Origin: Acidobacteriota bacterium
Lineage (GTDB): Bacteria; Acidobacteriota; UBA890; WLXD01
NCBI GenBank assembly: GCA_963666215.2
Contig: CAXWPL010000005.1
Coordinates: 1,024,001-1,088,000 of the forward strand
Reading direction: 5' to 3'
DNA: 64,000 bases
A program made the translations under genes and the position numbers. Below the pieces are notes generated by a model. That model had not been told where the DNA came from. It searched no databases and saw nothing but the letters and a program-made list of their open reading frames with translations. Below are positions 1 through 64,000 of the stretch, piece by piece; positions within the stretch are counted from its first letter, which is position 1; the number at the start of each line of letters is the position of its first letter.

Positions 1-157
1 TGGCACTGAGCACCAAGGCTCGCCCGGTCCGTTGCTCGATGTCGCGAATGACACCGTAGCCATGCAGATCATGGGCGGCCAGGCTAATCAGGATTTGGAA
101 GACGGGCTCGGATAGCGGCAGCAAGCCCTCGGCGCTGCGCTCGGTTCGGTGCAGCAT
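1..157 (-). CDS. PadR-family transcriptional regulator, 5' part (runs off the window edge)
   Basis: Manual translation MLHRTERSAEGLLPLSEPVFQILISLAAHDLHGYGVIRDIEQRTGRALVLSA contains the PadR IL..L...HGY motif. Start is ATG157 or GTG160. Confidence 0.85.
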   Translation of the reverse strand, partial: MLHRTERSAEGLLPLSEPVFQILISLAAHDLHGYGVIRDIEQRTGRALVLSA

Positions 158-190
158 CACGATGGGCTCATCTCCTCGGGGCCAGACAAC

Positions 191-209
191 TATATCCTCA
201 TGGGATATA
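191..209. promoter_or_regulatory. Palindromic operator TATATCC-N5-GGATATA, probably PadR autoregulation
   Basis: Perfect 7-bp inverted repeat about 35 bp upstream of the padR start. A second TATATCC half-site overlaps at 206-212. Confidence 0.65.
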
Positions 210-259
210 TCCTACGGGAGATGTGCCACTCAGGTTTCATCGCCTCTCCGAACGAACGA

Positions 260-303
260 GGGCCCCGGCAGGCGATCCCAGTGGAGGATCGCCGCCAGGG
301 CCC
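260..303 (-). terminator. Hairpin downstream of leuB, likely terminator of the leu operon
   Basis: Nested stems GGGCCC..GGCGATCC/GGATCGCC..GGGCCC about 30 bp after the leuB stop; the U tract is weak. Confidence 0.5.
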
Positions 304-332
304 GCGCAGCCTGTAGTTAGCGGTGGCGAGCG

Positions 333-1400
333 CTAGATGCTCGCGAGCACCTCATCGCCCATCCGGCGCGTATCGACCGCGGCGGCGCCAACCGCCAAAT
401 CCGGCGTGACGATACCGTGCTCGATGACGGCGGCAACGCCGCTCTCGACGACATCGGCGGCTTCGGGCATCTGCAGGGAATGACGCAGCAGGAGGGCGAC
501 GCAAAGGATGGCGCCACAGGGATTGGCGATGCCTCGACCGGCAATGTCGGGCGCCGAGCCGTGGACTGGCTCGTACAGCCCCGGACGGCCGCCGCCGATC
601 GACGCCGAGGGCAGCATTGCCAGCGAACCGGTCAGAACGGAGGCCTCATCGGAGAGAATATCGCCGAACAGGTTGCTGGTGACGATGACGTCGAAGTCGG
701 CAGGCGACGTGATGATCTGCATCGCCGCCGCATCGACGTAGCGATGGTCGAGCTCGACGTCCGGGTACTCCTCGGCGACCAACCTCTCAACCGTGGCGCG
801 CCACAGCCGCGACGTGGCCAGGACGTTGGCCTTGTCGATCGAGGTCAGGCGGCCGCCGCGAGCACGCGCCAGATCCGCCGCCACCCTTGTGACCCTCTCG
901 ATCTCCGGCACCGTGTAGACACAGGTGTCGGTCGCCGAAGTGGCGTCGGCGGTTCTGGGCCCGAAGTAGAGACCACCGGTCAACTCACGGACGAACATCA
1001 TGTCTACGCCGTCCAGGAGTGCCGACTTGAGTGGTGAGGCCGCCGCCAGCTGCGGATACGGCCGCACGGGTCGCAGGTTCGCGAAGACCTCGAGCTCCTG
1101 GCGCAAGCGCAAGAGTCCGGCCTCCGGTCGAGCCGCCGGGTCGCCCGCGCTCCACCGCGGCCCGCCGACCGCGCCGAGTAGAACCGCGTCGGAGCGGTGG
1201 CAAAGCTCGAGAGTCTCCACCGGTAGAGGGTCACCAACCGCGTCGACCGCCGCGCCACCAATCAGTGCATCCCGCAGCGCGAAGTCGATCTCGAAGCGCT
1301 CGCCAACCCTCTCGAGCACCCGAACGGCCTCGGCCGTCACCTCCGGACCAATGCCGTCGCCCGGTAGCACGGCGATCTGCAAGGGGCTCGCTGTGTTCAC
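333..1400 (-). CDS. leuB: 3-isopropylmalate dehydrogenase
   Basis: Motifs LPGDGIGPEV, FANLRP, RELTGGLYFG, DKANVL, NLFGDILSD and EPVHGSAPDIAG. Confidence 0.97.
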   Translation of the reverse strand: MNTASPLQIAVLPGDGIGPEVTAEAVRVLERVGERFEIDFALRDALIGGAAVDAVGDPLPVETLELCHRSDAVLLGAVGGPRWSAGDPAARPEAGLLRLRQELEVFANLRPVRPYPQLAAASPLKSALLDGVDMMFVRELTGGLYFGPRTADATSATDTCVYTVPEIERVTRVAADLARARGGRLTSIDKANVLATSRLWRATVERLVAEEYPDVELDHRYVDAAAMQIITSPADFDVIVTSNLFGDILSDEASVLTGSLAMLPSASIGGGRPGLYEPVHGSAPDIAGRGIANPCGAILCVALLLRHSLQMPEAADVVESGVAAVIEHGIVTPDLAVGAAAVDTRRMGDEVLASI

Positions 1401-1993
1401 CGTGCGCCCGTCTCGTAGGCCGCTATTGCCGGTTCTTGCTGAAGCAGAAAGTCCATCTCGTCGATGCCGTTCAGCAGGCAGTGGCGAGCAAACGCTTCAA
1501 CCTCGAACGTGGCCCTCGGACCGTCTTCGAGAGCGACCGTTTGCTCGACAAGATCGATGTGCAGCACATCGCTGCCGCGATCGAGTAGCTCGGCGTGGAA
1601 CTCGGCCGACACCACGAGTGGCAGCAGGCCATTCTTCAGCGCATTGTTGCGAAAGATGTCGGCGATGCCGGTGCTCACCACCGCGCGAATGCCGTTCGCT
1701 AGCAGCGCCCACGGGGCATGCTCGCGCGATGAGCCGCAGCCAAAGTTGTGCCCGGCTACCAGGATCTGTGCCCCCTCGGCCTGCGCCCGGTTGAGAACGA
1801 AATCGGGCCTCTGAGCACCCTCGGCGTCGCAGCGCCAATCCGCAAACAGCCCTTCGGCGAGCCCATCGCGCCTCGTCGCTTTCAGGAACCGCGCCGGAAT
1901 GATCTGGTCGGTGTCGACATCGACACGCGGCATGGTGACGTAGCGACTGGTCAACGCCAGAAACGGCTCGCGGGCTGCTGCGGGAACGCTCAT
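1397..1993 (-). CDS. leuD: 3-isopropylmalate dehydratase small subunit
   Basis: Motifs DVDTDQIIPARFL, NFGCGSSREHAPWAL and ADIFRNN. Confidence 0.97.
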   Translation of the reverse strand: MSVPAAAREPFLALTSRYVTMPRVDVDTDQIIPARFLKATRRDGLAEGLFADWRCDAEGAQRPDFVLNRAQAEGAQILVAGHNFGCGSSREHAPWALLANGIRAVVSTGIADIFRNNALKNGLLPLVVSAEFHAELLDRGSDVLHIDLVEQTVALEDGPRATFEVEAFARHCLLNGIDEMDFLLQQEPAIAAYETGAR

Positions 1994-1997
1994 CAGG

Positions 1998-3443
1998 TCA
2001 CGAGCTCACCGCGTCGTGACCCAACGACATCAGCTCGCGCGCATCGGCCACTCGGCCGCGCACCGCCGAAGCGGCGGCCGTCAACGGACTGGCGAGTAGC
2101 GTTCGCCCACCCTTGCCCTGGCGCCCCTCGAAGTTCCGATTGCTCGTGCTCACGGCGTACTGGCCAGCCTCCAGTCGGTCGCCATTCATCCCCAGGCACA
2201 TCGAGCAGCCTGCTTCGCGCCACTCGGCACCGGCGTCCCGGAAGACGCGGTCGAGTCCCTCGCTCTCGGCTGCGCGCTTCACCGCCTGCGAGCCCGGCAC
2301 CACCAGCATGCGCACCCCGGGAGCCACCTTCTGACCCCGCAAGAGCGCCGCGGCGGCCCGCAGATCGGAAAGCCGCGAATTCGTGCAGCTGCCGAGGAAC
2401 ACAACGTCGACGGGCTTGCCCAGCACACGATCGCCCGGCTGCAGCCCCATGTACTTCAGCGCGGCTCGCTCACTGGTCGACAGCTCGTGGTCGGACGGTA
2501 TGGGGCTTCCCAAGGGAATCGCCATCCCAGGGTTGGTGCCGTAGGTGATCATCGGCTCGAGCGAGCCGGCGTCGATCACGACCTCGGCGTCGTGCACCGC
2601 TTGTTCGTCGGTCGACAGCTCACGCCAACGCCGAACCGCTGCATCCCAAGCGTCGCCCTTGGGCGATCGCGGCCGATCTGCCAGATACTCGAACGTGACG
2701 TCGTCCGGTCCGATCATGCCGGCGCGGGCGCCCGCCTCGATCGACATGTTGCACACCGTCATGCGCTCTTCCATGGAAAGCGACCGAATGGCCGAGCCGC
2801 AGTACTCGATCAGATGACCCGACGCTCCACCCACGCCGATGCGCGCAATAACCGCCAGGATGAGGTCCTTCGCGGTAACGCCGTCGGCCAGGGTGCCATC
2901 GACGCGGATCGCCATCGTCTTGGGGCGACGCTGGAGGAGACACTGCGTCGCCAGCACGTGCCCGACTTCGCTGGTGCCGATTCCGAAAGCCATGGCGCCA
3001 AATGCCCCGTGCGTGCTCGTGTGGCTGTCGCCGCAAACGATCACTTGCCCGGGTTGGGTAAGACCGAGCTCGGGGCCGATGACGTGAACGATGCCTTGGG
3101 TCGGGCTGCCGAGGTCGTGAAGCTCAATACCGAACTCTCGACAGTTGTCGCGTAGCTTTTCGGTCTGCGTGCGCGCCTGCTCGTCGTCGAACAGGTAGCG
3201 GCCGTCGGCCCGTGGCGGCGTTGTGGGCGTGGAGTGGTCCATCGTCGCCACGGTGAGGTCGGGACGCCGAACCGCCAACTCGCGCTGCCGCAACACGTCG
3301 AACGCCTGCGGGGTGGTGACCTCGTGGATCAGGTGAAGATCAACCCAGAGAATGGCGGGCGTCGCCTCGGTTTCCGAGGCGACCATGTGACTGCTCCAGA
3401 TGTTGTCGAGCAGCGTTCGAGGGGATGGCAACAACGGAGTCAC
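1998..3443 (-). CDS. leuC: 3-isopropylmalate dehydratase large subunit
   Basis: Motifs [51 protein letters not shown] and [12 protein letters not shown]. Start placed at GTG3443 just after the leuA stop. Confidence 0.97.
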
Positions 3444-3447
3444 CAGA

Positions 3448-5121
<1,674 letters not shown>

Positions 5122-5198
5122 GGGGGTCCTCGGCGTTGTCCGGGGATTCTCGTTCGGTCAAGGAATGAGAGGTCGTCGGGCGGGCCGGTGCAGGTCAG

Positions 5199-5840
5199 TC
5201 AGGTTGTGGGAACGGGCTTGAGAAGGCCACGAAGAAAGAAGTCGGTGATCGATTCGGCGATCTCGGTGTCACGTAACCGACCGTCCGGTCGGTACCAGCG
5301 GTACATCCAGTTGATCATCCCGAGCAGTGCCAGCGCAGCGAGCTTCGGGTCGATCGGCTCGGCCTTGCCGGCCTCGATGACTTCCTCGATCGCGTTCTGG
5401 AGGAACTGCAGGTAGTCGCGCTTGCGCTCGTTGACGCGCTCCTGCTGATGGCTGTGCAACACGTAGCCCTCGTTGAGCACAACCGTGATCTCCTTGGGGC
5501 GATCGCGGGTGTACAGCAGGACGTGCGCTCGGATAGCGGCACGCAGGCGCTCCACCGGATCACGGATATCCACCACGCGATCGCGGACTTTCTCCTCGAA
5601 AAGGTCCATGCCGTACATCATGATGCGGAACAGCAGGTCTTCCTTGCTATCGATGTGGTGGTAGATCCCGGCCTTTGTCATCCCCATCGCCTCGGCGATG
5701 TCGCTCATCGAAGACTGTCCGAAGCCCTTCTCGCAGATCAGGCGCGCCGCTGCCTCGTAAATCTGCTCCTCCCGGGTCTGGTGATCGACCCGGGGCTCGG
5801 TTTTGGCTTTGGAGGACTGCAGCTTCAACGGGCGTGACAT
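5199..5840 (-). CDS. TetR/AcrR-family regulator with KstR2/PaaR-like C-terminal domain
   Basis: HTH region EQIYEAAARLICEKGF..SMSDIAEAMGMTKAGIYHH..SKEDLL and C-terminal LGMINWMYRWYRPDG. Confidence 0.9.
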   Translation of the reverse strand: MSRPLKLQSSKAKTEPRVDHQTREEQIYEAAARLICEKGFGQSSMSDIAEAMGMTKAGIYHHIDSKEDLLFRIMMYGMDLFEEKVRDRVVDIRDPVERLRAAIRAHVLLYTRDRPKEITVVLNEGYVLHSHQQERVNERKRDYLQFLQNAIEEVIEAGKAEPIDPKLAALALLGMINWMYRWYRPDGRLRDTEIAESITDFFLRGLLKPVPTT

Positions 5841-5868
5841 GGGGCACTCGAACGTCGCCAGGGATGAT

Positions 5869-5886
5869 ACCGACCGATCGGTAGGT
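5869..5886. promoter_or_regulatory. TetR-type operator palindrome ACCGACCGATCGGTAGGT
   Basis: 16 of 18 positions self-complementary, about 30 bp upstream of the tetR start; contains ACCGA-N4-TCGGT. Confidence 0.65.
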
Positions 5887-6035
5887 CGCGGACCAGGCCA
5901 ACGTTAGCGAACCCACCCCCGCTGGGGCAAGTCGATTATCGCGGTCGGTCCAAGCTTGGCCACCGGTGGCCGGGGCCGATCGACGGTATTCTCGTGTTGC
6001 GTGTAAGATCGCGGTCGAGTAGCGTTCGCTACAGT

Positions 6036-6161
6036 ACTCATCGCGACCGGCGGAGGGACTGGCCCTTCGATGCCGGGGCAACCTGCGGACGAGCACTTTG
6101 CGAGGCTCGGCGCGTGGTGCCAATTCCTGCGGTGGCTCAAACGAGCTGCCGGAAGATGAGC
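6036..6161 (+). ncRNA. SAM-I (S-box) riboswitch aptamer
   Basis: P1 CTCATC/GATGAG with the conserved GGCGGAGGGACTGGCCC, GGCAACC and GGTGCCAATTCC elements, located upstream of metX. Confidence 0.93.
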
Positions 6162-6181
6162 GGGCGAAGCAGCATCCGTCG

Positions 6182-6230
6182 CGGTTCTCGCAGGAGTTTC
6201 CGATGAGGGAACTCAACTGCTGGAGAACCG
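6182..6230 (+). promoter_or_regulatory. Expression-platform hairpin that sequesters the metX ribosome-binding site
   Basis: Long stem CGGTTCTC..GAGTTTCC/GGGAACTC..GAGAACCG whose 3' arm includes GGAG just before TTG6234; no U tract follows. Confidence 0.6.
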
Positions 6231-6233
6231 ATC

Positions 6234-7493
6234 TTGAACGCTTTGCCGAGCGCGGCCGCCCCGGACGCGCCATCCGCCGACTGCTTCTGCTGTACCGGAA
6301 CCTCTCCCACCCCAACCTCGTCGACTCCGAGCTCGCCCTCGGAGACCTCGGCGACGGCGATCTCGTCTGCCGGCAGACATCCCGCCGATCTTCCGCCAGC
6401 GGTGCGCGGAACCGCTCGCGTCTCGGTCGACCTCGACGATGGACGCGCCGTCGTCGACGTCCCCTACGAGCTGACGGGCAACGCGGACGGGCCGCTCGTG
6501 GCGATGCTCGGGGGCATCTCAGCCACCCGCCACGTGGCCTCGAACGGCCTCGACGCGACCCCCGGGTGGTGGAGCGGGCAGGCCGGCAACGGCGCGGCCG
6601 TCGACACTCCCCGCTACCGCGTGCTGTCGTTCGACTACGTCGGTGGTCCCGACGCTCCGCTCGCGCACAACACCTCCATTGCCACCAGCGGCCAAGCCTC
6701 GGCGCTCGCCGGCGTTCTCGACGCCCTTGATCTTCCCGCGCTAGATCTGCTGATCGGCGCCTCCTACGGCGGCATGGTGGGTCTCGCTTTCGCCGCTCGC
6801 TACCCCGAAGCGCTCCAACGACTGCTGGTCATCAGCGCGGCTCACAGAGCCCACCCGATGGCGACGGCACTGCGCGTGGTCCAGCGGCGCATCGTTCGCT
6901 TCGCACTCGATCACGACGATCCCGAACGCGGCCTCCGTTTGGCGCGGGCCCTCGCAATGACCACCTATCGCACCGCACTCGAGTTTGAAGAACGCTTCGA
7001 GGCCGCACCGTTCGCCGGCCGCACAGTGCGCTTCCCGGTGGAGGACTACCTCGACGCCCGCAGCGATGCCTTCGCGCGGACATTCGACGCCCATGGCTTC
7101 CTGGCGCTTTCGGCGTCGATCGATCACCATCGAGTCGACCCCACGGCAATCGTGACACCCACCGACATCGTCGCGGTGGACAGCGACGATGTGGTGCCGC
7201 CGTGGCTGGCGCGCGAGCTTCGCGATCGCCTGGGCGGGCCTTCCACGTACCTCGAGATCCGATCACGAGTGGGACACGACGCCTTTCTGGTTGACGTGGC
7301 GCCGATCGCCGAAAGCGTTTGCCGGAGCCTCGTGGCAACTTCGGTCGGCGCCGCATCGGCTCATTTGTCCGACGGTCCATACCACCGGAGCCCTGGTGCG
7401 GGAATCGTCGCCACCCACGTTCCGGAGGCGCAGATCGTCGCTCGCCATGCCACCAGCCCGGCTGTGCCGGTGTCGACGGAGGTAGCGCGATGA
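6234..7493 (+). CDS. metX: Homoserine O-acyltransferase, MetX family (probably succinyltransferase type)
   Basis: Motifs GGISA, PGWW, nucleophile GASYGG, ARALAMTTYR and GHDAFL; first gene after the SAM riboswitch. Exact start uncertain. Confidence 0.88.
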   Translation: MNALPSAAAPDAPSADCFCCTGTSPTPTSSTPSSPSETSATAISSAGRHPADLPPAVRGTARVSVDLDDGRAVVDVPYELTGNADGPLVAMLGGISATRHVASNGLDATPGWWSGQAGNGAAVDTPRYRVLSFDYVGGPDAPLAHNTSIATSGQASALAGVLDALDLPALDLLIGASYGGMVGLAFAARYPEALQRLLVISAAHRAHPMATALRVVQRRIVRFALDHDDPERGLRLARALAMTTYRTALEFEERFEAAPFAGRTVRFPVEDYLDARSDAFARTFDAHGFLALSASIDHHRVDPTAIVTPTDIVAVDSDDVVPPWLARELRDRLGGPSTYLEIRSRVGHDAFLVDVAPIAESVCRSLVATSVGAASAHLSDGPYHRSPGAGIVATHVPEAQIVARHATSPAVPVSTEVAR

Positions 7494-8665
7494 GCCGCCT
7501 GCGACCCGCCACCCGTTCCGTCCGCGCCAGTGTCGGCTGCGATCCGACTCACGGCGCGGTGATGCCCCCTATCTACCTGTCGGCCAACTACACATTCGAG
7601 GAGCTCGGACGCAAGCGACAGCACGATTACTCGCGCACCTCGAATCCCACTCGCGACTGCCTCGCCGAGGCCATCGCCGATCTCGAGGGCGGAGTCGGCG
7701 CCGTGGTGACGTCGTCGGGAATGTCGGCGGTGGCTCTGGTTCTCCAGCTGCTGCGCACCGGCGATCGTGTAGCAGTGACCCACGATTGCTACGGCGGCAC
7801 ACACCGCCTGGTGAGGGCTCTGGCCGAGCGTGGACAGCTCGACGTCAAGCTCACCGACATGACCGACCCGTCGTGCATCAACGAGCTCACGGCGTGGAGC
7901 CCGCAGATGATCTGGGTTGAAACGCCCAGCAATCCGCTGCTGCGTATCACCGACATCGCCCGGCTCGCCGCGGTGGCTCGCGATACGGGGGCGCTGCTCG
8001 TGGTCGACAACACCTTCTTGTCGCCCGCGTGGCAACAACCGCTGGAGCATGGTGCCGACGTGGTGGTCCATTCAACGACCAAGTTCATCAACGGTCACAG
8101 CGATGTCGTCGGCGGCGCGGCCATTGCCAAAGCCCCCGAAGTGCTCGAGAGGCTCGCCTGGTGGGCCAACTGCATCGGCCTCGCTGGCGCGCCCTTCGAC
8201 AGCTACCTGACGCTGCGTGGTCTGCGCACGCTCGACGCGCGCACCCGTATCCACGCCGCCAACGCGCACGAGGTGGTCGAGCTGCTGTCCGTCGACGATC
8301 GGGTTGCACGGGTGTTCTACCCCGGGCTTTCCGACCATCCCGGGCACGAGACTGCCGCCCGTCAGCAGACGGGCTGGGGCAGCCTCATCAGCTTCGAGCT
8401 GCATGGTGGCGAGCCCGCGGTCCGCACATTCGTCGAGAGCCTGCGGTGTTTCTCGCTGGCCGAGTCGCTCGGCGGGGTGGAGAGCCTGGTTGCACATCCG
8501 GCAACCATGACGCACGCGGCGATGGACGCCGAGTCCCGGCGAGCCGTGGGCATCGGCGACTCGTTGATCCGTCTGTCGGTGGGGATCGAGAACGTCGACG
8601 ATCTCCTCGCCGACCTGTCGCAGGCACTCGACCGGGTGGGGAGGACGACGTGCGTGACCGCATAG
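7490..8665 (+). CDS. metB: Cystathionine gamma-synthase
   Basis: Motifs YSRTSNPTR, SSGMSAV, ETPSNP, DNTF, HSTTKFINGHSDV (PLP lysine) and AESLGGVESL; ATGA overlap with metX. Confidence 0.93.
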   Translation: MSRLRPATRSVRASVGCDPTHGAVMPPIYLSANYTFEELGRKRQHDYSRTSNPTRDCLAEAIADLEGGVGAVVTSSGMSAVALVLQLLRTGDRVAVTHDCYGGTHRLVRALAERGQLDVKLTDMTDPSCINELTAWSPQMIWVETPSNPLLRITDIARLAAVARDTGALLVVDNTFLSPAWQQPLEHGADVVVHSTTKFINGHSDVVGGAAIAKAPEVLERLAWWANCIGLAGAPFDSYLTLRGLRTLDARTRIHAANAHEVVELLSVDDRVARVFYPGLSDHPGHETAARQQTGWGSLISFELHGGEPAVRTFVESLRCFSLAESLGGVESLVAHPATMTHAAMDAESRRAVGIGDSLIRLSVGIENVDDLLADLSQALDRVGRTTCVTA

Positions 8666-9435
8666 ACAGCCGTCCCATCACCATCCTGAAGATCGGTGGC
8701 TCACTGCTGACCGAGACCGACGGCTTCGGCGAGGCGGTCGCCGAGGTGCGGGCGCATGTCGATCGCGGCCACGACGTCGTCGCCGTGGTCTCGGCGATGA
8801 ACGGCACCACCGATCGGCTCTGGGCTGCGGCTCACGAGCTGGCGGAGCGCCCCGATGCGAAGCTGCTGAGCTCTCTGCTGGCCACGGGCGAGGACGCCGC
8901 GGCCGCTCTGTTCGGTATCGCGCTACGACAAGCGCCGACGATCGAGGCCGCGGTTCTATCGGCTCTCGAGCTCGGCTTGGTCACCGAAGGCCCCGACCTC
9001 GACGCCACGCCGGTGGCCATCGACGCGAACCGCATTCGCCAGCTGCTGCGGACGCGCGGTGTGGTTGTGGCGCCGGGCTTCGTCGGCCGCAGCGCCGCTG
9101 GCGACCCGACGATTCTCGGACGAGGTGGATCGGACCTCACGGCGCTGTTTCTCGCCGCCGAGCTCGACGCCGTGGACTGCCGCCTGCTCAAGGACGTCGG
9201 CGGCCTGTTCACCAGCGACCCCAAGAGGGATGCGGCTGTCGACGCGTCTCGTAGTGCCCGACGCTACGAGCGCGCCACCTGGGACGAGGTGATGCGCATT
9301 GGCGGTGGAGTGGTGCAACCCAAAGCCGTCCGATTCGCCAAGCGGCACGGCACCGGGTTCCAGATCTCCCCCTTCGGCAGCGTTGGAACGTCGGTCGGGC
9401 GCGGTCCCAACGAGCTGCACGGAGCAGAGGCATGA
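8650..9435 (+). CDS. Aspartate kinase, catalytic domain only (no ACT domains)
   Basis: Motifs LKIGGS, VVSAMNGTTDRL, LATGE, LGRGGSDLTA, KDVGGLFTSDP and VVQPKA; about 261 aa. Confidence 0.85.
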   Translation: MRDRIDSRPITILKIGGSLLTETDGFGEAVAEVRAHVDRGHDVVAVVSAMNGTTDRLWAAAHELAERPDAKLLSSLLATGEDAAAALFGIALRQAPTIEAAVLSALELGLVTEGPDLDATPVAIDANRIRQLLRTRGVVVAPGFVGRSAAGDPTILGRGGSDLTALFLAAELDAVDCRLLKDVGGLFTSDPKRDAAVDASRSARRYERATWDEVMRIGGGVVQPKAVRFAKRHGTGFQISPFGSVGTSVGRGPNELHGAEA

Positions 9436-10622
9436 GCCGGCCGGCCGCAGGACACGGCGACCGTCGCCGGGCGCAACAGATCACGGTGCCGGACGCCAAG
9501 CGTACCGATGTCGCCGTTCTCGGCGCCACCGGTCTGGTAGGTCAACGGCTCGTGCGAAGCCTCCGCCAGCACCCATGGTTCCGGGTTGGCGAGCTGGTGG
9601 GATCGCCGCGATCAGCCGGCAGGCGCTTCGGAGACTACGCCGACCTGCAGGGCGGCGATGATCTCCCCGAGATCCTCGCTTCGAAGACGCTGCTCGCGCC
9701 CGGTGACGAGCTGTGCTCACCGATCGTCTTGTCGGCGCTACCCGGCCTCGCGGCAGAGGAGTTGGAGCCCACGTACGCCGAACGCGGACACCTGGTGTGC
9801 TCGAACGCCTCTGCTTTTCGCGGCCATCCCGCGGTCCCTCTGGTTGTACCCGAGATCAACCCCCAGGCGCTGGCGTTGGTGGCCACACAGCCGTGGCGCG
9901 GGCGAGCTGGCGGGATAGCCGGGAAAGCCGGTGGCATCGTTGCCAACCCGAACTGCATGGTCAACGGCCTGAGCCTCGTGCTGGCGCCGCTGCATCGCGC
10001 CTTCGGGATCGAGTCCATCACCGTGGTCACGATGCAGGCAATCTCGGGCGCCGGTCGCTCAGCCCTGACCGCGTATCAGACAGCCGGCAGTGCAGCAGCT
10101 GGCAACGTCGTTCCGGCGATCGCCAACGAGGCCCAGAAGGTCGCCAGCGAGCCGCTCAAGATTCTCGACGCCAACTTCCCAGTTTCCGTAATGGTCAACC
10201 GGGTGCCTGTGGAGAACGGCCACTTGGCCTCGGTGTTCCTCAAGCTTCGGGAATGTCCCGCGCTGGCGGCCGCGACTGAAGCCCTGCAGCAATGGCGTGC
10301 ACCTGAGGCCGTTCGCGCCCTGCCCTCGTGTCCGCATCGCCCAGTCGCTGTTTCCGCCGAGCCCGACGCACCCCAACCGAAGCTGCATCTCGGCGCCGGC
10401 AACGGCATGACGGTGACCGTTGGCGGCATCGAAGCCGACCCGATCTACGACTTGCGTCTCACACTGCTGGTCCACAACCTTGTCCGCGGTGCCGCCGGCG
10501 CCTGCCTGTTCAACGCCGAGCTTGCTCTGGCGCACGGTCTCGTGCCTAGCTACGGCCAGGCTCACACGGTTGCCGGCGTCCATCAGGAGGCTCGGTTCCC
10601 AGCGGAGGCAGTCGAGGCGTGA
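9432..10622 (+). CDS. asd: Aspartate-semialdehyde dehydrogenase
   Basis: Motifs LGATGLVGQR, SNASAFR, VPEINP, NPNC (catalytic Cys), TMQAISGAG, RVPVENGH and HNLVRGAAG. Confidence 0.93.
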   Translation: MSRPAAGHGDRRRAQQITVPDAKRTDVAVLGATGLVGQRLVRSLRQHPWFRVGELVGSPRSAGRRFGDYADLQGGDDLPEILASKTLLAPGDELCSPIVLSALPGLAAEELEPTYAERGHLVCSNASAFRGHPAVPLVVPEINPQALALVATQPWRGRAGGIAGKAGGIVANPNCMVNGLSLVLAPLHRAFGIESITVVTMQAISGAGRSALTAYQTAGSAAAGNVVPAIANEAQKVASEPLKILDANFPVSVMVNRVPVENGHLASVFLKLRECPALAAATEALQQWRAPEAVRALPSCPHRPVAVSAEPDAPQPKLHLGAGNGMTVTVGGIEADPIYDLRLTLLVHNLVRGAAGACLFNAELALAHGLVPSYGQAHTVAGVHQEARFPAEAVEA

Positions 10623-11443
10623 AACCCGGCTATCAGGGCGAACCTCACAGCTACAGCTTTCAAGCGCTTCACGAGATCTTCCCCGATTCCGAGGCGATCG
10701 GATACGGGAGCTTCGCGGCGACATTCGAGGCGTTCGACCGGCACGAGGTCGATCAGCTGGTCGTGCCTGTCGAGAACTCGACGACGGGCTCGATACTCCC
10801 CGTCCTCGACCGCCTGTCGGGCGAGGGACGCAAGCGGGCGTTCTCGATTACCGCCGAGCACCTGGTGGAAGTCCGACACACCCTGTTCGGGCTGCCGGGA
10901 GCCACGCTCGGAGAGCTGCGCGAGATCCGATCTCATCCCGAGGCGCTGGCGCAGGCTGAACGGACGCTGCTCGAGCTCGACGTCGCGCCCAGGCCCGTGC
11001 ACGACACGGCCGGCGCGCTGCGACAGGTACGGGAGGACGGCGACGCGTCGATCGGCGCCCTGGCTTCGCCAAGCGCGGGCGCCGCTCACGGGCTCGAGGC
11101 GCTGCGTTCCAACGTTCTGGACCGCGAGCACAACACCACCCGCTTCGTCGTGTTGACTCCCGGCGCCCCGGTCCCAGGACACGACGCCAACAAGGCGACG
11201 CTCGTCCTGAAGACCGCACACACGCCGGGCGCGCTGGCGCTCGCGCTCACCGAGCTCGGCCGCCGCGGCGCCAATCTCACACGTATCGAGTCGCGTCCCG
11301 CCGGAGATCGCTGGGCCTACCGCTTCTTCGTGGACCTGACGCACACCCCCGGCCCTGAAGGGCTCGCCCGAGTCGTGGAGCCCGCGCCATCGACCTGCAT
11401 CGACCTGCGCGTGCTCGGCAGCTACGTCGCCGCGACCCTCTAG
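10619..11443 (+). CDS. pheA: Prephenate dehydratase with ACT domain
   Basis: Motifs YQGEPHSYS, PVENSTTG, SHPEALAQ, NTTRF and LTRIESRP. Confidence 0.92.
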   Translation: MKPGYQGEPHSYSFQALHEIFPDSEAIGYGSFAATFEAFDRHEVDQLVVPVENSTTGSILPVLDRLSGEGRKRAFSITAEHLVEVRHTLFGLPGATLGELREIRSHPEALAQAERTLLELDVAPRPVHDTAGALRQVREDGDASIGALASPSAGAAHGLEALRSNVLDREHNTTRFVVLTPGAPVPGHDANKATLVLKTAHTPGALALALTELGRRGANLTRIESRPAGDRWAYRFFVDLTHTPGPEGLARVVEPAPSTCIDLRVLGSYVAATL

Positions 11444-11476
11444 CGGCCGGCTGGGCGTCAAAGGCAAGATCGGCAC

Positions 11477-12853
11477 ATGATCCGAACGACTTTCCGCCTC
11501 ATCTTCCCCCTGCTTCTTTTCGGGCTCGCCGGGCCCGACGCCGGCGACACCATCAACGTGGGAGCGGCCGCAGAGCGCAATCGAGAAAGAGCCGGCAGCC
11601 CGGCCATCGCTGCGACGCATTCGACGCCCGCGCCTGCTGGCGGCGCTGGCGACTGGCCACAGCACCTCGGGCCGACCCGAAACGGCGTCGTGCCGGCATT
11701 CGACCTCCGCACTGACTGGGGTCGACGGCCGCTCGCGGCAACGTGGCGCGTAGATGTTGGCGCGGGCTTCGCCGGCCCCGCGGTGGTCGGCGGCCGTCTG
11801 TTGCTCTTCCATCGAGTGGCCAACGAGGAGGTCATCGAAGCGCTGAGCGTCGCCGATGGAGCGTCGCTATGGCGCACCGGATACCCGACGACCTACCGCG
11901 ACGACTTCGGCTTCGACGAGGGGCCTCGGGCCACACCGACCGTGGCTGACGGCCGCGTCTTCACGTTCGGCGCCCAAGGTGTGCTGCAAGCGGTCGACCT
12001 CGAGTCGGGTGAGCGACTGTGGCAGATCAACACCCACTCTCGGTTCGGCGTTCGCAAGAATTACTTCGGCGCCGCGGCCTCGCCGATCGTGATCGACGGT
12101 CGGGTGCTCGTGAACATCGGCGGGATCGATACCAAGAGCGACGAGAGCGGCACGACGGGCGCCGGCATCGTCGCCTTCAATGCGGTCAGTGGTGACGTCA
12201 CCTGGACGGCAACCGACCATGGCGCCAGCTACTCCGCGCCAGTCGTCACCAGCCTCCGCGGCCGCCGCGTTGTTCTCTTCTACACGCGCGAGGGTCTCGT
12301 CGAGCTCGATCCGGAGACGGGTGAGATCTTTGCCTGGTTCCGCTGGCGCCCGCGCTCCAACACCTCGATCAACGCGGCGTCGCCCATCGTCATCGGCAAC
12401 CGAGTCTTCCTGTCGGAGGCCTACGGCACCGGCGCCGTGTTGCTCGACCGCGGCGACACCGGCTTCAGCCCGCTGTGGTCAGGAAACGACATCCTGTCGA
12501 ACCACTACGCCACCAGCCTCCACCACGACGGCACGCTCTACGGCTTCGACGGCGCCCTGCATCTCGGCCCCCCCGCCCTGCGCGCCGTCGACCTCGTTAG
12601 CGGCGACGTCGCCTGGAGCCAGGAGCGTTATGGCGGCGGCGCCGTCCTGCTCGTCGGCGACAAGCTGCTGGTTGTACGCGACAACGGCGAGCTGGTTGTC
12701 GCCGAGGCGAGGCCCGACGCCTTCAGGTCCATCGCCCGGGCAGCGATTCTCTCGCCCACTGTCCGAGCCCTGTCGGCACTGGCGGGCGGCGTTCTGTACG
12801 CCCGCAACAACCGCGAGCTCGTCGCGGTCGACCTCCGAGTCCGAAGACCGTAG
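11477..12853 (+). CDS. Secreted PQQ-like beta-propeller repeat protein
   Basis: Signal peptide, then DWPQHLGPTRNG, GPRATPTV and repeated G..xW propeller motifs. Confidence 0.85.
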   Translation: MIRTTFRLIFPLLLFGLAGPDAGDTINVGAAAERNRERAGSPAIAATHSTPAPAGGAGDWPQHLGPTRNGVVPAFDLRTDWGRRPLAATWRVDVGAGFAGPAVVGGRLLLFHRVANEEVIEALSVADGASLWRTGYPTTYRDDFGFDEGPRATPTVADGRVFTFGAQGVLQAVDLESGERLWQINTHSRFGVRKNYFGAAASPIVIDGRVLVNIGGIDTKSDESGTTGAGIVAFNAVSGDVTWTATDHGASYSAPVVTSLRGRRVVLFYTREGLVELDPETGEIFAWFRWRPRSNTSINAASPIVIGNRVFLSEAYGTGAVLLDRGDTGFSPLWSGNDILSNHYATSLHHDGTLYGFDGALHLGPPALRAVDLVSGDVAWSQERYGGGAVLLVGDKLLVVRDNGELVVAEARPDAFRSIARAAILSPTVRALSALAGGVLYARNNRELVAVDLRVRRP

Positions 12854-12881
12854 CGCTCTGCGCACCCAGCGCCGGCCAGCA

Positions 12882-15227
12882 TCAGCTCCCGTCGAGAACG
12901 AAGTCCGTCATCTCGCGTTGCAGATCCCACACGAGTCTCGGGTCGCGGACGCCGTGGCGTGAGGCCGGGTAGAGCTTCATGTCGAAGTCCTTGCCGGCAC
13001 GCTCGAGGCCGTAGATGAGCTGCATCGAATTCTGCAGATGGACGTTATCGTCGATGGTGCCGTGCAGCAGCAGGAGGTTGCCGTGCAGGTTGCCGGCTGC
13101 CTTGACGACGGACGTCTGGTCGTAGCCTTCTTGGTTGTTCTGCGGCATCCGCATGTAGCGCTCTGTATAGATGGTGTCGTACAGGTGCCAGTCGGTGACA
13201 GGGGCACCAGCGATGCCGTACGAGAACGTTTGCGAGTGGGTCAGGGCGTAGGAGGCCATGAAGCCGCCGTAGGACCAGCCCCAGATGCCGATGCGCTCGG
13301 GGTCGACAGGCTCGTTTGCCTTCAACCAGGCGATACCGTCCTCGATGTCTCGCAGCTCGACCACGCCGAGCTGCATGTAGGCCTCCCAGGTGGGCTTGAT
13401 GCCCTTGCCGGAGGCAGAGCGGTTGTCGCAGTACCAGATGATGAAGCCCTGCTGCGCGAGCATCTGGTGCCAGAGGTAGCGGTTGCCACCCCAGCTGTTG
13501 CGCACGACGGGCGCGTGCGGGCCGCCGTAGTTGTACTGCAACACCGGGTAGGTCTTCGACGGGTCGAAGTCGGGAGGCCGAATGATCATGGTCTCCATCA
13601 AGAAGCCGTCGCGGGTGGGGACCTGCCTTAGCTCGACCTCCCCGAGGCGCAGCTCCGCGAGTTGCGGCGTGGGGTTGGCATCGACAACGCGGAGCAACTC
13701 GCCACTGTCGCCGGCGTGAACGCGTAACTGCGGCGGGGTGCGAACATCCGACCAGGTATCCACGTAGCGCGTCAGGCTCGGGTTGAATCGGGCCGTGTGG
13801 GTGCCCTCAGCGGTGGACAGGCGAGTGAGCCCGAGGTTGGGAGTGCGGCCGGCGAGCCGCACTCGATACACCTGGCTCGCGATTGGACTGTGCTCGATGC
13901 CGCTGAAGTAGACCCAGCCACCCTCTTCGTCGACGCCGTGAAGGTTACGTACCTCCCACTCGCCGTCGGTGATTTGACGCCGCAGCGCCGGAATGTCGCT
14001 GCGGTCAAACGCGTAGTGGTAGAGGTGCTTGTAGCCGGTGCGCTCCGAGAACCACAGGAACGAGCCGTCGTCGAGCCATCGAGGCGCGCCCATTTCCTGC
14101 ACAAACGCGGGCGTGGTCTCACGGAACAGGGTTGTGGCATTGCCGTTGCTCGGATTGCCCATGTTGAGATCGAGCCAGCGCTGCTCGCGGTCCTGCACCT
14201 GATAGACAAGCCGATCGCCCGTGGGATGCCAGGCGACGTTGACGATCAGATGCTCCATCGAGGCGTACTTGCTGGTGTCGACCCACACGGTGTCGCCACC
14301 GATGGCCTTGACGATGCCGAGCGTGACCGTGGGATTCGGGTCACCAGCGAGAGGGTAGTTCGTCACCTCGATCGTCTGGTTGTTGGGCAGGTTGTTGACG
14401 ACAACGAACTCCTTGACCGGCGACTCGTCGAGCCGCAGGTACGCCAGGTGGGTCGAGTCGGGACTCCACCAGTAGGCCTTGAAGTTGCCGCGGCCATAGA
14501 TCTCTTCCTGGTAGACCCAGTCGAGGCGCCCGTAGAAGAGCTCGTCACTGCCGTCGCTGGTCAGCGCACGCTCGCGACCCGACTCGACATCAATCAGATG
14601 CAGGTTGTAGTCGCGCACGAACGATACAAACTTGCCGTCGGGCGACAGTTCCTCCCCCACTTCGGGCTGCGGATCGTAGGTCAATCGCTCCGCCGTGAAC
14701 GCGGCACCGTCGCCCGATCCGTGGCTGACGACGAACAGGTCGTTGGCGTAATTGAGGAGTACCTGCAGCGCACCGCGCGCCAAACCCGTCGCCGCGGTTC
14801 GCGCCAAGCGACTCGCGTCGTCATCTGTAATGCCCGCCAACCCACCCAAAGCAGCCTCCACGGCTCCGATGTCGACGGCGGGCTCGATGTCTCCGTTGAT
14901 GGCGTGAACCTTCATCCAATCCCCGCCGCTCCGTCCTCCAGCAGCGCCGCCGCCGCCACCGGCCGGCGCGTCCTGCTGCAAGTAATGGTCGTCGTCGATC
15001 CACGCGACGACGCGCACGGGCGAGCCTCCGTAGTTGATGCGCTCCGCGGCCTCAGGGCTGTACAACGATGCGAGAGTGATCGCCCCATCTGTCTGCGAAG
15101 CCGATTCGATCATTGGCGCGGCCGCAGAGGTCGACGACCAAGCCAAAGCGACGGAGAGCACAGCGAAGACTGCCGCGGCAGTCGTGGGGGACACGAGAGC
15201 ACGTGTCGGCTGAACTTGGGATGTCAA
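12882..15227 (-). CDS. S9-family dipeptidyl peptidase IV-like serine peptidase
   Basis: Motifs DWVYQEEI, WWSPD, YGGP, GWSYGG (Ser), HGTIDDNVH (Asp) and RHG (His); has a signal peptide. Confidence 0.93.
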   Translation of the reverse strand: MTSQVQPTRALVSPTTAAAVFAVLSVALAWSSTSAAAPMIESASQTDGAITLASLYSPEAAERINYGGSPVRVVAWIDDDHYLQQDAPAGGGGGAAGGRSGGDWMKVHAINGDIEPAVDIGAVEAALGGLAGITDDDASRLARTAATGLARGALQVLLNYANDLFVVSHGSGDGAAFTAERLTYDPQPEVGEELSPDGKFVSFVRDYNLHLIDVESGRERALTSDGSDELFYGRLDWVYQEEIYGRGNFKAYWWSPDSTHLAYLRLDESPVKEFVVVNNLPNNQTIEVTNYPLAGDPNPTVTLGIVKAIGGDTVWVDTSKYASMEHLIVNVAWHPTGDRLVYQVQDREQRWLDLNMGNPSNGNATTLFRETTPAFVQEMGAPRWLDDGSFLWFSERTGYKHLYHYAFDRSDIPALRRQITDGEWEVRNLHGVDEEGGWVYFSGIEHSPIASQVYRVRLAGRTPNLGLTRLSTAEGTHTARFNPSLTRYVDTWSDVRTPPQLRVHAGDSGELLRVVDANPTPQLAELRLGEVELRQVPTRDGFLMETMIIRPPDFDPSKTYPVLQYNYGGPHAPVVRNSWGGNRYLWHQMLAQQGFIIWYCDNRSASGKGIKPTWEAYMQLGVVELRDIEDGIAWLKANEPVDPERIGIWGWSYGGFMASYALTHSQTFSYGIAGAPVTDWHLYDTIYTERYMRMPQNNQEGYDQTSVVKAAGNLHGNLLLLHGTIDDNVHLQNSMQLIYGLERAGKDFDMKLYPASRHGVRDPRLVWDLQREMTDFVLDGS

Positions 15228-15279
15228 GGGAGCAGCTACCTTTCAGTTGAGCGCGCCGAGGGCTTGAGAATCTGCCCAT

Positions 15280-15397
15280 TCTAGCGTCACGCGCTCCGCT
15301 ACTCGTGGCTCACAGCGTTCCCGAGCGGCTCAGCCAGGGCACCACCACGCTCTTCAGGATGGTTCGGAGGCGAGCTTGTTGTGCGGGTGACGCTAGA
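15280..15397. mobile_element. MITE-like element with 15-bp terminal inverted repeats and CTAG ends
   Basis: TCTAGCGTCACGCGC (15280-94) and GCGGGTGACGCTAGA (15383-97) are complementary at 14 of 15 positions; the interior is non-coding. Confidence 0.5.
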
Positions 15398-16097
15398 CCA
15401 GCTGGCGAGCCATCAAGCGGGCGAACAAGCCCTCCTCCTCGCGCAGGCTGGCGAAGGTGCCACTCTGAACGACCTTGCCCGCATCGATCACATAAATGCG
15501 GTCGGCGTTTTCGATGGTGCTGAGCCGGTGGGCGACGACAATACGTGTGACCTGGAGCTGATCGAGGCTGGCGGTGACGATCGCCTGAGTCCGGTTGTCG
15601 AGGGCGCTGGTTGCCTCGTCGAACAGCAGCATGCGCGGGCGATGGACGCGTGCCCGGGCGATCTTCAGGCGCTGACGCTGGCCTCCGGATATGTTCGACG
15701 CGCCCACGCTGATCATCGTGTGCATCTCCATCGGCAGCGCTTTGATGTCGTCCTCGAGACCGGCCGCGCGCGCCGCCCCCCAAGCCTCGTCGAGCGTGAT
15801 CGACGCACCGCTGCCGATGATGTCGAAAAGCGACCCCGCCAGCGCACGGGTGTCCTGCATCACGATGCCGAGCTGGCGACGCACCGCATGGACGTCGAGT
15901 CGTCCGAGATCCTTGTCGTCGAAGCTGACCGTGCCGGCCTCGGGAGTCTCGAAGCCCCGCAGCAGGCGCAGCACCGTCGACTTGCCGCTCCCGGAGGGCC
16001 CGACGAGCGCCACGAACTCTCCCGGATCGGCGCTCACCGTCACGTCGTCGAGTATCGTCGGCCCGTCTTCGCTGTAGCGGAACGTCACGCGCTCGAG
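15393..16097 (-). pseudogene. Orphan C-terminal ATPase domain of an NHLM/peptidase-type ABC exporter
   Basis: Walker A GPSGSGKST, signature ISGGQRQR, Walker B FDEATSALDN and H-loop AHRLST. Similarity begins abruptly at LERVTFRY, with no membrane domain upstream. Confidence 0.75.
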
Positions 16098-16331
16098 GCC
16101 AGGGTTTGCACACCGAACCACGAGGTCACCAACACCGTGGCGAGCGCGGTCACAAGCGCCACCGCACGCCTGTAGCGCCGCGACCATCTGCACCGAGCGC
16201 GCCTGCGGAATGACGCTGTCGCCGCGACAAGGATGGAGCCCTGCTAGTATCCGACCCGCCGCTCCCGCTCCATCGAGTTGTCCCATCGTCGGCCCAACAA
16301 CGTCGACGCTGTAGCCAGGAGACGTCTGCAC

Positions 16332-16973
16332 ATGAACAGCCGCGCCCTGATCGCCGAGTTCATCGGCACCTTTGCACTCATCTTCATCGGCGCCGGCGCC
16401 GGCGCTATCGGGGCTGGCGGGCTCGTTGGTGTGGCCTTCGCCCACGGCCTGGTGGTGCTCGGCTTCGCCTATGCCTATGGCCACATCTCCGGGACGCACG
16501 TCAACCCGGCGGTGACCGTGGGCCTGTGGGCGGGTAAACAAATCGACACCGCCGGCGCGCTCAGCTACATCGTCGCGCAGTTGGCTGGCGGTGCTACGGC
16601 TGCGTTCGCGCTGCGGGCGATCCTCGGTCCCGAGAGCGGCCTCGGCGCCACCGTGCTCGCCGACGGCGTCTCGCCGATTCAGGGTCTGGTTCTCGAGGCC
16701 ATCCTCACCTTCTTCCTGGTCAACGCGGTGTTCAACACAGCCGTATCGGGCAAGGCGGGCAACATGGCGCCGGTCGCAATCGGCCTGACGCTGACCTTCT
16801 GCATCCTCATGGGTGGCCCTGTCACCGGCGCCTCGCTCAACCCGGCCCGCACCCTCGGTCCGGCGCTCGCCACGGGCAACTTCGCCGACATCTGGCTCTA
16901 CATCGCCGGGCCGATCATCGGCGCCGTCGCCGCCGCGCTACTCTACGGGGCGGTCCTGAAGCCAGAAGACTGA
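16332..16973 (+). CDS. MIP/aquaporin channel protein
   Basis: Two NPA motifs (ISGTHVNPAVT, GASLNPART) and AEFIGTF; RBS AGGAG precedes ATG16332. Confidence 0.93.
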   Translation: MNSRALIAEFIGTFALIFIGAGAGAIGAGGLVGVAFAHGLVVLGFAYAYGHISGTHVNPAVTVGLWAGKQIDTAGALSYIVAQLAGGATAAFALRAILGPESGLGATVLADGVSPIQGLVLEAILTFFLVNAVFNTAVSGKAGNMAPVAIGLTLTFCILMGGPVTGASLNPARTLGPALATGNFADIWLYIAGPIIGAVAAALLYGAVLKPED

Positions 16974-17018
16974 ATCCGGCGGGACGCGACCGGGGCACGA
17001 GAACACAGCCGATCAACC

Positions 17019-17582
17019 TTGCAATTCTCCGCGCACAAACGATCTGCAGCCGTGCAGGTTCTGGTGCCCTTTCTGCTCGCCACCGGTCTCGGCGTCGCGG
17101 CATTCGTCCGTGGCTACCCGCTCGTCCGCGGTTGGTGGGCGCAGCAAACCTGCGTGGAAACCACGGCGACGGTACTGCGCAGCGAGGCGGTGCCCGTGCA
17201 TAGCCGGTCGATGGCCGGCGGGCGCAACCCGGAGATCGACGGCTGGGTGGTGCAACTCGACTTCGCCCATACGATTGACGGCTCGCGTTACGAAACCCGC
17301 GAGTACTGGATGCAGCGGGTGTGGCGCCGTGGGCTGGAAGTCAGCAGCGCCGCCGACATCGAAGTTCCCTTGGTCTGCTCCGAGCTCCAGGTGTGCTACT
17401 CGTCGGGACTGCCGGCTGAGGCTCGTGTTGCTGGCGACTCGATGACCGCCCAGGCCATCCTCACCGGCCTCGGACTCTGGACCCTTGGCGTGGTGCTGGT
17501 CGGATCCACGCTGTTCGGGGCACCCAAGCTCTGGCGCTCCGAGCTCGCGCGTTCGGACGGCGGCGACCGCGCCAGCGGCTAG
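17019..17582 (+). CDS. Two-TM membrane protein, DUF3592-like
   Basis: Architecture of TM helix, then a T.ATV...IDGSRY...V.Y...P.EAR domain, then a second TM helix. Start uncertain. Confidence 0.55.
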   Translation: MQFSAHKRSAAVQVLVPFLLATGLGVAAFVRGYPLVRGWWAQQTCVETTATVLRSEAVPVHSRSMAGGRNPEIDGWVVQLDFAHTIDGSRYETREYWMQRVWRRGLEVSSAADIEVPLVCSELQVCYSSGLPAEARVAGDSMTAQAILTGLGLWTLGVVLVGSTLFGAPKLWRSELARSDGGDRASG

Positions 17583-17663
17583 TCCCGCAACGGCGTTGGC
17601 CGCGCTCGGAACGCCGTACGCCGTACGCCGAAACCCCCGACTGGAGGCTTCGGCTCTTCCCCG

Positions 17664-18129
17664 CTACGCCAACCTCGGACTCCTCGCGGCGGGCCGTCCG
17701 CTCCCCGGTCGGCCAGTCACACTGCCGTTCTCGTAGACCACCTCGCCGCGCCGGATCGTAGTCACAGGCCAGCCCGTGATCGACCAGCCCTGGAAGGGCG
17801 TGTAGTCGGAGTTGGACGGATCGTCGGCCGCATCGACGATGCGCTCGAGCTCGGGATCGAGAATCACGACGTCCGCAATCGCGCCCTCGCGCACAACCCC
17901 TCTCTCCGGATAAAGCCCGAACGTACGTGCGGCCACCGTGGACGTGACCTCCACGAAGCGCTCAGCCGAAATCCGTCCCTTGCGCACACCCTCGGAGAAC
18001 AGCACCGGGCGCATGAATCGGAGGTCGCTGACGCCGGGCCGCAAGCGACCTACGTTCAACTCGGGGTCGAGCTTCTGCTCGCGCGTCCAGGGCGCGTGGT
18101 CGGTGGCCAAGAAGTCGATTCTTCCGCCA
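17664..18129 (-). pseudogene. C-terminal fragment of a dihydropyrimidinase/allantoinase-type amidohydrolase
   Basis: Motifs IDFLATDHAP, ARTFGLYP, GAIADVVILDP, DYTPFQG and GWPVTTIRRG; the N-terminal HxH metal site is absent. Confidence 0.8.
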
Positions 18130-18331
18130 GATCGCCGGCTGGACTGAGCCGGACGTCGCGCGATTCGCGGCCGAGCTGGGACTCTATGGTGAACGAATCG
18201 AGCGCAACCGCTGGGTCGCTTCCGCAAACGCGGCCCACTGGGCGAAGTACGGCTCAGCGCCGTAGGCTTGTTGAAGATCGATCCCGAGATCGATCTCGAC
18301 CTCATGACGAGTCTGCGACCAGGGTGGGTAG

Positions 18332-18823
18332 ATGAAGCGCTTGATTCTGTTGCGTCACGCGAAGTCCGACTGGGCTGCCGACTATGGCGGCGATCACGAA
18401 CGACCGATCAACCAAAGAGGCCATCGGGCGGCGGAAGCGATGGGCCGCTGGCTGAGCCTCACCGGTCACGCGCCGGATCACGTGGTGTCGTCGTCTGCCG
18501 TGCGGGCACGCACAACCGCTGAGGTGGCGGCCGCTGGCGGAGATTGGGAAGCCGATATCGAGATCGACTCGGCGGTCTATGAAGCCGCCCCCGGCCAGAT
18601 TCTCCAGATCGCGAGCCAGCAACGTGATGACTGCAACACCGTCGTCATCGTCGGCCATCAGCCGGCGATGTCGATGGCCGTCGCGGCACTGATCGGCGGC
18701 GGCCGGATTCGCTTCCCAACAGCGGCCGCCGCGTGCGTGCGCCTCCACTCCGACAGCTGGCAAAGCGTCGCCGCGGGAAGCGGTGAGCTGCTCTGGATGT
18801 TGCCCTCGCGCCTGCTGACCTAG
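18332..18823 (+). CDS. sixA: SixA-type histidine phosphatase
   Basis: Motifs LLRHAKS, DHERP, SSSAVRARTT, VGHQP and FPTAA. Confidence 0.85.
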   Translation: MKRLILLRHAKSDWAADYGGDHERPINQRGHRAAEAMGRWLSLTGHAPDHVVSSSAVRARTTAEVAAAGGDWEADIEIDSAVYEAAPGQILQIASQQRDDCNTVVIVGHQPAMSMAVAALIGGGRIRFPTAAAACVRLHSDSWQSVAAGSGELLWMLPSRLLT

Positions 18824-18996
18824 GCACGAGACACACGGGCGCGGGTGGCTTGCCCCGGTAGCTAGCCAGCGGCCGGTGTTGTCCTGTGGGATTACGCCAG
18901 GGTTTTGGCGCATCACACATGCGGCGCCACACTAGGCGAGTTCGACCCCCGAGCCGCCTGCTTGGGTGATGCTCATTCCCCAAAAACCTCTCCCGT

Positions 18997-21900
18997 GTGG
19001 CGATGCCCGACGAGCGCAGCCAGATTACCGACTCCACGACCGCCACCGGCGAAACGCCCGCTCGCCGGCCCCTTGGCGACCTGCCGCGCGCGAGCTCGTC
19101 ACTCGGCGGGTGGCGCCTGATCGCCCTCGTCAACGCACTGTTCTTCGCTGGCGTTTCAGTTCGTTGGATCGAGTATCTGAGGGGCAGCGTTCCCGACGAA
19201 AAGATCCTGTTGGCGCGTGTTGGATGTGGCGCGATGGCGCTCGCCGCCGCTGCCGTGGTGGTCGGCTATCCGCGCTTGCAGGCCACGCTACGGGCACTGG
19301 GCGACGCCATTGCCCACCGCTTCCCCGACGAAGCCGAGTATCGGCCGGAGGCACGTCGCGTCGAGAACATCCTTGCAGCGGTCTTCGTCGCGGCATTGAG
19401 CTGGCTGGCGCTCCACCTTCTGCTGTCTCCTCACTTCGTCTTTTTTGCCTTCCTGATCGAGGACGGCCCCATCGAGAGCATCACGGCGCTTCTCTACCTG
19501 GCCGCGGCCGGAATGCAGATCAGATGGGCCCTTCTCGCCAGGTCCCGACGCGGCACCGCACTCTTCCTCGGGGCGATGGGTGCGTTGTTCTTCGTCATTG
19601 GTATGGAGGAGATGAGCTGGGGCCAGCGATTGATCGGCTATGAAGTGCCGACGGCGATCCGCGAGCTCAATGTTCAGGGTGAGATCACACTCCACAACCT
19701 GTGGTCGAACACCCTCAACCAGCTAGCCGCGATCCTGGTCGCCTCGACGCTGCTTTACTTCCTCCCATTGGCGAGCTTCCTGTCGCCACGACTCCGGCGA
19801 GCCGTCGAAGGACTGGGCATTCCCATCGTTCGCATCCGATACGCCGCGATGTTCGCGCTCGGCTACGCCTCGTACCTGTTCGTGGGCTGGAACATCGGCA
19901 CGTTCGGAATCGGTCGCTACCGGTTCGACCCGACGGTACCGCGCCACGCCGACGATGAGTTGCTCGAGTTCGTCATCTGCATGCTCTTTTTCGCGCTTGC
20001 CGCCAGCGGCTGGCGCCTGCGCTTCGAGCAAGTCCAGCGCCGCACCATCGCGCTCAGCACGGCTCCCCTGCTGGCGTCGGCCGGAGTCGCCGCGCTGGCG
20101 ATCACTGTCGCCGACTGCGTTCTCCTGCAGCGCAAGTACGGGATCTTCACAGGCAGCTTCCTGAGAACGGCCGGGCTCGACGGCTGGCAACTGCTGGCCT
20201 TTCTGAGCGGTTCGCTGGTGCTCGATATGGCGTTCGCTTTTCCGCTGGTGGTGATGGCTCTGTTCGCCTGTCGCCGCCTGCGCTGGATGACCCGCTGGCA
20301 ACAGGCCTTCACCGCGGCAATGATCGGTGTCCTGCCGATCGCGCTCTTCACATTGATCCGCTTCGAGGTCGCCCGTTTCTTCGGCGACCAGGTGCAGTTC
20401 ACCACGCTGCGGCATCTTGCCAGCGGCAGCATTGTGGAGATGCTGCTGCAGGCGAGCTCTCACCTGCTGGGCGGGGCCCTGCTCGTGGGCGGCTTCGCAA
20501 CCGCGGTGGTCATCGGCAATTGGATCCTTCGACGGCTGCCCCTGCTGCGCTCAACCGAGGTTGCAGCACCCACCGCGAACGCAATCAACCTCCGGCGCCT
20601 GGCAACCTACGGCAGCGTACTGCTGCTCGCCGCCCCGATGACTACGGCCCTCGCCACGGTCGCCGACAGCCACCTGTTCTGGTCGCTGCAGAGCAAAACT
20701 ACCGGCGGATGGGCAAGCGGGCTGGCGTCGTGGCTAACCGACTTCGATCGCGACGGCTACGGCCTGGTGAACGCTCCCCGCGACTTCGCGCCGCTACGCC
20801 ACGATCTGCACCCCTTCGCGGTGGATTGGCCCGGCAACGGCATCGACGAGAACGGCGTGGGCGGCGACCTTCCGAGGTCCGCGCTGCTACCCGGCGTGCA
20901 GCCGGCGACCCTCTTTGCGCGCCGCCCGGATGTGGTCGTGATCGTGCTCGAGAGCTTCCGGCGAGACAACCTCACCGCGGTCGTGAACGGCAACCCGGTG
21001 ACGCCACGCTTGAGGGCCCTGGTGAACGAGGGCGCGAACGAGCTCTGGGCTTACGCCCACAGCAGCTACACCACCGACTCCAGGAGTCACCTGCTCACCG
21101 GTACTCTGCACGGACGTGCGGCGACCACGCTCGTCGACGACTTCCGCGACAACGGCTACGCAACCGTGGTGGTGTCCGGAGCCGACGAGAGCTTCGCCGA
21201 CATGGATATCGACGGCGGCATGCGACGAGCCGACATCTTCGTTGACTCACGCAACGACATGGACGAACGCACCTCCCCCTTCACGACGGCCGGAAGTCTG
21301 CACGTGCCATGGCCGGTTGTGGTGCGCAACGCGGCCAACGTGGTGGCGGCGCTCGAGGACGCCGGCGACGATCGTCCGCTGTTCCTGTTCATCAACCTGA
21401 TCGACTGCCATTTCCCGTACAGCAGTCACGCCACCGAGCACCTGCTCGAGCTGCCGCAGGGCGAGCCGATCTCGCGCTCTCGAATCGGCCCCGATAACGC
21501 CGAGTGGCTGCAGGCCACGTACCGCAACTCGGCCGCCAACGTCGACCGAGCGGTGGGCCAGATCATCGACAACCTGCGCGAACAGCGTGGTGAGCCTGCC
21601 TTCGTCATCGTCGGTGACCACGGCGAGGGACTCTTCGACACGGCGCCAGGCTCCAGCTCCCCCGTACTCGGTCACGGAACGCAGCTGACGCTGCAGCAAC
21701 AGCAGGTGCCGCTCATCATCGGCGGGCTAGCGTTGCGCGCCGAGTTGCCCCTGGGCATGTCGGAGGTTCGAGGCTTGCTTGTTGACGCTCTCTCACGGCC
21801 GGGCGGCAAGGCCGAGACCGGGGCGAAATCGATCTCGATCAACACCAACAAGTGGGTGCCACTCTACGTCGGCGACGTCGATCGCCCGGCGTCGCTCGGA

Positions 21901-22113
21901 GCCGGCTGGGACTCCGGCATCTTCCGCCTCAACATGGCGACCGGCGAACAGACCACCGTCGGGGTGGTGCCCACAGCCAGTCCGGCGATGACACTGAAGC
22001 TCGTGCACACGTGGGAATCTGTCTTACTGCAACGGACGTCCCCCGTGCCGGATCCACAGCTGGTGATGTTGCCCGCGGCGGCGCCGGGTGTACGCAGCCC
22101 GACGGGTCAATAG
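18997..22113 (+). CDS. Polytopic membrane protein with a C-terminal alkaline-phosphatase/sulfatase-superfamily domain
   Basis: Many TM segments, motif EEMSWGQR..NVQGEITLHN, then VLESFRRD, DCHFPY, GDHGE and GHG. Confidence 0.75.
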   Translation: MAMPDERSQITDSTTATGETPARRPLGDLPRASSSLGGWRLIALVNALFFAGVSVRWIEYLRGSVPDEKILLARVGCGAMALAAAAVVVGYPRLQATLRALGDAIAHRFPDEAEYRPEARRVENILAAVFVAALSWLALHLLLSPHFVFFAFLIEDGPIESITALLYLAAAGMQIRWALLARSRRGTALFLGAMGALFFVIGMEEMSWGQRLIGYEVPTAIRELNVQGEITLHNLWSNTLNQLAAILVASTLLYFLPLASFLSPRLRRAVEGLGIPIVRIRYAAMFALGYASYLFVGWNIGTFGIGRYRFDPTVPRHADDELLEFVICMLFFALAASGWRLRFEQVQRRTIALSTAPLLASAGVAALAITVADCVLLQRKYGIFTGSFLRTAGLDGWQLLAFLSGSLVLDMAFAFPLVVMALFACRRLRWMTRWQQAFTAAMIGVLPIALFTLIRFEVARFFGDQVQFTTLRHLASGSIVEMLLQASSHLLGGALLVGGFATAVVIGNWILRRLPLLRSTEVAAPTANAINLRRLATYGSVLLLAAPMTTALATVADSHLFWSLQSKTTGGWASGLASWLTDFDRDGYGLVNAPRDFAPLRHDLHPFAVDWPGNGIDENGVGGDLPRSALLPGVQPATLFARRPDVVVIVLESFRRDNLTAVVNGNPVTPRLRALVNEGANELWAYAHSSYTTDSRSHLLTGTLHGRAATTLVDDFRDNGYATVVVSGADESFADMDIDGGMRRADIFVDSRNDMDERTSPFTTAGSLHVPWPVVVRNAANVVAALEDAGDDRPLFLFINLIDCHFPYSSHATEHLLELPQGEPISRSRIGPDNAEWLQATYRNSAANVDRAVGQIIDNLREQRGEPAFVIVGDHGEGLFDTAPGSSSPVLGHGTQLTLQQQQVPLIIGGLALRAELPLGMSEVRGLLVDALSRPGGKAETGAKSISINTNKWVPLYVGDVDRPASLGAGWDSGIFRLNMATGEQTTVGVVPTASPAMTLKLVHTWESVLLQRTSPVPDPQLVMLPAAAPGVRSPTGQ

Positions 22114-22186
22114 CTCCTGAGCGCGATCGAAGTCGAAGTCGAGGTTGACTGCACGACAAATCGGGAGCTCTCGAAGCCGGCGCTCG

Positions 22187-25100
22187 TCAAGCTCCCGGCT
22201 TCAGGATCACGCCTTCGTTGCGGGCGCCGTTCATGAGGATCGGTAGCGGCTCGGCGAAGCGCAGGTGGCGCACGTACTGTGTGGAAGCGACCGCCGGCTG
22301 ATCGGCGATCCAGTCCCAATCAACCGATCCCTCGCCGGCTTGTGGATTAACGGTGAAGTAGCCGACGTTGTTGGCAACCAGATTCTGGAAGAAGTGCGTG
22401 CCCTGCGACGGCGTGACCATAAAGTCGCGGAAGCCAGCCTCGACGATCGCCCGCGCCCCGGCGATCTGGCCCCACGCGACCGGTATGCCCAGAAGCGCAT
22501 CGCTCGACCCCCAGCGACCCACGCCGATGAGCAGATACGGACGCTCGAGAGACACGAGCTCTCCGTTGAATCGCGCGACATCGTTCGCCACGAGCCGGCT
22601 ATCGCCGCGCTCGTAGCTGTCGGGCGCCACCACGACAACGTCGCGAACGTCGTCAATGCGGCCGTTGCCAAGCACACTCGTCGAGGTGCAAACGAGCGCC
22701 GTGGGATCGACCTCGCCAAGCTCCGTGGATGTGAGGTCGGCCGGCTGCGCGACGGGGCGCAGTTGCAGGAACGCGAACTCTTTGGGGCTCCCCGCCGGTT
22801 CGCTCTTCAGGCTGGCGGCGAACTCGATCTCCACCGGACCGCCCGCCGCTTCCACGCCGATCGCCAACAGCGCATCGAGGATCTCGGGCAGAGGAAAGAG
22901 TCCGTACTTGAGGATCGGCGCGAAGTTCACGAGGCGCACTCCGGGGCGCGAAACGCCGTCGTAAATAACGTCGTTCTCGGCCGAGTAGGTCGACCCACTC
23001 CAAACCAGCGTTCCATCCGCTTCCGCCGTCCGAAGGTCGAAGCGCCGCAGCAGCCCCGACGCGTAGTCCGCCGCGGAAACGTCGAGCTGAAGCGCGTAGA
23101 ACTCGCGCTGCGAGTTTTGCAGCGTGTCCTTGACCGACGACATCTGCACCAGGCGCTGCGGGTGACGGGGCGAGAACCGCAGGCAATGCTCGCCCTCCAC
23201 AACGGACACTCCAAGGCCGAGCGCGACCGCCGCCAGCCCATCGTTCGGCCCAATAGGGTCGACCGGATAGAAGTTCTGCGACATCGCGACTCCGCTGATC
23301 TCGGGGTAGAAACGCTCGCCGTTGGCGCCGTGCGGGGAGCCGACGATACGCTGCAGAATCACCGCCATCTTCTCTTCCTCGAGCCGGTACGAGGTGGAGG
23401 CCAGATGTCGCTTGGTCCGCTGAAGGAAGGTCGACGCGTAGATCCGCTTGATCGCCAGCGTTAGCTGCTCGAGCCGAAGATCGACACCCCCGCGAGCGTT
23501 GGGAATCATCAGCGTGTCGTAAATCCCGGCGAACGGCTGATACTTGGAGTCTTCGAGGAGGCTGGACGATCGCACCGCCAGCGGATAACGACACGCGCGC
23601 AAGAAGTCTCGCAGCTGCTCGTGGACCGAAAGCGGAAAGCTCGCCTGCGCAAAGGCGGAGATAATGCGATCGTCAGCGTCGATGGTCATCGCCATATCGC
23701 GCAAGCCGTTGCTCTCGAGGAACTCGTCGAATACGTCGGTACCGATGACGATCGTCGGCGGAACCGCGATCCGCACGTCCTCGAAGCGGTCCTCGAGCTC
23801 GTACTTGGTCAGCAGCAAGTTGGCGAAGGCGAGCCCGCGAGCCTTGCCGCCGAGCGACCCGCCGCCGATACGGGCAAAGCTGTTCTCGGAATCGAAGTGC
23901 TCCGAGTCGAAATCGGCAACCACCGCCCGGCGCCGCGCCCGCCGGTGATCACGAATGGCGTCGATGAGGTATGCCCGCAGGTCGGCCGCATCGGCGAAGT
24001 CGGTGAGCCTACGGCGCCGCATCCGTTCGGCGATGGCAAACTCGGTGTGCGCCTTGAGCCAGCGCGAGAAGTGGTTGTAGCTGGCGTGGTGAATCAGGCT
24101 CTCATCGGGAACCGTGTGCAGAGCCTGCTCGACGCGCTTGAGATTGGACGCACGAGTTACAACCGCGCCGTCGGGTGTCTTGAAGACAAAGTCGCCGAAG
24201 CCGAAATGCCGCAGCATGAACTCGCGCAGGTCGCGCAGCAGCCGCGGCGAGCCCTTGCGGAGAAACGGCACGCCCACCTCGGCGGCGCGCTCGCGATTGG
24301 CGGGCTGGCCGGAATGCAACAGCAACGAGATGTCGGGATCACACGCGCGGATCGCTGCGGCAAGCTGCAGGCCCGCGTCGAAACACTTCTCCCCGTTCTT
24401 GGGAAACTCCACGTCGGAGATCACGCCGAGCATCTGGTGCTCGTAACGCTTGAATGTGGCCCATGCCTCTTCGTAGTTGTTGCAGAGCAGGATCTTCGGG
24501 CGCGCCTTGATGCGCAGCAGCTTGTGCGCCAGGTTGACGCCACCGGGAACGAGGGCGCGGGTCTGCTGCATCACCTCGGTATAAATCGTCGGCAAGAACG
24601 ACGAGTAGTACCGAATCGAGTCCTCGACAACGAGGATCACCTGCACACCCACGGTCTTGACGTCGTGGGCGACGTTCTTGAGGTCCTCGACGTACTTGAC
24701 AATCGCCAGCAGCAGCCTCGCGTCGCCTTGAAAAAGAAACGTGCGATCGATTCCGGTGGCGTCGTAATCGCTCAGAAAACTGTGCAGCTCGCGATCGTGG
24801 TACGCCAGCAGGATCACGGGAGGCGGCTCCTCGCTCAATCGCCGACCCGATCTCCCCGACCGTCTCAGACCGCTTGGCGGGGTCGACCCGACCGACCGCG
24901 TCGGCCCGGCGGAATCGACGCTGAGCTGCCGCACGCGGCGCGCCAGCGTACCGGCATCCATATCGCCGATGAGCGGCGAGCTGATCACGAGGTCCCAGCC
25001 GCCACGTTCGACCAGCGCCAGCGCCTCCGCGCCGGTTGAAACGCGGCGCAGGTCGGGCATGTTGTACAGGTCGACGCCAAGCTCCTCGCCGAAGACCAAC

Positions 25101-25333
25101 TCGTCGACGAATCGGTCCTCGGAGAGCATGAACGAGTCGTAGAGGCTCGACACCAGGAGAATCTTGTCGGCCCGCCACTGCATGAGCTCGTGAAGGCGGC
25201 CGATGTGACTGCCGTCGCCACGGTCCTTGTTCTCGTCCAGCGTCTTGTCCCGAGCTCGAGGGCGTTCCACGATGCGCCCATCATACTGGCGGCGACTCCC
25301 GCCGTCGGCGCCGCTACTCCTGCGGACAGACAA
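22187..25333 (-). CDS. Receiver-like domains fused to a PPDK_N (ATP-grasp) domain
   Basis: Motifs ILLVSSLYD, ILVVEDSIRYYS, GGSLGGKARGL, AVRSSSLLED, FAGIY, GLG, EIEFA and FLQLRP. The true start is possibly GTG25270. Confidence 0.85.
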   Translation of the reverse strand: MSVRRSSGADGGSRRQYDGRIVERPRARDKTLDENKDRGDGSHIGRLHELMQWRADKILLVSSLYDSFMLSEDRFVDELVFGEELGVDLYNMPDLRRVSTGAEALALVERGGWDLVISSPLIGDMDAGTLARRVRQLSVDSAGPTRSVGSTPPSGLRRSGRSGRRLSEEPPPVILLAYHDRELHSFLSDYDATGIDRTFLFQGDARLLLAIVKYVEDLKNVAHDVKTVGVQVILVVEDSIRYYSSFLPTIYTEVMQQTRALVPGGVNLAHKLLRIKARPKILLCNNYEEAWATFKRYEHQMLGVISDVEFPKNGEKCFDAGLQLAAAIRACDPDISLLLHSGQPANRERAAEVGVPFLRKGSPRLLRDLREFMLRHFGFGDFVFKTPDGAVVTRASNLKRVEQALHTVPDESLIHHASYNHFSRWLKAHTEFAIAERMRRRRLTDFADAADLRAYLIDAIRDHRRARRRAVVADFDSEHFDSENSFARIGGGSLGGKARGLAFANLLLTKYELEDRFEDVRIAVPPTIVIGTDVFDEFLESNGLRDMAMTIDADDRIISAFAQASFPLSVHEQLRDFLRACRYPLAVRSSSLLEDSKYQPFAGIYDTLMIPNARGGVDLRLEQLTLAIKRIYASTFLQRTKRHLASTSYRLEEEKMAVILQRIVGSPHGANGERFYPEISGVAMSQNFYPVDPIGPNDGLAAVALGLGVSVVEGEHCLRFSPRHPQRLVQMSSVKDTLQNSQREFYALQLDVSAADYASGLLRRFDLRTAEADGTLVWSGSTYSAENDVIYDGVSRPGVRLVNFAPILKYGLFPLPEILDALLAIGVEAAGGPVEIEFAASLKSEPAGSPKEFAFLQLRPVAQPADLTSTELGEVDPTALVCTSTSVLGNGRIDDVRDVVVVAPDSYERGDSRLVANDVARFNGELVSLERPYLLIGVGRWGSSDALLGIPVAWGQIAGARAIVEAGFRDFMVTPSQGTHFFQNLVANNVGYFTVNPQAGEGSVDWDWIADQPAVASTQYVRHLRFAEPLPILMNGARNEGVILKPGA

Positions 25334-25364
25334 AAGGCGAGGAGATGGGATAGATCTCCTCGCC
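25332..25364 (-). terminator. Intrinsic terminator after gdhA
   Basis: Perfect 11-bp stem GGCGAGGAGAT/ATCTCCTCGCC followed by TTTT on the minus strand. Confidence 0.7.
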
Positions 25365-25410
25365 CTGTCGCGATCGCGAGCTCGCCAGGGCGAGCTCCAG
25401 TCGAGTCCGC

Positions 25411-26772
25411 CTAGACGAGACCCTGGTCAATCATGGAGTCGGCGACCTTGAGGAAGCCGGCGATGTTGGCGCCGTTGACGTAGTTGCCAGGCGATCCGAA
25501 TTGCTCGGCAGTCTCGAACGAGGCCTGGTGGATCGACCTCATGATGCCGTGCAACTTGGTATCGACCTCGATGCGGCTCCAGCTGTAGCGCAGCGAGTTC
25601 TGCGACATCTCGAGCCCGGAGGTTGCCACACCGCCGGCGTTGGCCGCCTTGCTCGGGCCGTACAGGATCCCCGCATCAACGAACTGATTGACGCCCTCGG
25701 TCACCGTCGGCATGTTGGCGCCCTCCGAAACCACGAAAACACCGTTGGCCAGCAGGTTGGCGGCGTCGGTGGCGTTGATCTCGTTCTGCGTCGCCGACGG
25801 GAAGGCGCAGTCGGCCTTGTGATCCCACAGCTGGTTATGGTCGGCACTCGGGTCGTTGGCCGTGTAGACGGCGCTGTCGAACTCGTCGGCGTACTCGGCA
25901 ATGCGGCCACGGCGCTCGTTCTTCAGCTCCATCGCCCACGCGAGCTTGTCGCGATCGATTCCGGCCTCATCGTAGATGTAGCCGCTCGAATCGGACAGTG
26001 TCACCGGCTTGCCGCCGAGGTCGAGGAGCTTCTCGCAGGTGTACTGCGCCACGTTGCCCGATCCAGAAACCAGGCAAACCTTATCGTCGAGAGTGTCGTC
26101 GCGCATCACCAGCATCTCCGACGCGAAGTACACCGCGCCGTAGCCGGTCGCCTCGGGACGAATGAGCGATCCGCCCCAGTTCAATCCCTTGCCGGTAAGA
26201 ATCCCGGTGAACTCGTTGCGCAGCTTCTTGTACTGACCAAAGAGGAAGCCAATCTCGCGCCCACCAACACCGATATCGCCCGCGGGCACGTCGGTGTTGG
26301 GGCCAATGTGCCGGAACAGCTCCGACATGAAGGCCTGGCAGAAACGCATGACCTCGTTATCCGATTTGCCCTTGGGATCGAAGTCGGAGCCGCCCTTTCC
26401 GCCGCCCATCGGCAGCGTCGTGAGCGAGTTCTTGAAGACCTGCTCGAAGGCGAGAAACTTCAGGATCCCCAGGTTGACCGAGGGATGGAACCGCAGCCCG
26501 CCCTTGTAGGGGCCGATGGCGCTGTTCATCTCGATGCGGAATCCGCGGTTGACCTGAACCTCGCCGCTGTCATCCATCCACGGCACGCGGAACATCAGCA
26601 CTCGCTCGGGCTCGACAACCCGCTCGACGATCTTGTGCTTGCGATATTCCGGTCGGCGCTCGAGCACGAGCTCCAGCGATTCAACGACCTCTTCCACCGC
26701 CTGATGAAACTCGGGTTCGGCGGGGTTCTTGGCCTTGACCTCGCCCATGATGTCTTCGCTGAACGAACCCAT
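25411..26772 (-). CDS. gdhA: NADP-specific glutamate dehydrogenase
   Basis: Motifs EFHQAV, GPYKGGLRFHP, GGGKGGSDF, PAGDIGVG, RPEATGYG and KAANAGGV. Confidence 0.97.
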   Translation of the reverse strand: MGSFSEDIMGEVKAKNPAEPEFHQAVEEVVESLELVLERRPEYRKHKIVERVVEPERVLMFRVPWMDDSGEVQVNRGFRIEMNSAIGPYKGGLRFHPSVNLGILKFLAFEQVFKNSLTTLPMGGGKGGSDFDPKGKSDNEVMRFCQAFMSELFRHIGPNTDVPAGDIGVGGREIGFLFGQYKKLRNEFTGILTGKGLNWGGSLIRPEATGYGAVYFASEMLVMRDDTLDDKVCLVSGSGNVAQYTCEKLLDLGGKPVTLSDSSGYIYDEAGIDRDKLAWAMELKNERRGRIAEYADEFDSAVYTANDPSADHNQLWDHKADCAFPSATQNEINATDAANLLANGVFVVSEGANMPTVTEGVNQFVDAGILYGPSKAANAGGVATSGLEMSQNSLRYSWSRIEVDTKLHGIMRSIHQASFETAEQFGSPGNYVNGANIAGFLKVADSMIDQGLV

Positions 26773-27296
26773 CGGGTTTTACTCCATTGGGGCGGCGCAC
26801 GAGGTGCCGCCGATGGCTTGCTACGGGATCCGGTTGCTAGGGTGGGATGCCCCTTCCGGCTGGAGGCTCGATCGAGTGCCGAGCAGAGAATTCGGCATCA
26901 CTTCTACCACGCCAGCACGAGCCCGGTTTGCCCAATCCTCTCCTCGAACGGAGGTCGCCTGCTGCGCAACAATCGGGAGGTGCCTCGCCACCCCCCACTG
27001 CCCCGTCCACGCACACCAGCGTCGTTTGCGGCGAGTCGCCCGATCGGGCGTGGGCGCCCGCGATCGCGCGAATCCTTGATATTGAGCTCGCTGTCGGCGG
27101 TCGCCGCAGCCACCGGTGGGGCCGCAAAAAACGGCTGTGGGTTCGAACCCGGAATCGCCACTCGGGGCTCCGAGAAATCAATCCTCGGAGCTGCCGCGCT
27201 CCGTGCCGCCGCGTGGGCCTGTTGGCCCGCGAAGGGGCGCCGACGAGCTCGAAATGAGGTTACGAGAGGTGACGAAATCGACCTCTCGGAAGCTCG

Positions 27297-28391
27297 CTAA
27301 CGAGAGCCGATGCGCTGGAACTCGTCCTCGATGACCACGGCCAGGTCTTCGAAGGGAATCGCGCCGCCGGGAACCGGGCGTCCGTTCACGAACAGCGCCG
27401 GCGTGCCGTTCACACCGAGCCTGAGGCCCGCGGTGAGATCGCTCTGCACCGCCTCCTTGTGGCGCCCCGATTCCATGCACGCGTCATAGGCCACCAGATC
27501 GAGCCCCAGCTCTTCGGCCTGACCTCGCAGATCCGCGGGCGCGAGCCGGTCCTGCTCGGTGAACATCGCGTCGTGCAACTCCCAGAACTTGCCTTGGTCG
27601 TGCGCACAGAGCGACGCCTCGGCGGCGCCGCGGGCGCTGGCGTGGATGTTGTCGAGCGGGAACTGGCGGAAAACAACGCGCACGCTGTCGGCGTAATCGG
27701 TTTTCAGACGCTCGAGTGTGGGCATGAAGCGGCGGCAGAACGCGCATTCAAAGTCGGAGAACTCGACCACCGTCACCTTGGCATCCGCGGGACCAATCGA
27801 CGGCGACCCTTCGGTGGCGACCTCAACGCGGAAGGGCTCGAGCAGCTTGGTAGCCCCGAACTTCTCGGTCAGTCGAGTCGCGAGCGCGGTCACCATCTCC
27901 TGCTGCGCCGTTTGAAAGAGGTAGGCGCGCACCTGGGGGCGCAGCTCGTCGACCGAGCGGCCCTCGAGGCGCTCGCGGTTCCCCGCGTACCATCGCTCAA
28001 CGTCGTCGTCACTCGGGGGCTCGATCGATGACAACTCTTGCTCGACGAGCTCCTCTGAGGTGATCCCTTGCTCGGCGGCCTCACGCTCCAGCACGCGCTC
28101 GCGGATCAGGTTGTCGAGCGCCGAATCGATGAGGCCGTACCTCTGGCTGAGGTAGGCGTTCTCGGCCTGCGCCAGCTCGTCGCCGATGCTTTCCTCGATG
28201 TCGGCCTCGGTGATCTCGACGCCGCCGATCGTGGCCAGCGGCCCGCCACCCGTCTCCCGCGACCTACTTTGGCCCTCGGACACGGCTTCGCCCGCGCATC
28301 CGGCCGCCAGTAGGCCTATCGACAGAAGCGCGACGAGCACGCTGCCACACTGCAGAAGCGAGGGCGAAGACGAACGTGGAGCGAGCCGCAT
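27297..28391 (-). CDS. DsbA-family thioredoxin lipoprotein with SurA-like helical N-domain
   Basis: Lipobox LAAGC, EFSDFECAFC (CxxC), FRQFPL and GVNGTP. Confidence 0.88.
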   Translation of the reverse strand: MRLAPRSSSPSLLQCGSVLVALLSIGLLAAGCAGEAVSEGQSRSRETGGGPLATIGGVEITEADIEESIGDELAQAENAYLSQRYGLIDSALDNLIRERVLEREAAEQGITSEELVEQELSSIEPPSDDDVERWYAGNRERLEGRSVDELRPQVRAYLFQTAQQEMVTALATRLTEKFGATKLLEPFRVEVATEGSPSIGPADAKVTVVEFSDFECAFCRRFMPTLERLKTDYADSVRVVFRQFPLDNIHASARGAAEASLCAHDQGKFWELHDAMFTEQDRLAPADLRGQAEELGLDLVAYDACMESGRHKEAVQSDLTAGLRLGVNGTPALFVNGRPVPGGAIPFEDLAVVIEDEFQRIGSR

Positions 28392-28597
28392 TTCGGAATC
28401 CGTTTCTCGTTCAGGGAACTGGCGTTCCCCGTACAGGGAACTACGACCTGGAAATGGCTGCCGCGGGCCGAACCAACAGACGCCGCAGCTCCCGATACTG
28501 TAACCCTCACCGACGTCATCCGGCGACCGATCTTCGCGGCTGACGTCGGCCGCAACGGATCCTGCCACAGGCCTCCAAACAGCTCACGACCACTCCG

Positions 28598-31500
28598 ATG
28601 GAGCGAACCCAAATGACGCACGACCTCTCGCAACCCGAAGCCACACCCAGGCCGCGCTGGCAAACGCGGCTGGCCCTGATCTCGACACTGTTGATCGTCG
28701 GCTCCGCCAGTCCGGCGGCAGCAGCCGGATCCGCGTTACCGCCGTCTGCAACACAGGAGGAGTCGCCGCCCTGGGCGACATCACTTCGCTACCGACATAT
28801 CGGCCCGGTGGGCAATCGTGTGGTCGCGGTGGTGGGTGTTCCGGGCGATCCGCAGACCTATTACATCGGAGCCGCCTCGGGCGGAGTGTGGAAAACCACC
28901 GACGGCGGCGTTCACTGGGACCCTCTGTTCGACGATCAGGCGGTGCAAGCAATCGGCTCGTTGGCGATCGTGCCTTCCGACACCAACGTGATCTGGGCCG
29001 GGACGGGCGAGACCTTTATCCGCAGCAACGTCATCGTTGGCAACGGAATCTACCGATCCACCGACGGCGACCGTTCTTGGCAGCACCGAGGACTGGAAAA
29101 GACCGGACGGATCGGTCGGGTGATCGTGCATCCAGCCGACCCGGACACCGCCTGGGTTGCCGCGATGGGACACCTGTATGGACCCCAGGAGGAGCGTGGT
29201 GTGTTCAAGACCACCGACGGCGGTGAGAGCTGGCGCCGTGTGCTGTTTGTCGACGCCAATACAGGCGCGGCGGACCTGGTGATCGACCCCTCGAATCCGC
29301 GGGTTCTCTACGCCGGCATGTGGCAAATGCAGATCTGGACCTGGGGCCGCGAGAGTGGTGGCCCAGGCGGTGGCATCCATCGTTCCACCGACGGCGGCGA
29401 AACCTGGGAGCAGCTCACCGTGCCGGGACATGCGGCGGGCAGGGGCTCGTCGGAGCCGGTGCCCGGGCGCGGCACGCGGCGCAGCGCCGACGGGATCATC
29501 GGCAGCAGCTCTTCGGGCGCCGGCAGAGGCCTGCCCACGGGCCCCATCGGGAAAATTGGCCTGACCATCTCGGCCGCCAAGCCCGACCGTGTGTACGCGC
29601 TCATCGAGACCAGCTCGCACGACGAGTTCTCGCCCGTCGACGCCGACGGCGTGCTTTGGCGATCGGAGAACCGTGGCGACAGCTGGCAGCTCGTCAGCCG
29701 CGACCACACGCTGCACCAGCGGCCCCTCTACTACACGCGCGCTCTGGTAGCGCCCGACGACGCGGATGAGATCCACTTCATGGCGACACGCCACAGCTTC
29801 TCGATCGACGGCGGGGTGTCGATCGACCGAGGAACCGCCGGAGGCGACAACCACGACATCTGGATCGATCCCGAGCTGCCTGACCGCATCATTGTCGGTC
29901 ACGACGGAGGCGTGAGCATCTCCAACAACCGCGGTCGCACCTGGTGGCGTCCACGGCTGCAGGTGGCGCAGATGTACCACGTGTACACCGACAATCGGGT
30001 GCCCTACTTCGTGTACGGCAACCGCCAGGACGGGCCTTCCTACCGCGGCCCGAGCAACTCGCTGACCCGTGGATCGATCCCGATTGGCGCCTGGCACTCG
30101 GTGGGCGGCTGCGAGTCGGGATTCGCGGTGCCCGACCCGGTCGACCCCGACATCGTGTGGTCGGGTTGCTACGAGGGCATCCTCGACCGCTACGACGTAC
30201 GCACCGGCCACGCCCGCAACGTCAGCGTGGCCCCAGACAACCGCGAGGGTTGGCCGGCCGGTGAGCTGCGATTCCGTTTCCAGTGGACGTTCCCCATCTC
30301 GATCTCGCCCCACGACAACAACACAGTGTACGTGGGCTCGCAACACGTTCACCGCACGCTCAACGGCGGACAGAGTTGGGATGTCATCAGCCCCGATCTG
30401 ACGACAAACGACCCCGAGCTCCAGCTCAAGACGGGTGGTCTGACGGCCGACGATTCGAGCCCGACCTACGCCGCCGTGCTGTTTTCGATCGCCGAGTCGC
30501 CCGTCGAGGAGGGCGTACTGTGGGCCGGCTCCAATGATGGACGGCTCCATGTCAGTCGCGACAACGGGGCCAATTGGACCAGCGTCGCCGAGTACATGAA
30601 CGGCCTGCCGCCACTCGGCACGGTCAGCAACATCGAGCCGTCGCGCTACGCCGCCGGCAAGGCCTATGTGGCGGTCGACATGCACCAGGTAAACTCCTCC
30701 GTCCCCCAGCTCTGGGCAACCGAGGACTATGGCGCGAGCTGGCGTCGCATCGTCGATGGCATTCCCGCCGGTCCTCTGAGCTACACACACGTGATCCGCG
30801 AGGACCCTGTGCGACCCGGCCTGCTGTACTCCGGCACGGGCAACGCTCTCTATGTGTCGATGGACGATGGTCCAGCTGGCAGTCGTTGCAGAGCAACCTG
30901 CCGCACGCGCCGGTGCACTGGCTCGAGATCCAGCCGCACTTCAACGATCTCGTCGTTGCCACCTACGGTCGTGGGTTCTGGATCGTCGACGACATCACAC
31001 CCTTGCAGCAGCTCACCAACGACGTGCGCAACTCTGACCTCCACCTGTTCGATCCACGCCCGGCCTACCAATTCCTCTTCAAAGAGGCGAGCGTCAGCCA
31101 GCCCGAGGATTCGGGAGCGGGAACGAACCCTGTCTACGGCGCCAGCCTCAACTACTGGGTGGGAGACGGCGCAGATCTCGACAACCTGAAGATCGAGATC
31201 GTCGACAACTCCGGCAACGTCGTACGCACGCTGTCTGGCAGCGCGCTGGCGCGCGAGCCGGGCGTCAACCGTGTGTGGTGGGACCTGAGCCTCGAGGCAT
31301 CGAACACGCCCAAGCTGCGGACGCAGCCGCTCGAACACGACCACGTGCCGCTCACCGACGACGGCTGGCGCGCCCTGAGCGAAGGCGGTCGTGTGCGCCC
31401 GCGAGCCGTCCCCGGGAGCTACACCGTTCGTCTGTCGGCAGGCGATCACGTTCTGACAAATGACCTCGAGATCCTCAAGGATCCCAACTCCGATGGCGAC

Positions 31501-31980
31501 GTTTCGCAGATCGCCTTGCAGCAGAGCCACGTCGCGCAGATCCGTGACGAAGTCAATCAGGTCGTCGAGCTCATCGACGAGATCGAGTGGATCCGGGCCG
31601 GCATCGACGGTCTCGAGCAACGGCTCGCGGCCAACACCACGCGTGAGCCCGCCCAAGTCGCGGAAGCGCGCGAAGCCGCGGGGGCTCTCGACCACAAGCT
31701 CATCGCTCTCGAAAACATGCTGTTCGACCTACGCCTCACGAACGCAGGACAGGACACACTGCGCTGGCCTCGCCGTCTCTACGCCAAGCTCATCAGCTTG
31801 TCGGCCTACATGAGCGGCACCGACTTCGCTCCGACCGATCAGCACGTGGAGGTCCACGAGCAGTATCAGCGCCAGCTCGCCGAGTACGTCGAACGCATGC
31901 AAGCCCTGCGCAGCGCCGACCTGGCCGAGCTCAACCGCCTGTTGGCGGAGCACGGCGTGGGGGTGATCGGGGGCCTCTAG
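28598..31980 (+). CDS. Secreted BNR/Asp-box (VPS10/sortilin-like) glycosyl hydrolase-type protein, frameshifted near 30870
   Basis: Many S/TxDGGxxW boxes, DNHDIWIDP and ATYGRGFW. Two overlapping ORFs join into one protein if a single base is restored. Confidence 0.85.
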
Positions 31981-32133
31981 CAGGCCGTGGCGGAAGTGTG
32001 GTGGGCCTGGCGACAGGGTCTTGCGAGTCGGAGGCAAGAAGAGAGGAGGCGGCGATGTTGAACGCATCGTTGACGACGAACGACGCAGCATACGACCGCG
32101 GGCCCCTGCCGGATCTTTGCATCGGGGGGTTAC
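31977..32133. mobile_element. Degenerate MITE/IS-end-like remnant
   Basis: Begins CTAGCAGGCCGTGGCGGAAGT at the gene stop, recalling CTAG-targeting IS/MITE ends (from memory, not searched). It has an internal hairpin CGATG/CATCG; the right end is poorly defined. Confidence 0.35.
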
Positions 32134-32639
32134 GGCGAGTTGGGGCCGCAGCGCCGCGGGGTCCGGCGGCGGAATCGACTTTTTCTTGGAGATTCTTGAA
32201 GAAAGGTTTCGTAAAAATCCCGAGTTCGCCGTTATTCAAAAGCCGGCGAGCGTCCATGACGCTCCGCCGCGCGCTGCCGACCGCGCCACTCGTGGACTCC
32301 ACGCGGGCTGTAGCGAGTCTTGATGAACTCTGTGAGCCCTTCACCGGGTTCGCGGGGAGTTCGTGACCCCGGTCGCGTTGGTTCCACTGGATTTCAAAGG
32401 AACCACCGGGCGCCGCCGGGGTCGCGTTCTCGCTGTCCGACCTGAGCCAATTCACCGACCCAGAGCGGCGGCCTCACTTTCCTCCGCGCCAGACGTGCGC
32501 TCTCGCGGCCTTCTCATGGCCGCGCCATCCAGCCACCCGTGGGGGTCGCCGCGAGCGATCGGAAGAAAGGGCTGTGCAAGTCGGCACGGACGGTGCGTCT
32601 CCAGTCTCGAGAACGTCGACCTCGAACAGCGGAGGCACC

Positions 32640-35153
32640 ATGCGAGACCGGACTGACAACCCCACGAGAACAACACCGAATCCATCGCGCGTCGCGCCCT
32701 CGGCTTCAAGCTGCAGGCCATTGGCGAGCCCCTGGATGGCGATCTTCGCGGTTGCCGCGGCGATACGGCTGCTGACCCCGGCTGCCGCGGCAGCTCAAGG
32801 CTGGCTCGAACCCGTCACTGCGGCCCCGCATCATGCTGTGGCGGGACGAGGCCACGATCTGCCGTTGCTGCCGATGTCGACTGATGTCGAGATCACCGTC
32901 GAGGGAATGCAACGTGTGGCGCGATTTCGAGTGGACTTCGAGTTCGTCAATCGGTCGGGCTCTCTCTTGGAGGCCGACCTGTTTGTTCCACTGCCACCCG
33001 GGGCGGTGTTCGAACGGCTGACGCTCTACGACGGTGATCGCGAGCTCGCGGGTGAGATGCTGCCGGCGGCGGCGGCACGCGCGATCTACGAGCGCATCGT
33101 GCGACAGCGGCGCGACCCGGGGCTGGTCGAGCTCGCCGGCCACGGCCTGCTGCGGGCCCGCGTCTTTCCGCTCGAACCGCGCGCTGAACGTCGCGTCACG
33201 CTGCGCTATTCACAGATTCTCGAGCGCACAGGCGACGCTCTCAGGCTCCTGTACAGACGCGCCGCGGGCCCTGCGCGCCATGGGCCCGCGGCGGTGTCGG
33301 GCCGATCTGGCGGAGCCGGCACAGCCGGACGGCCGCCGCGCCACGGAAGCACGCAGTCGCCACACCGCGAGGGTCGGTTCATCCCCGCGGAAGCTGCGGG
33401 CGACCTCTCGATCGCGATCAGCCTCACGCCCGCCTCGATGTTCGCCACACCGTACTCGCCGTCGCACTCGATCGACAGATCGTGGAGCGACGAGGACACC
33501 CTCGAAGTCCGCGTCTCCGACACAACGCCCACACGCGAGACACGGGACTTTCAGCTCTTCCTCCCGCTCCATACCGGGGTGGCGGGACTGGTTGGCGCCA
33601 GCCTCGTGACCCACCCGGCGGGCGACGGCGGCTACTTCATGCTGCTGCTGAACCCGCCTCCAGCGCCCGCTGACGGAACGCCCGTCGCTCGCGATCTGAC
33701 GCTCGTTCTCGACACCTCGGGCTCGATGGCCGGCGACAAGATCACGCAAGCGCGCGCGGCGCTTGCGGGACTGTTGGGCACACTGCGCCCAACCGACCGC
33801 TTTCGTCTGCTGACCTTTTCGAGCGAGGTGCGCGAGTTGGCGCCGGATCTTCTGCCGGCGTCGGCGAACAACATCGAGCGCGCCCTCCATCAATTGCACG
33901 CCCTCGAAGCCGACGGCAACACCAACCTCACTGGCGCCCTTCAGAGCGCTCTGGCCCACGAGACCCGCTCCGACCGTCTGTCGGTGATTGCGTTGCTCAC
34001 CGACGGCAAGCCCACGATCGGCGAAAAAGACCCCGAGCGCATCGGAGAGCTGGCCGCCGCGCTACGTGATGGTGAACGCGTATTCAGCTTCGGAATTGGC
34101 CGCGACGTCAACACCTACCTGCTGGAGCGGCTCGTTCACGAGGGTCGCGGTGCCTCCACCTACATCCGCGCTGATGAAGACATCGAGCCTGTGGTTGCCG
34201 CTCTCGCGCGCAAGATCTCGTCACCGGCCCTTACCGACCTCGAGATCATCGGGGCGCCAGCGACGCTCGAGGAGATCTACCCACGTTCCGTGCCCGACCT
34301 CTTCCACGGTGAAGAGCTCGTGCTCGTGGGCCGATACCGGCTCGATGGCTCCGGGGCTGACGCCGGAAACGGTGAGCTACGCATCGGTGCACGGCGTGGA
34401 GACCGGCCGGTTCAACTCGCCTACTCGGTGAGCTTCGACCAAAACGATTCCGAACGTCGAAACTCCTTTCTGCCGCGTCTGTGGGCCGCCCGCAAGGCAG
34501 GTGCCCTTTCGGCCGAGATTCGTGTGTCGGGGCGCAGGCCGGATCTCGTTGCTGAGCTTCGCGATTTGGCACTGCGCTATGGCGTGCTCACCGACATGAC
34601 GTCTTATCTGGTGGAGGAGCCCCACGGCCGAGCCCTCCCGAGCGCGGCAATGGTGCCGCACGCCGGTGAAGGGGAGTCCGCAGCCGACGCAACGGGCGCG
34701 CTCGCTTTCCGCGCGGCCGCTCAGAGCAGCGAGCTTCGTGCCGTCAACGACATCGCGAGTCTCAATGAGTCCGCTCGCAAGGCCCTGGCGGCACGGGCCT
34801 CGACGACTTCGCCATCGCCGCCGCGTGGACGCACCCAGTCCGGGCTCCAGGAGGGCGACCAGGACACCGCGTCGACGATCTTGGTCGCCGGCCGTTGGTT
34901 CCGTGACTCGGCCGCCGGCTGGGTAGACGTTGCGCACGAGTCCGACGATCCGATCGCGCGGCTACGGGCCTTTGGCGACGGTTGGTTCGAGCTTTCCGAA
35001 GAGCTGCCGGCGCTGCGTCCGTTCTTGCGGCTGGGCGAGCGCGTTAAGATCGCTGGCAGGGGGCTGACGTTGGAGATCCATCCCGACGGCCCGGAGCGAC
35101 TCAACGCCAAGGATCTCGATCGCGTTGTCGCCGCCTTCGGCTCGGCGTGGTGA
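32640..35153 (+). CDS. Secreted VIT + von Willebrand A domain protein
   Basis: VIT motif ARAIYERIVRQRRDPGLVE, MIDAS motif DTSGSM, LLTDGKPT and LPRLWA; RBS GGAGG precedes ATG32640. Confidence 0.9.
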   Translation: MRDRTDNPTRTTPNPSRVAPSASSCRPLASPWMAIFAVAAAIRLLTPAAAAAQGWLEPVTAAPHHAVAGRGHDLPLLPMSTDVEITVEGMQRVARFRVDFEFVNRSGSLLEADLFVPLPPGAVFERLTLYDGDRELAGEMLPAAAARAIYERIVRQRRDPGLVELAGHGLLRARVFPLEPRAERRVTLRYSQILERTGDALRLLYRRAAGPARHGPAAVSGRSGGAGTAGRPPRHGSTQSPHREGRFIPAEAAGDLSIAISLTPASMFATPYSPSHSIDRSWSDEDTLEVRVSDTTPTRETRDFQLFLPLHTGVAGLVGASLVTHPAGDGGYFMLLLNPPPAPADGTPVARDLTLVLDTSGSMAGDKITQARAALAGLLGTLRPTDRFRLLTFSSEVRELAPDLLPASANNIERALHQLHALEADGNTNLTGALQSALAHETRSDRLSVIALLTDGKPTIGEKDPERIGELAAALRDGERVFSFGIGRDVNTYLLERLVHEGRGASTYIRADEDIEPVVAALARKISSPALTDLEIIGAPATLEEIYPRSVPDLFHGEELVLVGRYRLDGSGADAGNGELRIGARRGDRPVQLAYSVSFDQNDSERRNSFLPRLWAARKAGALSAEIRVSGRRPDLVAELRDLALRYGVLTDMTSYLVEEPHGRALPSAAMVPHAGEGESAADATGALAFRAAAQSSELRAVNDIASLNESARKALAARASTTSPSPPRGRTQSGLQEGDQDTASTILVAGRWFRDSAAGWVDVAHESDDPIARLRAFGDGWFELSEELPALRPFLRLGERVKIAGRGLTLEIHPDGPERLNAKDLDRVVAAFGSAW

Positions 35154-35239
35154 GCACAGATTATCGCCGGAGCCGGGCGCACGGGCCGACGCACCGGGCC
35201 GGGCCGGCCGACTCGAGCCTCGTGTAGGGGGACAAGAGC

Positions 35240-35410
35240 TTGGATCGCGAGCAGGTGGATCTCGAGGCGCTGTACGCAGAGTGCTATCGACCGCTGGTCG
35301 GCTTTCTGGCGCGCCGCGTCGACCGCGTCGGCCGCGCCGAAGAGCTCGCTCAGGAAGCGTTCGTGCGCGCCATCGAGCATCGCCCTGAACAGCCGCGCAG
35401 CTGGCTGTTC
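35240..35410 (+). pseudogene. Truncated ECF sigma factor (region 2 only)
   Basis: LYAECYRPLVGFL..RAEELAQEAFVRA..RSWLF, after which similarity stops and the convergent surE end follows; region 4 is missing. Confidence 0.75.
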
Positions 35411-35435
35411 GGGCGGCTCTCCTCCCGACCTCGTT

Positions 35436-36359
35436 CTACTGACTCTGGTCCCAGGCCGGCAATCCGCCTTCGGCGCCGAGCGCCTCGCTCAGACTCGGGT
35501 CGCCCTCGTCGGCTCGCATCGGGATCACGCCGATGAAGCCCGCCCGGAAGGCCTCCGCGTCGGTGCCCGATGCGTCGGTAATATCAAACGCACCCGCACC
35601 TGCGACCCAGAGCTGCACTGCGTCGTCCGTCGGTCCGTCGGCCGATCGCGAGTAGGGCGCGGTGAAGTGCAGGTTGGAGCTGCGTACAACGCGGACCCCC
35701 TGGATTTCGGTGGTGGGCGCCGGAAAGTTCACCGCCAGGAACTGCCGGTCGCTCAACCCCCGAACGATCTCCGACCGCGCCAAACGCACAATCCAGCTGT
35801 TGATCTCCGCCAGGCGGTCGGCGCTTAGCGCGGGATTGCGGGCGTCGTAGCCGCCAGAGAGAGCGATCGCCGGCAGGCCGGCCATGGCAGCCACCCGTAC
35901 GGAGCCGACCGTCCCGGAATCAACCCAGGAGTCACCCAGGTCAGGCGCGGTATTGATGCCGCTGAGCATGAGGTCGGGTCGCACGTCGCCCAACAATCCG
36001 TTGAGCGCGAGGCGCACACAGTCGGCCGGGAAACCATCCACCGAATAGGCGGTGATTCCCTCCCCCATGTCCACCGGAGACACCTGAATGCGTCGATTCG
36101 CGAGCAGCGGAGAGTAGTGCGTGCTACTGCTGCGGTTCTGGCTCGGCGCCACCACGTAGACCTCGGCAACCTCGGCGAACGCTTTGGCGAGCTCCACGAG
36201 CCCCGGCGAGGCGATGCCGTCGTCGTTGGTGATCAGCACCCGCGCCGGCCAGTCTTGTGAGGTCGTCGTAGCCGCGTTGCTCGAAGGCACGTCGATCGCC
36301 CCCGCAGCAAGCGCGAGCATCCAACCGGCGGCCACCACACCGCGGCCGCCTCGCAACAT
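35436..36359 (-). CDS. surE: SurE-family nucleotidase with N-terminal signal peptide
   Basis: Motifs LITNDDG, VVAP..NRS, DGFPADCV, LSGIN and SGTV. Confidence 0.85.
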   Translation of the reverse strand: MLRGGRGVVAAGWMLALAAGAIDVPSSNAATTTSQDWPARVLITNDDGIASPGLVELAKAFAEVAEVYVVAPSQNRSSSTHYSPLLANRRIQVSPVDMGEGITAYSVDGFPADCVRLALNGLLGDVRPDLMLSGINTAPDLGDSWVDSGTVGSVRVAAMAGLPAIALSGGYDARNPALSADRLAEINSWIVRLARSEIVRGLSDRQFLAVNFPAPTTEIQGVRVVRSSNLHFTAPYSRSADGPTDDAVQLWVAGAGAFDITDASGTDAEAFRAGFIGVIPMRADEGDPSLSEALGAEGGLPAWDQSQ

Positions 36360-36593
36360 CTCGCATCCTCCTCGCTCAGTTCGCCATCGGATCCAACTGC
36401 AACGTTACCCGAGCGACGGCGCCCAAGCTATCGACGGCACGGTGTCCCATGGCGATACGATTGGCAATTGATGATCACTATTGACTCTTATCGATATTTA
36501 TTTCACTACAAAAGGGTTGTTTGACCGCTATTGATCACCTTAGACTATCTTCCACAGGCATCTGTCTTCTTGGAGCGAGCCTCGCCGAAAGCG

Positions 36594-37520
36594 ATGAGCA
36601 CCGAGACAACCGACCCAACCAACACGCCCTCCGTCCACGCCGAGGCCCTCCCCGAGCTCGAGCGGACTTCGCTGTGGAGGAGCGTGCTGCACGATCGCTT
36701 CGTCGTGGCGGCGCTCGGGCTGCTCGCGATGTTCGTGTTCCTCTACTACGTGCCGCTGGTCTCTTCGGCGTGGCTCGGTGCCTTCATCCAGACCTGGACC
36801 GATCCCATCCTGATCCCGCTCGTTGTCGCCGGGCTGCTCTACGGCCTTCGCCATCGAACCGAAGAGGAGCGGACGTTCTGGAACCTGATCATCGTCTCGT
36901 ACCTCTGCTTTTCGGGAGGAACATGGCTCGGGCTTTTGTTCCCCGACCGGCCGCCTCGCACCGACCACGTCGTCCGCGCCGTACTGTTCATGGCGCACTT
37001 CGCCTGCATCTTCCTGGCGCTGTCGATGAACCCGCACGCCGGACAACAACGTCATGTGCGTGACATGCGCCGCCGCCTCGAGTCCTACGGGACGATCGCA
37101 TTCTGCGGCCTGCTGATCGCCTACTTCGTGACCACGCCCGTCTACCAGCTGCAGGGTGCTCTGGGCTCGACGGCACGCATGTCGATGTACATCGCCCTGG
37201 ACGTAGTGCTGATTTTCGCGCTCATGTACTCGGCGACCTACTGCCGCAACCGCCGCTGGCGCCTGGTCTATCGGTTCCTCGCGGCGAGCGTCGGCTGCTC
37301 GTTCTCGACCGACGCCGTGGAGCTCCTGATCCACACTGGGCGGCTGCCGCAGATTCCCTATGGAACGGCCTACGATTTCCTCTGGTACCTGCCCTACGGC
37401 TTCGCGGTTTTTGCGGCGGCAGTCGCGCGCGCACCTTCCGCAGAAACGTTCGACGACGATGCTGGCGACTCGCGCCGCTTACGTTTCCGCCTGCCGGGCG
37501 AGGCGCTCAAGGCGAGCTGA
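36594..37520 (+). CDS. Polytopic membrane protein resembling a sensor input domain, possibly truncated
   Basis: About 8 hydrophobic segments and no catalytic output domain. Confidence 0.6.
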   Translation: MSTETTDPTNTPSVHAEALPELERTSLWRSVLHDRFVVAALGLLAMFVFLYYVPLVSSAWLGAFIQTWTDPILIPLVVAGLLYGLRHRTEEERTFWNLIIVSYLCFSGGTWLGLLFPDRPPRTDHVVRAVLFMAHFACIFLALSMNPHAGQQRHVRDMRRRLESYGTIAFCGLLIAYFVTTPVYQLQGALGSTARMSMYIALDVVLIFALMYSATYCRNRRWRLVYRFLAASVGCSFSTDAVELLIHTGRLPQIPYGTAYDFLWYLPYGFAVFAAAVARAPSAETFDDDAGDSRRLRFRLPGEALKAS

Positions 37521-37574
37521 CCCCGACGAGCGCGATTACCACGCCGTCGCCTGGCCCCGCGCATTGGCGAGTGG

Positions 37575-39131
37575 CTACGACGACAGGCGGAACCAGAAGT
37601 CAAACAGCTTGCGCACTCGGGGTGTCAAACCAGTACGCCGGTACGCATCGCCGGCCTTGCGGATGGCCTCGGCCTGCGTCGGGTAGGGATGGATCGTGCT
37701 CGAGAGCTTGTTCAGTCCAACGCCGTGAGTAATCGCCAGCGACAGCTCTCCGATCATGTCGCCGGCGTGCGCGGCGACGATCGTGGCGCCCAGGACGCGA
37801 TCCTTGCCGGCTTCGTGATGAATGCGTACGAATCCATCCTCCTCGCCGTCGAGCACTGCGCGGTCGACGTCGGAGAACGGAATGGTGATGGTGCTGACCT
37901 CGAGGCCGCGCTCGATCGCGTCGCGCTCGTACATGCCCACGTGGGCGATCTCGGGGCTGGTGTAGGTGCACCATGGCACCACCAAAGCGCTGGCCTTGGC
38001 GCGCCCGAAGAAGAGAGCGTTCTGGATGACGATGCGCGCCTGGGCGTCGGCGGTATGCGTGAACTTGAAGCGCGAAGCGACATCGCCGCAGGCGTAGACC
38101 CGCTTGTTCGTTGTACGTAGCCGATCGTCGACGACCACACCGTGCCGACTCGTGTCGATTCCGGCTTCTTCGAGCCCGAGTCCCTCGATATTGGGTGCAC
38201 GCCCGACAGCCACGAGCAGCTCATCGACAACAGTCTCGTGGCTGGAACCGTCGAGATCGTAGGTGACCGCGATCTGATCGCCGCGCTTGAAGACGCCGGT
38301 GACCGACGCGCGGAAAACGAGGTTGACGCCGTCTCGGAGCATGGCGTCTTGGACGATCGCGGCCGCGTCGGCATCCTCGCGCGGCAGGATGTGGTTGCCC
38401 ATCTCGAAAACGGTGACGTCGGAACCGAAACGCGCAAACGACTGCCCCATCTCGACGCCGATGGGTCCGGCTCCGATGACCCCCAGACGCCGGGGAAGAT
38501 CGGTGAGTGAAAAGACCGTCTCATTGGTCAGATAGTCGACGTCGCTCAATCCAGCAATCGGCGGCGCCTGCGCCCGGCCGCCCGTGGCGACAACCGCGCG
38601 GCGGAACTTCAACTTCTTGCCGCCGACCTCGATGGTGTCGGGTCCCAGAAAGCGGCCGCCACCCAGGTAAATGTCGACCCCCAGCCCAGCGAAGCGTTCG
38701 GCGCTGTCGTGGTGGCTGATCTTGGCGCGCAGCCGACGCATGCGCTCCATCGCAGCCGCGAAGTCGCCGGTGCCGGCGGGCCGCGCGGCGCCGAATTCCT
38801 GGTGTGCCGTCTTCACTGTGTGCCACGCCCGCGCCGAGCTGATCACGCCCTTGGAGGGCACACAGCCCACGTTCAGACAGTCGCCGCCGAGCAACCCTCG
38901 CTCGATCAACGCCGTACGCGCCCCAAGCCCGGCAGCGCCAGCCGCGGACACCAGACCCGCCGTGCCTCCGCCGATCGCTACGAGGTGATAGCGCCCGCGC
39001 GGCTCCGGGTTGACCCAGCTCGGCGGGTGGACGTGACCGACAAGAGTGCGGTTGTGCTCATCCGCCGGTAGCACGCGAATGGGCTCGCTCTCGCCGGCCG
39101 GGTTGTAGTCGTCTGCCGCGGAACTAGGCAT
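37575..39131 (-). CDS. MerA-like FAD-dependent pyridine nucleotide-disulfide oxidoreductase
   Basis: Motifs GGGTAG, GGDCLNVGCVPSK, GAGPIG, FTHTAD and HPYPTQAE; no C-terminal Cys-Cys pair. Confidence 0.9.
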   Translation of the reverse strand: MPSSAADDYNPAGESEPIRVLPADEHNRTLVGHVHPPSWVNPEPRGRYHLVAIGGGTAGLVSAAGAAGLGARTALIERGLLGGDCLNVGCVPSKGVISSARAWHTVKTAHQEFGAARPAGTGDFAAAMERMRRLRAKISHHDSAERFAGLGVDIYLGGGRFLGPDTIEVGGKKLKFRRAVVATGGRAQAPPIAGLSDVDYLTNETVFSLTDLPRRLGVIGAGPIGVEMGQSFARFGSDVTVFEMGNHILPREDADAAAIVQDAMLRDGVNLVFRASVTGVFKRGDQIAVTYDLDGSSHETVVDELLVAVGRAPNIEGLGLEEAGIDTSRHGVVVDDRLRTTNKRVYACGDVASRFKFTHTADAQARIVIQNALFFGRAKASALVVPWCTYTSPEIAHVGMYERDAIERGLEVSTITIPFSDVDRAVLDGEEDGFVRIHHEAGKDRVLGATIVAAHAGDMIGELSLAITHGVGLNKLSSTIHPYPTQAEAIRKAGDAYRRTGLTPRVRKLFDFWFRLSS

Positions 39132-39867
39132 CGGTAATCTCCCGTAGGGCTTTGCGCGCCGAGCGCGTAACCAGCGTTGTTACGAGTAGGGTCGCGACCA
39201 AGCCGAGTACCTTGACGACCCAGTCTTCCGCGCCCCGTGCGGGCGCGGCACCGGCGGCGAGCGCGGCAACGTCGCCGCCGATGTTGCCGTAGTACACGTA
39301 CAACAGCGTCCCCGGCAGCATTCCCAGGTGAGCCAGCACATAGTCGCGCAACTTCACTTGGGTCAGGCCCAGGGAGTAGTTGAGCAGATTGAAAGGGAAA
39401 ACTGGCGAGAGTCGGAGCAGTGTCACGATCTTGAGGCCTTCGCGGCCGACTGCTCGATCGATGGCGGCGAAGCGTTGATTCCCCTCCAGCCGGCGCTCGA
39501 TTGCTTTCCGCGCCACGCAGCGCGACACGAGAAAGGCCAGAGTCGCGCCCAGCGACGCTGCAACGAACACATAAACAACGCCGCGGAAAAGACCGAAGAT
39601 CGCACCTGCCGAAAGCGTCAGCAGGGACCCCGGAATAAACGCCACCGTGGCAACTGCATAGCCAACGATGAACACGACCGGGCCCCAAACGCCCAGACCG
39701 TCGACCCATGCGGCAAACCGCGGCACGTAGGCACCGGCGGTCCGACCGAGCCAAAGCAATGCCACGAGCAGCACGGCGCCGGCGGCGATCTTGAGCACGA
39801 CCTGGGCGCGGCCGGCGACGGCGGGGGCAGGAGTTATGACGGGGGGTGGCTGCACGTCGTCGATCAC
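39124..39867 (-). CDS. TVP38/TMEM64 (DedA/VTT) membrane protein
   Basis: Motifs IPGSLLTLSAGAIFG, LLRLSPVFPFNLLNY and GMLPGT. Start uncertain. Confidence 0.9.
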   Translation of the reverse strand: MIDDVQPPPVITPAPAVAGRAQVVLKIAAGAVLLVALLWLGRTAGAYVPRFAAWVDGLGVWGPVVFIVGYAVATVAFIPGSLLTLSAGAIFGLFRGVVYVFVAASLGATLAFLVSRCVARKAIERRLEGNQRFAAIDRAVGREGLKIVTLLRLSPVFPFNLLNYSLGLTQVKLRDYVLAHLGMLPGTLLYVYYGNIGGDVAALAAGAAPARGAEDWVVKVLGLVATLLVTTLVTRSARKALREITDA

Positions 39868-40145
39868 GGCGAACCTCGAGCGAGGGAACGTCGGCGTTGG
39901 TTTGTCTGTCGATACACTCTTTGCAGCGATCGACCGCTGGTTTCGCGCGGCGAGCCACCGGGTTGGAATGAAGCGAGGCAACGAGCCCGACTCGTCCACG
40001 CGACCAGGACACTAAGATATCGAAGCCACGCGAGCGAGCGACCCCCTGCAACACACAGTCGGTTGAGGCGCTGATCGCGATGCCTGCAACCAGCGCGGCC
40101 GGCGCGACCGCAAAACCGCAGTTGACGGCGCGAGGATCGGCGACG

Positions 40146-40796
40146 ATGGAGCGAGGCGAGCTGCTGTTCGACGGGCCCGCGGGGGCGCGGCACACCTTGG
40201 TGTTCGCTCACGGCGCCGGCGCGCCGATGGACGCCCCCTGGATGATGGACATCACTGCGCGACTCGCCGTGGCCGGGTTGCGGGTTGTGCGCTTCGAGTT
40301 TCCGTACATGCGCGAGCGGCGCGCCAGCGGCCAGCGGCGCGTGCCGAATCCGCCCAAGGTGCTCATGAGCTCCTGGGCCCACGCCATCGAGCACGCGATC
40401 GACGACCTCGACGCGGCCGACGGCCAGGGTCGGCGCCGACTGCTGATTGGCGGCAAGTCGATGGGCGGCCGTATTGCCAGCATGATCGCCGACGAAGCCG
40501 GCGGCGGCGGGCTGGTGTGCCTTGGCTATCCGTTCCATCCTCCCGGTCGACCGGAGAAGCTGCGCACCGCGCATCTCACAGATCTGCGCACCCCGACACT
40601 GATTCTGCAGGGCACACGTGACCCCTTTGGCCGCCCGGAAGAAGTCGCCGAGTACACGCTCTCCGACGCCATCCGTGTGCACTGGCTCGAGGACGGCGAT
40701 CATTCACTCAAGCCGCGTGTAAAGTCCGGCAGAACGCTCGAGCAGAACCTCGCCGAGGCGGTGGAACAAATCACCAGCTTTTCGAGCTCGATCTAG
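40146..40796 (+). CDS. Alpha/beta hydrolase, KANL3/Tex30-like
   Basis: Motifs AHGAGAPMD, GGKSMGGR, GYPFHPPG, QGTRDPFG and DGDHS. Confidence 0.9.
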   Translation: MERGELLFDGPAGARHTLVFAHGAGAPMDAPWMMDITARLAVAGLRVVRFEFPYMRERRASGQRRVPNPPKVLMSSWAHAIEHAIDDLDAADGQGRRRLLIGGKSMGGRIASMIADEAGGGGLVCLGYPFHPPGRPEKLRTAHLTDLRTPTLILQGTRDPFGRPEEVAEYTLSDAIRVHWLEDGDHSLKPRVKSGRTLEQNLAEAVEQITSFSSSI

Positions 40797-40809
40797 CCGG
40801 CAGCACGGG

Positions 40810-43020
40810 CTACCCGCTCTGCAGCTCTCCGAGCAGCTGCAGCGCACCGAGCAGATCTGGCTTGACGTCGAGCACCGCTCGCATCGGGTCTTCCTTCATG
40901 CGCTGAAGCCGCCTGGGGACCGTCTTGATGGTGAATTTGTCGCGATCGAGCTTGGCGTTGACCTCGCGCCAACGCAGTGGCGTCGAGACCGGTGCGCCCG
41001 GGAAGGGCCGCACGCAGAGCGGCGACACGAGCAAACGTCCGGCGCCGTTCTGCACTGCATCGATGTAGACCTTGTTGTCGCGGCCTGTCAGCGAGCGGTT
41101 GATCGTTGAGATCTCTGGGCGGCGCCTCGTGACGATGAGAGCGAGCAGGTCGGCAAGCATCCGCGCGTGCTCGTAGCTCGCCTGTCCTCCGAGCGGCACG
41201 AGCACATGCATCCCTGTCTTGCCGCTCGTTTTGACGAACGAGTCGAGGCCAATCTGCCGGCACAGCTCGTGGATGGCTCGCGCCACCTTCACGACATCGG
41301 TGAACGGTGCCTCTTTCGGGTCGAGATCGAGAATGCTCCAGTCGGCGCGGTCGATCGTGGCAACCCGACTCGACCAGACGTGCAGCGGGATCGTCCCCGA
41401 ATTGGCCATGTAGACCAGCGCCTCCTCGTCCTCGACGACGAAGTACTCGATGTCGCGCTCGCCGCTCCTGGAGTGAATCGTCACCGTACGTACCCATTCC
41501 GGTGTGAAGTGCGGCGCGTGTTTCTGGAAGAACGAGTTGCCGTGGATGCCGTCCGGGTAGCGGTCGAGCACCAGGGGTCGGTCCTCGAGGTACGGCAGGA
41601 TCCAGCGCGCGGCAGCACGGTAGTAGGCAATCAGGTCGCCCTTGGTGTAGCCATGCTCTGGCCAGAAGATCTTCTCGGGCCGGGTAATCAGCGTCTCCGG
41701 GCGCGCCGCTGGCGCCGAGGACGACCTCGCCGCGACGCCGACCGCGGCGGGATCGCGGGACTCCGCCGCAACGCGGTCCCTGCTCCGATCTTCCGACGTG
41801 ATCGAGGTCCCGACCGCCCTCTCGGAGAACCTCGCAGACTGCCGCAGCGCACCTTGGCTCGAAGTGCACTCCGCCGCCGACTTGTCGGGACGCATTCGCG
41901 AAAAAACCGGGTGACGCACAAAGCCCTCGGCGGTGACCTCTTTGAGGCGCACCTCGCAGACGAGATCTGGCTCGGTCCATACCGACTCGCCCGTCTTCGG
42001 CACGTTCGCGTAGTGCTTCGAACGCCGCGCCGGAAGCTCGAGCGGCGGCACTCGTTGCCGATCGTCCGGCAGGCGTAGTGCATCGAGCTGGTTCTTGATC
42101 TCCACCAGCTCGCTCTCCTTGAAACCCGTACCCACGCGCCCGCAGTACACCAGCTCGCCCTCGTGCCACACGGCCAGAAGCAGCGCGCCGATATCGGCGC
42201 GCGAACCCTTCCCCAGGGCGTAGCCAACGATGACAAAATCGGCCGAACGGTCGACTCGCAGCTTGAGCCAATGATCCGAGCGGCCGGCTTTGTACTTTGA
42301 ATCGCCGCGCTTGGCGACCAGGCCTTCGAGGCCGAGGCGCTCGGCCTGCTGGTACATCTCCACGCCGCGCTCCTCGATGTGATCGGCGTAGCGCACCGGG
42401 CCAAGCGCCGGCAACAATCGACGCAGCCAGCGCTTACGCTCGGTCAGCGGCAGCGGCCGCAGGTCGAGGCCACCGAACTCGAGCACATCGAAAACGAAGT
42501 ATGTGGCCGGGTGCGTCGCCGCCGCCGCGGCAATATCGGGGCCGCGCGACAGCCGCGCGCGGCTCGCAAGCCTGCCGAAATCCGGGCGCCCATTTTCGCC
42601 GATGACGGTGATCTCGCCATCGAGGACCAGCGACTCGTAGGGCAGCGCGCGCAGCGCCGGAGCGATGTTCGGGTACACCTCGGTTGCGTCGCCACCGTTA
42701 CGATAACGCAGGTAGATGGCGCGCCGGTGACAGCCGGCAACCATTCGATAGCCGTCGTACTTGAGCTCGAACAGCCAACCTTTGCGTGAGAAGGCCTGGT
42801 CGGCCGGCTTTGTGAGCATCAACTCCAGGCTCGACGCGTTCACTCGACGTTGCCGCGCGCCGGCAGCGCGCATCTCGTCGATCAGTTCCTGCTCGGGGGT
42901 TTCTCCCGCGCCGAGCTCCTCGACGGCGAACCCAGAAAAGACCGAGCGCTCCGACACCGCCGCCAAAATTGGAGTACTGCAGCGGGTAGTAGGGGTTGTC
43001 GACCCACTCCCAAGCATCAC
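40810..43020 (-). CDS. ligD: NHEJ DNA ligase D (ligase + polymerase domains), 5'-truncated
   Basis: Ligase motifs ELKYDGYR, LDGEI, FDVL, EGLVAK and WLKL; polymerase motifs RYPDG..FFQK, DLDP, KTSGKTGMH and VSTPL. The phosphoesterase domain is missing and LigD similarity starts near 42960. Confidence 0.85.
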   Translation of the reverse strand: MMLGSGSTTPTTRCSTPILAAVSERSVFSGFAVEELGAGETPEQELIDEMRAAGARQRRVNASSLELMLTKPADQAFSRKGWLFELKYDGYRMVAGCHRRAIYLRYRNGGDATEVYPNIAPALRALPYESLVLDGEITVIGENGRPDFGRLASRARLSRGPDIAAAAATHPATYFVFDVLEFGGLDLRPLPLTERKRWLRRLLPALGPVRYADHIEERGVEMYQQAERLGLEGLVAKRGDSKYKAGRSDHWLKLRVDRSADFVIVGYALGKGSRADIGALLLAVWHEGELVYCGRVGTGFKESELVEIKNQLDALRLPDDRQRVPPLELPARRSKHYANVPKTGESVWTEPDLVCEVRLKEVTAEGFVRHPVFSRMRPDKSAAECTSSQGALRQSARFSERAVGTSITSEDRSRDRVAAESRDPAAVGVAARSSSAPAARPETLITRPEKIFWPEHGYTKGDLIAYYRAAARWILPYLEDRPLVLDRYPDGIHGNSFFQKHAPHFTPEWVRTVTIHSRSGERDIEYFVVEDEEALVYMANSGTIPLHVWSSRVATIDRADWSILDLDPKEAPFTDVVKVARAIHELCRQIGLDSFVKTSGKTGMHVLVPLGGQASYEHARMLADLLALIVTRRRPEISTINRSLTGRDNKVYIDAVQNGAGRLLVSPLCVRPFPGAPVSTPLRWREVNAKLDRDKFTIKTVPRRLQRMKEDPMRAVLDVKPDLLGALQLLGELQSG

Positions 43021-43837
43021 CCAGATCGGTGTTCCAGTTGATCAGCACCATCAAACGATCATCGGCATCGAAGATCGCCCGCACCCGCGGAATGAAGCCG
43101 TCCTGCTCGTAGGTCGGCCCGCCGTTGACGATCCGTATACTCGGCACTTGCTCGATTTTCTCGATGTCGTAGAAGCTGTGGAACAGCGGGTGTTCGAGCG
43201 GCAGATCGACGATCATAGCGCCGGGCAGCACACGGCTGATCTCGCGATCGAACGCCATCCACTCCCAGCTCCCCCAAAAGTCGTCGATAAAGAGAAAGCC
43301 TCCAACCTGCAGGTAGCGCCGCAGCGACTCGACCTCCGGCTCGGTCAGCGTCATGTTGCCGACCTCGAGCATGTACAAGAAGGGATAGCGCGACAGGTTC
43401 TGGTCGGTCAGGTAGATCGGGTTCTCCGACTCGTACGCGTCGAGGATGGTCATTCGGCGCAGGCCGAATACGAACTGACGATCGGCCTTTGGATAATCGA
43501 CTCGCCAGCTGCCGCCAGGGTAGGAATCGCGGGAGCCATCTCGGTAGCCGAAGCCGTACGAACCCCAGCGCGAGTCGCTGGTATAGATCCCACGGGTGAA
43601 GTAGAACTCGCGCGGACCGTCGAGGTACAGCGGGCGCGGGAAGGACCCAGGAGGAGCCGCGTCGAGCGCCGCCGCGCTGGCCGTCTGGGACACGCCGCCG
43701 CTTCGGGACAGCACAGCCTCCGGGGTCGAGCTTGCACTCCCCCCCGGAGTCGCCATCGGTTGCACGTACTCGGCGCGTACCAGTCCGATGGCTGCCATTC
43801 CGCCCAAAAGGAGGAACGGTACCGACCGCCCGGTCAA
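42698..43837 (-). pseudogene. DUF4159-family protein, 3'-truncated near 42965 and reading on into ligD sequence
   Basis: Motifs W.VDYPKAD, YPFLYMLEVG, GGFLFIDDFWG, HPLFHSFY and NTDLGDAWE; the sequence after YSNF looks non-homologous. Confidence 0.75.
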
Positions 43838-44012
43838 TTAGTATGGGTTCCGGGTGCTCACGCCTCTACTTTTCTGCGGGGATCAAGCCTCGCGCAGCCC
43901 GATCGTCGTTAGCGAGAGGGCGCGAAGCATAACGATATCAGCGAACGTCTACCGGAGGCAGGACGGCGCTGCCGGTTCCATCGCGAGCTTCACGCCGGGC
44001 GAGCAGTTTTTT

Positions 44013-44041
44013 TTGACGCTCCGCCGGGCGCCAACTATCCT
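44013..44041 (+). promoter_or_regulatory. Sigma70-type promoter of the desaturase gene
   Basis: TTGACG-17 bp-TATCCT, preceded by a T tract. Confidence 0.6.
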
Positions 44042-44162
44042 TGCGCCAGCGTGGATCGCCACCCGAGGCGATGTGAGAAGGTGAGCAGGACCTGCTCGAT
44101 CCATCGTCCCGGTCGCCGATGACCAGGCTATCCCCATTCGCCTCCAAAGAACCGAGAACGAG

Positions 44163-45047
44163 ATGCCAGGACCCCACACGCCAGCGCCGAGCGACGTGAG
44201 CGCGGACGGAACCGTCGCGGTGATCAAGCCTGGATTCCACTGGCGCAATCTCCGCCCGACTCACTTCGCCGCGATCGGTGGCCTGCACGTCGCCTGTCTC
44301 GCCGCACCCTTCACTTTTACGTGGGGCGCGCTCGGCGTTGCCGTTCTGTTCTGGTGGCTCGCCGGAGGCATTGGCATCTGTCTATGCTTCCACCGGCTAC
44401 TGACACACCGCAGCTTCAAGACCCCCAAGGCTTTCGAGTACTTCCTCGTTGCCCTCGGCTGCCTGAACTGGCAGGGCGGCCCGATCACCTGGGTCGGCAC
44501 ACACCGTCTGCACCATAAGGAATCGGACACCGCCCTCGACCCACACTCACCGAATCACGGCTTTGACTGGTCGCACATGCTCTGGTGCCTGGTCGAGGAC
44601 CCGCTCGGTCGCGACATGAAGCGCTACGCTCCCGACCTGCAGCGCGATCCCGGCATCGTGCTGCTCGAGCGCTTCTTTTGGGTCCCCCAGGTTGTTCTGG
44701 CGTTCGCGCTGTACGCCATCGGCGGCTGGCCCTGGGTCGTCTGGGGCATCGCGGTACGCACCGTGTTCACCTACCACGCGACCTGGTTCGTCAACTCGGC
44801 GAGCCACATCTGGGGCTATCGCACCTACGACACCCGCGAGCTCTCCAAGAACAACTGGTGGGTAGCCATCCTGTCGTTCGGCGAAGGCTGGCACAACAAC
44901 CACCACGCCTTCCCGCGCTCCGCGGCCCACGGCCTGAAGTGGCTCGAGATCGACCTCACCTACATCGCCATCAAGATGCTCTCGTGGGTGGGGCTCGCAC
45001 GCGACATCATCGTGCCGGATCTGCAGAAGGATCACGTCGAGGCGTAG
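44163..45047 (+). CDS. Delta-9-type fatty acid desaturase
   Basis: Histidine boxes HRLLTH, HRLHH and HNNHH, plus DPHSP and FGEGW. Confidence 0.93.
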   Translation: MPGPHTPAPSDVSADGTVAVIKPGFHWRNLRPTHFAAIGGLHVACLAAPFTFTWGALGVAVLFWWLAGGIGICLCFHRLLTHRSFKTPKAFEYFLVALGCLNWQGGPITWVGTHRLHHKESDTALDPHSPNHGFDWSHMLWCLVEDPLGRDMKRYAPDLQRDPGIVLLERFFWVPQVVLAFALYAIGGWPWVVWGIAVRTVFTYHATWFVNSASHIWGYRTYDTRELSKNNWWVAILSFGEGWHNNHHAFPRSAAHGLKWLEIDLTYIAIKMLSWVGLARDIIVPDLQKDHVEA

Positions 45048-45100
45048 CGAGATCAGCTGATCCCTTCGCCCCGACTTCGCCTCGAGCCTCGGACGTCTCC

Positions 45101-46228
45101 TTGCCCACGCGTCGACACCTTCTTCGAGCCGGCGCGACAGTTGCCACCGCTTCGGCACTGGACTGGGATGGGCTGGCGCTAGCGGCGCAAAATGCTACTC
45201 GGCGACGACGCTTTCCGCCTCTGCCGCGCGTCAACGGAGCGATCAACATCCAACCGTTACGCCGGCTCGACGGCGTGTCCGATTTCACACCGCCAATCAT
45301 CGTGCCGGAGCTCGTCGACCTGCAGATGCAGCAGATCTACGAGCTCGGGTTCGAACGCGTGCGAATTACGTTGTCGTTCGGCAACTTCGGGCCGGATCTG
45401 CTTGCGGCAGTGCCGTACGTACGAGCCTGTCGGGCGTTGGGAATCGATGTGCTCGGCTTGCTCAGCGACTTCGGGTTCAGCCTGGCGTTAGCCCAGGCGC
45501 TGAACGACCCTCTGAGACGCGACACGGTTATCGACGCCTACGTCGCGGTGTTCACGGCCCCAGTGGAACCGGCAACACCTCAGGTGGAACGGGCCGGTGA
45601 GACCGCGCTGCAGGTGTTCAACGAGCCCACCAACTTCCTCGGCATCGCGCCGGAGCAGTATGTGCGGTTTCTGCTCGCACCGACCTTCGCGGCACTGAAG
45701 GAACGGGCGCCCGGGATCGTCGTGGTCTCGGCTGCGACGGTGGGACGTCTGGACGGTGTGCTACGCGCGCGGCGTATGTTCGAGGCCGGTCTGGAGGACT
45801 TCTGCGACGTCGTGGCCCATCACGTGTACGACCTGCGTCAGCTCGAGCAGCTCGGTGGCATGGCGCGCAAGCCGATCTGGGTCACGGAGTCCGGTGTCCG
45901 CGGCCCGGGGGCTCACCTCGCGTGGGTAACCGAACGGTTTCCCGAGATCAGCGAACGTCTCGGAGACGTGCAACACATCTACTACTTCGACCTGTTCGAC
46001 CCGGAGCCCGGCGCCTTCCGGTTGATCGATGTGTACGAAAACGAGCCCGGAAGCTTCGCGACACGGGTTGAATCGACCAGTTTGGTCAACCACTTCAGCA
46101 GGCGCGTCGCCGCGGCTGCCGGAGGGGCGCGCCATGCCACATATCGCGAGCTCATTCCCGACATTCGCGAGTACTTCCCAACTGCAGAGGACCTGGCGAT
46201 TTTCGGCGTCGACGGCATCGAGCTATGA
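45101..46228 (+). CDS. Tat-exported clan GH-A-like glycoside hydrolase
   Basis: Tat motif TRRHLL, acid/base motif FNEP, AHHVY and nucleophile motif PIWVTESG. Start at TTG45101 is inferred. Confidence 0.7.
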   Translation: MPTRRHLLRAGATVATASALDWDGLALAAQNATRRRRFPPLPRVNGAINIQPLRRLDGVSDFTPPIIVPELVDLQMQQIYELGFERVRITLSFGNFGPDLLAAVPYVRACRALGIDVLGLLSDFGFSLALAQALNDPLRRDTVIDAYVAVFTAPVEPATPQVERAGETALQVFNEPTNFLGIAPEQYVRFLLAPTFAALKERAPGIVVVSAATVGRLDGVLRARRMFEAGLEDFCDVVAHHVYDLRQLEQLGGMARKPIWVTESGVRGPGAHLAWVTERFPEISERLGDVQHIYYFDLFDPEPGAFRLIDVYENEPGSFATRVESTSLVNHFSRRVAAAAGGARHATYRELIPDIREYFPTAEDLAIFGVDGIEL

Positions 46229-47778
46229 GGCGGCTTCGCGGCGCCGGCGGCGGCTCCACGGCGGTGGCACGCGCGGGCTTGGGGCTCGCGCTGGTTGCCT
46301 GGGGGCTGGCACCGACGCCGGCCCGAGCTCAGGCAAAGCCATCGAAGGTCGCCAACCAGCCCGAGGCCATCGAAGAGGTCGATGGTACGGCCAACAGCTC
46401 GGCGCCGCAGGAAACGGACGCCGAGACGAGTCCCGAGTCGCCGGCATATCCGTTCGGGCCACTTCGTCTGCCCTGTTCGCTCGCGCCTTGCGGCAAGTTT
46501 CGGTTGGTCGATCTCGCTCTGTTGCCAACGATCGAGGATGGCTTCGAGCCGAGCACATCGGCCCGTGTGCGTATCGGCAACACGGCGATCGTTGGCGCGC
46601 GCGCCGGCCAGGCTGGCAATGGATTCGAGCTGCGGACGTCTCGCCTCGACTTCTCCTACCTGGAGCGCGACGGTCGCCATCGGCTCGATACCGTCTATCG
46701 AGGATCGCGCGTGAGGCTGGATACGAGCGCCGTTCGGCGACCGACGGCCCTCGAAGGTGGCTGGGTTCTTGATGGCGCCGCGGCGCTTCGGCTTGGGCCC
46801 GACTTCGAGGTCATCGTCGGTGGCCTCTACGACCTCGACGGCGACAGCTCACCGCTGCTCGCAACGCGACCGACGCGCGTGCGACGGGTGCGAGTTCTCT
46901 GGCAGCGCCGCAACAACCTGCAGCTGTCGGCCGCGGCAGTGGCATCGCAGTTCCTCACCACCGGCGGAGAGCAACTCGACAGCAGCGCCTACAGCGGCGC
47001 GGTGACCTTCCAAGCACGAAGGCTTCAGCTGCGAGCCGAAGTCGGACACGAGCACATCAACGGACGCTTCGGTCGCCGAGAGTGGCTCGCGGTGCTGGGC
47101 GGCAATTTTCTGGTTGGCTCTCGCCTCCTATTGGAAGGAGAAACCCTCAACCGCTGGGAGATCGGCCTCAAGAAGACCGAGCGCGACTACCGCGTCAGCG
47201 CCACGCTGTTCGGGCGCGACTATCGCTTTGCGCGCACGAGCCCGACCGCGCGGCGAACGCGCAGCATCACCGACCGTGCCTGGGAGCTCGGCTACAACGA
47301 GCGTAGACCGTTCACGCTCGACGGGCGGCGAGCACTGCGCGAACGGCTGTCTCTGTCGGCTCATCGCGACGAGCTCGGAGCGGACGTCGAGTCCATGTAC
47401 AGGTCCACGATCGCGGAGCGCAACGTGCCCCTGGTTCGAGCAGAGTTCGCTCGAGAAACAGAGCCCATCGACGGCTCCATTGTGCGAACGTATGGCGCCA
47501 CGATCGGAATCCCCTGGCGTGGAGGATTCGCGACCCCTTGGAGCCACGACGAGCGTTTCGTCGACTTCGTGCGGCTGTCGTTCGAGCGCGTCGAAGCCGA
47601 CTTCACGCCGAACTTGAAGCGCTCGGCGCGCAGCCTCGGCGTAACGCTCGATCTCGATCGCGAAACACAGATCGTGGCGCGCTGGACCGAGCCGCTCCTC
47701 GATCCTTTGATCGTTGTGCTCAGCACGCGGACCCATCAGCGATTCGAGCTCGGACTGCGCTACAGCTTCTGGCGCTAG
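46225..47778 (+). CDS. Hypothetical exported protein, probably an outer-membrane beta-barrel
   Basis: Signal peptide ending ARA, alternating amphipathic strands and C-terminal FELGLRYSF; ATGA overlap with the upstream gene. Confidence 0.55.
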   Translation: MRRLRGAGGGSTAVARAGLGLALVAWGLAPTPARAQAKPSKVANQPEAIEEVDGTANSSAPQETDAETSPESPAYPFGPLRLPCSLAPCGKFRLVDLALLPTIEDGFEPSTSARVRIGNTAIVGARAGQAGNGFELRTSRLDFSYLERDGRHRLDTVYRGSRVRLDTSAVRRPTALEGGWVLDGAAALRLGPDFEVIVGGLYDLDGDSSPLLATRPTRVRRVRVLWQRRNNLQLSAAAVASQFLTTGGEQLDSSAYSGAVTFQARRLQLRAEVGHEHINGRFGRREWLAVLGGNFLVGSRLLLEGETLNRWEIGLKKTERDYRVSATLFGRDYRFARTSPTARRTRSITDRAWELGYNERRPFTLDGRRALRERLSLSAHRDELGADVESMYRSTIAERNVPLVRAEFARETEPIDGSIVRTYGATIGIPWRGGFATPWSHDERFVDFVRLSFERVEADFTPNLKRSARSLGVTLDLDRETQIVARWTEPLLDPLIVVLSTRTHQRFELGLRYSFWR

Positions 47779-47810
47779 CTCCGACCCTGTGCGCGAGCTC
47801 CCGCGGCCAC

Positions 47811-48536
47811 CTACCTGTCGCCAGAGGTGGCCGTGTTGCCGAGCAGCTGAGCCACGCCCGACGCGATGAATTCCGCTGAGTCGTCGTGGCGAAACGTGTA
47901 GCGCACAGTCCCGGCGCCGTCGATCAGATAGACGTACGTCGAATGCGCCAAGAGCGGGCGCTCGTCGGTCGATTCGGGGGTCGGCTGCACCATCGCGGCG
48001 TACTGACGCACAACCTCGTCGATCTGCTCTTGGCTACCGGTGAGGCCAATCGCGTCGAGCGCGAAGTAGCCCAGGTAGTCGGTGAGCCTCTCGGGCGTAT
48101 CGCGCTCCGGATCAATCGACACGAACAGCGTTGTGAAGGCGGGGGACGAGTATCCCTGCCCCGCGAGGCGCTCCTGCACGCGGGTCAACAACGAAAGCGT
48201 TACCGGGCAGAAGTCTGGACAGGAGGCATAGCCGAAGAACAGCAGGTGCGTACGATCGCGGCGACCCGAAAGCCGGAAGGAGGCTCCCGCCTGATCCATG
48301 AGCTCGAAGTCGCCGCCGAAGTCGAAAGTCTGCAATTCAGGCGGTGCCGCGGCGGGCCCCGGGCCTGGACTGCCGGAGCCGCGCGGTGTGGACGGCGAGG
48401 GCGGCGCCGCTGGCACGTCCCCGCCGCCGCAAGCGCTCGCCGCGACCGCGAAGACAAGCGCAACGCCAGCCATAGCGCGCGGAATTCCGCTTTCCATCGG
48501 CGTTCCCCTCCTGTTCGCGACACGCAGCCGCATCAT
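47811..48536 (-). CDS. SCO1/SenC copper chaperone lipoprotein
   Basis: Motifs FFGYASCPDFCP, SIDPERDT and AHSTYVYLID; lipobox ASAC. Confidence 0.93.
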   Translation of the reverse strand: MMRLRVANRRGTPMESGIPRAMAGVALVFAVAASACGGGDVPAAPPSPSTPRGSGSPGPGPAAAPPELQTFDFGGDFELMDQAGASFRLSGRRDRTHLLFFGYASCPDFCPVTLSLLTRVQERLAGQGYSSPAFTTLFVSIDPERDTPERLTDYLGYFALDAIGLTGSQEQIDEVVRQYAAMVQPTPESTDERPLLAHSTYVYLIDGAGTVRYTFRHDDSAEFIASGVAQLLGNTATSGDR

Positions 48537-49276
48537 TCACGCCTCTCCACGGGCGCCACAATCCGTTCGATCGATCCATCGTCGAACTGCAGCGTCAGGG
48601 CGACATTGTCACCCGCCACGAGCCGGTGTCGTACCCCGACGAGCATCAGGTGCAGCCCGCCGCTCTCGAAGCGCACCGTCTCGCCGCTCGCGATCGGCAG
48701 GCGACCTACCGGCTGCATGCGCACAACCGCCCCGGCCTCGACCGCGCGGTGTACCCGCACCGACTCGGCGGCGTCGCTGTGGGCACCGACAAGCCACACC
48801 GTCTCGCTCCCCCGATTGATCAACACGAGCCACAGCACCGCGCTGTCGACCGTTGGCGGCATCTCCGATACCCACGCGCCGACCGCATCGATTGCGGCGG
48901 CTGACCGCCACTGCTTGGAAACCACGTACGTGGCCAGGAGATGCAGCTCGGTCTCGGACAGATGCCCGTAAACGGGCATGCCGCCCTCGGGCGACTCGAT
49001 CCCAGAGCCGATCGTGGCAGCGATCTGCTCGACACTCGACCCGGCCTTGTAGGAATCCGGATCACGATAGTCGCGTGGCGGCGGGTCCAGCAGCGCCGCG
49101 TTGGGCCCATCGCCAGCGCCCTCGTTGCCGTGACACAGGGCGCAGCCGATGTCGGCATAGAGCTGCCGACCAGCCGCGACCGCGGCCGCGTTGTCCTCCG
49201 CGAGATCGGGCCTGCCGGGAGCCTGCGACCCACAGCCCATGAGGAGACCGAGAACGGAATACGCGGCCAGAAGCAT
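48533..49276 (-). CDS. Cytochrome c - PCuAC copper chaperone fusion lipoprotein
   Basis: Lipobox LMGC, heme motif CALCH, G.GDGP, axial GMP, then an exact H-X10-M-X21-H-X-M motif. Confidence 0.85.
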   Translation of the reverse strand: MLLAAYSVLGLLMGCGSQAPGRPDLAEDNAAAVAAGRQLYADIGCALCHGNEGAGDGPNAALLDPPPRDYRDPDSYKAGSSVEQIAATIGSGIESPEGGMPVYGHLSETELHLLATYVVSKQWRSAAAIDAVGAWVSEMPPTVDSAVLWLVLINRGSETVWLVGAHSDAAESVRVHRAVEAGAVVRMQPVGRLPIASGETVRFESGGLHLMLVGVRHRLVAGDNVALTLQFDDGSIERIVAPVERRE

Positions 49277-49498
49277 GGATCCTCGTGGCGATCTTCGCAC
49301 CGAAGGATGAGGCCCGACCAGATCCCCTGAAAAGTCATTCAAATACATTAATAGATACTGTTAGTCGTTTACGGACGCTCTTGATCGTCAAAATATAACA
49401 AAAATCCCTGAATCCCCTTTCATAACGCTGCCCCATCGCGGTACATGTGTGGTCAGCGGAATATGGGAGACCCCAGCTGACGCTAAGGACAAAGTCGG

Positions 49499-50269
49499 AT
49501 GCGGCATGGATCGGCTGCCTGGGGGCGATCACTGGCAGCGGGCTTCGTGGGTCTGAGCGGCCTGGCCACAGGCTCGCTCGAACTCGGAGAGCTTACAGGT
49601 GATGGCTTCCTCGTTGGCCTGGGGGTTCTGAGCGCCGGAGCGGTGCTGGCGATCGCGGCTGCGCTCTCGGGACGACAGAGCGGCACGGCCGCTCGAGTCG
49701 TCGGCTACCTCCTGGCTCTGCCTCTCGCCATCGGCTTCTGGTACCTCGGCGGGCTGGTGGCACAGCTGGCCGAGGCGCTCGCGATGCTCGCGCTGCTGAA
49801 CTACCTGAGATCGTGTGTGAACGACATCTGGGGGCCCGTGCAGCGCTGGATCACGGTCGCCCAAGTCGGCGCTCTGCTGTTGCTGGCAATGGCGGGTCTC
49901 GCTCTCACCGGCCCTGCGGGCACCTCACAAACAGTTGGGTTGTTCCTCGCCTGGCTGGTGTTGGCGGTGGGGTTGGGCCGTCTGGGTCATACCTCCCTGG
50001 ACGACCGTGCCCGCCACCGGGGGTTGCTGTTCTGGGCAACCGCAGCTGCGATAGCCGTATGCCACTTGCCGTTACTGATGCTCGCCGCACCCATTCCCGG
50101 AGTATCCCAAGCGATGGCTCCGTACGCGGCGCTCATCGATATCGGCGCCACCGGCGGCGCGATCGTGCTGGGCCTGTGCTGGCTGACCTTCGGGCTGATC
50201 GAGCCGCAGTTCCATCATTTGCGAAATCCGCAGCATCAACACCAGCGCGCTCGCCGCGCGCGGGCCTAG
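49499..50269 (+). CDS. Hypothetical polytopic membrane protein
   Basis: 256-aa ORF that is hydrophobic throughout; no recognised motif. Confidence 0.6.
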   Translation: MRHGSAAWGRSLAAGFVGLSGLATGSLELGELTGDGFLVGLGVLSAGAVLAIAAALSGRQSGTAARVVGYLLALPLAIGFWYLGGLVAQLAEALAMLALLNYLRSCVNDIWGPVQRWITVAQVGALLLLAMAGLALTGPAGTSQTVGLFLAWLVLAVGLGRLGHTSLDDRARHRGLLFWATAAAIAVCHLPLLMLAAPIPGVSQAMAPYAALIDIGATGGAIVLGLCWLTFGLIEPQFHHLRNPQHQHQRARRARA

Positions 50270-50393
50270 CTGACAGCTGGCGGCAACGCGCCTCGATCAG
50301 GTGCGACACGCGGGACGGCCAGGCAGCCGGCCTCGATGGGCGGTAGAATGACGTTTCGCCGCCTCATTCCTCCGCACCCGGCGTAGTCCATCG

Positions 50394-50792
50394 ATGCAAG
50401 GCACGACAACGGGCCCGTTTCGGCCGTCTCCGTTCGTCTACGACCGTCGACTCGGCAAGGTCCGCCTCTTCGTCAAGGAGCATCTCGAGGGCGATATCTC
50501 TCTCGAGACCGCCGCCGACGTCGCCGGGCTCGAACGCCACTACTTCTCGCGCCATTTCTATCGTGCCGTTGGGGTGCACTTCCGCGAATGGCTCCACGGT
50601 GTGCGGGTTCGCAGCGCGGCGAAGATCCTGAGCAAACACGATGAAAGCGTGCTCGACGTCGCATACAGCGTGGGCTACCGCGACATTCGAACGTTCCAGC
50701 GCGCCTTCAAAGGATACTTCGGTGTGACCCCGCGCGAGTACAAGCTCGGAAAGCGGCCGCTACCGCCGGGCGGGCAGTTGAGGTTCGACTGA
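50394..50792 (+). CDS. AraC/XylS-family regulator, DNA-binding domain only
   Basis: Motifs SLETAADVAGL..YFSRHF and SVLDVAYSVGY.D..TFQRAFK..GVTPREY; 132 aa; a TAGAAT -10 box lies at 50344-49. Confidence 0.92.
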   Translation: MQGTTTGPFRPSPFVYDRRLGKVRLFVKEHLEGDISLETAADVAGLERHYFSRHFYRAVGVHFREWLHGVRVRSAAKILSKHDESVLDVAYSVGYRDIRTFQRAFKGYFGVTPREYKLGKRPLPPGGQLRFD

Positions 50793-50832
50793 TGCCCGCG
50801 TAGCCCGTCAGCACCGGCCTGAAGGGCCAGAA

Positions 50833-50895
50833 GACAACCGTTGCCGCATTCTCGACAACGCTTGCCGCGAAACGCCGCGCGCAGAGCATTACTCT
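50833..50895 (+). promoter_or_regulatory. 21-bp-periodic direct repeat GACAACNNTTGCCGC x2 plus -10 box TACTCT
   Basis: Copies at 50833-47 and 50854-68 are identical at 13 of 15 positions; TACTCT lies at 50890-95. Confidence 0.55.
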
Positions 50896-50903
50896 TGTCC
50901 TTG

Positions 50904-51074
50904 TTCGATGCGCGCTGTGAGCCCGTTCCACCTCATCATCCATTTGAGGGGTCTCCCGGCTAGGCACGGGTACACAGCACGCTCGAATCTTCGACGCGCG
51001 GCGTGAGTTCGCTCCACCTCATCACGAAATGAGGGGTCTCCCGGCTGGGAGTGTACTCACCCGCGCGTCGTTTT
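50904..51074 (+). ncRNA. Candidate tandem two-domain structured RNA
   Basis: Two units (50904-50987 and 50992-51070) share one fold, with covarying outer stems and an invariant GGTCTCCCGGCT bulge; the second is followed by TTTT. Confidence 0.6.
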
Positions 51075-51351
51075 CGTGTCGGGCACTTGCATCCGCACCG
51101 CGCTCGGTGCATCGGCCATGCCGACTGCAGAAGCTGGCCACGAGCCGTTCTAGAGACGCTCAACAGGACGGTCGCCGACGCGCACGCGCCGCACGACAGT
51201 CGCGGCGAGCGAGACCGCCGAGCAGTTGCTCCGCACATGAGCCGGGAATCCATCGAGCGGAACGTGGAACGGGGCGGGAACTTAATTACTCCCTCCGCGT
51301 ATATACCGACGGCGCATTTGAATTCCGAACGCCGAGGATCGAAATGAGCGA

Positions 51352-51696
51352 ATGGAAAGTGCAGGCGTGAGCAGCCTCGAGTATCACGTGCTGTTGGCGA
51401 TGGTCGAGGGACCGTTGTACGGCTACGCAATTAAGAGCGCGGTCGAAACCGAGTCTGCGGGGGCTCTCACGCCCCGGGCCGGCTCTCTCTACAGGGTCTT
51501 GGCGCGGCTGATCACGACGGGTCTCGTGGTCGAGGCCGAGGCACCGGATCCCGGCTCTCCGCATCCCGGACGGACGCGCAAGTACTACGGCTTGACCGAG
51601 CCGGGGCGCGAGATCCTCGCCTCCGAGGCGCGTCGCCTGCGTTACGTGTCGGAGCTCGCTGAGGGGCGCCTGGGAATTGCCAGAGGACGGAGGTGA
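51352..51696 (+). CDS. PadR-family regulator (acidobacterial type)
   Basis: Motifs YHVLLAM..GPLYGYAI, GSLYRVL.RL and RKYYGLT..G. Confidence 0.92.
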   Translation: MESAGVSSLEYHVLLAMVEGPLYGYAIKSAVETESAGALTPRAGSLYRVLARLITTGLVVEAEAPDPGSPHPGRTRKYYGLTEPGREILASEARRLRYVSELAEGRLGIARGRR

Positions 51697-54356
51697 AGGG
51701 CCTTCTCGCTCTCCTGGTGCGACTCTTCCCCGTCGAGTTCCGCGTGCAGTTCGCGCCGGACATGCTGGAACAGATGCGGCTCGACCACGGACGCGCCCTC
51801 CAGCGCGGCCGCCTAACGGCCGTCGGATTCACGGTTTCCACGGCGCTCGACTTGCTCGGTGCGGCCATCGCCGAGCGACGAGATCCCTCTTGGAAGAGCC
51901 CGCGGCACCGCCTAACGGGAAACGAGGACAGAGCAACCATGCTGAGTAGCTGGATCAACGATCTACGCCATGCCGCTTTTGCGCTACGCCGCGCGCCTGG
52001 ATTCACCGCGGTCACGATCGTGACGCTGGGGCTGGCGATCGGCGCCAACGTCAGCATCTTCAGCGTCGTCGACGCCGTGCTGCTGAATCCGCTGCCGTAC
52101 GCCGACGCCGATCGACTCGTGCACATCGCGGCGTCGGCGCCGGGCTCGGACTTCCCCGAGGAATTCGGCGTCGCGGCCGAGTTCTACGTGCATTACACGG
52201 AGCGATCGCAACTGCTCGAGTCCGTCTCGACCTACAACTCGTTCACCAACACGCTGCGGTTGGACGACCGAATCGAGCGAGTGCGCATGTCGTGGCCGAC
52301 GTGGACGTTTTTCCACACGCTTCAAGCAACGCCGCTGTTGGGGCGTCTGCCGGCGGCAGAAGACGAGGATAGCGGCGTGGTGATTAGCCACGCGCTGTGG
52401 AACACGTGGTTCGGATCCGATCCCGACGTCATTGGAAGCACCGTCTACGTGAGCGGCGGCGACCGAACGGTGATCGGCGTCATGGGCCCAGATTTCTGGT
52501 TCCCCAGCGAAGACACGCTGCTGGGGCTCTCGAACGTCGTAGACATCGAAGATCTGACGCCGCGGCGATTCGGGCAACCGTTGGTCGCTCGCCTCGCACC
52601 GGGCGTTGATCGTGCGACGCTCGCCGCCGAGCTCAACGGACTGGCGCTCGAGCTCCCCGAGCGGTTCGGTGGATCGGCCAACTACGCCGAATTGATTGGC
52701 CAGCACCGCGCCGTGATTCGCCCGCTCAGCGAACAACTACTGGGTGTAGCGGCGGGCCCGCTGTGGATCCTTCTGGGCGCCGTGGCCATCGTCCTGTTGA
52801 TCGCGTGCGCTAATGTCGCGAACCTGTTCACGGTGCGCGCCGAACACCGTCAGCGCGACCTGGCGGTACGACGAGCGCTTGGCGCCGGTCGCGGCGCCTT
52901 GGTCCGTTCACAACTGGCCGAAGCCGTGATCATCGCCGGGTTCGCCGCCGCTCTGGCGGTTGTGCTCGCCTGGCTGGGCGTTCCCGCGTTCATCAGCGCC
53001 GCTCCGGCGGGTGTGCCGCGGATCGGACAGGCAGGGCTGACCGCGTCGACGCTTCTGTTCACAGTCGCCGCGGCCGCATTCGCGGCACTTGTCTGCGGCG
53101 TCGTGCCAGCACTTCGCGCCTCGTCGCCCCGGTTGACGCGACTGCAGGAGTCGGGTCGCGGCTCCACTCGCGAGCGTCACTGGGGCCGCGATGCCCTGGT
53201 CGTCGGGCAAACCGCGCTCGCCCTGGTTCTGCTCATCGAGTCGGGGCTCTTGATCCGGAGCTTCTTGGAGCTACAACGAGTCGATCCGGGTTATGACCTC
53301 ACCAATATCTACACCTTCCAGATCGCCCCCGACGACGATCACCTGCGAGACGCAGCCTCGTTCGCGCGTTTCCACACCGATTTCGCGGATCGTATCGCCG
53401 CCATGCCCGGGGTCGAGTCGGTGGGTCTGATCGAGAACGTGCCGCTCAACGAGGGGCTTTCCATCGCCGGTTTCTTCACCGAGGCTACCCCCGCCGACTC
53501 GAGCGGGACACACATGAGTTACACCTGGAGCGCTGGCGACTACTTCGCCACCATGGGAATCGAGGTCCTGCAGGGACGGCCATTCACCGATAGCGACCAG
53601 GTGTCGACGCTCGGCAACATCGTCATCAGCGAGACGGCGGCGAAGACGCTGTGGCCCGGCGAGAATCCGATTGGCCGTCGGCTTCGCCAGGGCGATCTGG
53701 AGACCTGGGAAACCGTCGTCGGTGTGGTCGAGGACGTCATGCAGGACAGCTTCCGCGACCAGCCCCTGGCCCTCGTCTACTTCCCGTTCGTCGGCCAGTC
53801 ACCTGATAGCCGAGCGATCTCCTCTCCGGCCTACGTGGTGAAGACGAGCAGAACCGACACGATCGGGCCCGAGATCCGCGCCGCCGTGCGCGAGGCGTCG
53901 CCAACGGCGCCGATGTACCGCACGTACACCATGGAAGGCCTAGCGGCCGATTCGATGGTCATCGTGTCGTTCACGATGCTCACCCTGGGGATCGCCGCTT
54001 CGCTGGCGCTCACCCTCGGTGCCATCGGATTGTTCGGCGTGCTGTCGTACGTCGTCGCCGAGCGCACGCGCGAGATCGGCGTGCGCATGGCGCTCGGCGC
54101 GGAGGCCGCAAAGGTGCGCCGCATGGTGGTGAAACAGGGCGCCCGGCTGATCGCGGTTGGTGTTGTCGTCGGCGTTGTCGTCGCCACGGCAACCTCGCGC
54201 GTCCTCGCGAGCCTGCTATTCGGCGTGCAATCCACCGACCTCGCCACCTTCGTGGGAATGTCGGCCGCCCTGGTGATGACCGGCTTGCTGGCGAGCTACC
54301 TTCCCGCGCGACGCGCTTCTCGCGTGGATCCGATCGAGTCGCTGCGCAACGACTGA
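51693..54356 (+). CDS. ADOP-type duplicated MacB/FtsX ABC permease
   Basis: Motifs DLRHA...RRAPGFT, LLIACANVANL, RRALGAGR, RTREIGVRMALGA and PARRASRVDP; GTGA overlap with padR. Confidence 0.93.
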   Translation: MKGLLALLVRLFPVEFRVQFAPDMLEQMRLDHGRALQRGRLTAVGFTVSTALDLLGAAIAERRDPSWKSPRHRLTGNEDRATMLSSWINDLRHAAFALRRAPGFTAVTIVTLGLAIGANVSIFSVVDAVLLNPLPYADADRLVHIAASAPGSDFPEEFGVAAEFYVHYTERSQLLESVSTYNSFTNTLRLDDRIERVRMSWPTWTFFHTLQATPLLGRLPAAEDEDSGVVISHALWNTWFGSDPDVIGSTVYVSGGDRTVIGVMGPDFWFPSEDTLLGLSNVVDIEDLTPRRFGQPLVARLAPGVDRATLAAELNGLALELPERFGGSANYAELIGQHRAVIRPLSEQLLGVAAGPLWILLGAVAIVLLIACANVANLFTVRAEHRQRDLAVRRALGAGRGALVRSQLAEAVIIAGFAAALAVVLAWLGVPAFISAAPAGVPRIGQAGLTASTLLFTVAAAAFAALVCGVVPALRASSPRLTRLQESGRGSTRERHWGRDALVVGQTALALVLLIESGLLIRSFLELQRVDPGYDLTNIYTFQIAPDDDHLRDAASFARFHTDFADRIAAMPGVESVGLIENVPLNEGLSIAGFFTEATPADSSGTHMSYTWSAGDYFATMGIEVLQGRPFTDSDQVSTLGNIVISETAAKTLWPGENPIGRRLRQGDLETWETVVGVVEDVMQDSFRDQPLALVYFPFVGQSPDSRAISSPAYVVKTSRTDTIGPEIRAAVREASPTAPMYRTYTMEGLAADSMVIVSFTMLTLGIAASLALTLGAIGLFGVLSYVVAERTREIGVRMALGAEAAKVRRMVVKQGARLIAVGVVVGVVVATATSRVLASLLFGVQSTDLATFVGMSAALVMTGLLASYLPARRASRVDPIESLRND

Positions 54357-54408
54357 AGAAACGCGCAGTGCTCGAGCGTGTTCGAGGAGCGACAGCAGCC
54401 GTGGCCGA

Positions 54409-56553
54409 CTACTCGCGCGCTGCTGTCGTCTCCGCCATCCCCTGCCGGGCCCTCTGCAACTGTTTCGGCATCGCGTCGTCCGTCATGTAACGCTCGAACC
54501 AGTGGCGGAGGTAGAGCTGGGTGCGCAGGAAGTTCGAGGGTTTCGACGACGTCCCGTGCCACTCGTCGTTGAAGCGCACCATCGCGGTCGGCACGCGCAG
54601 CACCTTGAGCGCCGCGTAGAACTCCTCGGTCTGGGAGATCGGCGTACGCAAGTCGTTGACGCCGGTCATCAGCATCGTCGGCGTCTTGACGTTGCCGACA
54701 TACATCAGTGGCGACCTCCGCAGATGCTCGCTCGGGTCTTCCCAGGGCAGATTGTCGAAGTTGCGATACCAGGAGATGCCGTCGGTCGTGCCAACGAACG
54801 ACATCCAGTTGATCACCGGGCAGTTCGACGACGCCGCCGCGAAGCGATCGGTGTGGCCGACAACCCAGGCGGTAAGAACGCCACCGCCCGAGCAACCGTA
54901 GACGTACATGTTGCGCTCGTCGATTGAGCCCTTTGCGACTACCGCGTCGACGCCGGCCATCAGATCGTCGAAGTCCTTGTCGGGGTAGGCACGGTTGATC
55001 GCGTTGCCGAACTCGGTGCCGTAGCCCGACGAGCCCCGAGGATTGCTGTAGAACACAACGTAGCCGTTGGCAGCGTGGTTCTGCCAGCCGAAGTTGAAGC
55101 CGGTGTTGTACATGCCGTGCGGTCCGCCGTGGATCGCCAGCACCAGCGGATAGCTGCGCGCGCCATCGAAATCGGGTGGCCTGATCACCCATCCCTGGAT
55201 GTCGAGCCCGTCCGCGGACTGGTAGTTGATCTCCTCGACCTCGCCCAGCTGGACGCTGGAAAGGAGATTCGCATTAACGTTGGTGAGCCGCGTTATGGCG
55301 CGTGGGTTGTCGACGTCGAACCTGTAGATGTCCCCAGGCTCCTGCGGGCTCGAGATCGTCGCCACGGCAACGCCGCCGCGACTGATGCTGCTCACCGACA
55401 GCATGTGGTCGCCGTCGGTCACCTTCACCGGGCCTTCGGATCCATCGGCGGCAACAAAATAGAGATTGCGCGTGCCATGATCATTAACCGTGAAATGCAG
55501 GCCACTCGAGTCGGACCGCCAGGTCAATCTAGACGGCGAGCGATCGAGCTCCGGCGTCACGCTGCGGGTGTTCGAGCCGTCGGCGTTCATGACGTAGAGC
55601 TGGCGCTCGATGTAGGTCTGCTCCACGAAGGCGTTGCCGGTGAACGCCACCATGCTGCCGTCGGGCGAAACCACGGGGCCCGACTCCGGGCCACGGGCGT
55701 CGGTGAGCTGCGACGTTGCTCCGCTCGCGACGTCAATCGAGTAGATGTTCGAAGCGCGCCAGTGGTGCTCGGCATCTTCCAGCAACAGGCCCGAAAAGTA
55801 GAACTTGCTGCCGTCGGGGCTCCAGACCGGGCTGCCGAAGTTGAAGTTGCCGCTCGAGACCTGGCGCACCGGCCCGCCGTCGGCCGAGGCCACGAAGAGC
55901 TGCTGGAAGCCATCGTCGATGAAGCCGCGCCGGTCGCGCCGGTACAGCGCGCGCTCGACAATGCGGGGCGCCTCGGTCCATTTCGCACCCTGCGGGCGAC
56001 CGGGTAGCTCGATATGCCAATCGTTGTCGGACCGTACCAGCGAGCGGAAGGCGATCTGCGTGCCGTCGGGTGACCACGTCACATCGCTAGGCGAGCTCTC
56101 CACACGGGTGACCTGGCTCGCGGCGACCTCGGCGTCCATCCAGCGAACCCAGATCTGCGAGCCGCGCGGCTCGCCCGGCGCTACGTAGGCGATCCGGGTG
56201 CCGTCGCGCGACCAGATCGCGTCGGAGCCCTCGACCAGCTTGCGCTTGCGCGAACCGTCGGCGTTCATCACCCACAGCTCCGACTCACGCGCGTCGTTGA
56301 CGGCGTCGGTCCAGGTGAGCGTGTAGACGATCCGGCTTCCATCGGGAGAAACCTGCGGGCTGCCGACGCCTTGCATGTGGTGGTACATGTCGAGGCTCAG
56401 TCGCTTGCCCGACATCTGTCCTGAAACGGCGATACCCGCGGCACCCTCCGGCGCCAGCGTCGTGGCGAGCACGGCAACGAAAAGTAGAACGGTGAGCGAC
56501 TGCCGAGAGCGAGCAGCTCTCGATTGGGCACTGGCAACGGGCGACGACGTCAT
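54409..56553 (-). CDS. S9-family acylaminoacyl peptidase with TolB-like propeller
   Basis: WSPDG repeats, IHGGPH, NPRGSSGYG, GCSGGG (Ser), DLRTP and EWHG. Confidence 0.92.
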   Translation of the reverse strand: MTSSPVASAQSRAARSRQSLTVLLFVAVLATTLAPEGAAGIAVSGQMSGKRLSLDMYHHMQGVGSPQVSPDGSRIVYTLTWTDAVNDARESELWVMNADGSRKRKLVEGSDAIWSRDGTRIAYVAPGEPRGSQIWVRWMDAEVAASQVTRVESSPSDVTWSPDGTQIAFRSLVRSDNDWHIELPGRPQGAKWTEAPRIVERALYRRDRRGFIDDGFQQLFVASADGGPVRQVSSGNFNFGSPVWSPDGSKFYFSGLLLEDAEHHWRASNIYSIDVASGATSQLTDARGPESGPVVSPDGSMVAFTGNAFVEQTYIERQLYVMNADGSNTRSVTPELDRSPSRLTWRSDSSGLHFTVNDHGTRNLYFVAADGSEGPVKVTDGDHMLSVSSISRGGVAVATISSPQEPGDIYRFDVDNPRAITRLTNVNANLLSSVQLGEVEEINYQSADGLDIQGWVIRPPDFDGARSYPLVLAIHGGPHGMYNTGFNFGWQNHAANGYVVFYSNPRGSSGYGTEFGNAINRAYPDKDFDDLMAGVDAVVAKGSIDERNMYVYGCSGGGVLTAWVVGHTDRFAAASSNCPVINWMSFVGTTDGISWYRNFDNLPWEDPSEHLRRSPLMYVGNVKTPTMLMTGVNDLRTPISQTEEFYAALKVLRVPTAMVRFNDEWHGTSSKPSNFLRTQLYLRHWFERYMTDDAMPKQLQRARQGMAETTAARE

Positions 56554-56821
56554 GCGAACCTCCGGAGTGGGATCTGCAAGTGGATCGAGACGCCCTATTC
56601 TGCCGGTCGCTGAGGAAAGACACCACCGAGCGAGCCTACCGAGGCCCGTGGGTAGGCTTGTCGCGCTTGCCACCGTCCTCAGACGTACCAGGTCGCGATC
56701 GATCAGCGCGTGGTGTGGTGGGCACGCGACAAGAGAGACGTTTGACCGATTCGCAAGACCCGCGCAGACTGGTCCTGCGAGCGCGCCGACGCCCGGCGCG
56801 GCCCTCCGAGGAACTCCGCCG

Positions 56822-57898
56822 ATGACCACGCATTCGCCTGTCGCCACGACGACCAAGCGCCTGTTCGACCTCGACGACGACGCTGACTACATTGAGGTCC
56901 TCTACCGCGTCATCTTCGACCGCGAGGCCGACGAAGAGGGTCTGCAGTTCTACGTCCATGAGCTGCAGAAGGCATGCCTTACGCGGCGCCAGGTGTTCGA
57001 CCGCATGCTGGCCTCGGAGGAGGCACGCTACGGAATCTGCTTCAAGTACGACTACCAGCACGCGATGCGCGACTTCGTAGAAGTCTTCCCCAACGACAGC
57101 TTCCTGCCTTGGGTCTCGGCGAATCCCCACACCGCCAGCCAGCTGTGTGAGATCACGAATCCGCGTAAGTGGTTCAACGTGGAGTGGACGCACATACTCG
57201 ACGAGCTGCAACTGTCGTCGTCGCCCGAGCTCATGCACCGCAAAGGATTCGAGTGGGCGCAAACGCTGTACGGACTCGACCAGCTAGGCTATTTACACGA
57301 CGGCACACGTTGCCTCGGCGTGGGCAGCGGGCACGAGGCCATCCTGTACTGGCTGGCGAACCGTGTCGGCGAGGTCGTCGCGACCGATCTGTACGAGGGT
57401 GAATGGGTCGACAAGGGCTCACAGGAAGGCAACCCCGACGTCCTGCTCGCCCCTCAGAAGTACGCGCCGTTCGAGTACCGCGAGGACCGGCTGTCGTTTC
57501 TGCAAATGGACGGCCGCAACCTGGAGTTTGAGGACAATTCGTTCGACGTCGTCTTCTCGCTGTCGTCCATCGAGCACTTCGGCGGCAACGAGGCCGCGGC
57601 GCAGGCGATGCGGGAAAAGGCGCGCGTCTGCAGGCCCGGCGGCATCGTCATCGTCGCCACCGAGTTGATCCTCAACGACGCCGCTCATCCGGAGTTCTTC
57701 ACACTCGACGAGATTCGTGAGCACATCGTCGCGGCCTCCGGCATGAAGCTCATCCAGCCGCCCGAGTTCAGCATGCCCAAGCACGCTCTTGACGACCCCT
57801 GCGTGATGCCGCAGGAGGTGTTCCGATGCCCGCACATCGTGCTCGACTTCGATGGCGTCCTCGACACCTCGATCATTCTGTTCTTGCGGCACGCGTGA
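56822..57898 (+). CDS. DUF4214-like N-domain fused to a class I SAM-dependent methyltransferase
   Basis: N-terminal YIEVLYRVIFDREADEEGLQFY..SEE, then HRKGFEW, LGVGSGHE, FDVVFSLSSIEHFG and RPGG. Confidence 0.8.
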   Translation: MTTHSPVATTTKRLFDLDDDADYIEVLYRVIFDREADEEGLQFYVHELQKACLTRRQVFDRMLASEEARYGICFKYDYQHAMRDFVEVFPNDSFLPWVSANPHTASQLCEITNPRKWFNVEWTHILDELQLSSSPELMHRKGFEWAQTLYGLDQLGYLHDGTRCLGVGSGHEAILYWLANRVGEVVATDLYEGEWVDKGSQEGNPDVLLAPQKYAPFEYREDRLSFLQMDGRNLEFEDNSFDVVFSLSSIEHFGGNEAAAQAMREKARVCRPGGIVIVATELILNDAAHPEFFTLDEIREHIVAASGMKLIQPPEFSMPKHALDDPCVMPQEVFRCPHIVLDFDGVLDTSIILFLRHA

Positions 57899-60469
57899 TC
57901 TCGAGACGAATTGCGGCCGCGCTCGCGGTTTTCGCCGGGGCCTTCGGCCTGACCACGGTTCGGCGGCTGGCGGAGCTGCCGGTATGGACCGGGCAGGGCC
58001 GGTTTTTCGAGCTCGCGGCCACCGCGATGGCCGCCGACCCGCTGTCGTTTGCGGGCAAGCTTGCCGTTGAGATTCTCGCCGTCGGCATCGCCTATGTGCT
58101 GCTGATCGAAGCGAGCTGTAGGCTTTCGCGGCAGCAGCCGCTCTCGCGTCGGAGAGCGACCCATGTGTGGCTCCCTACGATCGCCGGCGGCAGCGTCGGG
58201 GGTGCGGCGCTTGTTCTCGACCCATGGTTCCACCACTCCACCGCGAGTCTACTTGCGGTCTCGGGAATCGGGTTCGGGCTGCTTCTGAGCCTGTCGAGGT
58301 TGTGGCGTGCCGGCGCGGCAGCCACCGCTGCGGCCCACTCCGCCGACTCCGCCACGGGAAACCGTCAGGGTCAGCTCGACTATCCCCGCGCGCTTATCGC
58401 AGGCGGCGCGGTGCTCGTTGCCATCGCGATGGTGTCGCCGCTCACCCCCACGTGGCACAAGCTGCTGGGCGACGAGCCCCACTACCTGCTGATGACACAC
58501 AGCCTGATCGTCGACGGTGACCTCGAGCTGTCGGCCAACTACAACGACGCCGCCTACTTCGGCTTTTTCCCGGCACAGAACCTGTCGCCGCACACGAAGC
58601 CGGGGCTGGTCGAACGATCGCGCTACTCGATCCACAGCTATGGGTTGTCGGCGCTGCTGGTCCCCTGGTACGCCCTGGCGCGCGGCACATCGTTGCCCAC
58701 GTTCACCTTCATCGTCAGGGCCGGGGCGAGTCTCTGGCTCGGGGCGTTCGCTTGGATCCTGTTCGGGCTGATCGCCGACATGGGCGGCCGGTCGGCTGCG
58801 GCGTGGGGGACCTCGACCGCGGTGCTGAGCGGGCCTGTTTTCTTCAACGCCCCCGCACCTGTTCCCCGACTTCGCCGCGCTCACCTTCTCGTGCGCTGCC
58901 TATACGCTCCTGCGCCGCGCACCGAGTCGTTGGCGTGCGCTCGCGGCTGGCGCCTGCCTCGCCTGGCTCCCGTGGTTGCACTACAAGAATCTGGGGATCT
59001 TCGCGACGTTGATTGCGATCGGCTGCGCAACCATCCTGTGGCCCGGTCGACTCGGCGTCGGCGGCAGACCAGGCGCGGAGCGCAACAGCTCTCGTGACAC
59101 GCCTTTGACCACGCTGGCGTGCTTGCTCGCGCTGCCCTTGCTGGCCGTGATGGGGCACGTGGCTCTGACGTGGACTGCGTACAACCGGATCTCCCCGATG
59201 TCGATCACGATCGGTACCGGTAGTACCGGTACATCGGTAGCGCGCGCCATCGAGCGTGGCGACGCTCTCAGCAGCTACCTCACGGATCCACTCGGCGCCA
59301 TGGCTACGATCGCGGGTTACTTTCTCGACCAGAAAGAAGGTCTACTGGTCTACGGTCCCTACTACCTGCTGGCGGCCGTCGGCATGGCGTGGATGTGGCG
59401 GCGACGCCGCATCGAGTTGATCACCCTGGTGGTGATCTTTTTCTCGTACGTAGGCCCGATCTCACTCAGTCAAGTGTCGGGCTACTGGGGCCCTCCGCAG
59501 CGCTGGATGCTTGGCGGCCTGTGGCCGCTGGTCGTGCTCGCGGCGTTGGGTCTCGGCCTCCCTGTCGACGCCTCTACGGAGGGTCGCTGGCTACGCCGAT
59601 CGCGCGGCGTGCTTCTGGCAGTGACTGCGCTCGTGACGCTGGTTCTTCTCGGCACTCCCGACCTCGCTTACAACGACCTCGGCATCGAGCGCTCATTGCT
59701 GCTGCAGCACTACGGCGCCCCCGGACTGCCTCTATGGCGCGCCTTTCCGGTGTGGTTCCGCTACGGCGAGCCACAGTGGCTGGCGACTTGGCTATGGCTG
59801 CTCGCCATGGCGGGTGCCAGCGGGGTGCTTTACCGATGGGGCAGCCGAGCGTTGTCGGCCGCGCCAGAGGTTCGTGCGGAACGCCCCACTCCCGGGGCCG
59901 CCGCCGCTGAGGACAATCCGGACGAACCCTGCAGCGTGCTTGGCGTCGAGGGTCTTCGAGCGGCTGCCGTAACCTCCGCGTTCGCCGCTGCGTTGTTCCT
60001 TACCCATCACGCTCTCGTTCCGGTGTCGGCGCCAGCACTGAACGACGTCCGCGACTACGGCGCCATTCGCGTGATCGTACCGAGACGCCCGTCGGTGCGG
60101 GTCTGGAGCCAGCCGAGCAGCCTGTGGAGTGGCGGCAGCGACGAGGTGACCATAGTGATCTCCACGGCGCGGCCGCTCGAGAGCCTGGAGCTGAGCGTTA
60201 CCGCGATCGATCCGATGCCGGCGCTGATCGGTATCGGCGACTCGCGAGCGCGGCTGGATCTAGATGGCCGGGGCACACGCCGTGTGTTGCTGAGTCCGAG
60301 TGGAGGCGTCGGCACACGCTGGCAAACGCGGTGGCACTATCCGCTGCATATCCGCTCAGGTGGATCGAGCCTGGCGAGCAAGCTGCCGAACAACGAGAGC
60401 GACACGCGGGTGTTGGGGGTGAATGTCCGCTTCGGACCCGCGACGTTGAGCCCGAGGCGCGACAGGTGA
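57895..60469 (+). CDS. GT-C-like polytopic membrane glycosyltransferase, frameshifted at the C5 run 58850-54
   Basis: Motifs GDEPHYL..HSL..DGDL and S.H..G. Removing one C restores HLFPDF..LPWLHYK and joins the two ORFs. Confidence 0.7.
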
Positions 60470-63039
60470 GAAGTGGCCGAACACCCACGAGCGCGGCGGT
60501 TTTGTTGACGCGTCGCAAAGCGCTGCTTCGGGCGCAACGCCCAACGCTGCTCGCGGCGCATGGCACGGCGATGCTCTCGCTACTGCTCGCGGCCTGTAGT
60601 ACGCCCACGGAGCGGCCAGCGCGGCTCGACACAAGCTCCGTGCTCATCTGGGAGTTGGCGTCGACACTGGCCAGCCCGGTGCCCACGGTGGCGCCCACAA
60701 CAATCGATCCGCGTGCCGAGGAGGTGCACTGGTCGTACGGACCCGGATGGGAGGCCTACGGCGGACGCCAGACCATCGTTGATGGCATCTGGGCCCAAGG
60801 CACGGAGGCAACCCTGCGCTTTCTCAGCGCAGTCGACGGCGGCCGCATCGAGCTGAGCACCGAGATCCAACCGCAACCGTGGCCCGACGGTAGCGCCCAG
60901 CGAGTCGCCTTCGAGATCAACGGCTTCAACGCCGGGAACCTGGAGCTCAGCGCTGGTTGGGAGAGGTATCGACTGCGCTTGTCGGGCGAGCACGTTCGCG
61001 TTGGCCGCAACCGGCTGGTTTTCCGCTTCGCCTACGCACACCCGCCGCCGGACGAGGCCGAGGGCGAGAACATCCGCCTGCTTGCTGCCCGGTTCCGCAC
61101 CATCGAGCTGGCCCTGGAGGGGCGTGGAGCGTGGTCTGAGAGACCGAGCACGATCCGAGCGCCAACGGCTGTCCTGGGAGCACCCGGGCCGCTGGCAACG
61201 GCCGAGCCGGCCGGCGCCGTGGAGATGCCGACCGGCTCGTACCTCGATCGCACAGTAGACGTGCCACCGGGGGCGGAGCTCGTCGGCACGGTCGAGCTCG
61301 ATCGCGCCCGATGGCTGGAGCTGGGGAGAGCCTGGGCAACCATCGAGATTCTCGAGGCGGGCGAGACGGGCGAAGCGGCTGCGCCGAGGGATCCCGACGA
61401 GCCGGCCGGAACGACGCGGGGCCAGCGGGGGCGGTCTTCTCGTCGGCTGCCGCTGACGAACGAGCTGTTCTCGGTGCCGCTGCTCGGCTACGAGTCGCCG
61501 CTACCTCTCCGTCTCGACCTGGGTGCGTGGGCAGATCGCTCGGTGGTGCTGCGACTGCGGGCTCACGGAAGCTTGACCGGGGTTTTGATTTGGCGCGGGG
61601 TCGGGCTGGTGACCGGTGGGGACATCGCCAAAGAGCCCGCCCCTGCACCGAAGGGACCCGCCGCAGCCGAAACGGCCGCGCGCGCGGCGGTCAGATCGTC
61701 GCCCAGTATTTCACCCGGCGGTCTCGGTCAACCGGACATCGTCTTCGTGCTACTCGACGCCGCACGGCCCGACGCCTTCTCGACGTTTGGCGGTGTCGCC
61801 TCGACTCCCAACATCGACGCGCTCGCGGCCGCGGGCACGCGGTTCGACCGCGCCTATTCGCCTTCGTCCTGGACCGGTCAATCGATCGCGTCGCTGCTCA
61901 CCGGCCACTACCCCGAGTCGCTTGGTGTCACGTCGTTCGCCGATCGTCTGCTGCCGCGCTACGGAACGATTCCCGAAATTCTGTCGCACGCGGGCTACCG
62001 AACCGTCCTCTGGTCGGATCAGCCGATCTACCACAGCGCCTGGTATCGGCGCCGATTCGACAGCTCGACTGTTGTCGAAACCAAGGCCCCGAGAACGCTC
62101 ATCGAGCAACTGCCCGCGGCCTCCGAGCTGTTCCTTGGCCAGCGTCCAACAACCGACTCTCCGAGAAGACCCGCCGCCGACACGACGAGCGCTGTGCTCG
62201 ACAGCCAGCCCACCTTCGCTCTTCTGCACATCGTCCCGCCACACTTCCCCTACGAGCCGCCCGCGCCCTTCCGTGGCCTGCTCACGCGCCCCGACGCCGA
62301 CCCGCGCCTGACGTCGGCAACGTACCTCCACGGCTTCCGCCGCGCTCCGTCGCGCCCTGGACCGACGGCTGCTGAGCTGGCGCATATCGTCGCGAGATAT
62401 CGCGAGAACGCCATGTACGCCGACGCGATCGTTGGCGCCATCGTCGAGGAGCTGCGCGACGCCAACCGGTACGACGAAACGCTCATCGTGCTCATGTCCG
62501 ACCACGGCGAGGCGTTCTTCGAGCACGGGATGTTCCTGCACACCTGGACGCTCTACGAGGAGATGATCCGCGTGCCGCTCATCGTCAAGTGGCCAGCCTC
62601 CTATCGCCCCCGAACCCACGCGTCTCAGGCCGGCGCCGTCGACACGCCCGTGAGCTTGGTCGACCTTCTGCCCACGTTGATCGACGTTGTAGACGATCTC
62701 GACGCCACCGATCTGAGACGCGCCCGTGGGCTACCGGGCCTGAGCCTGGTGCCGATCGCGTTCAACGGCGACGCGCCCGATCGCGGCATCTTCGTCTCCA
62801 CGAGTGGCCGTGATCTCCCCAACCTGGCGTTGATGCCGCTGGCGGCCTGGATTCGGAATGGAAGCAAGATCATCGTCGATCCGCGATCCGATTGGGCCGA
62901 GTTGTACGACCTCGCAGGCGATCCCGGCGAACAGGACGACTTGGCGAGTCGAGCGCCCGTCAAAACGCAGCAGCTTCTCGAGGAGCTGCAAGCCGTGCGA
63001 GCGATCGCCGCACGGCAGCGCAACGACGGTCAGCTCTAG
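60466..63039 (+). CDS. Lipoprotein sulfatase-like hydrolase/transferase with N-terminal beta domains
   Basis: Lipobox LAAC, LLDAARPD, TPNID, SSWTGQSIASLLTG, PHFPY, SDHGE, H..TLYEE..RVPL and ELYDL..DPGE. Confidence 0.85.
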   Translation: MRSGRTPTSAAVLLTRRKALLRAQRPTLLAAHGTAMLSLLLAACSTPTERPARLDTSSVLIWELASTLASPVPTVAPTTIDPRAEEVHWSYGPGWEAYGGRQTIVDGIWAQGTEATLRFLSAVDGGRIELSTEIQPQPWPDGSAQRVAFEINGFNAGNLELSAGWERYRLRLSGEHVRVGRNRLVFRFAYAHPPPDEAEGENIRLLAARFRTIELALEGRGAWSERPSTIRAPTAVLGAPGPLATAEPAGAVEMPTGSYLDRTVDVPPGAELVGTVELDRARWLELGRAWATIEILEAGETGEAAAPRDPDEPAGTTRGQRGRSSRRLPLTNELFSVPLLGYESPLPLRLDLGAWADRSVVLRLRAHGSLTGVLIWRGVGLVTGGDIAKEPAPAPKGPAAAETAARAAVRSSPSISPGGLGQPDIVFVLLDAARPDAFSTFGGVASTPNIDALAAAGTRFDRAYSPSSWTGQSIASLLTGHYPESLGVTSFADRLLPRYGTIPEILSHAGYRTVLWSDQPIYHSAWYRRRFDSSTVVETKAPRTLIEQLPAASELFLGQRPTTDSPRRPAADTTSAVLDSQPTFALLHIVPPHFPYEPPAPFRGLLTRPDADPRLTSATYLHGFRRAPSRPGPTAAELAHIVARYRENAMYADAIVGAIVEELRDANRYDETLIVLMSDHGEAFFEHGMFLHTWTLYEEMIRVPLIVKWPASYRPRTHASQAGAVDTPVSLVDLLPTLIDVVDDLDATDLRRARGLPGLSLVPIAFNGDAPDRGIFVSTSGRDLPNLALMPLAAWIRNGSKIIVDPRSDWAELYDLAGDPGEQDDLASRAPVKTQQLLEELQAVRAIAARQRNDGQL

Positions 63040-63098
63040 GGTCGCATCGCCGGACAACAAGAACGAGAGAGACAGCCGCAGCCGGCGCTCGGCGAACT

Positions 63099-64000
63099 CT
63101 AGCCCGCCATGCGTCGCAGGACGTTGTGGAGAATCCCGCCGTGGCGGTAGTACTCGACCTCGACCGGCGTATCGACGCGGGCGATCGTGGTGAACTCCGT
63201 AACGTCGCCGTCGGCGTTGGTGGCCCGCACCGCGATCTTCTGTTTTGGCTCGAGCTCGTCCGAGAGATCGATATCGAACACTTCCCTGCCGTCGAGCCCA
63301 AGCTTGTCGGCACTCTCGCCGTCCTCGAAGGTCAGCGGAATGACGCCCATGCCCACCAAGTTCGATCGGTGGATGCGCTCGTAGGACGTCGCGATCACGG
63401 CGCGAACGCCGAGCAGCAGCGTCCCCTTCGCCGCCCAGTCGCGCGATGAGCCCATGCCGTAGTCCTTGCCTGCCAGGACTACGAGCGGTGTGCCGACCTT
63501 GGCGTAGCTCAGGCTGGCCTCGTAGATGCTCTTGACCTCGCCGTCGGTAAAATCGGTCGACCAGCCACCCTCGGTATCGGGAGCCAGCTGGTTGCGCACG
63601 CGCACGTTGGCGAAAGTGCCCCGCGTCATCACGTTGTGATTGCCGCGCCGCGAGCCATAGCTGTTGAACATCGGCCGCTCGACCCCGTTCTCCGCCAGGT
63701 AGCGTCCGGCGGGAGTGTCGGACCCAATCGCCCCGGCGGGCGAGATGTGATCGGTGGTGACCGAATCCCCAACCTTGACCAAACAGCGGGCAGCGCGAAT
63801 GGGCCGAATGGGCGCCGGCTCCCGCGACATTTCCTGAAAGAACGTCGGCTCCTGGATATAGGTCGAGCTCGCCGACCACGGATAGATCGCCTCTGAGGTG
63901 GCTTCGATGGCGCGCCATTCGTCGCTGCCCTCGAAGACGTTGGAGTACTTCTCGACGAACTGCTCGCGGGTCACGCAGCGCGCAATTGTCTCGTCGATCT
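63099..64000 (-). CDS. acnA: Aconitate hydratase A, 3' part
   Basis: Motifs GDSVTTDHISPAG, SYGSRRGNH, RGTFAN, YGMGSSRDWAAKG, ERIHRSNL and YYRHGGIL. Confidence 0.96.
   Translation of the reverse strand, partial: IDETIARCVTREQFVEKYSNVFEGSDEWRAIEATSEAIYPWSASSTYIQEPTFFQEMSREPAPIRPIRAARCLVKVGDSVTTDHISPAGAIGSDTPAGRYLAENGVERPMFNSYGSRRGNHNVMTRGTFANVRVRNQLAPDTEGGWSTDFTDGEVKSIYEASLSYAKVGTPLVVLAGKDYGMGSSRDWAAKGTLLLGVRAVIATSYERIHRSNLVGMGVIPLTFEDGESADKLGLDGREVFDIDLSDELEPKQKIAVRATNADGDVTEFTTIARVDTPVEVEYYRHGGILHNVLRRMAG

Follow-up and report, generated by a model that had tools for sequence, protein, structure and literature searches.

A candidate tandem structured RNA with an invariant C-rich core, known from a single locus of one Acidobacteriota genome

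Between the gene of a small AraC-type regulator and an efflux-type operon lie two adjacent sequence units that fold alike, and the locus raises the question of what these units are: a structured RNA and, in that case, of which family, or else the remains of a mobile repeat, a structural 3' end, a riboswitch-like leader or a site on double-stranded DNA. The question was addressed in the window, i.e. the whole 64-kb stretch of DNA that was analysed, and in the 4.65-Mb genome to which it belongs. The initial annotation had described two units of about 80 nt and like architecture, with covarying stems and an invariant, exposed 12-nt bulge. Positions 50904-51074 of the plus strand consist of two co-linear paralogous units of this size, offset by 85-86 nt, then TTTT at 51071-51074. 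The features of this tandem element are the following:

50904..50987, plus strand: unit 1, from the MFE fold and repeat families (-42.0 kcal/mol when folded alone)
50950..50961, plus strand: invariant GGUCUCCCGGCU of unit 1, predicted to form a mini-hairpin (P3) with a UCCC loop, from pattern match and fold
50992..51070, plus strand: unit 2, from the MFE fold and an inverted repeat (-49.7 kcal/mol when folded alone)
51035..51046, plus strand: invariant GGUCUCCCGGCU of unit 2, predicted to form a P3 mini-hairpin with a UCCC loop, from pattern match and fold
51071..51078, plus strand: U-run TTTTCGTG, a possible intrinsic terminator tail, read from the sequence directly 3' of the 10-bp G+C-rich base of unit 2

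Direct repeats and fold both confirmed that the units share one architecture. A direct repeat of 35 nt (50904-50938 and 50990-51024, 83% identity, spacing 86) covers the 5' arms of the units, a second one of 20 nt (50945-50964 and 51030-51049, 95% identity, spacing 85) corresponds to the stretch TGAGGGGTCTCCCGGCTRGG, and 57 of 85 columns were identical in a MAFFT alignment; the unit pair was not called by Tandem Repeats Finder. The 12-mer GGTCTCCCGGCT has exactly 2 copies within the 64-kb window, and the 17-mer TGAGGGGTCTCCCGGCT exactly 2 in the entire genome, both of them in the tandem element. Folding of the plus strand gave -92.9 kcal/mol (z = -7.75), a value equalled by none of 200 shuffles, and yielded two units of the same architecture. 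In the MFE fold, each unit is composed of a long imperfect outer helix, a single unpaired A, a CCUCA(U)...(A)UGAGG hairpin with a variable loop, the 12-mer GGUCUCCCGGCU, one unpaired purine and the CC/GG closure. The outer stem of unit 1 is formed by UUCGA, GCG, GCUGUG, GCCCGU and CC with their partners; its interior holds the unpaired A, the P2 hairpin (CCUCA-9 nt-UGAGG), the 12-mer and an unpaired A. In unit 2, CGACGCGCGG, GUGAGU and CGCUCC with their partners make up the outer stem, and the interior contains the unpaired A, a P2 hairpin of CCUCAU-6 nt-AUGAGG, the 12-mer and an unpaired G. The fold thus shows the CC/GG closure, the unpaired A, the CCUCA/UGAGG pairing and the outer-stem segments named earlier, and the TTTT 3' of unit 2 is present on the plus strand. 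A tRNA- or tmRNA-like cloverleaf was looked for with ARAGORN in 49000-52000, with 0 genes found.

The 12-mer is invariant in both units, as had been claimed, but an exposed bulge is not its most likely state: it is predicted to form a 4-bp mini-helix, including two G-U pairs and worth 4.5-4.9 kcal/mol, that is closed by a UCCC tetraloop. The predicted unpaired probability is at least 0.93 for UCCC and at most 0.19 for the remaining bases. Because the 12-mer is predicted to form a mini-helix of its own, each unit may be a three-way junction instead of a bulged stem; since the 12-mer is without any variation, covariation cannot distinguish the mini-helix from an open bulge.

By itself, the stability of the fold is not exceptional, because the minus strand folds nearly as well (-91.3 kcal/mol, z -7.1) and unit 2 ranks only 311th among 13,996 hairpin windows of this 65% G+C genome, all of them seeded by an 8-nt inverted repeat, a seed that unit 1 does not contain. 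In detail the plus strand is favoured: the outer stems have 2 G-U pairs on it versus 1 on the minus strand, and both P3 and the U-run after unit 2 are confined to it, unit 1 being without a U-run.

Comparison of one unit with the other showed that pairing in the outer helix was retained while the sequence changed. Of the 26 bases that make up the 13 inner pairs of this helix, 10 are not the same in the two units, and 11 of 13 and 12 of 13 pairs still form. Six pairs are unchanged, two have changed on both sides in a compensatory way (C-G to U-A, U-A to C-G), two are G-C/G-U changes and three are switches between pair and mismatch. When ten random substitutions were simulated, a mean of 6.2-6.6 pairs was left in the inner helix, and retention as observed had a probability of 5e-4 with unit 1 as the starting sequence and of 7e-3 with unit 2. 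In the core, 26 nt long (ACCUCAUCA and UGAGGGGUCUCCCGGCU taken together), 0/26 positions differ, versus 10/26 in the inner stem (Fisher p = 7e-4). Paired cells amounted to 93.2% in the real structure and to 27-43% when the partners were slid by 1-3 columns, whereas a shuffle control of the pair count (102/500) is uninformative with two rows. The covarying stems of the initial annotation therefore stand as far as pairing is kept despite divergence, with two compensatory doubles; the units are co-linear paralogs, not independent sequences, so that this 'covariation' is a matter of a few changes among 13 inner pairs, in a two-sequence comparison of paralogs that is not covariation in the usual sense. 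Pairing retained after 38% divergence would argue against neutrality.

The identity of the element was then sought in existing families and collections. At gathering level, Rfam 15 left the element unmatched, its only match in the 64-kb window being a SAM riboswitch at 6035-6162, in agreement with the earlier statement that no known riboswitch or ribozyme was recognised. With cmscan at E <= 10, the segment 50700-51300 produced four matches, to microRNA models only (15-20 bits versus cut-offs of 63-268, E 1.6-3.6), with no CcsR-type and no nadA family among them. In the element's own genome (91.7% complete), no copies were found beyond the two units by a pattern search allowing up to 2 mismatches, BLAST, a covariance model and nhmmer --max. 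The same genome holds another family, consisting of about 6 dispersed hairpin repeats of 100 nt. The covariance model, R1 (59 positions, built from both unit cores), scored 83-85 bits on the units. It gave no credible match in the 25 other genomes of the order, which represent the entire class (best score 21.5 bits, noise), and nothing credible in 150 genomes of the phylum, where the best match (24.3 bits) was without the 12-mer and did not conserve P3.

Pattern searches returned chance matches. In relatives, the pattern with up to 2 mismatches occurred at 7 places attributable to chance, none with the upstream CCTCA arm, and the exact 17-mer was present at 27 loci of the species-genome collection, taxonomically scattered and all at 21 bits or less with R1. 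Metagenome scans gave 0 loci for a 20-mer and, for a gapped pattern, 5 chance loci without the unit's flanks; R1 gave 18.6 bits or less to two of these, L083 and L081, the latter taken by us to be a coding sequence of IstB type (IS21 ATPase), and did not report the other three at E <= 1. Viral scans gave 2 and 8 loci, consistent with chance and none with the unit's flanks; R1 scores were at most 16.1 bits for L056 and L057 and at most 14.6 bits for L088 and L086 (of the 8). The plasmid collection contained two 32-nt matches only (E 0.5), the phage collection had no match to the element, and a literature search for the 10-mer GGUCUCCCGG found no paper. Homologs with a conserved bulge, for which a search had been proposed, were found in none of the class, phylum, species-genome, metagenome, viral, plasmid and phage collections searched; as a consequence, there is no cross-species covariation, and a widespread riboswitch- or ribozyme-like class is unsupported. 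Near-identical DNA of the locus is contained in 20 sequencing runs from 9 studies, and no RNA run was listed as containing it. Contigs of 4 runs covering 50600-51700 differed only at 50711 and 51326 and were identical inside the element, which leaves no informative population variation. The element is therefore presented as a candidate new RNA known from one locus, and not as a new widespread class.

A first alternative is that the units are a decayed selfish palindromic DNA element of MITE or REP type that was locally duplicated, with arms kept alike at the DNA level and a functionless RNA. The likeness to REP/BIME and MITE sequences lies in imperfect palindromes of about 80 nt, located between genes and in adjacent copies. 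Inverted repeats mark the ends of both units (TTCGA...TCGAA in the case of unit 1), the distribution is that of a species-specific orphan, the element sits within a lineage-specific inserted segment, the dispersed hairpin family mentioned above shows that the genome hosts such repeats, and a possible third copy lies 200 nt downstream:

51230..51273, minus strand: possible degenerate inverted unit fragment, CCCGTTCCAC ... TCCCGGCT in the same order, from an inverted repeat and local alignment

In a post-hoc test, 0.4% of 500 shuffles reached the local alignment score of this fragment (28). Against a mobile origin, the check for dispersed repeats that had been suggested for this locus returned only 2 copies in the 91.7%-complete genome, both in place, whereas REP/BIME and MITE sequences are dispersed. 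Inverted-repeat mobile elements conserve their ends and not their centre. The units display the reverse pattern, an invariant asymmetric centre between diverged ends, the terminal inverted repeats differing from one unit to the other and the bulge position shifting. No target-site duplication was seen at the unit boundaries when these were read by eye, no transposase gene was present between 46000 and 57000 among ORFs of 110 aa or more (8 of which were scanned against Pfam), and plasmids and phages were without match. On balance a mobile origin is considered somewhat unlikely.

The genes around the element were compared with those of relatives. The features of the surrounding segment are:

49499..50269, plus strand: gene of an orphan 256-aa hydrophobic membrane protein, first in the cassette, with no Pfam or NCBIfam family
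50394..50792, plus strand: gene of a stand-alone AraC-type HTH regulator of 132 aa, i.e. of MarA/SoxS size (PF12833, PF00165)
50833..50868, plus strand: two direct 15-nt repeats GACAACNNTTGCCGC with 21 bp spacing, each partly palindromic (repeat family)
51283..51351, plus strand: promoter/operator region of the PadR-ADOP operon, from blastn and the upstream sequences of relatives G007, G010 and G008

The membrane protein had one weak match (E 1e-4) in 400 other genomes of the phylum, and the alignment of the AraC-like protein spans nearly all of SoxS and MarA. A spacer of 112 nt separates the AraC-like gene's stop codon from unit 1, and the genes that flank the element on either side are both on the plus strand. 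The GACAACNNTTGCCGC pair, just upstream of unit 1, represents the only exact copies in the genome; these repeats are possibly binding sites of a regulator, for which their spacing would be suitable. In G010 and G016, relatives of the AraC-like protein (41-49% identity) have no such element downstream of their genes. The S9 peptidase orthologs of 5 relatives are beside none of PadR, ADOP, the AraC-like gene or the membrane protein, and the PCuAC ortholog is located elsewhere in relatives. The membrane-protein gene, the AraC-like gene and the element are absent beside the relatives' PadR-ADOP or S9-peptidase orthologs, and the segment 49350-51283 is therefore a lineage-specific cassette. Its G+C content was also inspected, and no anomaly was seen.

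On the downstream side, genes for PadR and an ADOP permease (TIGR03434, 759 bits) are located 280 nt from the element on the same strand. It is conceivable that the units are a tandem pair of ligand- or protein-binding aptamers, riboswitch-like, which would control read-through into this efflux-type operon, the more so as P1 is at the same time a terminator-like stem in unit 2 and as similar bulged-stem domains in tandem recall the NAD+-I (nadA) and glycine riboswitches (PMC6859854). The operon, however, does not bring the element with it. Upstream of its orthologs in G007 (80% identity), G010 and G008 there are no more than about 120-135 nt, without the element, and the similarity of their PadR upstream regions begins near 51283 with a conserved TTACTC...CGTATATAC block that lies downstream of the element and is separated from it by a spacer of about 210 nt. 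As the cassette is situated upstream of the operon's own conserved promoter, the element is not a PadR-ADOP leader. The outer stems (-42 and -50 kcal/mol) would moreover be too stable for ligand switching, and the failure to find homologs is unlike any known riboswitch class. An aptamer pair is thus judged highly improbable.

The nadA riboswitch, the one tandem stem-bulge RNA known from Acidobacteria, deserved separate attention. It is built of two such domains with near-identical C-rich bulges (PMC6859854, PMC7297122); the element also has two similar stem-bulge domains in tandem, and the ADOP/PadR neighbourhood typical of Acidobacteria is present beside it. The defining bulge motif, ACANCCCC in both domains as given in PMC6859854, occurs 7 times in the window and never in 50904-51074, and the element is upstream of PadR/ADOP genes with their own promoter and not upstream of nadA. 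The two also differ in that domain 2 of the nadA riboswitch contains a ribosome-binding site, which the tandem element does not, and in that more than 100 representatives of the riboswitch contrast with 1 of the element. Identity with nadA was rejected.

Upstream, a consensus scan of 49200-51800 called no sigma-70-type promoter; the -10 box that had been placed before unit 1 is unsupported for the same reason, the scan of 50300-51800 having found no sigma-70 promoter. No terminator-like site was called on the plus strand of 49200-51800 either, including between the membrane-protein and AraC-like genes, under a rule that demands a loop of 3-8 nt and called neither unit. With no promoter or terminator called, the two genes and the element could be part of one transcript. 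This arrangement would also suit a purely structural 3' end, in which tandem terminators or stabiliser hairpins insulate the AraC-like gene from PadR-ADOP and the core has no specific role. The element stands 112 nt past the stop codon, on the strand of the AraC-like gene, a conserved promoter of its own belongs to the PadR operon further downstream, no other terminator-like site was found on this strand of the segment, and the 10-bp G+C-rich base of unit 2 runs directly into TTTTCGTG, a G+C-rich stem followed by a U-run as in intrinsic (Rho-independent) terminators. Unlike in such terminators, the stem of unit 2 encloses a 59-nt branched interior with the invariant core, and its tail counts 5 T in 8. 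An invariant 26-nt core with an asymmetric branch, showing 0/26 differences against 10/26 in the stem, is unneeded for termination; the U-run is missing from unit 1, the scan called neither unit, and short terminators of canonical form are present in the genome, for instance the stem-loop and U-run read at C5:522091-522190. A purely structural 3' end is therefore rated unlikely.

Finally, the locus might act as double-stranded DNA, as a site or cruciform bound for example by the AraC-like or the PadR protein, or it might be a chance local duplication without function. Both strands fold about equally well and regulator genes are found on either side of the element. Operators of AraC-type and PadR proteins are about 15-20 bp long, a size exceeded by branched palindromes of 80 bp, and an asymmetric invariant 12-mer together with G-U pairs would make sense for a single strand only. 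The absence of any function agrees poorly with pairing kept after 38% divergence. A DNA site or a functionless duplication is accordingly thought quite improbable.

The initial annotation had proposed an sRNA of about 170 nt whose repeated core serves as a pairing seed or else as a protein- or ligand-binding module. The invariant core was tested against the 5' regions of five neighbouring genes, and one complement was found, post hoc, at the start of the cassette:

49465..49474, plus strand: GGGAGACCCC, part of the 5' leader of the membrane-protein gene and fully complementary to GGGGUCUCCC in both units, from the complement search

This site lies 25-34 nt before the ATG of the gene at 49499 and 11 nt upstream of the likely Shine-Dalgarno sequence, which it does not overlap. 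The membrane-protein leader gave the best duplex with the core (-25.6 kcal/mol, the 1st percentile of random windows being -26.1 and the 5th -23.7). A complement of at least 10 nt to the 17-nt core has a chance probability of 0.013 in the 1,555 nt of cassette upstream and of 0.0012 in the 150-nt leader. The leader itself is not structured (z = 0.32), and the UCCC loop is predicted to be accessible. The GGGAGACCCC 10-mer has 10 non-self copies on both strands of the genome, and complements of the 12-mer are not in excess genome-wide, 39 sites with up to 1 mismatch comparing with 39 same-sense copies. The seed proposal thus gained one perfect 10-nt complement in a neighbouring leader, identified post hoc, and found no backing in a genome-wide excess; the GGGAGACCCC site is a candidate pairing partner of both units, to be taken as a testable lead and not as a result.

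Known RNAs with comparable layouts are the CcsR/cuckoo RNAs of Alphaproteobacteria, in which homologous tandem units with a shared C-rich loop motif stand behind a small gene, and which in Rhodobacter sphaeroides are made from the 3' UTR of that small gene's mRNA (PMC8034643). The same source names the Rfam family ar14 as including CcsR-type RNAs (PMC8034643). The element resembles them in having tandem homologous units directly behind a small gene and the same C-rich motif in each. It differs in the motif and its setting: the CcsR description places CCUCCUCCC in two simple hairpin loops per unit, while here GGUCUCCCGGCU is located at a junction in a 23-bp clamp helix, and CCUCCUCCC is absent from the sequence of both units. 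The CcsR partner gene is DUF1127 and the neighbour of the element an AraC-type regulator; CcsR RNAs are conserved across several families and the tandem element was found in one genome only. The other comparison is with the icaR mRNA of Staphylococcus aureus where a C-rich motif of the 3' UTR is reported to base-pair with a G-rich site in that mRNA's own 5' UTR and thereby to control it (PMC3868564). By contrast, the candidate site of the element lies 11 nt upstream of the likely Shine-Dalgarno sequence, and its motif is duplicated in structured units. The icaR motif, UCCCCUG, is reportedly present as a single copy and pairs with the Shine-Dalgarno region itself. CcsR/cuckoo RNAs and icaR are the nearest working analogies, and the element is a member of neither.

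The reading that we tentatively prefer, as possible though far from assured, is that the element gives rise to a young, lineage-specific plus-strand RNA, either a 3' region or a stand-alone molecule, ended by unit 2 and carrying two identical C-rich seeds. We infer that this RNA would either be the 3' part of the message of the membrane-protein and AraC-like genes or have a separate start, dependent on a regulator, shortly before unit 1, and that its 3' end would be provided by the G+C-rich base of unit 2 and the U-run. In each unit, the long clamp helix would hold a small junction presenting GGGGUCUCCC, with UCCC in the tetraloop. The two identical C-rich motifs may serve as pairing seeds, with GGGAGACCCC in the leader of the first gene as their best candidate partner, and the outcome could be feedback on the cassette, in cis by pairing between 5' and 3' UTR or through a released RNA. 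A more specific version, which we hold to be distinctly unlikely, is that of a self-contained, recently evolved cassette made of the orphan membrane protein, the MarA-sized activator and the tandem RNA, in which GGGGUCUCCC pairs with GGGAGACCCC to exert feedback on its own operon.

The main value of these observations lies in a clean negative: the element matches no known family, is no dispersed mobile repeat in this genome and is no leader of the downstream efflux-type operon. It opens no new riboswitch or ribozyme class and has no reach beyond its source organism, comparative validation being impossible since no homolog exists in any collection searched. If the cassette with its own feedback were real, it would offer a rare view of a structured regulatory RNA and its target site born by duplication in a single lineage. 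Should the preferred RNA be functional, it would show a structured RNA module arising and duplicating inside a lineage-specific gene cassette, with a testable candidate partner site 1.4 kb away and, if both transcribed and functional, it would constitute a new RNA family of very recent origin, in a lineage that is little studied and for the most part uncultured.

The gene that opens the cassette and precedes the AraC-type regulator gene encodes a hydrophobic protein, and two short direct repeats lie between the regulator gene and unit 1 of the tandem element:

49499-50269, plus strand: hydrophobic ORF of 256 aa
50833-50847 and 50854-50868, plus strand: two copies of the direct repeat GACAACNNTTGCCGC, with a spacing of 21 bp

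The ORF matched no family in Pfam or NCBIfam, no paralog was found in its own genome, and a single match (E 1e-4) was obtained among 400 other genomes of the phylum. Its product is an orphan membrane protein, partnered with a MarA-sized AraC-type regulator. Each GACAACNNTTGCCGC copy contains a CAAC-N-GTTG-like palindrome, and the genome holds no exact copies beyond this pair; the repeats are possible regulator sites.

Comparison of upstream sequences delineated a conserved block 5' of PadR:

51283-51351, plus strand: conserved block upstream of PadR

The block is composed of TTACTC, 6-8 nt and CGTATATAC, the latter including the palindrome GTATATAC. It was found about 30-70 nt 5' of PadR in the source genome and at the PadR-ADOP orthologs of three relatives' genomes (G007, G010 and G008), and is probably the promoter/operator of the PadR-ADOP operon. 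In the source genome, GGAAC also stands 16 nt 5' of CGTATA, a pair resembling an ECF-sigma promoter. On the minus strand, positions 51230-51273 read CCCGTTCCAC, 16 nt and TCCCGGCT. Because unit 1 has the same two blocks in unchanged order, this segment may, on weak and post hoc support, be regarded as a degenerate inverted fragment of a unit.

Other structured or repetitive elements were found in the window and elsewhere in the source genome:

Window 6035-6162, plus strand: SAM-I riboswitch aptamer (RF00162; 76.4 bits, gathering score 44.4, E 3.6e-16)
C5:195578-195700: G+C-rich tandem array of GGCAGGUGGGCCUGC-like units of about 15 nt, with the most stable 100-nt folds of the hairpin scan (-76 kcal/mol)

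A second hairpin family of about 100 nt, distinct from the tandem element, was represented by six copies in the source genome (nhmmer), every one on the contig plus strand:

C2:739008-739106
C1:285587-285685
C4:220518-220612
C4:524928-525001
C1:110878-110954
C5:1482863-1482923

Its internal loops (GAUGCAAGG..., GACGCAGGCGAU... and AUCGUCGAGGA) are conserved, the outer stems vary, and one copy lies about 80 nt 3' of a tRNA gene. Nothing in Rfam matched this family, which may be a better prospect as a structured-RNA or repeat family than the tandem element at 50904-51070.
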